Source: Bacteroidia bacterium
GTDB lineage: Bacteria; Bacteroidota; Bacteroidia; NS11-12g; UBA955
Assembly: GCA_044360435.1 (NCBI GenBank)
Contig: JBIKKI010000003.1
Location: 1-48,775, forward strand
Reading direction: 5' to 3'
Length of the DNA: 48,775 bases
Both the position numbers and the translations under genes were made by a program. This document shows positions 1 to 48,775 of the stretch, in pieces (positions within the stretch are counted from its first letter, which is position 1; each line of letters opens with the position of its first letter). The notes beneath the pieces are model-generated. The model made no database searches. It saw nothing but the letters and a program-made list of their open reading frames with translations, and was not told where the DNA came from.

Positions 1-1
1 G

Positions 2-559
2 GAAGCTAAAATTATCGGCAGCACCTTGGATGATGCAGCCGGAGAAGCTTTGGACAAAGCCGCGAAACTTTTGGGCCTGCCCTACCCCGGCGGTCCGGAA
101 ATAGACCGGCTGGCAAAGCGGGGCAGCGCAGATGCTTTTTCATTTTCCACCGCCCGGGTTCAGGAACACCATTTTAGCTTTTCTGGAATCAAAACATCTT
201 TATTGTATTTCCTGAATAGCAAAAGTCCCGAATTCATTCAGGAGCGTCTGGAAGACATCTGCGCTTCTTACCAGGAACATGTGATGCAGTACCTGATGTA
301 CGTTACAGGCAAATCCATCGCACAACTCAAACCCGCATCCATTGCACTGAGCGGAGGTGTTTCAGCCAACAGCAGGCTTAGAACACTGTTTGGCGAACTG
401 GCGGCAAAGTTTGACATACCGGCATTTATTCCCTCTTTTGAATATTGCACCGACAATGCCGCCATGATTGCCATGGCTGCGTATCAATCATTTCTGGAAG
501 GAAGGTTCAGCCCGCTCGACGAGCTCACTTATGCGCGCCAGCCTTGGGGAGAACAATGA
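2..559 (+). CDS. tsaD: tRNA N6-adenosine threonylcarbamoyltransferase TsaD (5'-truncated by window edge)
   Basis: Frame is open from position 2. Motifs TLDDAAGEALDK, GLPYPGGP, FSFSGIKT, GGVSAN and CTDNAAMIA are typical of TsaD/Kae1. Confidence 0.95.
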   Translation, partial: EAKIIGSTLDDAAGEALDKAAKLLGLPYPGGPEIDRLAKRGSADAFSFSTARVQEHHFSFSGIKTSLLYFLNSKSPEFIQERLEDICASYQEHVMQYLMYVTGKSIAQLKPASIALSGGVSANSRLRTLFGELAAKFDIPAFIPSFEYCTDNAAMIAMAAYQSFLEGRFSPLDELTYARQPWGEQ

Positions 560-905
560 ATACTTAACAACATAAAATTCATTTATTTTCAATAAATAAA
601 AACACAACCAAACATCTGGCTTGTGTTTATAAAAAACAAATCCTATGGAGTCGGTCAATCGCCTGGCTCACAGGCCAAGTGGTGATTCCTTAATTTGGCT
701 GTTTCAAAAAATAGTTGCATACACAGCGAAACTGTTGGAATTCAACTTTCTGCATCAACCACGGCAGTTTTTCTGATTAAAAGCAGCACAATATCCATGA
801 AAACTGCTTTTCGCTTGAGGAATGTCATTGAATGGGCCAAATGTTTGTCTGAAATTTGACGCTTACTGTTACAGTTCAACTATGACGCTATCTAACAACG
901 ATCTT

Positions 906-1337
906 ATGATGAATCAGGAAATTCCGGAGAATGACCTCGCGCACCGAATCATTGGCTTTGCAATTGAAATCCATAAGGCACTAGGACCTGGTCTTCAGAA
1001 GTCAGCTTATCGGGAATGTCTGGAGTATGAACTTTCCAACCATGGCCTCTCCGTAGAAAAAAATAAACCTATGCCCGTAAATTATAAAGACCTTCAGCTT
1101 GATTACGGGTATCAGCTTGATTTACTTGTAGATCAGAAAGTTGTGGTAGAAGTAATGACCTGCGACCAGATCAATGATCAGGATGTGCAGCGTTTGCTCA
1201 GATTTTTAAAGTTGGGCGACTATAAACTGGGACTGATCATCAATTTTAACAGCAGCCTGCTGAAAAACGGAATCCGAAGGGTGAACAACATGCGCAACGT
1301 ACACAGCGATGAGCGCATGGGCACGCTTTACCATTGA
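906..1337 (+). CDS. GxxExxY family protein (PD-(D/E)XK-like), divergent motif
   Basis: ENDLAHRIIGFAIEIHKALGPGL, GYQLDLLV and GLIINFN..LLKNGIRRV match the family pattern. Start is ambiguous (ATG at 882, 906 or 909). Confidence 0.85.
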   Translation: MMNQEIPENDLAHRIIGFAIEIHKALGPGLQKSAYRECLEYELSNHGLSVEKNKPMPVNYKDLQLDYGYQLDLLVDQKVVVEVMTCDQINDQDVQRLLRFLKLGDYKLGLIINFNSSLLKNGIRRVNNMRNVHSDERMGTLYH

Positions 1338-1783
1338 TGACGCAAATCCTTCCAATTCGGCATACCGTCCGTGTTTATGGAATTCACATTGAACACGGAC
1401 AGGTTTTGCTTTGCGAAGAAGGATTTGAAGATTTCAGATTTACCAAGTTTCCAGGCGGCGGCCTTGAATTCGGCGAAGGCTTATCTGATGCATTGCGGCG
1501 TGAATTCAGAGAGGAATTGAATACCAGCTTCCTTCATGCAGAACTGTTTTACATCAACGATTTTTTTCAGCCCAGTGCCTTTGATGCAGAAACGCAGGTT
1601 CTGTCTGTATATTACCTGGTGCACGGTATAGCGTCATTAAATTTGGAGCCGAAACGCGAATGGCGGAACGAAAAGCCTTATGAAATAAGGTTTTTCTATA
1701 AACCTCTTGAACAACTTACTGTTGAAGATTTAAGTTTTCCGATCGATCGGGCTGTTGCGGAAAAACTCAGCGCATTACGCTGA
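1337..1783 (+). CDS. NUDIX hydrolase
   Basis: Nudix box PGGGLEFGEGLSDALRREFREEL. ATG at 1337 overlaps the upstream TGA (TGATG). Confidence 0.9.
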   Translation: MTQILPIRHTVRVYGIHIEHGQVLLCEEGFEDFRFTKFPGGGLEFGEGLSDALRREFREELNTSFLHAELFYINDFFQPSAFDAETQVLSVYYLVHGIASLNLEPKREWRNEKPYEIRFFYKPLEQLTVEDLSFPIDRAVAEKLSALR

Positions 1784-4235
1784 TATTTCCTGAGGCGGTG
1801 CGCCTGAAGTTGTCGCAACCAACCCAATTCACCAGGTACACATAAATGCCCTCCGGAACCAATTTCCCGTGAACGGTACCGTCCCAGTTTTCTGAGGGGT
1901 TGTTGCTCTGCCACAATTTCTCACCCCAGCGATTGAATACCTTAAACTCGTAAAAGCCACCTTCGGATACAAACCGATGCGCCGGAAATATGTCATTCAG
2001 GCCATCGGCATTGGGGGTGAACGCATTGGGCACAAACATATCGGATGGCCATTTACCCGGATCTTTAGTAACCGTTGTGGCTGCTGCATTCTTACAACCG
2101 TTAACATCGCTTACTTCTACGCGGTACAAACCATTTTCATACGTTTTCTGTATGCGGTTGCGTGAGCCATCATTCCACAGGTAAGTCACGTAAGGTCCGG
2201 GATCTAATTCCAGAACGGTGCTCAGACAAACCGTAGTATCCGGAGGCAAAGCAACCACCGGCAAAGGGTTGAGTGTCAGCACGATGGAATCTTCTTCGAT
2301 ACAACCATTGACCGTGCGTACCTTCACATGATACTTCCCGGGCAAGGTGGCCGTATAGGTGGCGGCGCTCACACCTTCATTCCATTCATAAGAAAGAAAA
2401 AGTCTTCCGCCCAAAGGTTTCAGCACCCGATATACCTGACCGCAAAAAGCCGTATCCTGCCCCAAATCCAGTTCCGCAGGGTGCATATTTACATTGAATG
2501 AAGCATAATTGGAACATTTCCCCCTGCGCACCAACACACCATAAGCTCCGGCCTTCCTGAACACGGCCTGTTGTCCGCTTTGTCCGTCGGACCATGTATA
2601 TGTGCTTCCGGGATTTCCTGCATCACGCAGTACAGAACCGCCCGGGCAAATAAGCGTATCTTTCAGTGAAAGTTTGATTTCAGGGTATTGATCGATGTAG
2701 GCCGAATCTCTGGAAATGCACCCGTTCTGATTCACCGTTTCTACCCAAAACAGTCCGGTTTTGCTTGCCGTGTATGTGCGCGTTTGCACTCCTTCACTCC
2801 ACTTGTAGGATACATAGCCGGCGCCGGCATCCAATACTGCCGTGAACGGATTTTCAGAGCAAATAGTGGTATCTCCGGAAATCTGAACTTTACTTAAATC
2901 GTTGGCAATGATGATGCTGTCTCGCCAGCGGCATTTACCATCTATTTTATCAACCCAGTAAACACCTCCTTTATTGATGGAAATACTGCGTGTAGTTTGT
3001 CCGGTATTCCATTGATAGCTGTAGCCGGTTTCCTTCGCGGACAAGGTCAGGTTAAATGCGCCGCAAATCAGGGTATCGTTGCCGATGAAGGGTTTTTTAG
3101 GTTCGTAAACGGTAATGGTTGTGGTATTGCTGTCCACACAATTGGCGCGATAAGCCAGCAGTTTGATGCGATACACCCCGGCTGCAGGAAAGGTAAAGGT
3201 TGGATTTACCTGGTTAGAGGTATCATCATTGGTTCCTGATACGCCAAAATCCCAGTGAAACCTGGTTCCACCCTGGCTTTGATTGCTGAACTTCACGGTG
3301 TATCCACATTGGAAATTGGGTGCGTAGAAAGCGGAAACCACATCTACTATGCAGCGATACACATAGAATTGATAATCTCTTTTTGTTTCGCCAATCAGAA
3401 CCCCCTTGCGGTATTCCTTCACCTTAATACCAATAACAAATTGACCTTCACGGGTGGGCATTCCTGTGAGTCGTCCTGTTTCCCGATCAATGGTTAGCGC
3501 CGGGCTGCCGTCAAGCGGATAACTATAGTTGTAGGAACCAATCCAAAGCAGCGTATCGAACGGCGGACGATCATAATTGTTGAAGGAAGGGCGTGGGTCA
3601 TTGCGATCGGCGGCTACAAAAGGGGTAAAAAACTCATAAACCAGAGAATCACCATCCGGATCAACCGCGCTGTGGTCAAAATTGAGCCAGGCATTGGTGC
3701 AGAGGTAATTCGGCGGCAACTCCTTAAAAACCGGACTGCTGTTGAAGCCGGCACCACCCGTCACCTGAGGGATTTTGGTCCAGTAGTTTGCGCCGGTAAA
3801 ACCCGGATCGTAAATGTTGGATATGATTTGGTTCCTGCAACAGCGCTGAAATGAGAGGAAATAACCGCCATTGCGTTGGGGAAGGTTAATGTTGTATGTG
3901 TACACGTACATATCCACGCACTGATTCGGGGTGTTTCGTACGCATTTATAATTGAGCTTTTGAACCCTGGTCGGCCCGGTTCTGTTGATTTCCCTGGATA
4001 GGGAAGAAATCAAAGCTCCTGAAGCTCCGTCAAATACGCCGATACGCGCAGTGGCGTCGTCGGAAATGGCTCCGGGTTGTCCGTTCAGGCAGTCAACAAA
4101 CAGAAACAACTTCACCTCATAGTTGTAACTGCCCAAATGCTTGTAGGTGATTTCTCCACCCACAATATGCGATGCGTTCAGCGTGCCGGAAACACCCAGA
4201 AATAACCAAAGCAGCGCAGACTTGATGCCTTTCAT
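1767..4235 (-). CDS. PKD-domain protein with gliding-motility-associated (T9SS type B) C-terminal domain
   Basis: Signal peptide followed by ASHIVGGEITY. PKD motif FHWDFG..NPTFTFPAAGVYRIKL. Repeated GxDTxIC / YxWSxG Ig-like units. C-terminal VPNAFTPNADGLND..VFNRWGE..WDG..GNISVMR. Confidence 0.9.
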   Translation of the reverse strand: MKGIKSALLWLFLGVSGTLNASHIVGGEITYKHLGSYNYEVKLFLFVDCLNGQPGAISDDATARIGVFDGASGALISSLSREINRTGPTRVQKLNYKCVRNTPNQCVDMYVYTYNINLPQRNGGYFLSFQRCCRNQIISNIYDPGFTGANYWTKIPQVTGGAGFNSSPVFKELPPNYLCTNAWLNFDHSAVDPDGDSLVYEFFTPFVAADRNDPRPSFNNYDRPPFDTLLWIGSYNYSYPLDGSPALTIDRETGRLTGMPTREGQFVIGIKVKEYRKGVLIGETKRDYQFYVYRCIVDVVSAFYAPNFQCGYTVKFSNQSQGGTRFHWDFGVSGTNDDTSNQVNPTFTFPAAGVYRIKLLAYRANCVDSNTTTITVYEPKKPFIGNDTLICGAFNLTLSAKETGYSYQWNTGQTTRSISINKGGVYWVDKIDGKCRWRDSIIIANDLSKVQISGDTTICSENPFTAVLDAGAGYVSYKWSEGVQTRTYTASKTGLFWVETVNQNGCISRDSAYIDQYPEIKLSLKDTLICPGGSVLRDAGNPGSTYTWSDGQSGQQAVFRKAGAYGVLVRRGKCSNYASFNVNMHPAELDLGQDTAFCGQVYRVLKPLGGRLFLSYEWNEGVSAATYTATLPGKYHVKVRTVNGCIEEDSIVLTLNPLPVVALPPDTTVCLSTVLELDPGPYVTYLWNDGSRNRIQKTYENGLYRVEVSDVNGCKNAAATTVTKDPGKWPSDMFVPNAFTPNADGLNDIFPAHRFVSEGGFYEFKVFNRWGEKLWQSNNPSENWDGTVHGKLVPEGIYVYLVNWVGCDNFRRTASGNISVMR

Positions 4236-4242
4236 GAACGAA

Positions 4243-4281
4243 TGCTGAAAGATAAACGTTTCAGCAGCAGAAATGGTTGCC
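4243..4281 (-). promoter_or_regulatory. ECF-sigma-like promoter (GCAAC-N17-CGT) overlapped by an 8-bp inverted repeat
   Basis: On the minus strand AAC lies at 4278-4276 and CGT at 4258-4256, 17 nt apart. TGCTGAAA (4243-4250) and TTTCAGCA (4259-4266) form a palindrome. The site is just upstream of the ATG at 4235. Confidence 0.45.
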
Positions 4282-4334
4282 TTTCGTGTGAAGAAGTTTT
4301 CCCCGCAACGAAGACAGACTGATTTCGACAGGAA

Positions 4335-5429
4335 TTAATATGCGTTTAAAGCGTGGACCACAGCCTGCGCTTCCTCATCGGTAATTTCTGGAAACATGGG
4401 CAATGAAAGGCAATGGGCCGCTTGTGCTTCGGCCTTGGGAATGCTTCCTGGCAGATAACCCAAACTGGCGTAAGCTTTTTGGAGGTGGCAGGGATGTGGG
4501 TAATGAAACGCTGTTCCTATGCCCTGTTCCGTTAAAAAGTCGCGCAGCTGATCGCGGCGTTCGGTGGTCAGCACCATCAGATGATATACGCCTTCGGCGT
4601 TGGGCTCCTGCGCCTGAAACTGCACCTTTGGATTCTTCACCTCATTAAGGTAATAAGCCGCCACTTCCCTGCGGCGTGCATTCCAACGGTCAATGTAACG
4701 CAGCTTTACACTCAGAACGGCTGCCTGAAAACCCTCCATGCGGTAGTTGTAACCAATTTCATCGTGGTAATAACGCTGTTTGGACCCATGACTGCGCAAA
4801 GATTTGGCATGCTCAGCCACCGCTGCATCATTGGTAAACAAGGCTCCTCCTTCACCATAAGCACCCAGGTTCTTGCCCGGATAAAAACTGGTAGCAGCAA
4901 TATCACCGATGCCCAATGTTTTTTTACCATCATATGTTGCGCCTATGCTTTGAGCTCCGTCTTCCATCAATAAAAGTCGGTATTCATCGGCAAGTGCGCG
5001 TAAAGCGTTCAAATTGCAGGGCTGACCGTATAAATGCACCCCGATAATGGCTTTGGTTCGGCTGTTGATTTTGGCGCGGGCCGCTTCTGGATCGATGTTC
5101 CAGGTATCCGGATCGATATCACAAAACACAGGTGTCGCTCCTGCGTAGCTTGGACCCCATGCTGTGGCAATAAACGTATTGGCCGGAACTATTACTTCGT
5201 CGCCCGGACCTATTCCATGAACCAGCATAGCCAGATGCAAAGCCGATGTTCCGCTGTTTAAGCCTACAGCATATTTTACGCCGGAATATGCAGCCAGTTC
5301 CTCTTCAAAGCGGTCCACAAACGGGCCACCCGAAAAAGCCGTTTGGTCCATGACACGCTGCAAAGCATCCTGAATTTCGGACCTGAGTTGTTGGTATTGA
5401 CGCGAAAGGTCGAAGAATGGCACATTCAT
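4335..5429 (-). CDS. DegT/DnrJ/EryC1/StrS PLP-dependent sugar aminotransferase (WbpE/WlbC-like)
   Basis: MNVPFFDL start (ATG at 5429), NSGTSALHLA, EDGAQ, SFYPGKNLGAYGEGG (PLP lysine), GYNYRM, LSLPMFP. Confidence 0.93.
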   Translation of the reverse strand: MNVPFFDLSRQYQQLRSEIQDALQRVMDQTAFSGGPFVDRFEEELAAYSGVKYAVGLNSGTSALHLAMLVHGIGPGDEVIVPANTFIATAWGPSYAGATPVFCDIDPDTWNIDPEAARAKINSRTKAIIGVHLYGQPCNLNALRALADEYRLLLMEDGAQSIGATYDGKKTLGIGDIAATSFYPGKNLGAYGEGGALFTNDAAVAEHAKSLRSHGSKQRYYHDEIGYNYRMEGFQAAVLSVKLRYIDRWNARRREVAAYYLNEVKNPKVQFQAQEPNAEGVYHLMVLTTERRDQLRDFLTEQGIGTAFHYPHPCHLQKAYASLGYLPGSIPKAEAQAAHCLSLPMFPEITDEEAQAVVHALNAY

Positions 5430-5485
5430 ATTGTGGGCAAATATCGGAACAAATGGCAGTTCCTTTCTTGATTGAAACGCAAGAT

Positions 5486-6217
5486 TCAGGAAGCCCTCCG
5501 CAGCCTGAGTCGAAACAGGCGATAGACAACAAACAACTTCAACAATTCGCTTGCTGCACGGTAAATGGTTTTCAGCGAAGCGCCTCTGCTTTTGCCGGCT
5601 GTTCTGGGCAAATATCTGGATTGTACTTCCAGAAACCTCCAGCCTTTGGCCCGCAGCTTGCTGCAAATTTCGCTGGTAACGATGCTGCTGTACATCTTCA
5701 AATCCAGGTCGTGCAGTTCCTGGGTGCGGAAAACCAGAATCCAGTTCACATCGCGCAACTCCATTCCTAACAGCAGGCGGTTTAGTGTTTTATTGGCCCA
5801 ACTCAAACCGTTCCTGAATACGTTGTATGAAGTATTTTCAACCCTGTAGAAGCTTAACACGGTGCGCATGGCGATGTACGGATAAGCGCGTAATTCTTCA
5901 GTATCAAACTGCCCGTCGCCGGGCAAAGCAACAACAACGTCCTTGGTGGCGTTGAAATAAATGGAACGCAGCGCCGCGCCAATTCCCTGATTCTTTCCGT
6001 GCTCCACAATCACCAAGCCTGGAAACTCCTGCGCCTGCAACTTTTTCAGCAAGGAAACGGAATCATCTGCGCTGCCATCGTCCACCACCAAAACCTCAAA
6101 CTCATCGGCAAGCCGGGCCGCGGTTTGATATGTGGTTCTAACCACCTGTTCAATATTGCCTGATTCATTGTAGCACATGATGCCCAATGTCCAGCTTTGC
6201 CTGGATGTATTATTCAT
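5486..6217 (-). CDS. Glycosyltransferase family 2 (polyprenyl-phosphate glycosyltransferase / DPM1-like)
   Basis: IMCYNE, VVDDGSAD, HGKNQGIG, PGDGQFD and C-terminal EV..RYLPR.AGKS as in DPM1/ArnC-type GT2. Start at 6217 overlaps the upstream stop. Confidence 0.85.
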   Translation of the reverse strand: MNNTSRQSWTLGIMCYNESGNIEQVVRTTYQTAARLADEFEVLVVDDGSADDSVSLLKKLQAQEFPGLVIVEHGKNQGIGAALRSIYFNATKDVVVALPGDGQFDTEELRAYPYIAMRTVLSFYRVENTSYNVFRNGLSWANKTLNRLLLGMELRDVNWILVFRTQELHDLDLKMYSSIVTSEICSKLRAKGWRFLEVQSRYLPRTAGKSRGASLKTIYRAASELLKLFVVYRLFRLRLRRAS

Positions 6218-6713
6218 CGGGACCCACTTTACCAATCACACGGGCAGGATTTCCTGCCACCTTGGTCATGGGCGGAACATCTTTGGTTACCACACTGCCT
6301 GCACCAACCAAAGCGCCTGCGCCGATGCGCACACCCGCAAGAATGGTGGCATTGGTTCCAATGGCAGCTCTTTTCTCGATGTAGGTTGTTTCCAGCTTCC
6401 AGTCAGACTCCGTTTTTACACTTCCATCCTCATTGGTACTGCGGGGAAACATATCGTTGATGAACATCACACCATGACCAATGAACACTTCATCTTCAAT
6501 GGTTACGCCATCGCAGATGAATGAGTGACTGGAAATCTTGCAGTTCTTCCCAATACTTACACCTTTTTGGATTTCGGTAAACGGACCTACTTTGGTTCCA
6601 TCGCCCAAGCTGCAGCCATACAGATTCACAAAATGAAAAATGCGCACCCCTTCTCCAACGGTTACATTCACAATTTTTTGTGTGGGGTTGTCAATATTGA
6701 TGATTTCAGGCAT
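6210..6713 (-). CDS. Hexapeptide-repeat sugar N-acetyltransferase (WbpD/WxcM-like)
   Basis: Left-handed beta-helix repeats: IGKNCKISSHSFIC, VFIGHGVMFIND, IGTNATIL, VGAGSVVTKDVP, VAGNPAR. Confidence 0.9.
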   Translation of the reverse strand: MPEIINIDNPTQKIVNVTVGEGVRIFHFVNLYGCSLGDGTKVGPFTEIQKGVSIGKNCKISSHSFICDGVTIEDEVFIGHGVMFINDMFPRSTNEDGSVKTESDWKLETTYIEKRAAIGTNATILAGVRIGAGALVGAGSVVTKDVPPMTKVAGNPARVIGKVGPDE

Positions 6714-6773
6714 GATGTGTGGCAACAAAAAAAAGCAAATTGTGCGAAAATGCACCAACCAGCAGGAACAATC

Positions 6774-7790
6774 TTACAGGTTCAGAGACACAGGCGCTCC
6801 CTGTTTGCGGATGCTTTCCTGCGCTGCTTCCATCACTGCCACAACCTGCAGCCCCAGCTGTGCATTTGACAGCGGAGTTTCTCCTGTGTTGATGCATTGG
6901 ATGAAATCATGAGCTACTCCACTCAGGGCTTCCTTTTGTTCGAGTTTGGGAATAAAGATGTCGCCGAAGCGATAATCAACCAGCCAGCGGTGCAGTTCTT
7001 CAGGACTACGCACGGTAAATCCGCTGTCGTAAATCTTGATTTTTTCGGTGGGTTCCACGTCGTCGTAAATCACCATCTTTCGGGTACCGCCAATCAGGGT
7101 TTTTCTGATTTTCACCGGTGAAATCCAGGAAGATGCAATGTGTGCCATCATGCCGTCTTCAAAAAACAAGGTTGTATAGGCCAGGTCTTCAATACCCATT
7201 GCTGTATGACTCTGGCCAACAGCAGACACAGAAACAGGCTTTTTCCCGCCGGTGATGTAAAAGAAGATGCTCAGATCATGAACGGCAAGATCCCAAATAA
7301 CGCTCCAATTGGGGTTAAACAGGCCGAGGTTGATTCGGGTGCTGTCGAAATAGTTGAGTGTTCCCAATTCACCTTGTTCCACCAGGGTTTTGATTTTCTG
7401 TACTGCTCCGGTATAGAGAAAGGTATGGTCAACCATCAGCAGCAAACCTTTTTGGGCAGCGAGTTCCATAAGTTCCTGAACTTCTGCAGCCGAGGTAGCC
7501 AATGGCTTTTCCACCAGCACATGTTTACCCGCCAGCAGCGCCTGCTTGGCCAGTTGATAATGGGTATGAATGGGCGTGGCAATCACCACCGCATCCAGCT
7601 CCGGATGCAGGATGAGTTCATCGGCATCCGCAAAACACTGAAGCCCGGGATATTGCAAGGAAATGCGATTCCGCCTTCCTTCATCAAGGTCTGAAACAGC
7701 AATCAGCTGGCCGCCTGCAGCCTGAGCAAAGTTGCGCACAAGATTTGGGCCCCAGTAGCCCAGTCCGATGATTCCCAGTTTTACTGTCAT
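6774..7790 (-). CDS. Gfo/Idh/MocA NAD-dependent oxidoreductase (WbpB/WlbA/GnnA-like)
   Basis: GIIGLGYWG Rossmann motif, AGKHVLVEKP, WDLAVHD. ATG at 7790. Confidence 0.92.
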   Translation of the reverse strand: MTVKLGIIGLGYWGPNLVRNFAQAAGGQLIAVSDLDEGRRNRISLQYPGLQCFADADELILHPELDAVVIATPIHTHYQLAKQALLAGKHVLVEKPLATSAAEVQELMELAAQKGLLLMVDHTFLYTGAVQKIKTLVEQGELGTLNYFDSTRINLGLFNPNWSVIWDLAVHDLSIFFYITGGKKPVSVSAVGQSHTAMGIEDLAYTTLFFEDGMMAHIASSWISPVKIRKTLIGGTRKMVIYDDVEPTEKIKIYDSGFTVRSPEELHRWLVDYRFGDIFIPKLEQKEALSGVAHDFIQCINTGETPLSNAQLGLQVVAVMEAAQESIRKQGAPVSLNL

Positions 7791-8045
7791 TCTGTATGCA
7801 AATAAACACCCCGAACGATGAATTCTTCTGCCCATTCAGGAAGGAGCTCCTGTGCATGAAATTCTTCCTTGAACAAAACTGATAAAAACCCTTGCTCCAT
7901 CATGCGCGATGCATGGCTGCCAAGCGGCGCTGACATGTTCGCATCGACAGGCGCAGCACCGAAGGGCATGTAGTTTCTTTCTTCGGAATTTTGAACATAC
8001 TCAGGAATGCCAAAGGACAATCAGTGATTATAATTGCAAAAGCTT

Positions 8046-10844
8046 ATGAAACAGAAATCACCGATTCAGGCGGCGTCAAGGGTAAAAAAAACTGCCATTG
8101 CCTTTACGGTTCCGGTGCCTGCCGATAAACAACAGCACATCAGTTCACAGTTGAAGCAGGCTGAAGTGGTATTCTGGGGTTCCGGTTCCTTTCAGGATGC
8201 AATGCAGGCCCTGAAGTCGGCTCAGGCAGATCAATATTTACTGGTACATCAAACGGAAACGGCTAAACTGAATGCATGGCTTTTGTCACTGAACGCTGTT
8301 TCTGCCGATGTCATCAGTGCCGGAGCTTCTGTAACACCTTCTGCTACGGAGCTGATTTCCGGCTTTTCGGATGCCGTATGGAATACGCCCTGGCTGCTGT
8401 TGCGTGGTGAAGACTGGAAAACATCGGCTGACTCGGGCTGCACGGATGCCTTCCGCTTGCTGTATGTGCTGGAGAAATCCGGATTCAGCATGGATGTGAA
8501 AACGGCTGAAGGAACCACGGGCAGCCGCAACCCGCTGCTGAAATCACTTCAGTCCAAAATAAGCACCGCACTATGGTGGTATCATCCCCTAAGGATGCTG
8601 CGCCAGGGTGCTACCTGGCAATTCGCCTTTGTTGTGCTTGCCCTGACGCTTGCCGTATTGATGCCCATGCTGAGCCGCAATGCGGCTATCTCCGGGGATG
8701 AATTTACGCAATATGAATACTCAAAACTCACGGCAAACTATTACCAGAACATCTTTGGCGGCTCTGTTGCTGTAGACACCAACGCCCTGAAGGGACAAAA
8801 GATGGTTGGACTGGCCCGGGCTGCGGCCACGGAAGATCCGGCAAAACTGGCCACCCTGGTGGATGGTGATAAATTCATGCACCTGTACGGTTCAAGCTTC
8901 GACACCTTCACTACCTTGTTGATTCGCTGGCTGGGAACAGAAGATGTGTTTGAAACCCGCCATATTTTCAACAGCCTGTTTGGCTTCCTGGCGATCTTCT
9001 TCTCGGCTTTAATCATTCGCCGACTCAGCGGAAGCTGGAAATACGGGGTTCTGGGCATGCTGGCATTGTTCCTCACCCCAAGATTCCTGGGTGAGGCTTT
9101 CAACAACCCGAAGGACATTCCATTCGCGGCCGGATACATCATGGCTTTATACTACATGATCCGTTGTTTCAGCAGCACCAAGATGCATGCAAGCCATGCG
9201 CTCGGGCTGATTTTGGGCATAGGGCTGGCCATCAGCGTTCGCGTGGGCGGCCTGTTGTTGCTGCCCATCACCGTGATGTACGCGGGATTGCAGTACATTC
9301 AGACCATCGGGCTGCAGCAATTCCTGTCTTTGCGCTGGACGCATTTCTGGGCACATGTTAAACCCGTACTGATGGTATTGGTGCTTGGCTACACCGCCGG
9401 CGTGCTTCCCTGGCCTTATGCACTGGAAAGCCCGCTCGAACATCCTTTCAAAGTACTGAGCGAATTCAGCAATTATGCCACCAGCCTCCGTCAGTTGTAT
9501 GAAGGCAAGCTCTATGACAGTGATTTGCTTCCTTCCGGATATCTGGCCCGTTACCTGTTCATCACCATGCCGTTGTTTACCCTAAGCGGTTTGTTGGCAT
9601 TTCTGGTGTTGCAGCTGCTCAACTGGAAATCATTCAAACTGGATGTATTCCTGTTGCTTTTCGCCGCATTGTTCCCCATTGTGTACATCTTCATCCAAAA
9701 GTCGAATGTATATGGCGGCCTGAGGCAAATTTTGTTCACCATTCCGCCAATGGTGGTTTTGGGCGTTTATGGTTTTTCATTGCTGGAACAAAAGCTGCGG
9801 AAAATAAAATATGCCGGAATGGCTGTACCGGCCGGAGCTGGACTCATGCTGCTGTTGCCTGCCAGTTTTGTGGCCAGAAATCATCCCTTGGAGTACATCT
9901 ATTTCAACGAAGTGAGCGGCGGCGTGAAAGGTGCTTATGGCAAATATGAAATGGACTATTACCTGGCCAGTCTGAAACCTTCAAGCGACTGGCTGATTCG
10001 GGAAGTGATCAGCAAAAATCCCGAAAAACAGTACACCATCCTCACCTACGGCATGGACCACGTACGTTATTATTTCCGCAAGTATCCGAATGTGCATGTG
10101 GGCTACACACGATACGATGACCGCAGTAAGGTGAACTGGGATTATGCCATTTTCTACAATGCGCACATGGACAAGGAACGCCTGTTGAACGGCTATTATC
10201 CGCCGGCAGGAACTGTTTATTCCCCGGAAGTGGATGGAAAACCCATGGGCATTGTGCTGCAAAGGCTGAGCCGCGAGGACCTGGAAGGAATGAAGGCTTA
10301 CAAGCTTCGAAACTATCCGGTGGCTCTGGAACGGCTGCGTGCTTCCCTCAAATACGACCCGAACAGCTGTGAAGTGCTTACAGCCATAGCAGATTGCTAT
10401 CAGCAAATAGCACAGACAGACACCGCCCAAGCGATGAATCTGATGGATTCTGCGCTGGCCTCTGCCGCGCGTTCCATTGCCATCACCCCGGATTATACGC
10501 CCGCCCTGAATATTGCAGGCATCATTCAACTGCAGCGGAACAAACTGGACGAGGCACTTCAATACTTCAGCACCTATGAAGGCATCAGACCAAAAGACGG
10601 CGCGGCATATTATTACCAAGCGCTTATTCTTGCCCGCAAAAACTTGCTGGACATGGCCATCGAAAAGCTGAACAAAGGCATCATACAAACCCAGCTTGAA
10701 GGCGAGTTCTACAACCTGGGTGCGCAGCTTTATGCCGCCAAGGGTGATCAGGAACAAGCCAAGTTATACCAGCAGGCCATACAAGACAACAACGCCAAAT
10801 TTCAAATCCTGCAGGCGCTGGGCGTTCCCTTCCCGGAAGAATAA
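8046..10844 (+). CDS. Multi-pass GT-C fold glycosyltransferase (PMT_2/ArnT-like) with C-terminal TPR repeats
   Basis: SGDE acidic motif after the first TM helix, about 11-13 hydrophobic segments, NNPKDIPFA, YGGLRQ, YEMDYY. C-terminal TPR-like helices (ALNIAGIIQL, AYYYQALILA, FYNLGAQLYA). Confidence 0.8.
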   Translation: MKQKSPIQAASRVKKTAIAFTVPVPADKQQHISSQLKQAEVVFWGSGSFQDAMQALKSAQADQYLLVHQTETAKLNAWLLSLNAVSADVISAGASVTPSATELISGFSDAVWNTPWLLLRGEDWKTSADSGCTDAFRLLYVLEKSGFSMDVKTAEGTTGSRNPLLKSLQSKISTALWWYHPLRMLRQGATWQFAFVVLALTLAVLMPMLSRNAAISGDEFTQYEYSKLTANYYQNIFGGSVAVDTNALKGQKMVGLARAAATEDPAKLATLVDGDKFMHLYGSSFDTFTTLLIRWLGTEDVFETRHIFNSLFGFLAIFFSALIIRRLSGSWKYGVLGMLALFLTPRFLGEAFNNPKDIPFAAGYIMALYYMIRCFSSTKMHASHALGLILGIGLAISVRVGGLLLLPITVMYAGLQYIQTIGLQQFLSLRWTHFWAHVKPVLMVLVLGYTAGVLPWPYALESPLEHPFKVLSEFSNYATSLRQLYEGKLYDSDLLPSGYLARYLFITMPLFTLSGLLAFLVLQLLNWKSFKLDVFLLLFAALFPIVYIFIQKSNVYGGLRQILFTIPPMVVLGVYGFSLLEQKLRKIKYAGMAVPAGAGLMLLLPASFVARNHPLEYIYFNEVSGGVKGAYGKYEMDYYLASLKPSSDWLIREVISKNPEKQYTILTYGMDHVRYYFRKYPNVHVGYTRYDDRSKVNWDYAIFYNAHMDKERLLNGYYPPAGTVYSPEVDGKPMGIVLQRLSREDLEGMKAYKLRNYPVALERLRASLKYDPNSCEVLTAIADCYQQIAQTDTAQAMNLMDSALASAARSIAITPDYTPALNIAGIIQLQRNKLDEALQYFSTYEGIRPKDGAAYYYQALILARKNLLDMAIEKLNKGIIQTQLEGEFYNLGAQLYAAKGDQEQAKLYQQAIQDNNAKFQILQALGVPFPEE

Positions 10845-10853
10845 AAGTCAGAT

Positions 10854-11621
10854 TTAGGGATTCAGCTCCACCCAAACCGGACAATGATCCGAATGGCGCG
10901 CATCCGGCGTAATTCCCGCATCGGTTAAATGAGATTTCAGGGCACTGCCGGCGGCAATATAGTCGATGCGCCAGCCCTTGTTGTTGTTGCGGGCATTGGC
11001 CCTGAAGCTCCACCAGGAGTAATTATGTGCTGCTTCAGGATAAAAATGCCGGAAGGTGTCGATAAATCCATCTTGAAAGAATACGTCCATCCAGGCGCGT
11101 TCTTCGGGTAAAAATCCGCTGCTGTCCTTGTTGCTTTTCGGATCATGGATGTCGATGGCCCGGTGGCAAATATTGTAGTCGCCGCAAACCAACAGGCGCG
11201 GGAACTTTTCCTGAATCTGCTGCACGTAAGGCAGGAAGAAATCCAAAAAACGAAACTTGGCATCCTGCCTGTGGTCGCCGGAAGAACCGCTGGGGAAATA
11301 AACACTCATCACACTGAAATCGGGGAAATCTGCGCGGATGATGCGCCCTTCCCTGTCCCACTCGGGGTCGCCACAGCCGTAATCAACAAAAACCGGAGCT
11401 ATTCTGGAAAGAATGGCCACACCGCTGTATCCTTTTTTGGCGGCGCTGAACCAGTAATTCCGATAACCAAGCGCTTCCAGGGCCTGCACATCCACTTGGG
11501 CTGATTCAGCCTTGATTTCCTGAAGGCATACCACGTCGGCATCGGCCATCTTTAAATATTCGGCTAAACCCTTGCTGAGTGCAGAACGAACCCCGTTTAC
11601 GTTGTAGCTGATTACTTTCAT
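10854..11621 (-). CDS. xth: Exodeoxyribonuclease III
   Basis: MKVISYNVNGVR, CLQEIK, KKGYSGVA, EGR, GDYNICH, YSWWS, GWRIDY, SDHCPV. Start at 11621. Confidence 0.95.
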   Translation of the reverse strand: MKVISYNVNGVRSALSKGLAEYLKMADADVVCLQEIKAESAQVDVQALEALGYRNYWFSAAKKGYSGVAILSRIAPVFVDYGCGDPEWDREGRIIRADFPDFSVMSVYFPSGSSGDHRQDAKFRFLDFFLPYVQQIQEKFPRLLVCGDYNICHRAIDIHDPKSNKDSSGFLPEERAWMDVFFQDGFIDTFRHFYPEAAHNYSWWSFRANARNNNKGWRIDYIAAGSALKSHLTDAGITPDARHSDHCPVWVELNP

Positions 11622-11722
11622 GCCGCAAAGGAAACATCTATTTGATACCGACCACCGTAAAAAAACAAGAAAATACCCGACGACGACGACAGGGAAACAA
11701 GCATCCAAAGTGCCGATTTACT

Positions 11723-11730
11723 TAACTTTG
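11723..11730 (+). promoter_or_regulatory. Bacteroidota -7 promoter element TAACTTTG
   Basis: Exact TAnnTTTG, ending 26 nt before the DUF349 ATG. Confidence 0.65.
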
Positions 11731-11756
11731 CCCTGCACAGAACAGGAACACAAGGC

Positions 11757-13601
11757 ATGGAAGATACCATCAACCGTGAAGAGACCCATCCGGAAGTAAA
11801 TACCGGACGGAAGCATTTGGAAGAAGCTGAAAAACTAGCAGAAGAAGCAATTGCCGAAGAGCAGGTTCAAGACCCTCAGGATTATTCTGAATACAGTAAG
11901 GAAGCACTGCTGCAAAGAGCTGAAGAAATTCTGGATCATCCGGACACTCGGTTCGCCACAGAAGTTTTTCGCAAACTACACCAAACCTTCGACGAGGTGC
12001 AGCAGCACGACCGTCAGGAATTGCTGAGGCAATGGGTAGAAGCCGGTAACGAGCCCCGCGATTTTAAAGCGCCTGCCGATGAAATCCGTCAGCAGTTCAA
12101 CACCCTCGAACACCGTTTCCGCGAACGCAAAGCCGAAGAAAAAAGGCGTGCAGAGGAAGAAAAGATGGCGAATTACAAAAAGAAGCTGTCCATCCTCGAC
12201 AAAATGAAAAGCCTTGTGGACGCTGAAGAAACCAAAGGCAGTCTGGATCAGATGAAAGAACTGCAAAAGGAATGGCGCCTGATCAAATCCATTCCCTTGC
12301 AGTTTCGTGACGACTTGTATGAGCGTTACCGCTTCTACCTCGATAAATTCTATGACAACCTGAGTATAGAAAACGAATTAAAACAGCGAGACCGTGAGGT
12401 GAATCTTTCAGCAAAGATTGATTTATGTATCAAAATGGACGAGCTGTTGCAGGAAAAGAGCATTAAAAATGCCATGATCCTGTTCAACAAATACCGTGAA
12501 GACTGGAGCAATATTGGTCCGGTTCCCCGCGATGTGAGCGACGAAATTTACAGGCGTTTTAAAGAAACTGCCGATAAGGTTCTTGCCGTAAAGAAGGAGC
12601 AGATGGAGGCCATCAATGCCGAACGGCAGCAAAACCTGAAACTGAAAATCCTGTTGTGCGAAAAATTGGATACGCTGAATGCCGTTTGGCCTGAAACCGG
12701 CAAGCAATGGACACAGCGGGCCGAAGAAGTGGAAGCGCTGATGGAAGAATGGAAAAAAATTGGCCATGCCCCAAAGCTGGAAGGCGATGAAGCATGGAAC
12801 CGATTCCGTCATGCCAGGCAGGAATTTTTCAATGCGCGACGCAACTTTTTCAAGAAACTGGGTGCTGACCGCGAAGAGAATCTTCAGAAGAAACTGGCAC
12901 TCTGCGCCCAGGCGGAACAATTGGTGGGCCGCACGGATTGGGCCAAAACCACCGATGAACTGTTGAAACTTCAGGAGTCATGGAAAAAGATTGGCCCGGC
13001 TCCAGAACAAAAAAGCGAAGAGGTTTGGAAGCGGTTCCGTGCCGCCTTCGACACGTTTTTCGAAAGAAAGAATCAAGCTTTTAAAGTCAGAAAATCTGAA
13101 GAAAAAGAAAACCTCGCCATCAAACAGGGCATCGTAACAGCCCTGGAAGCGCTGGCTGCAGAAGAAAGCACCGAAGAAGTATTTACCCGCCTGAAGGCGC
13201 TGCAAAACCAATGGATGAATACCGGTTTTGTGCCTATGGCGCAAAAAGAGGAACTCCAGAAACGTTTCCAAAAAATCTCTGATGAACTCTTTGGACGATT
13301 CAGGAAAAACCGCGACGAAATGAGGCAGTCGATGGTGAAGGAACATTTCGAAGCCATGGCCGGCGGACCCGACGGTTCCAACAGGCTGAAGTTTGAAGAA
13401 CGCCGCATCCGCGAACGCATTACCGGCCTTCGTGGTGAATTGTCCACCATGGAAAACAACATGGCCTTCTTCGCCCGTTCCAAAGGCGCAGATACCTTCC
13501 TCAAGCAGTTTGAAGAAAAGAAGCAACAGCTGGAACAACAAATCAAAAGGCTGGAACAAGAACTGAAAACGCTGAGAACAGTGAAGCCGGGCAATGCCTG
13601 A
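11757..13601 (+). CDS. DUF349 domain-containing protein
   Basis: Repeated helical units of the form NL..K..LC..., W..IG.VP...LW.RF....D.FF. Confidence 0.9.
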   Translation: MEDTINREETHPEVNTGRKHLEEAEKLAEEAIAEEQVQDPQDYSEYSKEALLQRAEEILDHPDTRFATEVFRKLHQTFDEVQQHDRQELLRQWVEAGNEPRDFKAPADEIRQQFNTLEHRFRERKAEEKRRAEEEKMANYKKKLSILDKMKSLVDAEETKGSLDQMKELQKEWRLIKSIPLQFRDDLYERYRFYLDKFYDNLSIENELKQRDREVNLSAKIDLCIKMDELLQEKSIKNAMILFNKYREDWSNIGPVPRDVSDEIYRRFKETADKVLAVKKEQMEAINAERQQNLKLKILLCEKLDTLNAVWPETGKQWTQRAEEVEALMEEWKKIGHAPKLEGDEAWNRFRHARQEFFNARRNFFKKLGADREENLQKKLALCAQAEQLVGRTDWAKTTDELLKLQESWKKIGPAPEQKSEEVWKRFRAAFDTFFERKNQAFKVRKSEEKENLAIKQGIVTALEALAAEESTEEVFTRLKALQNQWMNTGFVPMAQKEELQKRFQKISDELFGRFRKNRDEMRQSMVKEHFEAMAGGPDGSNRLKFEERRIRERITGLRGELSTMENNMAFFARSKGADTFLKQFEEKKQQLEQQIKRLEQELKTLRTVKPGNA

Positions 13602-14373
13602 CTTTTTTCGCGCCGCTGATTATCTAGGTTACCTGCTGCATGCACGAGGTAAACACGGGGTTCATTCGCCTTTTGTTTATCGTTTCGTTACCGACATTCT
13701 TGAACAGAAACAACAACATCCTGCATACCACAGGATAGAACTGATTCGCGCTGCCATGTTGGAATCCAAAGCACAGATACGCATGCAGGATTTTGGTGCC
13801 GGCAAAAAAAAAGACATCCGCAGCCTCCGGGAAATTGCACTACACACGGCCAAATCCGCAAAATACGGACGACTGTTGCACCGGATTATTGCTGCTTTTC
13901 GTCCGGAGTTTGCCCTGGAACTGGGCACCTGTACCGGCATTTCTACCATGTATCAAAGCATCGGTATGGAATCAAGCCGTTTGCTCAGCATTGAAGGTGA
14001 TCCTACCCTTACCGCCCTGGCACAAAGCAATTTGGAAGAGGCCGGCCTACAGGACCGGGCACAACTGATCAATGGCAACTTTGACAGCGTTTTGCCCGCT
14101 GTACTGGAGCAATTACCCCGACTGGATTACCTCTTTGCCGACGGAAACCACCGGCTTGAACCTACGCTTCATTACTTCCAGCTGGCTCTGGAAAAGGCAC
14201 ATGAAGGCAGTTTGTTTATTTTTGATGACATCCACTGGAATGAAGAAATGTTCAGGGCATGGAACATCATCAAAAACCACAAAGAGGTGCGGGTGAGCAT
14301 CGACCTTTTTGCCATGGGACTGGTATTTTTCAGAACAGAACAGGAAAAAGAACATTTCATATTGAGGTATTAA
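13594..14373 (+). CDS. Class I SAM-dependent methyltransferase (Methyltransf_24-like)
   Basis: HGVHSPFVY, ALELGTCTGIST, LFADGNH, FIFDDIHW. 8-bp overlap with the DUF349 gene. Confidence 0.88.
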   Translation: MPDFFRAADYLGYLLHARGKHGVHSPFVYRFVTDILEQKQQHPAYHRIELIRAAMLESKAQIRMQDFGAGKKKDIRSLREIALHTAKSAKYGRLLHRIIAAFRPEFALELGTCTGISTMYQSIGMESSRLLSIEGDPTLTALAQSNLEEAGLQDRAQLINGNFDSVLPAVLEQLPRLDYLFADGNHRLEPTLHYFQLALEKAHEGSLFIFDDIHWNEEMFRAWNIIKNHKEVRVSIDLFAMGLVFFRTEQEKEHFILRY

Positions 14374-14377
14374 TTTG

Positions 14378-14782
14378 ATGGTATTATTTACACATACAGT
14401 GCGTGTGCGTTACGGCGAAACCGACCGAATGGGGTTGGTTTACCACGGTGATTACGCAGAATACCTGGACGAAGCACGCACGGAAATGCTCCGGAGCAGA
14501 GGCCTCAGTTACCGGGAAGTTGAAGCACAGGGTATCCTGATGCCAGTTCGTGAACTGCGCATCCGCTACCAAAAAGGCAGCACCTATGATTCTCTGATCT
14601 ATATCCACCTGAGCATTCAGGAAAAACCGCATACCCGCATGCAGGTGCATTACCGTTGCGTGAATGAACAGGGAGAACCGGTTTGTACAGCGTTCACCGA
14701 GTTGATTTTTGTTCAGGCCGACAAAGGAAAACCCATCGCCTGTCCGGAATGGATTTACCAACATTTCCCAGAATGGTGCTGA
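14378..14782 (+). CDS. Acyl-CoA thioesterase (YbgC/4HBT hotdog family)
   Basis: VRVRYGETDRMGLVYHGDYAEYLDEAR motif. Confidence 0.9.
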   Translation: MVLFTHTVRVRYGETDRMGLVYHGDYAEYLDEARTEMLRSRGLSYREVEAQGILMPVRELRIRYQKGSTYDSLIYIHLSIQEKPHTRMQVHYRCVNEQGEPVCTAFTELIFVQADKGKPIACPEWIYQHFPEWC

Positions 14783-15750
14783 GGAAGGCCAGCAAAGCAC
14801 CCAGGCGGGAAAATCGTCCGCGCCCGCAGGAACCATCCTGGAATGAATTCTGGGTGGTTCGCAAGCTGAAACAGTACACCATCAGCGGGTTTCAGGGGCA
14901 CAGCATTTATGATGTGGGAAGACACTTTTCCAAGGCATTGTTTCGGGAAGAATTCACACTGCGGGCAACATCACTTGCCTTCAACCTCTTTCTTGCCCTC
15001 TTCCCGGCCTTGCTGTTCCTTTTCACCTTGATTGCATACATACCTGTGAAGGGCTTGAGATCCAGATTGATCCGTGAACTCGACTTTTTCCTTCCCGACA
15101 GCTCCTTTCAGGCCATTTCCACCACCATCAACGACATCATAGCCAACCAAAATGGAAGCTTGCTTTCCTTTGGTTTCCTGCTGGCCATCTGGTTTTCCAG
15201 CAATGGATTCCATACGCTCATCAACACCTTCAACCGCCGCCTGCCCCGAAAAAGAAAACGGAACTGGTTTCAAAACCGGGCCATTGCCATGGGGCTGACG
15301 GTGTTGATTTCGATGATGCTGATTGCCGCAGTGCTGATTATTGTATATGCCGGCTACCTGCAAACCTGGATTTACAAACACAAGATTGTAAACCGAAGTA
15401 CATTGCGTTTTCTAATTTCATCAACGGAATATCTGGTACTTACAGGATTGGTTTTTCTGGTTATTTCCAGCTTGTACCGCTTTGGACCGGCCACGGTGAT
15501 TAAATGGCGTTTTGCATCTGCCGGCAGCATCACCGCTACCCTGCTGTGCATGGTTTCTACCGCATTGTTCTCCGTGTACGTGAACAACTTCGGCTCGTAC
15601 AACAAAATTTACGGATCCATTGGAGCCATCATGGCATTGATGGTTTTGCTTTACATCAATGTGCTGGCCATCATTGCAGGCTTTGAACTCAACTCGAGTA
15701 TTGAACGCGCTTCGCTGGCCGGCGAACCAATGGAACAGAAGGAAGCCTGA
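14773..15750 (+). CDS. YihY / virulence factor BrkB family inner-membrane protein
   Basis: ATSLAFNLFLALFP, six TM segments, YVNNFGSYNKIYGSIGA, GFELN. Start moved to the ATG at 14773. Confidence 0.9.
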   Translation: MVLRKASKAPRRENRPRPQEPSWNEFWVVRKLKQYTISGFQGHSIYDVGRHFSKALFREEFTLRATSLAFNLFLALFPALLFLFTLIAYIPVKGLRSRLIRELDFFLPDSSFQAISTTINDIIANQNGSLLSFGFLLAIWFSSNGFHTLINTFNRRLPRKRKRNWFQNRAIAMGLTVLISMMLIAAVLIIVYAGYLQTWIYKHKIVNRSTLRFLISSTEYLVLTGLVFLVISSLYRFGPATVIKWRFASAGSITATLLCMVSTALFSVYVNNFGSYNKIYGSIGAIMALMVLLYINVLAIIAGFELNSSIERASLAGEPMEQKEA

Positions 15751-15752
15751 GT

Positions 15753-17543
15753 TTACTCGTCCAGCTTCAATACGGCCATGAAAGCACTCTGCGGAATTTC
15801 CACATTTCCTACCTGACGCATACGTTTTTTGCCTGCCTTTTGCTTTTCGAGCAGCTTCCGTTTCCGGCTGATGTCGCCACCATAACACTTGGCTGTTACG
15901 TCTTTACGCAGTGCTGAAAGGGTTTCACGCGCAATGATTTTAGCGCCAATGGCCGCCTGAATGGCGATTTCAAATTGTTGTCTTGGAATCAGTTCACGCA
16001 ACTTCTTGCAAATCTTCTTGCCCAGATCAAAGGCATTGTCGCGGTGAATGATGGCACTTAAGGCATCCACCGGCTTCCCGTTCAGCATGATATCCATTTT
16101 CACCAGCGTGCTTTCGCGGTAACCGATGGGATGGTAATCAAACGATGCATAACCCCTGCTGATGCTTTTCAGTTTGTCGTAGAAATCAAATACAATTTCC
16201 GCCAAAGGCATTTCAAAAGTCAGCTCCACACGATCGGATGTGAGGTAAACCTGATTCTTCAACACACCTCGTTTTTCCATACATAGCGACATGATGCTGC
16301 CCACATATTCGCCCTTGGTAATTACCGATGCCTGGATGAATGGTTCTTCCACATAATCGGTTTTTTCAACCGGAGGAAGGTCGCTGGGATTATTCACCAT
16401 CACCACTTCACCCTTTGAAGTGTAAGCAATGTAGCTTACGTTGGGCACCGTTGTAATTACAGTCATATTGAATTCCCGCTCCAGACGTTCCTGGATGATT
16501 TCCATGTGCAACATACCCAGAAATCCACAGCGGAAACCAAAGCCCAGTGCCGCCGAACTTTCGGGCTCAAACACCAGACTGGCATCATTCAATTGCAGCT
16601 TCAGCATGGCTTCGCGAAGCTCTTCAAAATCTTCCGTATCAACAGGATAAATACCGGCGAACACCATGGGTTTCACGTGTTCAAACCCTTTGATGGCCTC
16701 TGGTGTGGGGTTCTCATGGTCGGTAATGGTATCGCCCACTTCCACTTCCTTGGCTTCCTTGATTCCGCTGATGATGTAGCCAACATCGCCTGCTTTAACC
16801 TCTTGACGCGGGGTCATATCCAACTTCAGGATACCCACTTCATCGGCAAGGTAATCACGACCTGTATTCATGAAGCGCACGTGTTGCCCTTTACGGATAC
16901 TGCCATCCAACACGCGGTAATACGCAATGATGCCCCTGAAGGAATTAAACACGCTGTCAAAAATCAGTGCCTTGGTCGGCGCATTAATGTCACCTTTGGG
17001 TGAAGGAACGCGCTCTACTATCGCCCTGAGGATGTCATGCACGCCCATACCTGTTTTCCCGCTGGCCGCCAGGATTTCTTCACGCTTGCAACCCAGCAGA
17101 TCCACAATCTGATCACTTACTTCTTCGGGCATGGCGCTGGGTAAATCAATTTTGTTGAGCACGGGAATGATGGTCAGGCCGTGTTCTATCGCCATAAACA
17201 AGTTGCTGATGGTTTGTGCTTCAATACCCTGACTTGCGTCAACAATGAGCAGTGCACCTTCACAGGCAGCAATACTGCGACTCACTTCGTAGCTAAAATC
17301 TACGTGGCCCGGTGTATCAATCAGATTCAGCACATAATCCTGACCATCCAATTTGTAATTCATCTGAATGGCGTGGCTTTTAATGGTGATGCCACGTTCC
17401 CGCTCCAGATCCATATCGTCAAGGACCTGAGCCTGAAGCTGCCGTTTATCTACCGTATGGGTATATTCCAATAGACGGTCGGCAAGGGTACTTTTCCCGT
17501 GGTCAATATGGGCTATAATGCAAAAGTTGCGGATGTGCTGCAT
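15753..17543 (-). CDS. lepA: Translation elongation factor 4 (LepA)
   Basis: [46 protein letters not shown]. Confidence 0.98.
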
Positions 17544-17552
17544 GAAAGGTCA

Positions 17553-17560
17553 CAAATATA
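17553..17560 (-). promoter_or_regulatory. -7 promoter element TATATTTG for lepA
   Basis: Exact TAnnTTTG, 9 nt before the ATG. Confidence 0.65.
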
Positions 17561-17629
17561 CGGCAGTCATTACCTCTGTGCCGCACAGTTGTTGAATTTA
17601 CAGAATCAAAGAGCGGCTTCCTTTAAAAC

Positions 17630-17658
17630 AAAAAAGGCCACCCGAAGGCAGCCTTTTT
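17630..17658 (-). terminator. Intrinsic terminator of the rpsF-rpsR-rplI operon
   Basis: Minus strand reads AAAAA-GGCTGCC-TTCG-GGTGGCC-TTTTTT: stem with G-U pairs, cUUCGg tetraloop and U tract, about 20 nt after the rplI stop. Confidence 0.85.
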
Positions 17659-17676
17659 ATTTGATACTTGAAAAAT

Positions 17677-18120
17677 TTATTCCTGCACCACATGAACCTC
17701 GATATCGGCATTCACGCCTTTAAAGAGGTTGATGGTGGCCTGGTAAGAACCCAGGTTCTTGATGTCTTCAGAGATAGAAACACTCTTTCTGTCCACATCG
17801 AATCCTTGGTCTTTCAGCGCATTGGCAATCTGTAATGCTGTTACAGAACCGAAGATTTTTCCACTGGCACCTGCTTTGGTGCGGATGGTTACACTGCCGC
17901 CGGCAAGCTTTTCAGCCAGAGAAGCTGCATCTTTCTGCAATTTCTCCATTTTGAATGCACGCTGACGCTCTTCTTCGTTCCGCATCTTACGCTCACTTTC
18001 GGTGGCGGCTACTGCAATCCCTTTGGGAATAAGGTAGTTTCGGGCATAACCGGGTTTTACGGTAACGATTTCGTTACGTTCGCCCAAACCCTTCACGAAT
18101 TTTTTCAGGATGATTTCCAT
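17677..18120 (-). CDS. rplI: 50S ribosomal protein bL9
   Basis: MEIIL..GLG..VTVKPGYARNYLIPKGIA, GKIFGSVT. Confidence 0.97.
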   Translation of the reverse strand: MEIILKKFVKGLGERNEIVTVKPGYARNYLIPKGIAVAATESERKMRNEEERQRAFKMEKLQKDAASLAEKLAGGSVTIRTKAGASGKIFGSVTALQIANALKDQGFDVDRKSVSISEDIKNLGSYQATINLFKGVNADIEVHVVQE

Positions 18121-18138
18121 GTTGATTTCCTCCCTGTC

Positions 18139-18405
18139 TTATTTCAAACCATCGGCAACGAATGGCAAGAGGGCCAGATGCCTGGCACGCTTGATGGCCG
18201 TTCCCATTTTACGTTGATACTTCAGTGAAGTTCCGGTGATGCGGCGGGGCAGAATTTTGCCCTGGTCATTCAGGAACTTCAGGAGAAACTCATGATCCTT
18301 GTAATCAATGTACTTGATGCCATGCTTCTTGAAGCGGCAGTACTTCTTCTTCTGAACGACCTGAGGCGTTTGGTTGAAGATGAAATTTTGATCGTTCTTT
18401 CTCAT
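18139..18405 (-). CDS. rpsR: 30S ribosomal protein bS18
   Basis: [42 protein letters not shown]. Confidence 0.97.
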
Positions 18406-18779
18406 TGTGCTGCTGCCTCCTCGCTTTTTTCTTCTTTGCGGCGGATTTCACCTTTGCGGCGACGGTCATTGTAGTCAATGCCGTGCTTGTCCAGGTGCAC
18501 CGTGAGGTAACGCAAAACGCGCTCGTCGCGGCGGAACGCCAGGTCAAGAACCTTGATGAAGGATGTATCTGCCCTGAATTCGAACAGATGATAGAACCCC
18601 GTGTTTTTCTTTTGGATGGGATAGGCTAATTTGGTCAGGCCCCAATTTTCTTCATGGACCATCTCCCCACCGTTTGCTGTGATCAACTCTCTGTAGCCTG
18701 CAACAGCTTCTTTCATCTGTTGCTCAGAGAGCACGGGTGTCAATATGATCACAGTTTCGTACTGCTGAATATTGCTCAT
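18402..18779 (-). CDS. rpsF: 30S ribosomal protein bS6
   Basis: [40 protein letters not shown] overlap with rpsR. Confidence 0.97.
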
Positions 18780-18800
18780 GGTGGCTCTTTAAAAGGGTTG

Positions 18801-18808
18801 CAAAAATA
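18801..18808 (-). promoter_or_regulatory. -7 promoter element TATTTTTG for the rpsF operon
   Basis: Exact TAnnTTTG, 21 nt before the rpsF ATG. Confidence 0.65.
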
Positions 18809-18840
18809 GGACTTCTATCCGACTCATGCAATCCTCTTGC

Positions 18841-19971
18841 CTAAGTTCCTGTCTTTTTGCTGCGTGAGTTAAATCCAAGTGAGATACCATAGCGGGAATT
18901 ACCTCCGGTACCTGGAACGTAAAATACGTTCAGCGGGAAATTCATGCCTCCTGCGCGGAAAGTCTTGCCGGCACTAATAACCAGTTGGGTGCTGAATTCC
19001 GGCATACCGCGCGAATCAAGACGCTTGACCAAGGGATTCGGGTTCGGTTGTGCGCCTGTCCACTCCCCCGCCAACTTCCAGATGCCGTTATCGTAATAAC
19101 CAGTGGCCATCGGTGCCACATGGAAACCCGGTCCGGCCGCAAACTCAATACCCGCGCGGTTTTGACGTACACCATTCATAATCACCAGACTGGGCATGAA
19201 CAAGTTCTGATCCAGTCCGCTGAGCATGGGAATCACCTCGAACAAACCCTGCACGGAACGCTCGTTGATATAACGCACCTCAAACTGGTAACCAAACTGG
19301 TACATAAAAGGCCTGCCTCCAAAACCACCCTGCGATACCGGTGCCCGGAGGATATCGGCATTCGGACCAACTGTATAGGCAAAACCCATGCGCGGACCGG
19401 ACAGGTTCAATACATCGATGCGGCTCAGCACATAACTGGCTTGCAGTTCATTGGAGGTCAGCAATGTGGCTTCCAGTTGCTTGTTCTGCACGCGGTTAAA
19501 GAGGTGTTGCACCGTAACCCGCACCATATTCGGAATTTCTTCAGATAGATACATGAACTCGCGCGCCGAAGCCGCAACAATGTACCCTGTGTTCACGTCC
19601 ACCAGGCGGAAGGCCACAACGAACGACTTGCCGAGGTCGCTCACATGTCCGAACAGGACCAGATCAGCCTTATTGGCCTCCCCAAAACTCTTCAGGCAAG
19701 GGAGTGAATAACAGGCAGTGGCGGCATCCGTTCCGTTGCGCTGCGCATGGTCGTAATGGTCAAGCACCTGAAAAGTATCCATGCGGATCAGTTCGAAGCG
19801 CGCGATATCTGCCAGCATGTTGCGGTTGTTGGCCGTTAAGGAGGTTTCAACTCCGGCCACGGCAATGACCGGTTTCTGCGTCTTCGACTGCGCGTGTATG
19901 TTCGGCAGGCTGCTCCAAACCAATGCCATCAGGCAGGTCAAGTAAATTCCGGCTTTGAAGTGTCGTTTCAT
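18841..19971 (-). CDS. Exported hypothetical protein: N-terminal CsgG/TolB-N-like domain, C-terminal beta-strand-rich domain
   Basis: Signal peptide ending IHA-Q. PVIAVAG..FQVLD..ADLVLFGHVSDLG..FRLVDVNTG resembles the CsgG/TolB-N pattern. C-terminal amphipathic strands end in YGISLGFN. Confidence 0.6.
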   Translation of the reverse strand: MKRHFKAGIYLTCLMALVWSSLPNIHAQSKTQKPVIAVAGVETSLTANNRNMLADIARFELIRMDTFQVLDHYDHAQRNGTDAATACYSLPCLKSFGEANKADLVLFGHVSDLGKSFVVAFRLVDVNTGYIVAASAREFMYLSEEIPNMVRVTVQHLFNRVQNKQLEATLLTSNELQASYVLSRIDVLNLSGPRMGFAYTVGPNADILRAPVSQGGFGGRPFMYQFGYQFEVRYINERSVQGLFEVIPMLSGLDQNLFMPSLVIMNGVRQNRAGIEFAAGPGFHVAPMATGYYDNGIWKLAGEWTGAQPNPNPLVKRLDSRGMPEFSTQLVISAGKTFRAGGMNFPLNVFYVPGTGGNSRYGISLGFNSRSKKTGT

Positions 19972-20160
19972 GATGGAACAAAAGTGGTGCTTCGATGGAA
20001 TGGATTATTGGCACAAAACAAAACCCATAACCAAACATGGTGATAAATGCAATATTTAACATGACATAAGCGCCTAAAGCAACTTGAAAATCCTAATTGA
20101 CATAAAACACCCAGCCTATAATTGCATTTTATAATAATTTTACTACCGTAGTTTTGCTAA

Positions 20161-21135
20161 ATGAACAAAATACAGGAGTTACCCGACATACAGGAATGGT
20201 TGCGCTCGGGCATTCCGTTGAACAGGAACGCGGCACAAACCATTTCAGATGTGCTTGACATCAGCCTGGATGCGGCTTACCGTCGGCTGCGAGGCAAGTC
20301 CCCATTCACGCTTCAGGAAGGTATGCAACTGGCAAAAACACTTGGCCTGAGCCTCGATATACTCGCAGCATCCGGGCAAGGGCACATTGTATTTGAAGTG
20401 GAAGCAGCGACAGACAGCCACGACAGCCGAACTTCTAATCTGGAACGCTTGCTGCAAATGGGCAAAGCGCTGGCCGACGACCCGGAAGCGCGGATTGTGC
20501 ATACCCAGGAAGACATCATTCCATTTCGCATGTATGGCTATCCTCAATTGCGTGCTTTCAAGCATTACCACTGGGAAAGGCTATACACTTCAGATACCGG
20601 TACCCGTTTCAATCCTGCCGCAGAGGATAAGCAGCGTGACGAAGTCGCTGCCGGAATTTACCGACTTTACATGCGTATTCCTTCGCTCGAAGTGTGGTCA
20701 GAATACAGCCTTGACAGTACCCTTCGCCAAATTCGATACGATATGGAAACCGGTCACTTTACCCATGCTGCAGATGCGCTCGCTGTAACGGCAGACATGC
20801 ATCGGCTGCTTGACGACCTGCAGGAACAGGCAAGAACAGGCCACAAACACCGGGAAAACGATTTTCAGCTTTTTTGGAGCGAAATCGCCGTTTTCAACGG
20901 CAGTCTGATGGTTTATGCCCGAGGTTATCAACGCGTGTATACAGGTCACCACACCATGCACTACCTCAGCACCTCCAACCAGGATTATTGCCGGCAAACT
21001 ACGGCATGGAACGACCTTTTACTGCGCCGCAGCCTCAACCTTACAGGTTATGCTGAAAAGCTGCGTTACCGTTTTTTCAGCCTGCTCCGACAGCGGGTAA
21101 AAGCACTGGAACAATGGCTGCACGAGCAGGGATAA
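20161..21135 (+). CDS. Putative transcriptional regulator, N-terminal XRE-like HTH plus ~250-aa C-terminal domain
   Basis: ISDVLDISLDAAYRRLRGKSPFTLQEGMQLAKTLGLSLD is an XRE-type HTH. TAGTTTTG promoter element at 20149-20156. Confidence 0.75.
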   Translation: MNKIQELPDIQEWLRSGIPLNRNAAQTISDVLDISLDAAYRRLRGKSPFTLQEGMQLAKTLGLSLDILAASGQGHIVFEVEAATDSHDSRTSNLERLLQMGKALADDPEARIVHTQEDIIPFRMYGYPQLRAFKHYHWERLYTSDTGTRFNPAAEDKQRDEVAAGIYRLYMRIPSLEVWSEYSLDSTLRQIRYDMETGHFTHAADALAVTADMHRLLDDLQEQARTGHKHRENDFQLFWSEIAVFNGSLMVYARGYQRVYTGHHTMHYLSTSNQDYCRQTTAWNDLLLRRSLNLTGYAEKLRYRFFSLLRQRVKALEQWLHEQG

Positions 21136-21333
21136 GCTGCCTGATGGAACAACTGCAATATGTTTCAACATCCGCACCCCTTCGATTGGGTACATTCCTG
21201 TTCATCAGAACGCACCTGAAAAATGTCTTTTGCAACAATTTCCGGCATTGATGGCACGCAATAATCTCAAAATCAATCGTTTTGTTCCCTGGTGGAATTT
21301 GTGAACCCTGAAGGGAAGGGTAAATTTGCATTT

Positions 21334-22452
21334 ATGTGGACGCGTTGGGTGACCGGTGTTTTGGTATTGTTGCTGTTGGGCAGCGCAGTATTGCGTTTCG
21401 ATACTTCATCGGACGCTTCGCATGCATACCTTTCAGAAAAGAGTAAGTATCACGCATTTTCAGCCGCTAGCAAGGATAAAATCAGCAGCTTTTTCCGGAG
21501 GATGCATCAGGCTGGTCTGTTCAATGGTACCTATTTGTTTTTCAAAGGCGACAGTTTACTGCAGGGAAAACATGGATTCGCCAACTTCCGCACCGGCGAC
21601 ACACTGCTCATCGACGACTTGTTTCAACTGGCCAGCGTGAGCAAAACCATTACCGGCACGGCAGTGATGTCGCTTTATCAAGATGGCTTGCTGAACCTGG
21701 ATGACAGCGTGCACCATTACCTGCGGGATTTAAAACGGAAAAACCTCACCATCAGGCAATTGCTCAGCCACACCTCAGGCTTGCCAGATTATTTTGATTT
21801 CAGCGACCGCTACTGGCCGGATAAAAGTCGGCACATGAATAACAGCGATGTAATACAGATGCTGAATAAACTACCGGCAACCATGTTCGCACGTCCGGGG
21901 GCTTTCTACAATTATTGCAATACCAACTACGTGCTGCTCAGTGCGATTGTAGAACATGTTTCCCATCATTCCTTCCGACATTTTGTAAAACATCGGGTAT
22001 TTGAACCTTGTGGCATGCCCTATTCCCACATCAACAACTTCGACAGCATACCCTTAAGCGGATACTTCCTTCAGGGCTTTGAACGGAGTCATTACCTGGT
22101 TCAGGATGTACCGCAAAATGGAACCTGCGGCGACAAAGGCGTGTACAGCAATACCTGGGAAATGTTTCTTTTTGACCGCGCCCTGCGCAGTCCGTTTTTA
22201 TTGCACAGGTCTATTTTGGAAGAAATGTACAGGCCTACAGTGCCTACGTCGAACCAAGGACAGTTTTATGCCTTGGGTTGGCGCGTCACCTGGATTAACA
22301 TGCGCAAATGGGCGTTCCACAACGGGTGGTGGAAAGGATTCAGAACCTATTTCTGGCGTTGCCTAGACGACAACCGCTGTTATGTGGTGCTTACCAATAA
22401 CGTAAACGGAAGGTTTCTCAGCACCCGAGATATGGTAAGCCTGCTGGATTGA
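21334..22452 (+). CDS. Serine hydrolase, beta-lactamase class C / PBP-like family
   Basis: FQLASVSK (SxxK), LLSHTSG, YCNTNY (YxN), HNGWW. N-terminal signal/TM segment. Start at 21334 follows TAAATTTG (21321-21328). Confidence 0.9.
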   Translation: MWTRWVTGVLVLLLLGSAVLRFDTSSDASHAYLSEKSKYHAFSAASKDKISSFFRRMHQAGLFNGTYLFFKGDSLLQGKHGFANFRTGDTLLIDDLFQLASVSKTITGTAVMSLYQDGLLNLDDSVHHYLRDLKRKNLTIRQLLSHTSGLPDYFDFSDRYWPDKSRHMNNSDVIQMLNKLPATMFARPGAFYNYCNTNYVLLSAIVEHVSHHSFRHFVKHRVFEPCGMPYSHINNFDSIPLSGYFLQGFERSHYLVQDVPQNGTCGDKGVYSNTWEMFLFDRALRSPFLLHRSILEEMYRPTVPTSNQGQFYALGWRVTWINMRKWAFHNGWWKGFRTYFWRCLDDNRCYVVLTNNVNGRFLSTRDMVSLLD

Positions 22453-22478
22453 ATATCAGCAGCACCACTGCCCCATCA

Positions 22479-22964
22479 TCACCAGGCCTGAATTTGTTTC
22501 TTTTCAGCTTCCGTCAGCCCTGTCACCTGCAGCATGAAGCCTTTGATGGTTTGGAATAACGCATGTGCACGCATCGGCGGATGCGCCATGATAAAGGCTT
22601 TATCTTCGGAAAGATGCGTAGAAATCCCTACCATGGAAGGCGTATTGTATTCCACGCTATACCGCAAAAAACGAATTTCCGTATGCTGCGGAAACTTCAC
22701 TACCGCGGCGTTCAGCTGGGCCGAACCAGATTTGACATGAACCACTTTATTGTACGGATTATAGCTGAATTTCGCTTTCAAAGCCAGTGCCGAACCGTAA
22801 TAGGCCTGCATTACCGCATCAGCCCCAGCCTGACCTTTGGTCAGTTTTTCCAGAGCCAGCGTTTCGGTTTCGCTGTACACCGCTTTCAGATAGGTTTGGC
22901 GCACCAAGGCGTAATCTGCAGTGCTTACCAAAAGCGTCAAGGAAGCAAGAAACAGAGACTTCAT
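22479..22964 (-). CDS. Exported helical hypothetical protein (TPR-like)
   Basis: Signal peptide. AYYGSALALKAK..NPYNK and P.HTEIRFLRYSVE resemble a conserved Bacteroidota family. Confidence 0.65.
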   Translation of the reverse strand: MKSLFLASLTLLVSTADYALVRQTYLKAVYSETETLALEKLTKGQAGADAVMQAYYGSALALKAKFSYNPYNKVVHVKSGSAQLNAAVVKFPQHTEIRFLRYSVEYNTPSMVGISTHLSEDKAFIMAHPPMRAHALFQTIKGFMLQVTGLTEAEKKQIQAW

Positions 22965-22979
22965 GTTCAGAATAACAAC

Positions 22980-23933
22980 TCAAAGCCACTTTTTCTTACG
23001 GAACAAGTACAAGGTGGTGAACGAAGACAATAGCATCAGGAGGATGGCAAATGGATATCCGTATTTCCATTGAATTTCAGGGAATGCCTGAAAGTTCATA
23101 CCATAAATACTGGCAATCAGTGTGGGTGGCATGAAAATTACTGACGCCACTGTGAAAATTTTGATGATTTTGTTCTGTTCAATATTGATCAGACCTAAGA
23201 ATGTATCTTGAAGGTATTCCAGCCTTTCAGAGTTAAAGGTGGTATGATCCAACAGCGAATTAACGTCTTTTATCAAGATGCGCAGCCGTTCCACTTCGGC
23301 ACCTTCAAAATCTCGAGAACGCAGCATCGCCGTAACTACACGCTGTTTGTCTATGATGTTCTGGCGAAGCATCATAGTGTCGTCGAGCAGCCTGTTGATT
23401 TGGAGAATGAGCTTCTCATCTGTGCTGCCGGTAAAGCTCAGTTCCCGTCCCAGCGCTACAATGTTTCGTGAAATCCCTTCAATGATGTCGGCATCGGTAT
23501 CAATTCCAGTTTCGAATAGACTCACAAGAATTTTTTTTCCGGAACCAAAAGCCCTGCCGGAAGCTTTGATTTTGCGCACACATTCGGCAAAGTTGGAAAG
23601 ATCTGCTTCCCGGTAGGTGAACAGGGTTTCATTTTGCAAAATGAACGAAACACCATTGCTCACGAAACCTGCCTGCTGGCTGTTGTCTATTTGAAGGAAG
23701 TTGGTATTGGCTATAATCTCCTCATCAGTTTCGAAATACCTGGAGGATGATTCAATTTCCGCCTGTTCCTGCTTGCTCTGGAAACGAATTTCGAAGTGTT
23801 CCTCTACATCACGTAGTTCTTCAATGGAAGGATTTTGCAGGTCTATCCAAATGATTTCTTCCAAGCTGTCCAATTCGGAGAGCCTCGGCACCTTCAGCAC
23901 CTTGTTTTGTTTTCTGAAGTAAACCCTCATCAT
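22980..23933 (-). CDS. corA: Magnesium/cobalt transporter CorA
   Basis: WIDL..P, EIESSSRY, MPPTLIASIYGMNF (GMN signature), two C-terminal TM helices. Confidence 0.93.
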   Translation of the reverse strand: MMRVYFRKQNKVLKVPRLSELDSLEEIIWIDLQNPSIEELRDVEEHFEIRFQSKQEQAEIESSSRYFETDEEIIANTNFLQIDNSQQAGFVSNGVSFILQNETLFTYREADLSNFAECVRKIKASGRAFGSGKKILVSLFETGIDTDADIIEGISRNIVALGRELSFTGSTDEKLILQINRLLDDTMMLRQNIIDKQRVVTAMLRSRDFEGAEVERLRILIKDVNSLLDHTTFNSERLEYLQDTFLGLINIEQNKIIKIFTVASVIFMPPTLIASIYGMNFQAFPEIQWKYGYPFAILLMLLSSFTTLYLFRKKKWL

Positions 23934-24033
23934 TTGCGCTACTTTCGGATAAATCCATGAATGCAGGCCGCGAAATTAGCCCAAGACACGCGCATTCCTA
24001 AATTCCTCAGTGGAATGCAAAAAAACACAGCGT

Positions 24034-25164
24034 TTAATCCTGCCACTCCGCAACAAAGATATTGGTAGCGCGGGTGCCCCCATTGTTCCTGTTGCTGCTG
24101 AATACCAGATACTTCCCATCGGGCGAAAACATCGGAAAAGCATTGAAGATGCTCTCGTAGGTAATCTGCTCCAGCCCGGTTCCATCGGTATTGATCATGT
24201 ACAACTGAAAATCGTAACCACGCTCGCTTTTATGGTTGCTGCTGAACATGATTTTGTTTCCGGATGGATGATAGTACGGAGCCCAGTTGGCCTTGCCCAA
24301 TTGGGTAATCTGTTTCAGGTCGCTGCCGTCAATGTTCACGGTGTACAGTTCCATACGTGTTGGTTCAACCTGCCCTTTGGCCAACAACTCTTTGTATCGC
24401 GTTACTTCTGCCTCTGTTTTGGGTCTGCTGGAACGAAACACCAGCTTCTTTCCATCGGGTGAAAAGAACGCACCACCGTCATATCCAAGTCCGTTGGTAA
24501 GTTGCTTCAGGTTTTGACCCGAAGTGTCCATAATCCAAAGTTCAAGGTCGCCGCTGCGGTCGCTGGTGAACACGATGTGTTTCCCATCAGGTGAAACCGT
24601 GGCTTCTGCGTCATAGCCGGGCTCTTTGGTCAGTTGTCGGGTGATGTTCCCTTTCAAATTAGCGATGTAAATGTCATAACTTGAATAAACCGGCCAGACA
24701 TAAGCACCGGTGCTTCCCGGCGCCGGAGGACAGCTGTGCCCACCTTCATGCGTGCTGGCATACAAAATGTGTTTTCCATCGGGCATGAAATAGGAACAGG
24801 TGGTTCGACCCAGTCCGGTGCTTACCATTTCGGGCTGGAAGCTGGAATCAGTAAGCAATTGCCAGGGCGCAGAAAAAATGCGGTCACAAGGAATCCCTTT
24901 AGCGGCATCGGCGCGCTGAAAAGTAAGTTGCTTCCCATCCGGACTCCAGTATGCTTCGGCATTATCGCCGCCGTAAGACAGCTGGTAAAGCGCCTTGAAA
25001 TGACGTTCCCCGGGAGCAGGTGTTCTTTTCGCATACGCTGGAATCCTTGTATTCAAATCCTGAACAGCAGGTGCTGAAAAGTCAGGTGCCTGTGCTGATT
25101 TCCTGGAAAAGCAGGAAGCAAACAACAGCATCAACAATGGAAATACGATTGCTCGGGTCTTCAT
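24034..25164 (-). CDS. TolB-like PD40 beta-propeller lipoprotein
   Basis: Lipobox LLFAS-C. Repeats WSPDGK, FMPDGK, VSPDGK, FSPDGK, YHPSG, FSPDGK. Start at 25164. Confidence 0.85.
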   Translation of the reverse strand: MKTRAIVFPLLMLLFASCFSRKSAQAPDFSAPAVQDLNTRIPAYAKRTPAPGERHFKALYQLSYGGDNAEAYWSPDGKQLTFQRADAAKGIPCDRIFSAPWQLLTDSSFQPEMVSTGLGRTTCSYFMPDGKHILYASTHEGGHSCPPAPGSTGAYVWPVYSSYDIYIANLKGNITRQLTKEPGYDAEATVSPDGKHIVFTSDRSGDLELWIMDTSGQNLKQLTNGLGYDGGAFFSPDGKKLVFRSSRPKTEAEVTRYKELLAKGQVEPTRMELYTVNIDGSDLKQITQLGKANWAPYYHPSGNKIMFSSNHKSERGYDFQLYMINTDGTGLEQITYESIFNAFPMFSPDGKYLVFSSNRNNGGTRATNIFVAEWQD

Positions 25165-25183
25165 TTCGAGCGCGAAATTGCAG

Positions 25184-26176
25184 TTAAAGTTGCTCGAATT
25201 CAAATTTCGGGTATCCTCTTTGACCCAAATCATTGTAATAGTCTGTAAACCTCAATTTGAACAGCGCATTTCCGTTGGTACGGATTACGAAAATACGGTT
25301 ATAGCTCACCGTATATTTCCCTGACAGGCGATCAAACAGCTTCCAGTCGTAGCCTATGGCGTCCAACTTGTTGCTGAAATTCAGTGACAATGCCAGGGTG
25401 CGGTCCACTTTTTCGAACGGCACATTGCCCAAAACCTCTGCGCAGCTGGTTTGCCAAGGATTCAGCAAACAACCAACTGCTACATAGTCAAAGGGCTTTC
25501 CGGTTCCTGTTTCGATGATGCTGGTTTTATACTTCCGGAATACCAGATCCCAGGCATCCTGATTTAAAGGCTCTGCCTGCAGCGTATCTTTTTTGACGAA
25601 ACTGAAATAGACATAGTTCTTCCCCTGCATGCGCGGAATCCTTGCTTTCCGGAAGTTGCTGTCCTTCAATCCGCCGTAAAGCAGTTGGTAAGCGCTATTA
25701 TCGGCCCCTTCTACCTTAAACTTTACGTAGCGTTCGACAGCCGGCTGATTCATTCCGCGATCGAGGATATACCAATAGCCAAAACTATTTACTCCATCCG
25801 GAGACCATCTACCAATGCCGGTTTCATCGGGATTACCACTGGGATGATCATACCTCCAGCCTTCAAGCGGTACATTGACGTTTTTTGGAATCGCACCAGT
25901 ATCACCCTGATAAACCCATGCATCGTTGCCGTTGTTCAAAATGATTTCCCAACGTGCATTTGCACATGCAAAACCTAAATCCCAAAGAGAACCTGTGGTT
26001 TGAACATCTGTATTGGAACCAAGGTGCACAAAAACATCACGGTCTCTATCCTCGCCCAGCTCCAACATTTTCGTTTGCACGCCTTCCAATTTCGTGGGCG
26101 GGGGATACAAGGCCTCTTCCGGTTCACATGAACTAAGGAACATCAGCAGGAGCCAAAAGACCAAGGTGGAGCGCAT
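25184..26176 (-). CDS. HmuY-family lipoprotein (two HmuY-like modules)
   Basis: Lipobox FLSS-C. WDLGF and WDLVF motifs, YVKFKV and LFKLRFTDYY..G.RGYPKFEF C-terminus, all typical of HmuY-like proteins. Confidence 0.8.
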   Translation of the reverse strand: MRSTLVFWLLLMFLSSCEPEEALYPPPTKLEGVQTKMLELGEDRDRDVFVHLGSNTDVQTTGSLWDLGFACANARWEIILNNGNDAWVYQGDTGAIPKNVNVPLEGWRYDHPSGNPDETGIGRWSPDGVNSFGYWYILDRGMNQPAVERYVKFKVEGADNSAYQLLYGGLKDSNFRKARIPRMQGKNYVYFSFVKKDTLQAEPLNQDAWDLVFRKYKTSIIETGTGKPFDYVAVGCLLNPWQTSCAEVLGNVPFEKVDRTLALSLNFSNKLDAIGYDWKLFDRLSGKYTVSYNRIFVIRTNGNALFKLRFTDYYNDLGQRGYPKFEFEQL

Positions 26177-26188
26177 GTGTTGCAAATA

Positions 26189-28456
26189 TCAGGGTTCTTG
26201 GGGTTTATCTTGAATCTGCAAGATGAGTCGTATGAAGAATTGCCTGCCTGGTGAAATCAGCTGATCGCCATTATTCGTGGCATGAATGCCGCCGGAAATC
26301 CTGTTGGATTGAATGCTGGTAACACCCAATGCATTTCTGCACCCGGCGCTCAGACGAATTTGTTGTTGCCGGAAATGTCTGGAAACAATGATGTCGCTGA
26401 TCCAAAAATCCTGAATGGTGTAGGCTGTTCTGTCTGCATTGTAGCCTCTGGTCTTCCCGCTGTATTTCTGGAAGAGATGCACGCGCCAGGGGGAATGTTC
26501 AGGAGTCCATCCCAGATTCAACCTAAACTGTGTGAAATAGAAGAAGCGTTTATCCCCGAGTCCGGTGCCATCCAGATCATCCCTTAAACCGATGGTTGAC
26601 CAGCCGGCAGTGAGGTTAAACGCCCTGTGTATGTAGCTGGCGTTCATACTCATCCCCTGAGTATTGTAGCTGCCTACGTTGATGTATGTATATAAATTAG
26701 TCAAGGGGTCAACCAGGGCCAAACTGATTCGATTCCTGATGTAGTTCTGGAATATGGCATAGTCGAATCTGAAGGCCTGTTTCTGGGGCAGTGGCCTGCG
26801 GTAATCCAGACCCACACTGTAATTTAGAGACTGCTCGGCCTGGAGATTCTCATTACCGCGAACGTTGTGTTGGTTATCTACGAAGAGGAGATTCAGCTCT
26901 TTGAGTCCTGGCGCGCGGTAACCCACGGCCAAAGAGCCTCTGAACAACATCTGCTTCGACAAATCCCATTTCCATTGCAACGAAGGAATAACGGGCGCCA
27001 GTTTCAATCCCGACAGAAGACCCTGAGCGACCAATGGCTTGCCAAACCGATCATTGTAAATGAACCTGATGCCCGGCCTCAGCAGCAAACGCTGCACCGG
27101 ACGGTAATCTACAACACCAAACAACGCCACATCGTGAATTCCGGGTGAACCGGCGGGAATATTATCGCCTCTGCCCCGTTCAATATTCACTTCATACCCG
27201 GCCATCCACTGAACTTGCGACCAGGGTCGGGACTGTGCAGCAAAACCACGCGACATCCACTGTGTGAAGCGACTTTGGTCGCCCAGAAAGGCTGTTAAAT
27301 CGCGTTCAGTTCCGTTTACCAGATCACGTTTGAACACGTCCTTGTTCCGGCCAAAGAATTGCCAGGACTGAAGCAGCTCCAGGCGAACCTGTCGCTTCAG
27401 CGGAATGCTAATCTGCCATTGCTGATTCAGGCGGTTCGTCAGATAAATGTGGTTGAAACCGCTGATACCCGTATTGCTGTATTCTGCAGCCTGCCTGTCG
27501 GTAAGCCGTTCCTGGAACTTTTGAACCTGAAATCGATGCATCCAGGTTCCTGTTTTCAGGAAAAGATTGGATTCGCCAAAAGTTCTGGTTTTGGGTTTCC
27601 AGTCGAAAGGGCGGTCCTTCTTATTGAAATCAATACCGCCAAAGAAGTACCTGCCACCATTGATACTCAATGCCAACTTTTTGTTGAAGCGGTGGTTGAT
27701 GGTAACATCCTGATTGAAATTGCGCAGGCCATCAGCGTACACGTTTGCATCAGCCTGCGTTCCTTTTTGTTCCGCCTGCCGCGTGATGATGTTGATGACA
27801 CCACCTAAAGCATCCGAGCCAAATACTGAAGACATAGGCCCTTCAATAATTTCCACCCGGGCCACATTGCTCAGGTTGATTTGAGACACATCCACATTTC
27901 CGTTCAGACGCCCAATCACGGGAACGCCATTGACCATCACCTTGATATTCTGCCCGGAGATTCCCTGCATGATGGCGCTTGTGCCCATTACGGCATCCTG
28001 CCCCATGCTGAAATTCACTTCGTTGGCCAGCAGTTCAGACAGATTCTGCGCAGCCAGCTGTTCCATTTGCTGCCTTCCAATGACCCTGATATTGTTGGCC
28101 GAACGCGATACCGCATTTGGGGAAGCCATAGCGGTAACTACTACCGGATCAAGCCTGGCATCCAAAGGCATCATGCTCATTTTTAGGGTATCCTGACCTG
28201 CGCTGAAGGATTGCTTTTCATCGCGGTAACCCGGCATGAAACAGCGCACATCCACCAGAAACTTAGGCTCTATCAGCACGACGCCCTGTGCATTGGTACG
28301 TTGCTGGAATTCAGCTCCATCGGTTGCCCGGGCGAACACAACGGCACCTTCCAAAGACTGTCCGTTCAGGCGGTCCAACACCTGAAGTACTTGCTGCGCC
28401 CGTATGGGTGAAGCAAGCAACAGAACAAGTAAGCAAAGGACCGCGCCGCGCAACAC
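26189..28456 (-). CDS. TonB-dependent receptor, probably for heme (HmuR-like)
   Basis: TonB box LDPVVVTA. Plug motif RVEIIEGPMSSVFGSDALGGVINIIT. YRAP..H..NENL resembles the FRAP/His/NPNL loop of heme receptors. GTG start. Confidence 0.88.
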   Translation of the reverse strand: MLRGAVLCLLVLLLASPIRAQQVLQVLDRLNGQSLEGAVVFARATDGAEFQQRTNAQGVVLIEPKFLVDVRCFMPGYRDEKQSFSAGQDTLKMSMMPLDARLDPVVVTAMASPNAVSRSANNIRVIGRQQMEQLAAQNLSELLANEVNFSMGQDAVMGTSAIMQGISGQNIKVMVNGVPVIGRLNGNVDVSQINLSNVARVEIIEGPMSSVFGSDALGGVINIITRQAEQKGTQADANVYADGLRNFNQDVTINHRFNKKLALSINGGRYFFGGIDFNKKDRPFDWKPKTRTFGESNLFLKTGTWMHRFQVQKFQERLTDRQAAEYSNTGISGFNHIYLTNRLNQQWQISIPLKRQVRLELLQSWQFFGRNKDVFKRDLVNGTERDLTAFLGDQSRFTQWMSRGFAAQSRPWSQVQWMAGYEVNIERGRGDNIPAGSPGIHDVALFGVVDYRPVQRLLLRPGIRFIYNDRFGKPLVAQGLLSGLKLAPVIPSLQWKWDLSKQMLFRGSLAVGYRAPGLKELNLLFVDNQHNVRGNENLQAEQSLNYSVGLDYRRPLPQKQAFRFDYAIFQNYIRNRISLALVDPLTNLYTYINVGSYNTQGMSMNASYIHRAFNLTAGWSTIGLRDDLDGTGLGDKRFFYFTQFRLNLGWTPEHSPWRVHLFQKYSGKTRGYNADRTAYTIQDFWISDIIVSRHFRQQQIRLSAGCRNALGVTSIQSNRISGGIHATNNGDQLISPGRQFFIRLILQIQDKPQEP

Positions 28457-28466
28457 GCCTGGGGAA

Positions 28467-29756
28467 TTACGGAATAATTACCGGCAAAGACCCTTTCTTG
28501 CCATCGGCAATCAGGGTAACGAAATAGGTTCCGGCAGACAAGCCTGCAGTAGGCAACACATGTTGTTGCAGTCCTATCATCATTCTTTGATCGCTAAACA
28601 ATACCCTTCCGGAGGCATCTGTCAGTTGAATCAGGGCTTCATGTGCGGCTGAATAATCGGTAGCCAAAACAATGTTCTTGCCGGAGATCGCAGGATTAGG
28701 GAACACATTTAAGCGCAACGCATCACCAAAACTGGGCACGCTGGCAAGATTCGTCTGCTGTTTGTGCATCACAATTTTTCCGGTGGCGCTGCCGTCAAAA
28801 CGAGAGAAATAAAGCAGCCAATACTGTCCATCGGTGGCTTTGATCAGATAGCTGAGGCTATCCCTGCACACGAATTTATTGGTAGTTCTGCTGAAGGATT
28901 TCCAGTTGGAGCCAATTCCGGTCAAATCATCGGCAATCTGCGTTTTCCAATCTGCAGGACTGATGGCATTTCTATCTACACCAACAATGGCCGCAACCAT
29001 CACACCGGAATTACTTTCCACACCCATCACCGGATAAGGAATGGTTCTGCCGCTCATAGGATCAAAAGTTGGCGCGAAATATTGGGTGAACACCAAATCC
29101 CATGCAGCAGCAGGTTCGCGCAAAGGCTGGTCTTTTTTCTGCAGATGGAGGTATTTAAACTTACGGTTGCCTGCTGTGGCACTCAACACATTCATGGTGG
29201 TATCACCGGAGCCATCCAGTGCGGCAATGCGAATTTGCAGGTTTCCCTTGTCGTCTTGTTTTACAGGATAGAACTTGCGAAAAAGCTGGTTGGGCGTTCC
29301 GGCATTCAAAATCAGGAGGTACAGAGAATCACCAACTACCTCGTGCGTTGTGGTGTTGTACACACCCCAACTAAAATCCCACATACCAGGACCTTTCTGC
29401 TGATTGAAGGCACCCAGTTCCCTTTTCTTCAGGTCGTTGAATACCATACGCCATTGTTGCCAACCTGTGGTATCGAATGAATTCCATGCATCAAGCGCCC
29501 CTTTAGGATAAGGCACCACCCGCACACCTGCTACGTGGTTTGCCCTGATACAGTTGTCCATTTTCACCTGAGTATGAGCCAATTCCCAGTCGGTCAAGGG
29601 AGAAGTTCCCTGAATGCCGGATCCAAGTGCGTAAAACACTTCATTACGGTACCCTGGCCCCATTTGCACAGAATCAGTGACCCACTGCGCTGAAAGCGAA
29701 AAAGATTGGAATGCCGCGAAGCATACCGCCAGATATGTTGTTTTTCTTGAGAACAT
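28467..29756 (-). CDS. HmuY-like protein with T9SS type A sorting domain
   Basis: Sec signal ending LSA-Q. MGPGY.NEVFY, WELAH, WDLVFTQY, IGSNWK.F and YWLLYFSRFDG parallel the HmuY lipoprotein. CTD VFPNPA..LTDASGR..LSAGTYFV. Confidence 0.78.
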   Translation of the reverse strand: MFSRKTTYLAVCFAAFQSFSLSAQWVTDSVQMGPGYRNEVFYALGSGIQGTSPLTDWELAHTQVKMDNCIRANHVAGVRVVPYPKGALDAWNSFDTTGWQQWRMVFNDLKKRELGAFNQQKGPGMWDFSWGVYNTTTHEVVGDSLYLLILNAGTPNQLFRKFYPVKQDDKGNLQIRIAALDGSGDTTMNVLSATAGNRKFKYLHLQKKDQPLREPAAAWDLVFTQYFAPTFDPMSGRTIPYPVMGVESNSGVMVAAIVGVDRNAISPADWKTQIADDLTGIGSNWKSFSRTTNKFVCRDSLSYLIKATDGQYWLLYFSRFDGSATGKIVMHKQQTNLASVPSFGDALRLNVFPNPAISGKNIVLATDYSAAHEALIQLTDASGRVLFSDQRMMIGLQQHVLPTAGLSAGTYFVTLIADGKKGSLPVIIP

Positions 29757-29782
29757 CGTTGTGCTTTTTAAAATTTGGGCGA

Positions 29783-29801
29783 ATTTAGAATCCTTCTACA
29801 G
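29783..29801. promoter_or_regulatory. Fur-box-like palindrome
   Basis: ATTTAGAATCCTTCTACAG has a TAGAA-N3-TTCTA dyad. It lies ~27 nt upstream of the hmuY-like operon and overlaps a TAAATTCG -7-like element on the minus strand. Confidence 0.6.
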
Positions 29802-29911
29802 AAGCAACCAAACAGAAGTTAGGTTTATGACTTCTATCACCTTGATTTCGACCAGTTTAAACTGAACGATTTTTGCAAACAAAATTAACCGTTATCTGTA
29901 TGATGAAAGGG

Positions 29912-29919
29912 TAATTTTG
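29912..29919 (+). promoter_or_regulatory. -7 promoter element TAATTTTG for the hscA-like gene
   Basis: Exact TAnnTTTG, 10 nt before the ATG at 29930. Confidence 0.6.
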
Positions 29920-29929
29920 CCAGGACCAC

Positions 29930-31801
29930 ATGACAAAAATCAGCATAGATCTGAAGAAAGCAGAAATCGTTGCCAGTGAAACCATCATTGGAATTGACCT
30001 GGGAACTACGAACAGCCTGGTAGCGATTTGCGCAGGAGATGCACGCAATCCGGTTTGCTTGGAACAAAACGGTGCCGTGATTGTGCCGTCTGTTGTGCAT
30101 TTGGCTCCGGATGGCAACATTCTGGTGGGCAACGATGCCCGTGCCATGCTGGTTCAGGATCCGGCCAATACCATTTACAGCGTAAAGCGTTTGTTGGGCC
30201 GTTCCTACAAGGATGTACGTGAACATGACCGATATTTCGGTTACCGCATTGTGGAAGATGAAGCGCAGGAACAAATCAACGTGTTTGCGCATGGTAAATA
30301 TTACAGTCCGATAGAACTCAGCGCGATGATCCTTAAAGAGATTCGGCAACGTGCTGAAGCAGCCATTGGCAGCAAAGTCCAGAAAGCGGTGATTACCGTT
30401 CCTGCCTATTTCGACGATACGCAGCGCCAGGCCACACGGGAAGCCGGGAAGCTTGCCGGCCTTGATGTGCTGCGCATCCTGAACGAGCCAACGGCGGCAA
30501 GTCTGGCCTACGGCCTTGGACAATCCACAGCACAAAAGAGAACCATTGCTGTATATGATTTCGGCGGAGGAACTTTTGACGTGTCGATTTTGCAGCTGGA
30601 AGCCGGCGTGTTTGAGGTGCTGGCCACACGCGGCGATACCTGGCTGGGCGGCGATGATATCGATAAAGCCATTGTAGACTTCTGGCTGAATAACAACCCG
30701 GCGCTGAATGCACATACCGGGCAACGCGAGGTCATGCAACTCTTGAGGCTGATGGCTGAAGAAGCGAAGATTGTATTGTCAGAAGGAACGGTACAACTGT
30801 ATCAAAGGGAAGACACTATTGCTGCAGTTGATTTGGTGCTTAAGCTCAGCGCGGCTGAGTTTCGGGAATTGTGTGCGCCACTGCTCCAAAAAAACATAGA
30901 CATTGCCCAGCTGGCCCTGGAAGATGCCAAACTCAAACCCACGGAAATCCAGGAACTCGTTCTGGTGGGCGGATCTACACGCCTGAACCTGGTAAAAGAA
31001 AAAGTTCGCGAACATTTCAAAGGTGTGCACATCAACGACAGCCTGAATCCTGATGAAGTAGTAGCCTTGGGTGCCGCCGTAGAAGCAGACATCCTGGCCG
31101 GAAACCGAAGGGACATCTTACTGTTGGATGTAACGCCGTTGAGCCTGGGTATAGAAACGCTCGGCGGACTGATGGACGTTTTGGTTCCACGCAACAGCCG
31201 CATTCCATGCAGCGCGGCAAGACAATACACCACATCTGTAGACGGTCAGGTGAACATGGAAATTTCTGTGTATCAGGGTGAACGGGAACTGTGCGCGCAA
31301 AACCGAAAACTCGCCTCTTTTCAACTGAAAGGAATTCCGGCCATGCCCGCAGGATTGCCTAAAGTTGAAGTACGCTTTCTGATTGATGCCGATGGAATCC
31401 TCAGGGTATCAGCCAAGGAACTGAGAAGCGGCATCAGCCAGCAAATTGAAGTACAATATCAGAAAGACCTGAGCGACAAATCCGTTGAAGACATGCTGAT
31501 GGACAGCCTTGCCAACGCGCAAACAGATGTTGCCACGCGATTGCTCGTGGAAGCGCAAACGGAAGGAAAACAGCTGGTGTACACGGCAAAACGTTTCATA
31601 GAAAAGAACCAAACCCTGCTTTCTGCGGCCGAACAAAGCCATACCCTATCCCTGTGTGATGCCGTGGAATCCGTTTGTTCCGGAAATGATAAAGACGCAA
31701 TTCTTGCGGCCATTGAACGTTTAAACGACTATACCCGCCCCTTTGCGGAACGGCTCATGGATCAGGCCGTCGGGGCTGCCCTAAAAGGAAAAACCGTCTA
31801 A
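29930..31801 (+). CDS. hscA: Hsp70 family chaperone, Fe-S assembly HscA-like
   Basis: IGIDLGTTNS, AVITVPAYFDD, YDFGGGTFD, LVGGSTR, LLLDVTPLSLG. PAYFDD, LKGIPAMPAG and the C-terminal PFAERLMDQAV..ALKG favour HscA over DnaK. Confidence 0.8.
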   Translation: MTKISIDLKKAEIVASETIIGIDLGTTNSLVAICAGDARNPVCLEQNGAVIVPSVVHLAPDGNILVGNDARAMLVQDPANTIYSVKRLLGRSYKDVREHDRYFGYRIVEDEAQEQINVFAHGKYYSPIELSAMILKEIRQRAEAAIGSKVQKAVITVPAYFDDTQRQATREAGKLAGLDVLRILNEPTAASLAYGLGQSTAQKRTIAVYDFGGGTFDVSILQLEAGVFEVLATRGDTWLGGDDIDKAIVDFWLNNNPALNAHTGQREVMQLLRLMAEEAKIVLSEGTVQLYQREDTIAAVDLVLKLSAAEFRELCAPLLQKNIDIAQLALEDAKLKPTEIQELVLVGGSTRLNLVKEKVREHFKGVHINDSLNPDEVVALGAAVEADILAGNRRDILLLDVTPLSLGIETLGGLMDVLVPRNSRIPCSAARQYTTSVDGQVNMEISVYQGERELCAQNRKLASFQLKGIPAMPAGLPKVEVRFLIDADGILRVSAKELRSGISQQIEVQYQKDLSDKSVEDMLMDSLANAQTDVATRLLVEAQTEGKQLVYTAKRFIEKNQTLLSAAEQSHTLSLCDAVESVCSGNDKDAILAAIERLNDYTRPFAERLMDQAVGAALKGKTV

Positions 31802-32517
31802 TGATGAGACAGCGTGCATACTGGTTATTGGGATTTGGAATCCTTTGTTTCGCAGCCGAAGCAAGGGCACAGGTTCGTTCTGATGGCGGCCTCGCAGATC
31901 AGGAACTAGTTGAGGATTTCAAACGACAAAACTATGGACTGCGCATGGGCGCTGGCGTTTATACGATGCTCGGCAGTGAGTTGAAAAATCCACGTCCGCT
32001 GTTTGGCTATGCCGGAGGTTTCTTCGCCCAAAAAAAAATATCGCGTACCGCACCCCATTGGATCTATACAGAACTTTCTGCCCGTTTTGCAGGAGCAAAT
32101 TTTGCCAACTTCGAACTTGAATCCGATTACACCAAGATTTCTCAGATTTTCCTGGATGTACCGGTGCTTTGGAAATTCAACCTGAATCCCAAAGCCACCA
32201 AAGATCTGGGGCAAAACATCCTTCTTGGCATCCAGGGAAGCCACCTCTTACGCTCAGCCATTTACCTTGGCCCGGAGCGGATTCCCAAAAACAAGCTCAT
32301 TTGGTGGAAACGCTGGGAACCTCTTCCCTTAAAACCATTCGACCTGAATGCCATGGCGGGTTGGGAATTTGCAGGTGAGCAATCCTCGTTCATGGTGAGC
32401 CTGCGTGTTGGACTCATCAATGCCAATAAAGGGTTTTTCATCCCTGATGTGACACCGGCAACCGGCAACAACGGAACAATTCGCAATTGCTCGCTGGAAT
32501 TCAGTATGCTCTTCTAA
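31801..32517 (+). CDS. Outer-membrane beta-barrel protein (porin family / OMP_b-brl_2-like)
   Basis: Signal peptide, YGLRMG, FLDVPVLWKF, C-terminal LEFSMLF with terminal Phe. Confidence 0.75.
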   Translation: MMRQRAYWLLGFGILCFAAEARAQVRSDGGLADQELVEDFKRQNYGLRMGAGVYTMLGSELKNPRPLFGYAGGFFAQKKISRTAPHWIYTELSARFAGANFANFELESDYTKISQIFLDVPVLWKFNLNPKATKDLGQNILLGIQGSHLLRSAIYLGPERIPKNKLIWWKRWEPLPLKPFDLNAMAGWEFAGEQSSFMVSLRVGLINANKGFFIPDVTPATGNNGTIRNCSLEFSMLF

Positions 32518-32532
32518 ATCAGAAACTGCTTC

Positions 32533-33627
32533 TTACAGAAAAGGCAGCTTCACCACTTTGGCAAGCAACTTCTTGCCCCGCACATCGATGAAGATTTCAC
32601 TGCCCGGAGTACTGAACCCTGCAGCAACGTAACCCATACCGATGGCTTTATTCAGCGATGGCGCCATGGTACCACTGGTCACTTCGCCAATATTATTGCC
32701 TTCGGCATCTTTAATTTCATAATGCTGACGTGCAATGCCTTTATCGAGTACTTCAAAACCAACCAGTTTCTTGGTCGGGCCCTGCTCCTTCAGCTGTTTG
32801 TGAAAAGCAGCGTGGGTAAAGTCCTTGTTAAACTTGGTGATCCAACCCAAACCGGCTTCAATGGGAGAAGTCGTGTCGTTGATGTCGTTTCCATAAAGAC
32901 AAAAGCCTTTTTCCAACCTTAGGGTATCACGGGCACCCAAACCTGCGGGTTTGATTCCAAATTCCGCACCTGCTTCAAACAGGGCATCCCAAAGTTTCCG
33001 TGCATCTTCGTTTTTCACATACAATTCAAAACCTCCTGCTCCGGTATATCCTGTATTGGAAAGAACCACACCCTGAATATCGGCGCAGCTTCCAAAAGCA
33101 AAATGGTAATATGGTATGGCAGACAAATCAACGGAAGTCAGTTTTTGCACGGTCTCAGCGGCTTTGGGGCCCTGAACCGCCAGCAAAGACCAGGCATCAC
33201 TTACGTTGTATAGTTCACAGCCAAAAGTGTTGTGTTGGGTGATCCAGTTCCAGTCCTTTTCAATGTTGGAAGCATTCACCACCAGCATGAATTCTGTTTC
33301 GGTGAACTGGTATACCAGCAAATCATCCACAATTCCACCTTCATTATTGGTCATGCAGCTATACTGAACCCTGCCCGGATGAAGCTGCTTTACATCGTTG
33401 GTAGTGAGTGCATTAATGAGGTCGGCTGCCTGAGTGCCACGAACGATAAACTCGCCCATGTGACTAACATCAAAAACGCCAACGGCCTGACGCACGGCCA
33501 AATGTTCCTGAATCAGGTTGTCGTAAAGAACCGGCATGTTGTACCCGGCAAATGCAACCATTTTCGCGCCGAGCTCCTGATGAAGGGCTGTGAGCGCAGT
33601 ATTCCTGAGTTGAGAAGCTTCTGACAT
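32533..33627 (-). CDS. gcvT: Glycine cleavage system aminomethyltransferase T
   Basis: GVFDVSHMGE, GGIVDD, TGYTGAGGFE, GLGARDTLRLE. Start at 33627 follows TACCTTTG (33641-33634). Confidence 0.96.
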   Translation of the reverse strand: MSEASQLRNTALTALHQELGAKMVAFAGYNMPVLYDNLIQEHLAVRQAVGVFDVSHMGEFIVRGTQAADLINALTTNDVKQLHPGRVQYSCMTNNEGGIVDDLLVYQFTETEFMLVVNASNIEKDWNWITQHNTFGCELYNVSDAWSLLAVQGPKAAETVQKLTSVDLSAIPYYHFAFGSCADIQGVVLSNTGYTGAGGFELYVKNEDARKLWDALFEAGAEFGIKPAGLGARDTLRLEKGFCLYGNDINDTTSPIEAGLGWITKFNKDFTHAAFHKQLKEQGPTKKLVGFEVLDKGIARQHYEIKDAEGNNIGEVTSGTMAPSLNKAIGMGYVAAGFSTPGSEIFIDVRGKKLLAKVVKLPFL

Positions 33628-33745
33628 GAGGCGCAAAGGTAGGCTACCGATGCCCATTTTGTTCACAGTTGATGCGGTTTCCACAATGGACACAGCGGTA
33701 AAAATGGTGGATAATACAGCGAATCCTACATGTTAGCTTTGCGGC

Positions 33746-34510
33746 ATGAGCAGAAAGAAGATTGTTGCTGGGAATTGGAAAATGCACAAAACCCTGGAAG
33801 AGTCCATGGCACTCACCACAGAAATCAGAGGTATGGTACGCGATGAACTCAGGGGAGAAACTCAGGTTATTTTGTTTCCACCTTTCATCAGCATGGCCGG
33901 AATGTCCAGACTTTTGGAAGGTTCTGCCATCGGCTTGGGTGCACAAAACTGCCATTGGGAAGACCAAGGCGCCTTTACCGGTGAAATTTCTGCCGGAATG
34001 GTAAAAAGCACAGGAGCTACACATGTTTTGGTTGGACATTCTGAACGCAGGCTTTATTTCGGAGAAACCAATGAACAACTGGCCAAGAAAGCCAAAACTG
34101 CCATACGACACGGATTGAAAGTGGTATTCTGCGTGGGTGAAAGCCAGCAGGAACGCGAAGACAAAACCTATTTCAAGGTCATTGAAAAGCAAATCTCAGA
34201 AGGTTTGTTTCACCTGGACCGCAAAGAGTTCGCATCGGTAGTGATTGCCTATGAACCTGTTTGGGCCATCGGTACCGGCCTGACCGCTTCCCCAGATGAT
34301 GCCCAGGAAATCCACCACCTGATTCGCAAACTGGTGGCCAACTACTACAACGAAGAAATTGCCAACGGCCTGAGCATCCTTTACGGAGGTTCGGTAAAAC
34401 CTGAAAACGCAGCACAACTGTTCGCCATGAACGATATTGACGGCGGATTGATTGGCGGAGCCGCGCTTAAAGCCCGCGATTTTATCGAAATCTGTAAGGC
34501 TTTTCGCTGA
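33746..34510 (+). CDS. tpiA: Triosephosphate isomerase
   Basis: AGNWKM, GAFTGE, GHSERR, AYEPVWAIGTG, LYGGSV, GGLIGGA. TAGCTTTG at 33734-33741. Confidence 0.98.
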   Translation: MSRKKIVAGNWKMHKTLEESMALTTEIRGMVRDELRGETQVILFPPFISMAGMSRLLEGSAIGLGAQNCHWEDQGAFTGEISAGMVKSTGATHVLVGHSERRLYFGETNEQLAKKAKTAIRHGLKVVFCVGESQQEREDKTYFKVIEKQISEGLFHLDRKEFASVVIAYEPVWAIGTGLTASPDDAQEIHHLIRKLVANYYNEEIANGLSILYGGSVKPENAAQLFAMNDIDGGLIGGAALKARDFIEICKAFR

Positions 34511-34591
34511 GCCTGAAATACTGCTTTTCACTAAATTGGCGTTTTGGGGTACGGCATTTGCAGTGTACCCTTCACGGAAATGATTCACCTG

Positions 34592-37500
34592 ATGTTCAGA
34601 GTAATACTCTTCACCTTATTTGGCATTGCACTTTGTTCGAAAGCAAGCGCTCAGATCAAAAGTTTTAGTCCGGATCCAGCGATTTACATCAAGGAATTCG
34701 AACAATTCATCAGGAGCGCTGAAGACAAGGCTCTGGATGCAGACCTTGAAATCTTCCTCAGCAACTGGAAAGGTGCCAAGTTTGATGCTGTGCAGCAGAA
34801 GAACATATCCAAACTGTGTAACAGTATGATTCAGCGCGGGCTGAACATCAAGCCCTACTTCAGCTTGGTACTCAGTTCCTTGAATGCCTTTGCAAGCCGC
34901 AAACTTCCCGCCAAAAATTTGCAGCAATGGCAACAAATTGCAGACAATCTGCTGGGCAGAAACCCCGCTGAATACCTCAGCTTCCTGCAATTGGCAAACA
35001 ACCTGTTCCGCGACAATACCATTTTCCGCGATCCTGCAAAACGCTGGTACGCGAAGTCCATGGATTTCGACATCCTGTTTACCACGCAAATTGAAGTTCG
35101 TTTTAAAAAAACCGACCTGATATGCCGCACCTTGTTCGACAGTCTGATCATCTCCAACACGGAAGGAACCTACATACCCGGCAAGAACCTGTGGAAAGGA
35201 AATGGCGGTCTGACCGGCTGGGAACGAACCATGCCCGGAGAACAGATGAAAGTACAGCTGTTCCGCTATGAAACAGATGTGCTGACCAGCGGCTATCTTG
35301 CAGATTCTGCCTGGCTTTCCTATCCAAAATTCTTTTCCAAACAAGTACTTGGACGTTTTGAAGACCGTGCTTCCTATGCCAGTAATCCGGATGAAGTAAA
35401 AACCAGTTCATACCCTAAATTCAGCACCTTCCGAAGCGATCTGGAAATTAGAAACCTGCTTGGACCAAGGGCCACCTATACCGGCGGATTGACCATCAAC
35501 GGAGCAGAAATCACAACAGTGAATGCCCAGGGAAAGGAATCGGTCATCACCATTTATTTCAAGGGGAAGAAAAAGATCATTGCCAAATCGGCCTCGTTCA
35601 AAATAGCAGATGGAACCGCTTCGAGCCTTGAAAGTTCATTCCTGCTCATTGCCGATAGCGCCAAGGGGAATATCTACCACCAAAAAGTGCAGTTTAACTT
35701 CAATTTTAAGGAAGGCAAACTGGTGGTAACCAAAGGTGTTACCGGATTGATGCGTGCACCCTTCAGCGATGATTTCCACAAGCTTGATATCGATGTGCAG
35801 CAGCTTCGTTGGAACATTGAAGAGCCGTTTATTGATTTCGATATGGTCAATAAAAACCAGGATGCCAAGATTGAGTCGGCCGGTTTCTTCAAAGAATTTC
35901 GATACGAAAAACTCCAGGGTGCCTTGCGCTACAACCCGCTGGAGAAAATGACGGACTATTACAGAACCAATCTTTCCAAAGACCGGCGCATCAAGTTCGC
36001 CGTGAAAGATTATGCCACATACCTGAAAAATTCAGTGGAACATATTGAGGCGCAGCTCATTGACCTGGCGGATGGAGGTTACATTGTGTATAACCCGTTT
36101 GAAGACTCTATCACCATCCGGGCTAAACTGTTCAACTACGTTCAAAGCCATCATAAACTGCGCGACTACGACGTCATTCGATTCTCTTCGCTGATTGCGG
36201 CCAGACCCAATGGAACCTTGAACCTGCTTACCAACGAACTCAAGCTTGAAGGCGTGCAGCGCTTCTACTTCAGCGATTCTCAAAATGTGGTTGCCTTGCC
36301 AACCGAACAAATCATCACCGTTCTGGAAAACCGTCGCCTGAAGTTCAGCGGAATGATTCGCGCGGGCAGGTTTGACTTCTTCGGAAAGAATTTCGAATTC
36401 GACTACGATAAGTTCCAGATTCTGTACACCAACATTGACAGCATGAGGCTGTATTTCCCCGACAGCAGCGGGAAAGCCATTGTTCCCATTAAATCTGTGC
36501 TGCGCAATATTTACGGAACGCTGTATATCGACAAGCCCAACAACAAGTCGGGGTTAAAGAGCTTTCCGGAATACCCCATCTTCAGGAGCGACAAGGGCAG
36601 CGTTATCACGTATGAAAAATCGTATATCCACGGCGGCGCCTATAAACCGGATAAATTTTACTTCGAAGTAGATCCATTTACCATCGACAGTTTGGACAAT
36701 TTTACTATTTCCGGACTGGCATTCGACGGCACATTCAGGTCGGACGGCATTTTTCCTGATTTCCGAGAGAAAGCCCGAATTCAAAAAGATTATTCTCTTG
36801 GATTCATCTCACATACCCCACCTGGTGGTTTCCCCATGTACCGTGGTAAAGGAAAAGGAGATATGGCCATCTCCCTCAGCGAACAAGGTTTATACGGAAG
36901 TGGAACCATCGAATACAGCGGAAGCAAAACCAAATCGAACAGTTTTCTGCTGCTGCCAGATAAAATGAAGGCACAAGTGGAAAGTTATGAACTTCCGCAA
37001 AGCGCGAAATATCCTGAGGTTTATGCAGCCAATGCCGGCGCAGAATGGAAGCCAGGGGAAGATAAATTCACCATCACCAACGGTGAAGCGCCCATTCGCA
37101 TGTTTAAAATGGGCTACAGTTTTTATGGAAGCATAACCCAAAGCCCGGCGCAGTTGAAAGGCGACGGTGTACTGAAATGGTCTGAAGCGAATTTCTCCAG
37201 CAAGGATATGACCTTCGGTTCGAACAAAACCTCCGCGCAGGAAGCAGCACTGCAAATTTTCTCACTCGACAGCACCCGCGTTGCCTTCAGAACAGATCAT
37301 GTTCGGGGAACACTTGACTTTGATAAGGGCGCAGGTGATTTCACCAACAACATTCCAGGCAGCCCTACCCTGTTCCCCTGGAATAAATATGCCACCAACA
37401 TGAGTGATTACCGCTGGGACATCCGCAACAAGGCCATCGAAGTGAAAACAGGCGCTTCCATGGCCGGAATCACGCCCATGTTTGTGAGCACACACCCCAA

Positions 37501-38974
37501 TCAGGATTCACTTCGGTTTGAAGCCAAAAAAGGAATTTATGATTTGCGCAATGAACTGCTCCGTGTAGAAGGAATTCCGCACATCGACATCGCAGATTCC
37601 CGGATGGTGCTGAAGAATGGTAAAGTCACCGTGCGCAAAGACGCCGATATGGACCCTGTAGACAGTGCAAGAATCACGGCTAACAGGAAAGACAAGTTTC
37701 ATGAAATTTACCGCAGTGATGCTAAAATCTACGGCCGCAATAAGATGCGCGCCAAAGGATATTATGTGTACGTGAACAAGGTCAACTACAAGCAGGAACT
37801 GTTCCTTGACAGCATACTGGTGAACAGGGAAAAGCTCGTAGAGGCCTGGGGAAAGGTTGAAGAAGCCAAGAACTTCACCCTGGATACCAAAATTGCCTAT
37901 AAAGGGTTGATTAAAGTGCTGAGTAATGAGAAATATCCTTTGTTCACCGGATACTTCAAACCCCTGCATACCTTTAAGAATGTATTGCCTTCGGCTTGGA
38001 TTCGCTACAGCGATTATGTAGATCCCAAAAAGGTGATTCTGAAAGCAGACGACCCACGAGATAAAGACAATAAACGGCAATACGTTGGACTTTACATCGC
38101 CAACGATTCCAGCCACGTTTATCCACTTTTCTACAGCTGGAAGAAAAGGTACAGCGATCCTGAAATTACCGGCGATACCGGAATCCTCTACTATGATGAC
38201 TTGCAATCCAGCTTCTTCGCAGGCAACAAGGATAAGTTGTTGCAAGGTGGCCTGAAGGGGAATTTCATCCAGTTCAATGAAAAGACACATGCCATCCACG
38301 CTGAAGGGCGCATGGATTTCGGATTTGACAATTCCACCATCAAATGCATCAGCGCAGGTACCGCAGACCTGCCGGAAGGCGACAGCAGTTTCAATTTCCA
38401 ACTGGCGATGTTCCTGGATTTCCCACTGCCTAAATCCTTCAATGAACGACTTTATACGCTTTTGACTGAAGAAGGGGCCGGCAAAGGCAGCTTCAGCAAT
38501 AATGACCTGTTTGTAAAGAAAGCCGTAGGAGAATTGATTTCTGACGACAAAACCGCACGTACCGTGATGAAAAACATGGAACGCACCGGCATTTTGGAAG
38601 GTCGTGATGAAGCTGCATGGAAGTTTTGCTTTACCAAGGCCGATTTCCGCTGGAACAGCAAACAAAGGGGCATGGCCTGCACCGAAGAATTGTCACTGGC
38701 CAACTTTGACGGCAAAACAGTAAACCGCGACTTTGAAGCGAAAATGCTGGTTGAACACCGGCGCAGCGGTGAAAACATGTTCCTTTATATGGAAATCTCT
38801 GCAGGAAACTGGATATACATCAACACCCAGCGAAATGTGACTTATGTATGGACCAGCGATGAACTGCTTAACCAAAGCATCATCAACGAAGGACCGAAAG
38901 TGAGCACCGATACCTATACACTGCGCACAGCAGCGCCATCAATGGTAGATCGGTTTTTAAGGAAGATGGAGTGA
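34592..38974 (+). CDS. Large (~1460 aa) exported beta-rich hypothetical protein
   Basis: Long uninterrupted ORF. Signal peptide MFRVILF..KASA-Q. Rich in alternating aromatic/Gly strands. No T9SS CTD recognised. Start could be 34580. Confidence 0.85.
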   Translation: MFRVILFTLFGIALCSKASAQIKSFSPDPAIYIKEFEQFIRSAEDKALDADLEIFLSNWKGAKFDAVQQKNISKLCNSMIQRGLNIKPYFSLVLSSLNAFASRKLPAKNLQQWQQIADNLLGRNPAEYLSFLQLANNLFRDNTIFRDPAKRWYAKSMDFDILFTTQIEVRFKKTDLICRTLFDSLIISNTEGTYIPGKNLWKGNGGLTGWERTMPGEQMKVQLFRYETDVLTSGYLADSAWLSYPKFFSKQVLGRFEDRASYASNPDEVKTSSYPKFSTFRSDLEIRNLLGPRATYTGGLTINGAEITTVNAQGKESVITIYFKGKKKIIAKSASFKIADGTASSLESSFLLIADSAKGNIYHQKVQFNFNFKEGKLVVTKGVTGLMRAPFSDDFHKLDIDVQQLRWNIEEPFIDFDMVNKNQDAKIESAGFFKEFRYEKLQGALRYNPLEKMTDYYRTNLSKDRRIKFAVKDYATYLKNSVEHIEAQLIDLADGGYIVYNPFEDSITIRAKLFNYVQSHHKLRDYDVIRFSSLIAARPNGTLNLLTNELKLEGVQRFYFSDSQNVVALPTEQIITVLENRRLKFSGMIRAGRFDFFGKNFEFDYDKFQILYTNIDSMRLYFPDSSGKAIVPIKSVLRNIYGTLYIDKPNNKSGLKSFPEYPIFRSDKGSVITYEKSYIHGGAYKPDKFYFEVDPFTIDSLDNFTISGLAFDGTFRSDGIFPDFREKARIQKDYSLGFISHTPPGGFPMYRGKGKGDMAISLSEQGLYGSGTIEYSGSKTKSNSFLLLPDKMKAQVESYELPQSAKYPEVYAANAGAEWKPGEDKFTITNGEAPIRMFKMGYSFYGSITQSPAQLKGDGVLKWSEANFSSKDMTFGSNKTSAQEAALQIFSLDSTRVAFRTDHVRGTLDFDKGAGDFTNNIPGSPTLFPWNKYATNMSDYRWDIRNKAIEVKTGASMAGITPMFVSTHPNQDSLRFEAKKGIYDLRNELLRVEGIPHIDIADSRMVLKNGKVTVRKDADMDPVDSARITANRKDKFHEIYRSDAKIYGRNKMRAKGYYVYVNKVNYKQELFLDSILVNREKLVEAWGKVEEAKNFTLDTKIAYKGLIKVLSNEKYPLFTGYFKPLHTFKNVLPSAWIRYSDYVDPKKVILKADDPRDKDNKRQYVGLYIANDSSHVYPLFYSWKKRYSDPEITGDTGILYYDDLQSSFFAGNKDKLLQGGLKGNFIQFNEKTHAIHAEGRMDFGFDNSTIKCISAGTADLPEGDSSFNFQLAMFLDFPLPKSFNERLYTLLTEEGAGKGSFSNNDLFVKKAVGELISDDKTARTVMKNMERTGILEGRDEAAWKFCFTKADFRWNSKQRGMACTEELSLANFDGKTVNRDFEAKMLVEHRRSGENMFLYMEISAGNWIYINTQRNVTYVWTSDELLNQSIINEGPKVSTDTYTLRTAAPSMVDRFLRKME

Positions 38975-38986
38975 CGGATGATTAAA

Positions 38987-39088
38987 TAGTTGGTAGTTGG
39001 TATCCAAAAGTAATAATCCTCGCCAACTACCAACTACCAACTACCAACTACCAACTACCAACTACCAACTACCAACTACAACCAACTA
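38987..39088. repeat. Inverted heptamer tandem repeat: (TAGTTGG)x2 - spacer - (CCAACTA)x8 CAA CCAACTA
   Basis: TAGTTGG units at 38987-39000. Eight perfect CCAACTA units at 39023-39078 and a ninth at 39082-39088. Confidence 0.95.
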
Positions 39089-39907
39089 CTCCCCCCCGGC
39101 AAACAATTCCATCGCATCCTGGGAAATTCCTGTGAACGAAAATCCTCCGTCATGGAACAGATTCTGCATGGTAACCATGCGGGTGTAATCACTGAACAGC
39201 GACACGCAATATTCAGCACAGGCTTGAGCAGAGGCATTGCCTAATGGGCTCATTTTATCTGCGTAGTTATAGAAAGCGTCAAAGCCTCCTACCCCGCTGC
39301 CGGCTGTAGTTTTGGTTGGCGACTGCGAAATGGTGTTTACACGAACTTTCTTCGCCTTACCATAGTGATAACCATAGCTGCGGGCAAATGATTCAAGCAG
39401 AGCTTTGGCTTCCGCCATTTCATTATAATCCGGGAATACACGTTGAGCAGCGATGTATGTCAGTCCAACGATGCTGCCCCACTCATTCATGGCGTCATGC
39501 TTCATGAGCACTTGCATCAGTCTATGAAAGGAAATGGCACTGATGTCAAAGGTTTTGTGCATGAATTCATAGTTCAGGTCCGTATAAGCATTCTTCTTAC
39601 GAACATTCAGACTCATACCTACACTGTGCAACACGAAGTCAATTTTTCCACCTAATACTTCCATGCTCTCCTGAATCAAACGATTCATATCCTCTTCGCT
39701 GCTCACATCGGCGGGAATCACTTTTGCATTTCCGCAAGCTGCAGCCAATTCATTTATTGTACCCATACGCAATGCAATGGGCGCATTGGTTAGGGTAAAT
39801 ACTGCGCCTTCAGCATGGCAAGCCAGTGCTGTTTTCCACGCGATGGATTTTTCATCCAAAGCACCAAAGATGATGCCTCGTTTTCCTTTTAAAATTTGAT
39901 TGCTCAT
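39086..39907 (-). CDS. fabI: Enoyl-ACP reductase FabI
   Basis: LKGKRGIIFGALDEKSIAW, LHSVGMS, TYIAAQR..P.YN.M..AK, VNTISQSP, HDGGF. Start at 39907 follows TACGTTTG (39930-39923). Confidence 0.93.
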   Translation of the reverse strand: MSNQILKGKRGIIFGALDEKSIAWKTALACHAEGAVFTLTNAPIALRMGTINELAAACGNAKVIPADVSSEEDMNRLIQESMEVLGGKIDFVLHSVGMSLNVRKKNAYTDLNYEFMHKTFDISAISFHRLMQVLMKHDAMNEWGSIVGLTYIAAQRVFPDYNEMAEAKALLESFARSYGYHYGKAKKVRVNTISQSPTKTTAGSGVGGFDAFYNYADKMSPLGNASAQACAEYCVSLFSDYTRMVTMQNLFHDGGFSFTGISQDAMELFAGGE

Positions 39908-39972
39908 ATTTCTTTGACCTTGCAAACGTACAATCTTATGTTAAAACCAAAAACTATTTCGGCCGGCACTGT

Positions 39973-40608
39973 TCAGGGTGCCAATCGCTTACAGACCCAA
40001 TGCTCGCCATCACGCTCGTAATGCAAGCGGTCGTGAAGCCTGTTGCTGCGGCCTTGCCAAAACTCAATGCTTTCGGGTAATAAGTGAAATCCACCCCAGT
40101 ACGGAGGCCTGGGAACCGAACCTTCTGGATAGGCTTCCTCCAGCGCTTTCAGCTTTTGTTCCATCTCTGCCCTGTCGGCAATAACCTGACTTTGCATGCT
40201 TGCCCATGCACCCAACTGACTGCCATGAGGACGGCTGAAGAAATAGGCATCATTTTGTTCCGGCGTCAGCCTGCTGAGCATACCTTCTACGCGAACCTGC
40301 CTTTCCAGAGCTTCCCAATAAAACACCAATGCGGCATGTGGATTCTCATCGATTTGCCGTCCCTTCCTGCTCAGGTAATTTGTAAAAAAAATGAAGCCGC
40401 CTGTATCTAATCCTTTAAGTAAAACCATTCTTGCCGATGGACGCCCCTGTGCATCTGCTGTTGCCAAAGTCATGGCATTCGGTTCGACACAAGCCTGACG
40501 GGCTTCCTCAAACCAATACTCAAAGGCCCGCAATGGGTCTTCGGGTAAATGCTCGGGTTCCAAAACTCCTTTTTTGTAGTCAAGCCGCAGATGATCAATC
40601 TTCTCCAT
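39973..40608 (-). CDS. pdxH: Pyridoxamine 5'-phosphate oxidase
   Basis: LRLDY, EPNAMTLAT, RMVLLK, FFTNYLSRKG, EFWQGRSNRLHDR, RLAP. Confidence 0.96.
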   Translation of the reverse strand: MEKIDHLRLDYKKGVLEPEHLPEDPLRAFEYWFEEARQACVEPNAMTLATADAQGRPSARMVLLKGLDTGGFIFFTNYLSRKGRQIDENPHAALVFYWEALERQVRVEGMLSRLTPEQNDAYFFSRPHGSQLGAWASMQSQVIADRAEMEQKLKALEEAYPEGSVPRPPYWGGFHLLPESIEFWQGRSNRLHDRLHYERDGEHWVCKRLAP

Positions 40609-40669
40609 ATCGCATTTGGGGTCGTAAAGATAACTATGAGGTTAAAGCAAGCTGTATGTCCAGAAACCA

Positions 40670-40712
40670 ATCAACAAAAAAGGGGCGCTTTCAGCGCCCC
40701 TTTTTTGTTGAT
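40670..40712. terminator. Intrinsic terminator, perfect 20-bp inverted repeat (possibly bidirectional)
   Basis: ATCAACAAAAAAGGGGCGCT-TTC-AGCGCCCCTTTTTTGTTGAT, 14 nt downstream of the 40727 stop. Confidence 0.9.
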
Positions 40713-40726
40713 GATTTAAAGGAATA

Positions 40727-43700
40727 TTAACGACCTACTACTACGCGGGTGGTAGAAGATTTGCCGTCAACTGTTACTACAACCTGATACAAACCAGCGG
40801 GTAATTGATTCACGTTGAGTTTGTTTTGGGCTGCACCTAATTTTTCTGAAAGCACCAGCCTTCCGGTTGCATCCAACAGGCTCACAGTTGTATTGGCTGC
40901 AGCAGCAGGCAAATCAACATTCAGAACGCCGCTTGCAGGGTTCGGATATACGCGGATTCCTGCAGCAGCTACGTCAGACACACCCAAGTTAAGTACATTG
41001 AGGATGCGTGTTGACTGACACTCGCAGCCGGCAGAATTACGTGCAGTCAGTGTTACAGTGAACGGACCGTCGTAAGTGTACTGGTATTCAGTTGAAGCCT
41101 GGTTGCTGTTTCCACCGTCACCAAATGTCCAGCGATAGAAGCTGTAGTTGGTAACACCCGGAGTGAAGCTGAATGCGCGATGGCCATTCTTGTAGATGTC
41201 AGAGATGGTAAAGTCGCATTTGGGCAATTCGAAGATGGTTACAGTTTTCACCAGAGAATCAAGACATCCACCGAGTACCTGAGCCTTCAGGGTTACGTTG
41301 AACGTACGTGAAGTAGTGATGTTGTACACGGGTTTGGGAACACGCTCTGTAGAGGTATTACCGTTTCCGAAGTCCCATGCATACACGATATCACCCTGAG
41401 GAGCATCCGACAAGTTGGCGATGTTGATTTCTTTACCGGCACAGTTGTTCTCGATAGTGAAGTTCACATTTGGCAGAATACCTGGTTCAACCATAGCGCT
41501 GATGCTGTCCACACAACTGTTGAACGGAGTAACAATCAGGGTAACCTTTCTGGGTCCTGGGGTAGCCCAGGTGCGGCTGGCATCTTTGGTTGCGCTGGTT
41601 TGACCATCGCTGAAGCGCCAGAAATACTGAGGATTCAAACCTGCAGAATGCTGTGAAGTATTGCTGAAGGTAACTACTTTATTCAGACAAACCTGTCCGT
41701 TTACGAATGACGCCTTAGGTTTTTCTTTGATTACCAGCACTTTGGTCATGGTATCGGCACATCCAAACTCGCTGATGGCAATGAGGCGAACGTTGTAGTT
41801 TCCTTCGCTTGCATATGCGTGCACTGGATTGATTACGGTTCCGAGGTCGCCATCACCGAAATCCCACAGGCTGCCAACGTTTCCGGCACCGATGGTAGAT
41901 TTATTGATGAAGCTGCCATCTTCACGGGCACAGTTCTTGCCTGAAGGAAGATCAAAGGAAGCCTTAGGTCTGTGGAACAAGTAAGTGTTTTTGGTAATTG
42001 AAGAAGCACAACCGTTTACTGAAGCCGTAAGGGTAACTGCATAGCCACCCGGGCTGGAATATTTGTAGGAAGGATTGCGCAGGGTGCTGGTTCCCTTGCC
42101 GTCACCAAAATCCCAGGAATAAATTACGGTTCCAGTGCCTCCGTAGGTAGTGGTATTCTGGAAGTTGGTTGAAGAACCTTCACAGGAGTTGTTCTTTGTG
42201 AAGTTCACTTTTGGAATTTCAGTAACAACCACATTGATGGTGGTGTCAGTCACGTAGCCATAAGGAATAGTACTAACAATCAATTTCACTTTCCAAGTAC
42301 CGGATGATTTGAAGCGGTGCACGGGATTCTTCGCATCGCTGCTGTCTCCATCACCGAAGTACCATTTGTACTCCATTCCACCTGAAGAAACGGTAGAGGT
42401 ATTTTCGAAAGCTACGTCCTGACCATCACAAGTAGGTGATGTGAAGGTGAAATTAGGCTTTGCCTTTGGTGCAACGCGAATCCAGCGTTCTACTGTGCTG
42501 TCGCAATTGTAAGGACCCAAATCCTGGAAGGTAATACGAACATTTACCAAGCTGTCGATGATGCCACTGCTTGGATGGAACCACAGTTTAGCGTTGGCAG
42601 TTGTACCCGGATTGGAAATAGTGTAATTAGCTGCCGGAATGGTATAACCGTTGTTGGTTTTAGCCGTGAACGAAGTGATGCTCCAGGTTTTACCATGATC
42701 TGCGTTGGTGTAGCCTGTTGGAGGCATCAGCTCAAAAGAGATGGTATCCTTGTGTGCCACGATGTCCGGTGTGCCGCGGAAACCAGGAGTGCCCATGCGG
42801 GTTGACTTATAAGGCGTAGAAGCCACAGACTCAGCGCCGATGGGGCGAGGATTTACTGTGATATTCTGTGTAGCAGCGGTTGATGAAGCGCAACCTGGTT
42901 CAATGTGCAAACGCACTTCCGGACGGAAGCCACGGGTATAGGTGAAAGAGAACAAACCTGTAGCAGAGAGCGCACCGGGCAGAAGGTCAACATAGGTATT
43001 GCTGACAGCCATTGTTGTTTGTTCGCAATGCGTGCGGAGGGACTGCGTTGCGTCCAACACAACCATGTAGAAGCCATAGGTTTGACCACTCAACAGGAAC
43101 ATATCGTTGATGTCGATAAGTACGGTAGGCTGCTTTACACCGAAAGAGTTGAACGTATTGGTGATGGATGTTTTACCACAGCTTACCCAGCCGGCTGAAG
43201 ATGACTCATAACCGGTAGCGGTACCATTTCTATAGTAAACCTCAACCTGATACTGTGCCTGAGAAGCGTCACTGATTACCGCATCAAATCCGGTAAACAA
43301 CATATCAGCCTTAGTTCTGATGTCGAAGAAATAACCCTTCGCCTGTGGGCTCGTACCACCAGCATAAGACCAGGTTCCCAACAAACTTGTAGATAAAGTA
43401 TCAGAGATACCATTCAGGGTGATTGCATCAAACTTGTAATAATTGGGAAGCGTTCCGTTGGGGTACAGTTTGGTTTTACCGTACACCGAATCTCCTGCGG
43501 CAAGCACAAATGGGTTGTAGTATTTGTCGAACCAAAGGGTCCTTCCAGTTTGCTTTTGGGCTTTGTGCAATGGATAGCCTGAACCGCATTGCACCTGATC
43601 AATCACTTTAGCTGTGGCTGGCTGCTGGAACACCCTTGAAACAAGCGTAAAGGTATCGTTGGCAACGCCTGTATCGGTTTTGTTATTTGGCAGACTGGTG

Positions 43701-44449
43701 AATGCCTTCAGGGTATATGCCCCTGTACCTGTGAAGTTATAGGTAAAGTTCACGTTCACAGAAGAACCTGAATTAATGCGCTGACGCAACCATGTATTTG
43801 ATTGCACGGTACCATCAACGGAGAAACCTACACGAACACTATCCCATGCGGAACGACCACTGTTGGTAACAGTTGCTGTAATGGTCCGGCTTCCACCGCA
43901 AACACCGGGCATACTCAGGTTGGTTACCGCGGCATCCCAAGTGCGGTTGGGTCCATACACTTCAATTTCCCTAATAGAAGGATTCGACGCCTGAGAACCG
44001 GAAGTTACGTGGTTGGTAATTCTGATTATAGTTGTTGTTTGTGGACTTGGAAGAGTAATGTCAAACATCAACTGCGGCGAAACAGAAAAAGTCATGACGT
44101 TGGTAAACGAAGATCCGTTCCAAACCTGAACCGTTCCACCTGTAAGTGTTCTCGTGGTTGTATTATCCGTATAGAAACGGATACGCTGGATGGTTTGGGG
44201 AGATGACCAGGAATACTCATGCCAACTGCTTGTGCTGGGATTTCCTGCTGTTGATACCCAGCCAAAAACGCCGGCAGTAATCACCTTGTCGTTGTAGTTG
44301 GAAGGACCATAGCCGGTGGCGTTCACCCCCCCGCCTGAATGGTTAGGTGTGCCCGTGAGGGCCAGGTTTACCTGAGCCCGCAGACCGCCTGCCGACATGA
44401 GCAGCAGCGCCAATAACCATGTGGTTTTTTTACGTATTGCTTTATTCAT
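40727..44449 (-). CDS. T9SS type A cargo: discoidin/F5-8C-like + CARDB-like + multiple PKD domains
   Basis: Signal peptide. N-terminal NLAL..WHEYSW..IRFY..SIREIEVYG. DAAVTNL..TITATVTNSG. About six W.FGDG PKD repeats. CTD VYPNPASG..LPAGLYQV. Confidence 0.88.
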   Translation of the reverse strand: MNKAIRKKTTWLLALLLMSAGGLRAQVNLALTGTPNHSGGGVNATGYGPSNYNDKVITAGVFGWVSTAGNPSTSSWHEYSWSSPQTIQRIRFYTDNTTTRTLTGGTVQVWNGSSFTNVMTFSVSPQLMFDITLPSPQTTTIIRITNHVTSGSQASNPSIREIEVYGPNRTWDAAVTNLSMPGVCGGSRTITATVTNSGRSAWDSVRVGFSVDGTVQSNTWLRQRINSGSSVNVNFTYNFTGTGAYTLKAFTSLPNNKTDTGVANDTFTLVSRVFQQPATAKVIDQVQCGSGYPLHKAQKQTGRTLWFDKYYNPFVLAAGDSVYGKTKLYPNGTLPNYYKFDAITLNGISDTLSTSLLGTWSYAGGTSPQAKGYFFDIRTKADMLFTGFDAVISDASQAQYQVEVYYRNGTATGYESSSAGWVSCGKTSITNTFNSFGVKQPTVLIDINDMFLLSGQTYGFYMVVLDATQSLRTHCEQTTMAVSNTYVDLLPGALSATGLFSFTYTRGFRPEVRLHIEPGCASSTAATQNITVNPRPIGAESVASTPYKSTRMGTPGFRGTPDIVAHKDTISFELMPPTGYTNADHGKTWSITSFTAKTNNGYTIPAANYTISNPGTTANAKLWFHPSSGIIDSLVNVRITFQDLGPYNCDSTVERWIRVAPKAKPNFTFTSPTCDGQDVAFENTSTVSSGGMEYKWYFGDGDSSDAKNPVHRFKSSGTWKVKLIVSTIPYGYVTDTTINVVVTEIPKVNFTKNNSCEGSSTNFQNTTTYGGTGTVIYSWDFGDGKGTSTLRNPSYKYSSPGGYAVTLTASVNGCASSITKNTYLFHRPKASFDLPSGKNCAREDGSFINKSTIGAGNVGSLWDFGDGDLGTVINPVHAYASEGNYNVRLIAISEFGCADTMTKVLVIKEKPKASFVNGQVCLNKVVTFSNTSQHSAGLNPQYFWRFSDGQTSATKDASRTWATPGPRKVTLIVTPFNSCVDSISAMVEPGILPNVNFTIENNCAGKEINIANLSDAPQGDIVYAWDFGNGNTSTERVPKPVYNITTSRTFNVTLKAQVLGGCLDSLVKTVTIFELPKCDFTISDIYKNGHRAFSFTPGVTNYSFYRWTFGDGGNSNQASTEYQYTYDGPFTVTLTARNSAGCECQSTRILNVLNLGVSDVAAAGIRVYPNPASGVLNVDLPAAAANTTVSLLDATGRLVLSEKLGAAQNKLNVNQLPAGLYQVVVTVDGKSSTTRVVVGR

Positions 44450-44478
44450 AAGTCTGTGTTTTTCAATCGTTCAAACGC

Positions 44479-44486
44479 CAAATATA
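44479..44486 (-). promoter_or_regulatory. -7 promoter element TATATTTG
   Basis: Exact TAnnTTTG, 29 nt before the ATG at 44449. Confidence 0.6.
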
Positions 44487-44547
44487 CCCGATTTCCAAAA
44501 TCAGGGCAACAAAAATTCACAAACAAGTATCTGTGAACCAAAAATAA

Positions 44548-45867
44548 TTACCGACCAAAGCGAAACGGCATGCCTGAAGCTTTCATTTTGTTCATGGTTT
44601 TCATCATCTGCTTCATTTGTGCAAACTGTGTAAGAAGCTTATTCAATTCCTGAATATTCCGGCCGCTGCCGCGCACAATACGCTGTTTTCTGCTGTTGTT
44701 CAACAATTCCGGATTGCGCCTTTCCGCTGGAGTCATGCTCTGAATCAAAGCCTCAATTCCTTTGAAAGCAGAATCATCGATGTCCAGGTCCTTGATTTTA
44801 CTTCCAACGCCGGGCAACATTGCCATGATGTCTTTCAGGTTGCCCATCTTTTTGATTTGCTGGAGCTGCGTCAGGAAATCGTCAAAATCAAAACTGTTCT
44901 TGTTGATCTTCTTCTGAAGACGTTCTGCTTCATCCTTATCGAAGGCATCCTGGGCTTTTTCTACCAGCGATACAATGTCGCCCATGCCCAAAATCCTGCC
45001 GGCCATCCGCTCCGGGTAAAATGCGTCCAGGGCATCGAGTTTTTCGCCCTGACTGATGAATTTTATGGGCTTCTGAACAACACTTTTAATGGATAAAGCG
45101 GCTCCACCACGGGTATCACCATCCATCTTTGAAAGTACCACTCCGGTAAAATCAAGACGTTCATTGAATATTCTGGCGGTATTTACGGCATCCTGACCGG
45201 TCATGGCATCAACAACAAAGAGGATTTCAGAAGGCCCAAGCGCTTTTTTCAACTGTTCTACCTCCTGCATCATCGTTTCATCCACAGCCATACGCCCCGC
45301 AGTATCTACAATTAAAACGTTGTGGTTGTTGTTCTTGGCAAACTTTACCGCCTGTGAAGCAATGTCCACAGGGTTTTTATTCTCTGCCTGTATGAATACC
45401 GGAACTTCAGCCTGAACCCCGAGCAAACGAAGCTGTTCCATAGCGGCGGGCCTGTACACGTCGCAAGCCGCCAACATGGGGTTTTTCCCTTTTGACTTCA
45501 GGTATTTTGCCAGCTTTGCAGAAAAAGTAGTTTTACCAGAACCCTGCAAACCGGCTATCAGAATCACCGCCGGATTGCCCTGAAACCGTACCTCACTGCG
45601 CTCGCCACCGAACAGATCCACCAATTCATCGTGAACCACCTTTACCATCAACTGCCCTGGAGATACCGCCTGCAGCACCTTCTGCCCGATGGCCTTATCC
45701 TTTACTTTATCCGTAAACTCCTTGGCTACTTTATAATTGACGTCGGCATCTACCAACGCCCTTCTGATTTCCTTAACGGTTTCGGCAACATTAATCTCCG
45801 TAATTCTTCCCTGGCCCTTGAGTTTTTTAAAGGCGCCTTCCAATCTGGATGACAGATTCTCGAACAT
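44548..45867 (-). CDS. ffh: Signal recognition particle protein Ffh
   Basis: MFENLS, GLQGSGKTT, DTAGR, DGDTRGGAA, RILGMGD, Met-rich M domain. TATTTTTG at 45882-45875. Confidence 0.98.
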   Translation of the reverse strand: MFENLSSRLEGAFKKLKGQGRITEINVAETVKEIRRALVDADVNYKVAKEFTDKVKDKAIGQKVLQAVSPGQLMVKVVHDELVDLFGGERSEVRFQGNPAVILIAGLQGSGKTTFSAKLAKYLKSKGKNPMLAACDVYRPAAMEQLRLLGVQAEVPVFIQAENKNPVDIASQAVKFAKNNNHNVLIVDTAGRMAVDETMMQEVEQLKKALGPSEILFVVDAMTGQDAVNTARIFNERLDFTGVVLSKMDGDTRGGAALSIKSVVQKPIKFISQGEKLDALDAFYPERMAGRILGMGDIVSLVEKAQDAFDKDEAERLQKKINKNSFDFDDFLTQLQQIKKMGNLKDIMAMLPGVGSKIKDLDIDDSAFKGIEALIQSMTPAERRNPELLNNSRKQRIVRGSGRNIQELNKLLTQFAQMKQMMKTMNKMKASGMPFRFGR

Positions 45868-45891
45868 AACCTTGCAAAAATAGGGAATGAA

Positions 45892-48774
45892 TCAGCGCAA
45901 GAGCGACAGGTTGCCATTGATTACAAACAGCTTCCCATCATAACCCACTCCTTTTATCTGGAATGCATACACGCCCTGTGCACATGAACGTCCTTCATAG
46001 GTTCCATCCCATGCCGCATCAGGGTTGTTTGTTTCAAAAACTTTACCGCCCCAACGGTTGAAAATACGCATTTCAAATTGACGGGCCGGATCAAATTGTT
46101 CTTTTACAATATACAAGGAACGCGCAGTAAAAACATCATTTTGACCATCACCATTTGGTGTAAATGCGTTGGGTGCAAATAGCCTGGAGGCCGGCACCAG
46201 GTAGACATGATTGCTCACAGAAGTATCGATACGTCCGGAAGCCCTGAGTGCAAGCACCCTGTAGCGCAGTGTATCGTTGGAAATGCTCAGCGCATTTGGA
46301 TCATTCCAATTTAGTGTTTGCGGCGAAAGGCTTATCATGGTTTTAAAAACACCTTGCTGATCCAACCGTTGAACCTGGTATTCCTTAATCCCTTCAGGCC
46401 ATTCCTTATATGGTGTCCATTCAATGGAAGCGATGTCGCCGTTCATCTTGCCTGCAGCAAAGATGGTTGTTCCCGGAATGCCCCAACCGGATGCTCCACC
46501 GCAATGATCCATATAGCTGATGGCATAGGTTTCTGCATTTCGATTCACTTTCGCTGTAAAATCACTGAATCGGTTTGTCTTGGTGCGGCCAACTTCATTC
46601 CAGCCACTCCCCTGAGCCTTTCCAACCAAGTATGTAATGCCAGAATAGTAATCGGGGGCATGTTCCCAGGCCACGGAGGCAAAGGCAGAATTCACCACAG
46701 AGACCAATTGCATGGGTATTAAATTCCGTGGAACATCATACAAGGGCTTTCCGCAGGTTGTATTGCTTCTGGATGTCCAGCCATTTTTGTGATGCGCCAC
46801 GACATAATAACAATAATCATGACTGCACAACAAGGTGTCCAAAAGGTTCAACTGCCAGGGCTTCACCTGACGGTACGGGGTAAATGTACTTCCATCTTTG
46901 GAACGAAATACCTCGTAATACTGAACCTCCTGCCAACCTTTGTAAGGGGTCCATTTCAACTCCAATGCATACGGCATTCCAGGCGGGAGTTCCACTTCGG
47001 CAAGGATGGTACAGTGGGAAACGCCAAAACCACTGCGCATGCCGCAGCTGTCGGCCACCTGAATGGCGTAACATACACTTTGCGCAGCAAGCGAATTCCC
47101 ATGAATGTAAGAATAAGTGGTATCTCTGAAATTGCTGAATGTTCTTTTCAGGAAATAAGCCGCACTGTCCTGATGCAACAGGTATTTTTCAAAATCTTTC
47201 TTTTGGTACGGATTCCATGACACGTACACCGACTTGTTATCAGGTGCAACGGTTACGAATTTCAGTTCGGGATTTTCCGGTGGAACGGTATCCTTAACAA
47301 ACACAGACCTTGATGCCTGAACAAAACAGAGGTTACTGTCCATAATGGTAAGGCTCACTGTTTTCTGGAAGGGCGTTTTATAGGTCCATGATGCGCGCTC
47401 TTTATTGCTGAAATCCATTAAAGAAGTTTCATCGCCAAAGTCCCACTGACGTCTTTGGATTCCGGTTTTTCCCTGAACCAGCGCTGTGAAGTGTATAGGA
47501 TCTCCAAAGCATACTGAATCACCTGAAATGCCGATGTTCACAACCGGACTAGGAAATACGGTAATAGGTTGTGGCCAGGTAAAGGTATCTCTGCAACCAT
47601 TGTCATTTTCAGCAATCAACGTTGGCTTCCACATACCAGGAGTGTATTGCCATTGGGGATCGGGTAAAGTGAGGTCCACCACACCGTCGCTCTCGAAATC
47701 CCAGTACAATTGCTTCCAGAACATGGATTTATTCGTGAAACGCGCCAGTTCCGGAATACACAATTGCTGGTCTTCTACGGTGAAGGAAGCTTCAGCACCT
47801 GATATCACCACAACAGAATCGCGGCTCTTCGCATACACAAAACAACCCAGTGAATCAACCAAGGCTATGGATGGATAGTATGCCTGATAAGGAAGGGATT
47901 TGTTCCCGACTAAATAGGTATGCGTTCCCAAACCTGTGGAATCTTTCACAATTCCGTTTCCATAATCCATGTAGTAGCGGCTGTAGGAGGTGCTATTGTT
48001 TCGAAAATAAACCGTCAACGGTTCACAGCCTTTATTCTGTTCCAGTTGCAAATTAGCTACCGGTCCAATCACTTTGATGTATTTGAATCGGGTGAGCGAA
48101 TCCCTGCATCCATATTTGGATTCTGCAACCAGCTTCACGTCAATACCGGTAGGATTGTTGAAGTTGAAGACCTTCTGTGCTGCTTTATTGTTCAGTGAAA
48201 TGGTAATGGATGGATCGTTGCCAAACGTCCAGTAGCTCTTGGCCGCCATCCAGCTGGTATTGTTGAGTTCCACCATTTTCGGTGCGCAATAGGCTACCGT
48301 ATCCTGAGTGAAAAAACCAGCTTTGATAGAATCGATTTGTATCGGAAGATTGAAGGTGTCTGAGCATTCAGATGCCTTAAACACAATAAGGCTCATGAGG
48401 TAATTTCCTGCCTTGGGAAATATAAACCTCGGGGTTCTTGAAGTATCTGTGGGCAGGATTTTAACCCCCTGATGCGCGCCAACCCACTTAAAATGCGTGG
48501 CTACTTTACTTGAATAATTGATGACTTGGTAGGTGTCGCGGGGACAACGTTTAGATCCACCCAGGGCAAAGCCACTGGAAATCCCGCCATAGGCAGTGAT
48601 ATATATGGATGAATCCAGGCAACCGCTTTTCCCGCGATAGCGAAGATTGAAAAACTGTTTCCCTTTGTAAACAACGGCCCTTGTGCTGAGCAGTAATGGA
48701 GAATCAATCAGCGACTGCCGGGGAAGGTATCCACTCCAACTGTGGGTGGGTTTGACGTTGTTCTTTTCATAGTC
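45892..48774 (-). CDS. PKD/FN3-like protein with T9SS type B (gliding-motility-associated) CTD, 5'-truncated
   Basis: I translated upstream of the track's ATG (48396) and the frame stays open to the window edge with further PKD-like sequence. C-terminal APNAFTPNGDGQND..IFNRWG..WDG..GNLSLLR. Confidence 0.88.
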   Translation of the reverse strand, partial: DYEKNNVKPTHSWSGYLPRQSLIDSPLLLSTRAVVYKGKQFFNLRYRGKSGCLDSSIYITAYGGISSGFALGGSKRCPRDTYQVINYSSKVATHFKWVGAHQGVKILPTDTSRTPRFIFPKAGNYLMSLIVFKASECSDTFNLPIQIDSIKAGFFTQDTVAYCAPKMVELNNTSWMAAKSYWTFGNDPSITISLNNKAAQKVFNFNNPTGIDVKLVAESKYGCRDSLTRFKYIKVIGPVANLQLEQNKGCEPLTVYFRNNSTSYSRYYMDYGNGIVKDSTGLGTHTYLVGNKSLPYQAYYPSIALVDSLGCFVYAKSRDSVVVISGAEASFTVEDQQLCIPELARFTNKSMFWKQLYWDFESDGVVDLTLPDPQWQYTPGMWKPTLIAENDNGCRDTFTWPQPITVFPSPVVNIGISGDSVCFGDPIHFTALVQGKTGIQRRQWDFGDETSLMDFSNKERASWTYKTPFQKTVSLTIMDSNLCFVQASRSVFVKDTVPPENPELKFVTVAPDNKSVYVSWNPYQKKDFEKYLLHQDSAAYFLKRTFSNFRDTTYSYIHGNSLAAQSVCYAIQVADSCGMRSGFGVSHCTILAEVELPPGMPYALELKWTPYKGWQEVQYYEVFRSKDGSTFTPYRQVKPWQLNLLDTLLCSHDYCYYVVAHHKNGWTSRSNTTCGKPLYDVPRNLIPMQLVSVVNSAFASVAWEHAPDYYSGITYLVGKAQGSGWNEVGRTKTNRFSDFTAKVNRNAETYAISYMDHCGGASGWGIPGTTIFAAGKMNGDIASIEWTPYKEWPEGIKEYQVQRLDQQGVFKTMISLSPQTLNWNDPNALSISNDTLRYRVLALRASGRIDTSVSNHVYLVPASRLFAPNAFTPNGDGQNDVFTARSLYIVKEQFDPARQFEMRIFNRWGGKVFETNNPDAAWDGTYEGRSCAQGVYAFQIKGVGYDGKLFVINGNLSLLR

Positions 48775-48775
48775 C

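Follow-up and report, generated by a model that had tools for sequence, protein, structure and literature searches.

A candidate heme-import operon with two paralogous twin-repeat HmuY-like binders in an order of uncultured Bacteroidota

Layout and conservation of the locus

A locus in a 48,775-nt stretch of Bacteroidia DNA (the window) raises two questions: why one receptor operon should carry two HmuY-like proteins with different sorting signals, and which nutrient it would import. The original prediction had described three tightly linked minus-strand genes as a three-step heme relay, and the open reading frames for an exported binder (p1), a TonB-dependent receptor (p2) and a lipoprotein (p3) do follow one another closely, with gaps of 10 nt (p1–p2) and 12 nt (p2–p3). 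We conclude that the operon probably encodes heme import of the HmuY–HmuR kind, using two paralogous twin-repeat binders. The features discussed below are as follows.

28467..29756, minus strand: p1 gene, ORF of 429 aa; predicted exported twin-repeat HmuY-fold protein
28482..28706, minus strand: type A T9SS C-terminal domain (CTD) of p1, residues 351–425 (TIGR04183, PF18962)
26189..28456, minus strand: p2 gene, ORF of 755 aa with a GTG start; TonB-dependent receptor
26843..26920, minus strand: receptor motif Y513-R-A-P...H530...N535-E-N-L in translated p2
25184..26176, minus strand: p3 gene, ORF of 330 aa from ATG; lipoprotein paralogue of p1
24034..25233, minus strand: PD40/TolB-like beta-propeller gene, start likely near 25164; PF07676 and TIGR02800 matches below cut-off
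29783..29801, no strand: Fur-box-like site, 15 of 19 bases as in the Riemerella Fur box
29780..29787, minus strand: probable −7 element TAAATTCG, one mismatch to TAnnTTTG

A synteny survey, as the original prediction had proposed, revealed that the arrangement is conserved in the order: the receptor adjoins p1 in 40/40 loci, and the lipoprotein gene follows it in 39, with the adjacency and order of the three genes kept there. The p1-type exported gene is present in 58 of 61 genomes of the order, all of them assemblies of varying completeness (86.7% for the source genome). A beta-propeller homologue lies downstream of the operon in 18 of the 40 loci, and the PD40/TolB-like gene directly 3′ of p3 is a possible fourth operon member. 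Searching for related loci with p1 alone returned five close relatives, all from metagenome-assembled genomes of uncultured Bacteroidota. Elsewhere in the phylum, HemS is encoded within 6 of 19 loci and ABC genes are also frequent neighbours, and three loci have a divergent layout like that of Riemerella RhuH–RhuR–RhuA, the upstream arm being occupied by p1. Only four candidates per genome were scored when the phylum was searched with the tailed profile, and the resulting counts are probably too low.

Two paralogous binders with twin HmuY repeats

The lipoprotein was expected to hold two HmuY-like modules, and it does. Two repeats are present, PF14064 matches with 48.1 bits (cut-off 27) over residues 189–330 of the 333-aa frame that begins at TTG, and Cys17 is invariant in 59/59 homologues. 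The p3 profile matches the HmuY-family structures 8b6a (E 7e-10) and 3h8t (E 2e-6), and the six best structural matches of its AF2 model (pLDDT 93.2) by VIA all belong to the HmuY family, with Z 14.8 and rmsd 2.7 over 138 aligned residues for 3h8t (model range 30–330).

The exported protein consists of a signal peptide (about residues 1–23), repeat 1 (about 24–182), repeat 2 (about 184–337) and a T9SS tail (about 347–429). The signal peptide and its cleavage site are read from sequence, and the presence of the peptide was also judged from the model. Combined with the type A CTD and the SprA translocon gene present in the source genome, this signal makes p1 a predicted T9SS type A cargo; the lipoprotein anchor is confined to p3, and p1 has the T9SS tail instead. 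HMM searches, also among the proposed checks, placed p3 above the PF14064 cut-off and the p1 tail above that of TIGR04183 (31.1 bits, cut-off 23; marginally PF18962, 27.9 bits, cut-off 27), but gave no match between p1 and PF14064 at E ≤ 0.01. The description of p1 as an HmuY-like protein with a Sec signal and T9SS CTD is thus borne out for its tail and modelled fold and not by PF14064, a label carried by 18 of 55 p1 homologues, so the HmuY assignment of p1 rests on profiles and models.

These support an HmuY fold for p1. Its AF2 model (pLDDT 93.7) has only HmuY-family structures among its five best VIA matches (Z 12.0–13.6, rmsd 2.8–4.2, 126–160 residues aligned), including 3h8t (Z 13.6, rmsd 3.2, 134 aligned), and the structure prediction foreseen for both binders therefore leads to the same family. 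Repeat 1 aligns with repeat 2 of p1 in hhalign (probability 93.9, E 1.5e-7), and profile–profile comparison joins the p3 and p1 families over 283 columns (probability 100, E 2e-48). Twin HmuY repeats are therefore found in both binders, not in the lipoprotein alone, and p1 and p3 are paralogues. Single-sequence searches of the PDB returned nothing significant for either protein, and Foldseek with the whole p1 model placed no HmuY structure among its best 50 PDB rows, a miss for which a swapped strand layout would account.

A predicted swapped fold with one HmuY-like pocket

Whereas the HmuY family is built from one domain of about 190 aa, each binder here has two repeats per chain, and models together with covariation indicate that the first three strands of the repeats are swapped, giving two lobes per binder. 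VIA alignments accordingly span residues 22–337 of p1 and 30–330 of p3 with about 135 residues aligned in each. In p1, covariation is strong for swapped pairs (Y36–F320, z 13; S29–K327, z 9; L44–L221, z 9; E58–H204, z 11) compared with z 2.2–3.7 for the best unswapped pairings, and the swapped pattern recurs in a set of 304 sequences that the folding alignment did not contain.

In this arrangement lobe A would comprise strands 1–3 of repeat 1 and the remainder of repeat 2, and it would hold the HmuY porphyrin-ring residues plus an extra invariant tyrosine (p1 Y241, p3 Y231). Lobe B appears diverged and, in p1 but not in p3, contains a conserved His138. The porphyrin-binding tyrosines of HmuY seem to be retained in lobe A alone. 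Ring positions are well kept: p3-family Y216 in 59/59 and Y288 in 55/59, with Tyr at position 44 in 40/59 (Arg in this p3), and p1-family Y36 in 141/150, Y226 in 143/150 and Tyr, Trp or Phe at position 295 in 147/150. The genome at hand departs from its families at p1 Q225 (mostly Arg or Lys), p1 F295 (Tyr or Trp) and p3 R44 (Tyr). Residues K215/Y216 and Y288 of p3 align with R88/Y89 and Y165 of B. fragilis BfrB, in which the variants Y89A and Y165A have reduced heme and protoporphyrin IX (PPIX) binding (PMC12106395).

The original prediction had favoured Tyr/Met over bis-His ligation from loops at residues 233–245 of p1 and 229–238 of p3 (333-aa frame). No axial pair of the HmuY H134/H166 type was found in the binders: the H166-equivalent position is R290 in p1 and R283 in p3, with Met there in 50 of 150 p1-family rows, and lobe A has no further conserved His or Met. 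The tyrosine survives, since conservation of Tyr241 in p1 and Tyr231 in p3 (59/59) supports Tyr ligation and makes these residues the likely iron ligands; the methionine does not, M234 being present in 5/150 and M244 in 26/150 p1-family rows, and we rejected Met ligation. Heme binding by p1 and p3 is what their sequences and models would suggest. Within the HmuY family, BfrB is an accepted member that also lacks two axial His/Met ligands, and for some members binding is seen with neither heme nor PPIX (PMC12106395).

The receptor and the heme economy of the order

The receptor has the predicted plug and barrel (PF07715 and PF00593) and the expected YRAP..H..NENL motif (Y513-RAP, H530, N535-ENL). 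H530 and H725 are invariant in 51/51 aligned orthologues, whose consensus reads FRAP...H..GN..L, and the YRAP-to-NxxL spacing of 22 residues equals that of P. gingivalis HmuR, where the motif runs from Y420 to N442 and the plug histidine is His95 (PMC12094164). No plug histidine was found in p2 residues 118–220. Neither TIGR01785 (104, cut-off 316.85) nor TIGR01786 (85.5, cut-off 323.75) was passed, and no family cut-off was passed among the best 25 of 28 receptor families listed.

Genomes of the order point to a need for external heme. A COX1-family heme-copper oxidase is encoded in 59 of 61, and heme-synthesis enzymes are rare (ALAD 2/61, ferrochelatase 2/61, PBG deaminase 1/61). ALAD was found in 25 of 36 p1-carrying Bacteroidota genomes, confirming that the search works in the phylum. 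HemS was found in 0/61 genomes, as was CobN/HmuS (PF02514), for which the same search was positive in the control B. thetaiotaomicron. Oxidases without synthesis, HemS or HmuS are consistent with predicted heme auxotrophs that salvage heme for use as a cofactor. The operon is no marker of auxotrophy, because it also occurs in heme makers (the 25 ALAD-positive genomes, and also G008 and G013). An HmuT-like binding protein, which could have served the inner-membrane step, was not found in the source genome. Heme auxotrophy has been described in respiring free-living aquatic bacteria, acI among others (bioRxiv 10.1101/2021.01.11.426183); those lineages and, by prediction, this order both respire without heme synthesis and need outside heme, and the main text of that preprint, as available, has no word beginning 'Bacteroid' or 'Hmu'.

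A Fur-box-like site at this locus

The palindrome TAGAA-N3-TTCTA that had been noted ahead of the operon lies at 29786–29798, inside the Fur-box-like site, and by sequence matches the Riemerella Fur-box core as given in PMC5609570. The site lies 27 nt upstream of p1 and is shared with a divergent Hsp70 gene, 129 nt away. Palindromes of the 5-3-5 form occur in the window at chance level (68 seen, about 48 expected); the TAGAA-N3-TTCTA core has only two occurrences in the 2.43-Mb genome, sites matching the Riemerella box at 15 or more of 19 bases number seven, all intergenic by an ORF test, and a Fur gene is present. A Fur-type site at this locus is supported by these sequence comparisons. Iron regulation as a general trait is not, with a Fur-like box within 130 nt in just 5 of 40 order loci. 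Such boxes accompany 6 of 11 loci of ALAD-positive genomes versus 6 of 48 of ALAD-negative ones, a difference that is suggestive only, because related genomes are not independent and a handful of loci, L108 and L113 among them, have a wrongly picked start codon. The −7 promoter consensus is TAnnTTTG; 21 of 40 order loci have an exact copy no more than 60 nt from the start, and the probable −7 element here overlaps the Fur-like site.

Three metatranscriptome runs from two studies hold 0.06–0.14 of the stretch. Near-identical short contigs from metatranscriptomes cover parts of all three genes and their neighbours, at low depth and with DNA carry-over possible, and carry no weight in the interpretation.

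Probable heme import and its alternatives

Heme, the cargo first proposed, is supported as the likely one by HemS and ABC neighbours of related loci, the invariant His530 and the near-absence of synthesis genes in the order. In the mechanism we favour, p1 would cross the inner membrane by Sec, be exported by T9SS and then be released or re-anchored at the surface, and p3 would be lipid-anchored on the surface next to p2. Heme captured by p1 or p3 would pass to receptor His530 and be imported on TonB energy. Both the secretion of p1 and the order of hand-off are what we infer from these features. In this order, imported heme would most likely be kept intact as a respiratory-enzyme cofactor, because the searches met no known heme-splitting enzyme and synthesis enzymes only in the rare cases above; in heme-making relatives the same genes would provide an iron source together with HemS.

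Receptor and lipoprotein look like the core of this system and p1 like an accessory scavenger. We put it somewhat below an even chance that p1 normally passes heme to p3 first. A fuller scenario, in which the order no longer makes heme and depends on what this one operon salvages, with a T9SS-released p1 (through its Tyr site and perhaps a His138 site) loading a p3 that caps the receptor, is tentative and on balance doubtful. An obligatory three-step relay is unproven, since either binder can be missing: receptor and lipoprotein occur with no p1 found in G056 (99% complete) and G059 (94%), and p1 stands beside a receptor in G386 and G390, where no lipoprotein paralogue was found. These genomes also favour a heme system with no relay, in which p1 and p3 dock in parallel or p1 is re-anchored as a second binder or store, as does a sample of 401 genus-level genomes, where 136 have a match and just 16 a full-length p1 type, 7 of these 16 being stand-alone genes with Fur-like boxes. 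Against such independence stand the constancy of the gene trio in the order, the deep separation of p1-type and p3-type binders into two old subfamilies (tree support 1.0), which suggests distinct roles, and the transfer from secreted RhuH to anchored RhuA or to RhuR proposed in the text available for R. anatipestifer (PMC11967795). We regard the no-relay arrangement as credible and yet somewhat improbable.

Import of a metal-free porphyrin or chlorophyll-derived tetrapyrrole with no iron coordination, as for BfrB, is unlikely. The absence of conserved axial His/Met in the binders would suit it, BfrB (8b6a) is the top match of both binder profiles among HmuY structures, and CbiX-family chelatase genes lie within or adjoin 2 of 19 phylum loci. 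With ferrochelatase so rare in the order and no CbiX match in the source genome, however, PPIX could not be converted to heme by known means, and the HemS neighbours use iron-containing heme and the receptor histidine is invariant. Least probable, and very unlikely, is a repurposed HmuY fold in a system for some nutrient other than heme, such as vitamin B12 or a siderophore: the top HMM and PDB matches of the receptor are B12 and colicin I/catecholate receptors (BtuB and CirA in the PDB), and the genome probably needs imported B12 too, as methylmalonyl-CoA mutase is present and ALAD was not found, but on contig C161 of the same genome a cobalamin riboswitch (106.6 bits) heads a separate, dedicated receptor locus, the window and six related loci gave no Rfam match, the B12 model TIGR01779 scores 106 against a cut-off of 600 with its best stretch at residues 99–349 (plug and barrel start), and the HemS neighbours argue against it.

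Relation to known systems

Heme import of the HmuY–HmuR kind, our preferred reading, has its closest counterpart in P. gingivalis HmuY–HmuR and relatives (Tfo, PinO, Bvu and BfrA/B/C). The models share the HmuY fold (Z up to 14.8), and HmuY–HmuR also has a lipoprotein beside a TonB receptor, the YRAP-His-NxxL motif at the same spacing, and pocket tyrosines. Unlike that system, the locus adds a T9SS-tailed paralogue to the lipoprotein, its binders have neither a bis-His nor a bis-Met pair and its receptor no plug histidine; unlike the hmuYRSTUV operon it occurs in this order with no hmuS found, in aerobes with heme-copper oxidases. In F. psychrophilum, HfpY binds heme 1:1 with a Soret band at 398 nm and further bands at 503, 530 and 623 nm, a spectrum that fits Tyr ligation. 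HfpR–HfpY likewise pairs a receptor with an HmuY-like protein, there iron-regulated and in an aerobe, with no T9SS paralogue described. We considered HfpY as a twin-repeat member and rejected it; in the portion of the source available it aligns with single-domain HmuY proteins and has no second repeat.

The original prediction knew of no characterised example of its architecture. F. columnare HmuY (C6N29_01035) has already been published with HmuY_like and Por_Secre_tail annotations, the same annotated architecture as p1, and is reported to be T9SS-secreted; its deletion gave no growth or virulence phenotype, none of the locus tags close to it in the paper's table belongs to a receptor, and the accessible text reports no heme-binding test (PMC9618737). 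Flavobacteriaceae proteins of the p1 family mostly carry the same two labels among the matches listed, and no F. columnare name is among the 120 listed of 450 p1-family matches. R. anatipestifer RhuH–RhuR–RhuA resembles the present locus in layout (secreted hemophore, receptor and surface hemin binder with one Fur box), and RhuH differs from p1: the available text describes a fold unlike known hemophores, use of His96 and exit in vesicles, with T9SS unmentioned (PMC11967795).

With a T9SS-tailed HmuY already published, this locus adds a predicted twin-repeat swapped fold. It opens up a large HmuY subfamily (1,061 clusters at 50% identity by sequence matches at E ≤ 1e-30) whose exported members are mostly annotated by their T9SS tail alone, and both the swapped twin-lobe fold and the Tyr ligand are predictions testable on one purified protein. 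The silent F. columnare hmuY deletion may reflect an accessory role, or redundancy in heme makers. In this order of uncultured aerobes, the operon is tied to predicted heme auxotrophy; if that is true, nanomolar hemin would be a missing growth factor for bringing the order into culture.

An operon encoding two predicted HmuY-fold paralogues

The three genes lie on the minus strand with intergenic gaps of 10 and 12 nt between the ORFs of the window, as originally predicted, and the surrounding features are:

20161-21135, plus strand: BetR-domain protein (PF08667), near the operon
22479-22964, minus strand: secreted-looking protein of 161 aa, close to the operon and unmatched in Pfam
25184-26176, minus strand: p3, lipoprotein paralogue of p1, 330 aa
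26189-28456, minus strand: p2, TonB-dependent receptor, 755 aa
28467-29756, minus strand: p1, predicted exported HmuY-fold protein with a T9SS tail, 429 aa
29786-29798: TAGAA-N3-TTCTA palindrome upstream of p1
29930-31801, plus strand: Hsp70 gene (PF00012), sharing an intergenic region with p1
34544-38974, plus strand: ORF of 1,476 aa whose N terminus looks like a signal peptide and which matches neither Pfam nor NCBIfam

HMM searches confirm a type A T9SS tail on p1 (TIGR04183, 31.1 against a cut-off of 23; PF18962, 27.9 against 27), and the genome encodes both SprA and Fur. Its sole PF14064 match is p3, where the match is confined to the second half. The p1 and p3 family profiles have 283 columns in alignment (E 2e-48, probability 100), and repeat 1 aligns with repeat 2 in p1 (probability 93.9, E 1.5e-7) and more weakly in p3 (probability 76.8, E 2e-5). 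By these comparisons p1 and p3 are paralogues, each built of two repeats; the two HmuY modules proposed for the lipoprotein are present, but they are not exclusive to it. In an unrooted FastTree of 155 cores, in which the labels of 9 rows were assigned by coordinates, 77 exported and 78 lipoprotein forms separate with support 1.0. AlphaFold models (pLDDT 93.7 for p1 and 93.2 for p3) agree with the HmuY assignment: HmuY-family structures rank first in VIA for both, with 3h8t matching p1 at Z 13.6 (rmsd 3.2, 134 aligned) and p3 at Z 14.8 (rmsd 2.7, 138 aligned). Unlike VIA, Foldseek had no HmuY-family structure among its 50 best rows for p1; for p3 it did list them, at rmsd 15-21.

Predicted strand swap and candidate heme ligands

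Single-domain HmuY structures match in VIA across residues 22-337 of p1 and 30-330 of p3, not within one repeat. In a covariation analysis of 286 sequences, strand 1 couples to the final strand of repeat 2 (S29-K327, z 9.1, versus 3.3 for the final strand of repeat 1) and strand 2 to the fourth strand of repeat 2 (L44-L221, z 9.5 versus 3.7 unswapped), while the second strand of repeat 2 couples to the fourth strand of repeat 1 (E58-H204, z 11.4 versus 2.6). The signal recurs on 304 rows absent from the folding alignment, although the profile used to align them was derived from it. From the cross-repeat VIA spans and the covariation pairing, we predict a lobe A of residues ~24-54 plus 218-337 and a lobe B of ~56-213.

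BfrB R88/Y89 and Y165, of which variants Y89A and Y165A are reported to reduce binding (PMC12106395), align with p3 K215/Y216 and Y288 and co-locate in lobe A. Conservation of tyrosine is high in both families (p3 Y216 in 59/59 and Y288 in 55/59; p1 Y36 in 141/150 and Y226 in 143/150). The loop singled out by the original prediction adds a further conserved tyrosine (p1 Y241, 143/150; p3 Y231, 59/59), located on an insertion absent from repeat 1. Of the proposed Tyr/Met ligation in place of bis-His, the tyrosine half is retained, and these alignments suggest Tyr as a ligand in lobe A of the candidate heme site; methionine is rejected, as the loop methionines occur in just 5/150 and 26/150. Where HmuY has H166 (numbered as in PMC9331221), both proteins have Arg. 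In p1 lobe B, H138 (135/150) aligns with lobe A F295; in p3 no His is conserved.

Receptor and cargo

The predicted receptor motif is located in p2 as Y513RAP, H530 and N535ENL, and H530 and H725 are unchanged in 51/51 orthologues. The YRAP-to-NxxL spacing is identical to that of HmuR, whereas p2 lacks the plug His that HmuR has (PMC12094164). Among the receptor families listed, p2 passes no HMM cut-off, and its top matches are B12 and colicin I receptors. A second receptor lies downstream of a cobalamin riboswitch elsewhere in the genome, at L191:2066-6483 (contig C161), followed by binding-protein-like and permease-like ORFs; this is probably the genome's B12 uptake locus. The window itself has no match to an Rfam family.

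Distribution and gene neighbourhood

Of the 61 order genomes, 58 have a p1 gene; a phylum sample of 401 genomes, this one counted, gave 21 with p1, a figure that is probably an undercount. Across 40 order loci, drawn for their long contigs from 39 of the 57 other p1-positive genomes, the receptor comes after p1 in all 40 and the lipoprotein next in 39, the exception stopping at a contig edge. Across 19 phylum loci, the receptor shares the strand of p1 and lies no more than 4.5 kb away in 14, is divergent in 3 and is absent in 2; the lipoprotein is within the locus in 9, and in the 3 divergent loci it is located behind the receptor. HemS appears in 6 of the 19 (4 via Pfam, 2 via cluster), ABC iron-chelate genes in several and a CbiX-family chelatase within the operon or next to it in 2 (L100:9614-10591, with a lipoprotein-like N terminus, and L102:7768-8739). 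All 3 p1-less order genomes retain the lipoprotein, which adjoins the receptor in 2, and in genomes G386 and G390 the searches located p1 and a receptor but no lipoprotein. Identical-protein records come from Chryseobacterium, Flavobacterium, Edaphocola and Rurimicrobium, where exported forms are mostly named just 'T9SS type A sorting domain-containing protein'.

Several variant architectures were also observed. In four proteins of 752-990 aa (P0068, P0069, P0070 and P0071) the twin-repeat unit is matched in two or three stretches, and the three that were read have a ~315-residue unit twice before a single T9SS tail, so that one chain contains four HmuY repeats. An extended lipoprotein form, ~465-475 aa long with ~110 added residues ahead of the twin-repeat unit, is found at L137, L139, L148, L157-L160, L167-L171, L173 and L174; within the genus sample, p1 immediately follows this form in 9 of 16 full-length p1 loci. 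At L114-L116, together with L150-L152, an unrelated second T9SS-tailed protein of 260-272 aa sits between a Fur-like box and p1, on an arm divergent from a receptor-lipoprotein-ABC-hemS-like operon. The receptor gene at L034:5226-7651 is two overlapping ORFs of 547 and 261 aa, either a frameshift or an assembly error.

Probable heme requirement of the order

Among the 61 order genomes, of which 50 have completeness of at least 90%, a COX1-family oxidase is present in 59 and heme-synthesis genes are scarce (ALAD 2, ferrochelatase 2, porphobilinogen deaminase 1). For heme splitting, the search covered HemS and CobN/HmuS, each found in 0 of 61. The simplest reading of this gene content is that the order consists of heme auxotrophs that would salvage intact heme. 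The ALAD search does detect the gene in 25 of the 36 further genomes with p1, although none of the 9 from outside the class gave a match. In heme makers, p1-p3-type genes occur beside hemS and Fur-like boxes, and there the operon probably supplies iron.

The sole two order genomes with heme-synthesis genes are G008 (contig C110) and G013 (C309 and C358). In G008, ferrochelatase, ALAD and PBG deaminase all sit within 7 kb of one contig, which suggests that the cluster was regained or that the contig was misbinned. G013 has the operon in two copies, with an internal stop in one p1 copy.

Possible upstream control

The palindrome is the core of the Riemerella-type Fur box reported for R. anatipestifer (PMC5609570), and the site matches 15 of its 19 bases. 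The genome has just 7 sites at 15/19 or better, and the ORF test places every one of them between genes. Three others precede genes that we take to be NfuA-like, IscU/IscS-like and SdhC-like. The palindrome site overlaps a probable -7 element of p1; it also lies 129 nt ahead of the divergent Hsp70 gene, presumably hscA. A Fur-like box is present in only 5/40 order and 7/19 phylum loci, so regulation by iron is not a constant feature of these operons.

The Hsp70-p1 divergent arrangement recurs in 12 of 22 fetched loci of family f1, and in family f2 a divergent AraC regulator often occupies that position. By eye, some loci lacking a Fur-like box (for example L044, L049-L052 and L055, L066, L068-L071) show other repeated words upstream of p1, TGTCA/TGACA repeats in f1 and GGGTATTT repeats adjoining the AraC gene in f2, possibly sites of other regulators. 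Two of the genome's best Fur-like sites (16/19 and 17/19) lie 67 nt apart near a contig start (C18:224-309), where no ORF of at least 100 aa starts within 200 nt and no Rfam family matches at E<=0.1, a possible small iron-regulated RNA or short gene.

A model for heme import

Taken together, the fold models, residue conservation, gene order and gene content make heme import the likely function of the operon. In the proposed mechanism, p1 would be exported and capture heme away from the cell or at its surface, p3 would hold heme at the receptor, His530 of p2 would accept it and TonB would power import. For the step across the inner membrane, no HmuT-like binding protein turned up in the genome. 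That p1 normally passes heme via p3, as in the three-step relay of the original prediction, is somewhat less likely than not, because either binder can be absent.

A T9SS-tailed HmuY by itself is already known: Flavobacterium columnare has an HmuY with Por_Secre_tail, described as T9SS-secreted, and its deletion is reported to give no phenotype (PMC9618737). Secreted-to-anchored hand-off has likewise been proposed for RhuH-RhuA-RhuR (PMC11967795), and HfpY appears to be single-domain (PMC9331221), in contrast to twin-repeat p1 and p3. In the literature searched we found no account of the swapped twin-repeat fold, of these three genes as an operon or of the order being auxotrophic for heme, although subscription papers and preprint supplements may bear on this. 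Against that literature, three things are new: the predicted architecture of two strand-swapped lobes, two paralogues that flank a single receptor gene, and the association with heme auxotrophy predicted across the order.
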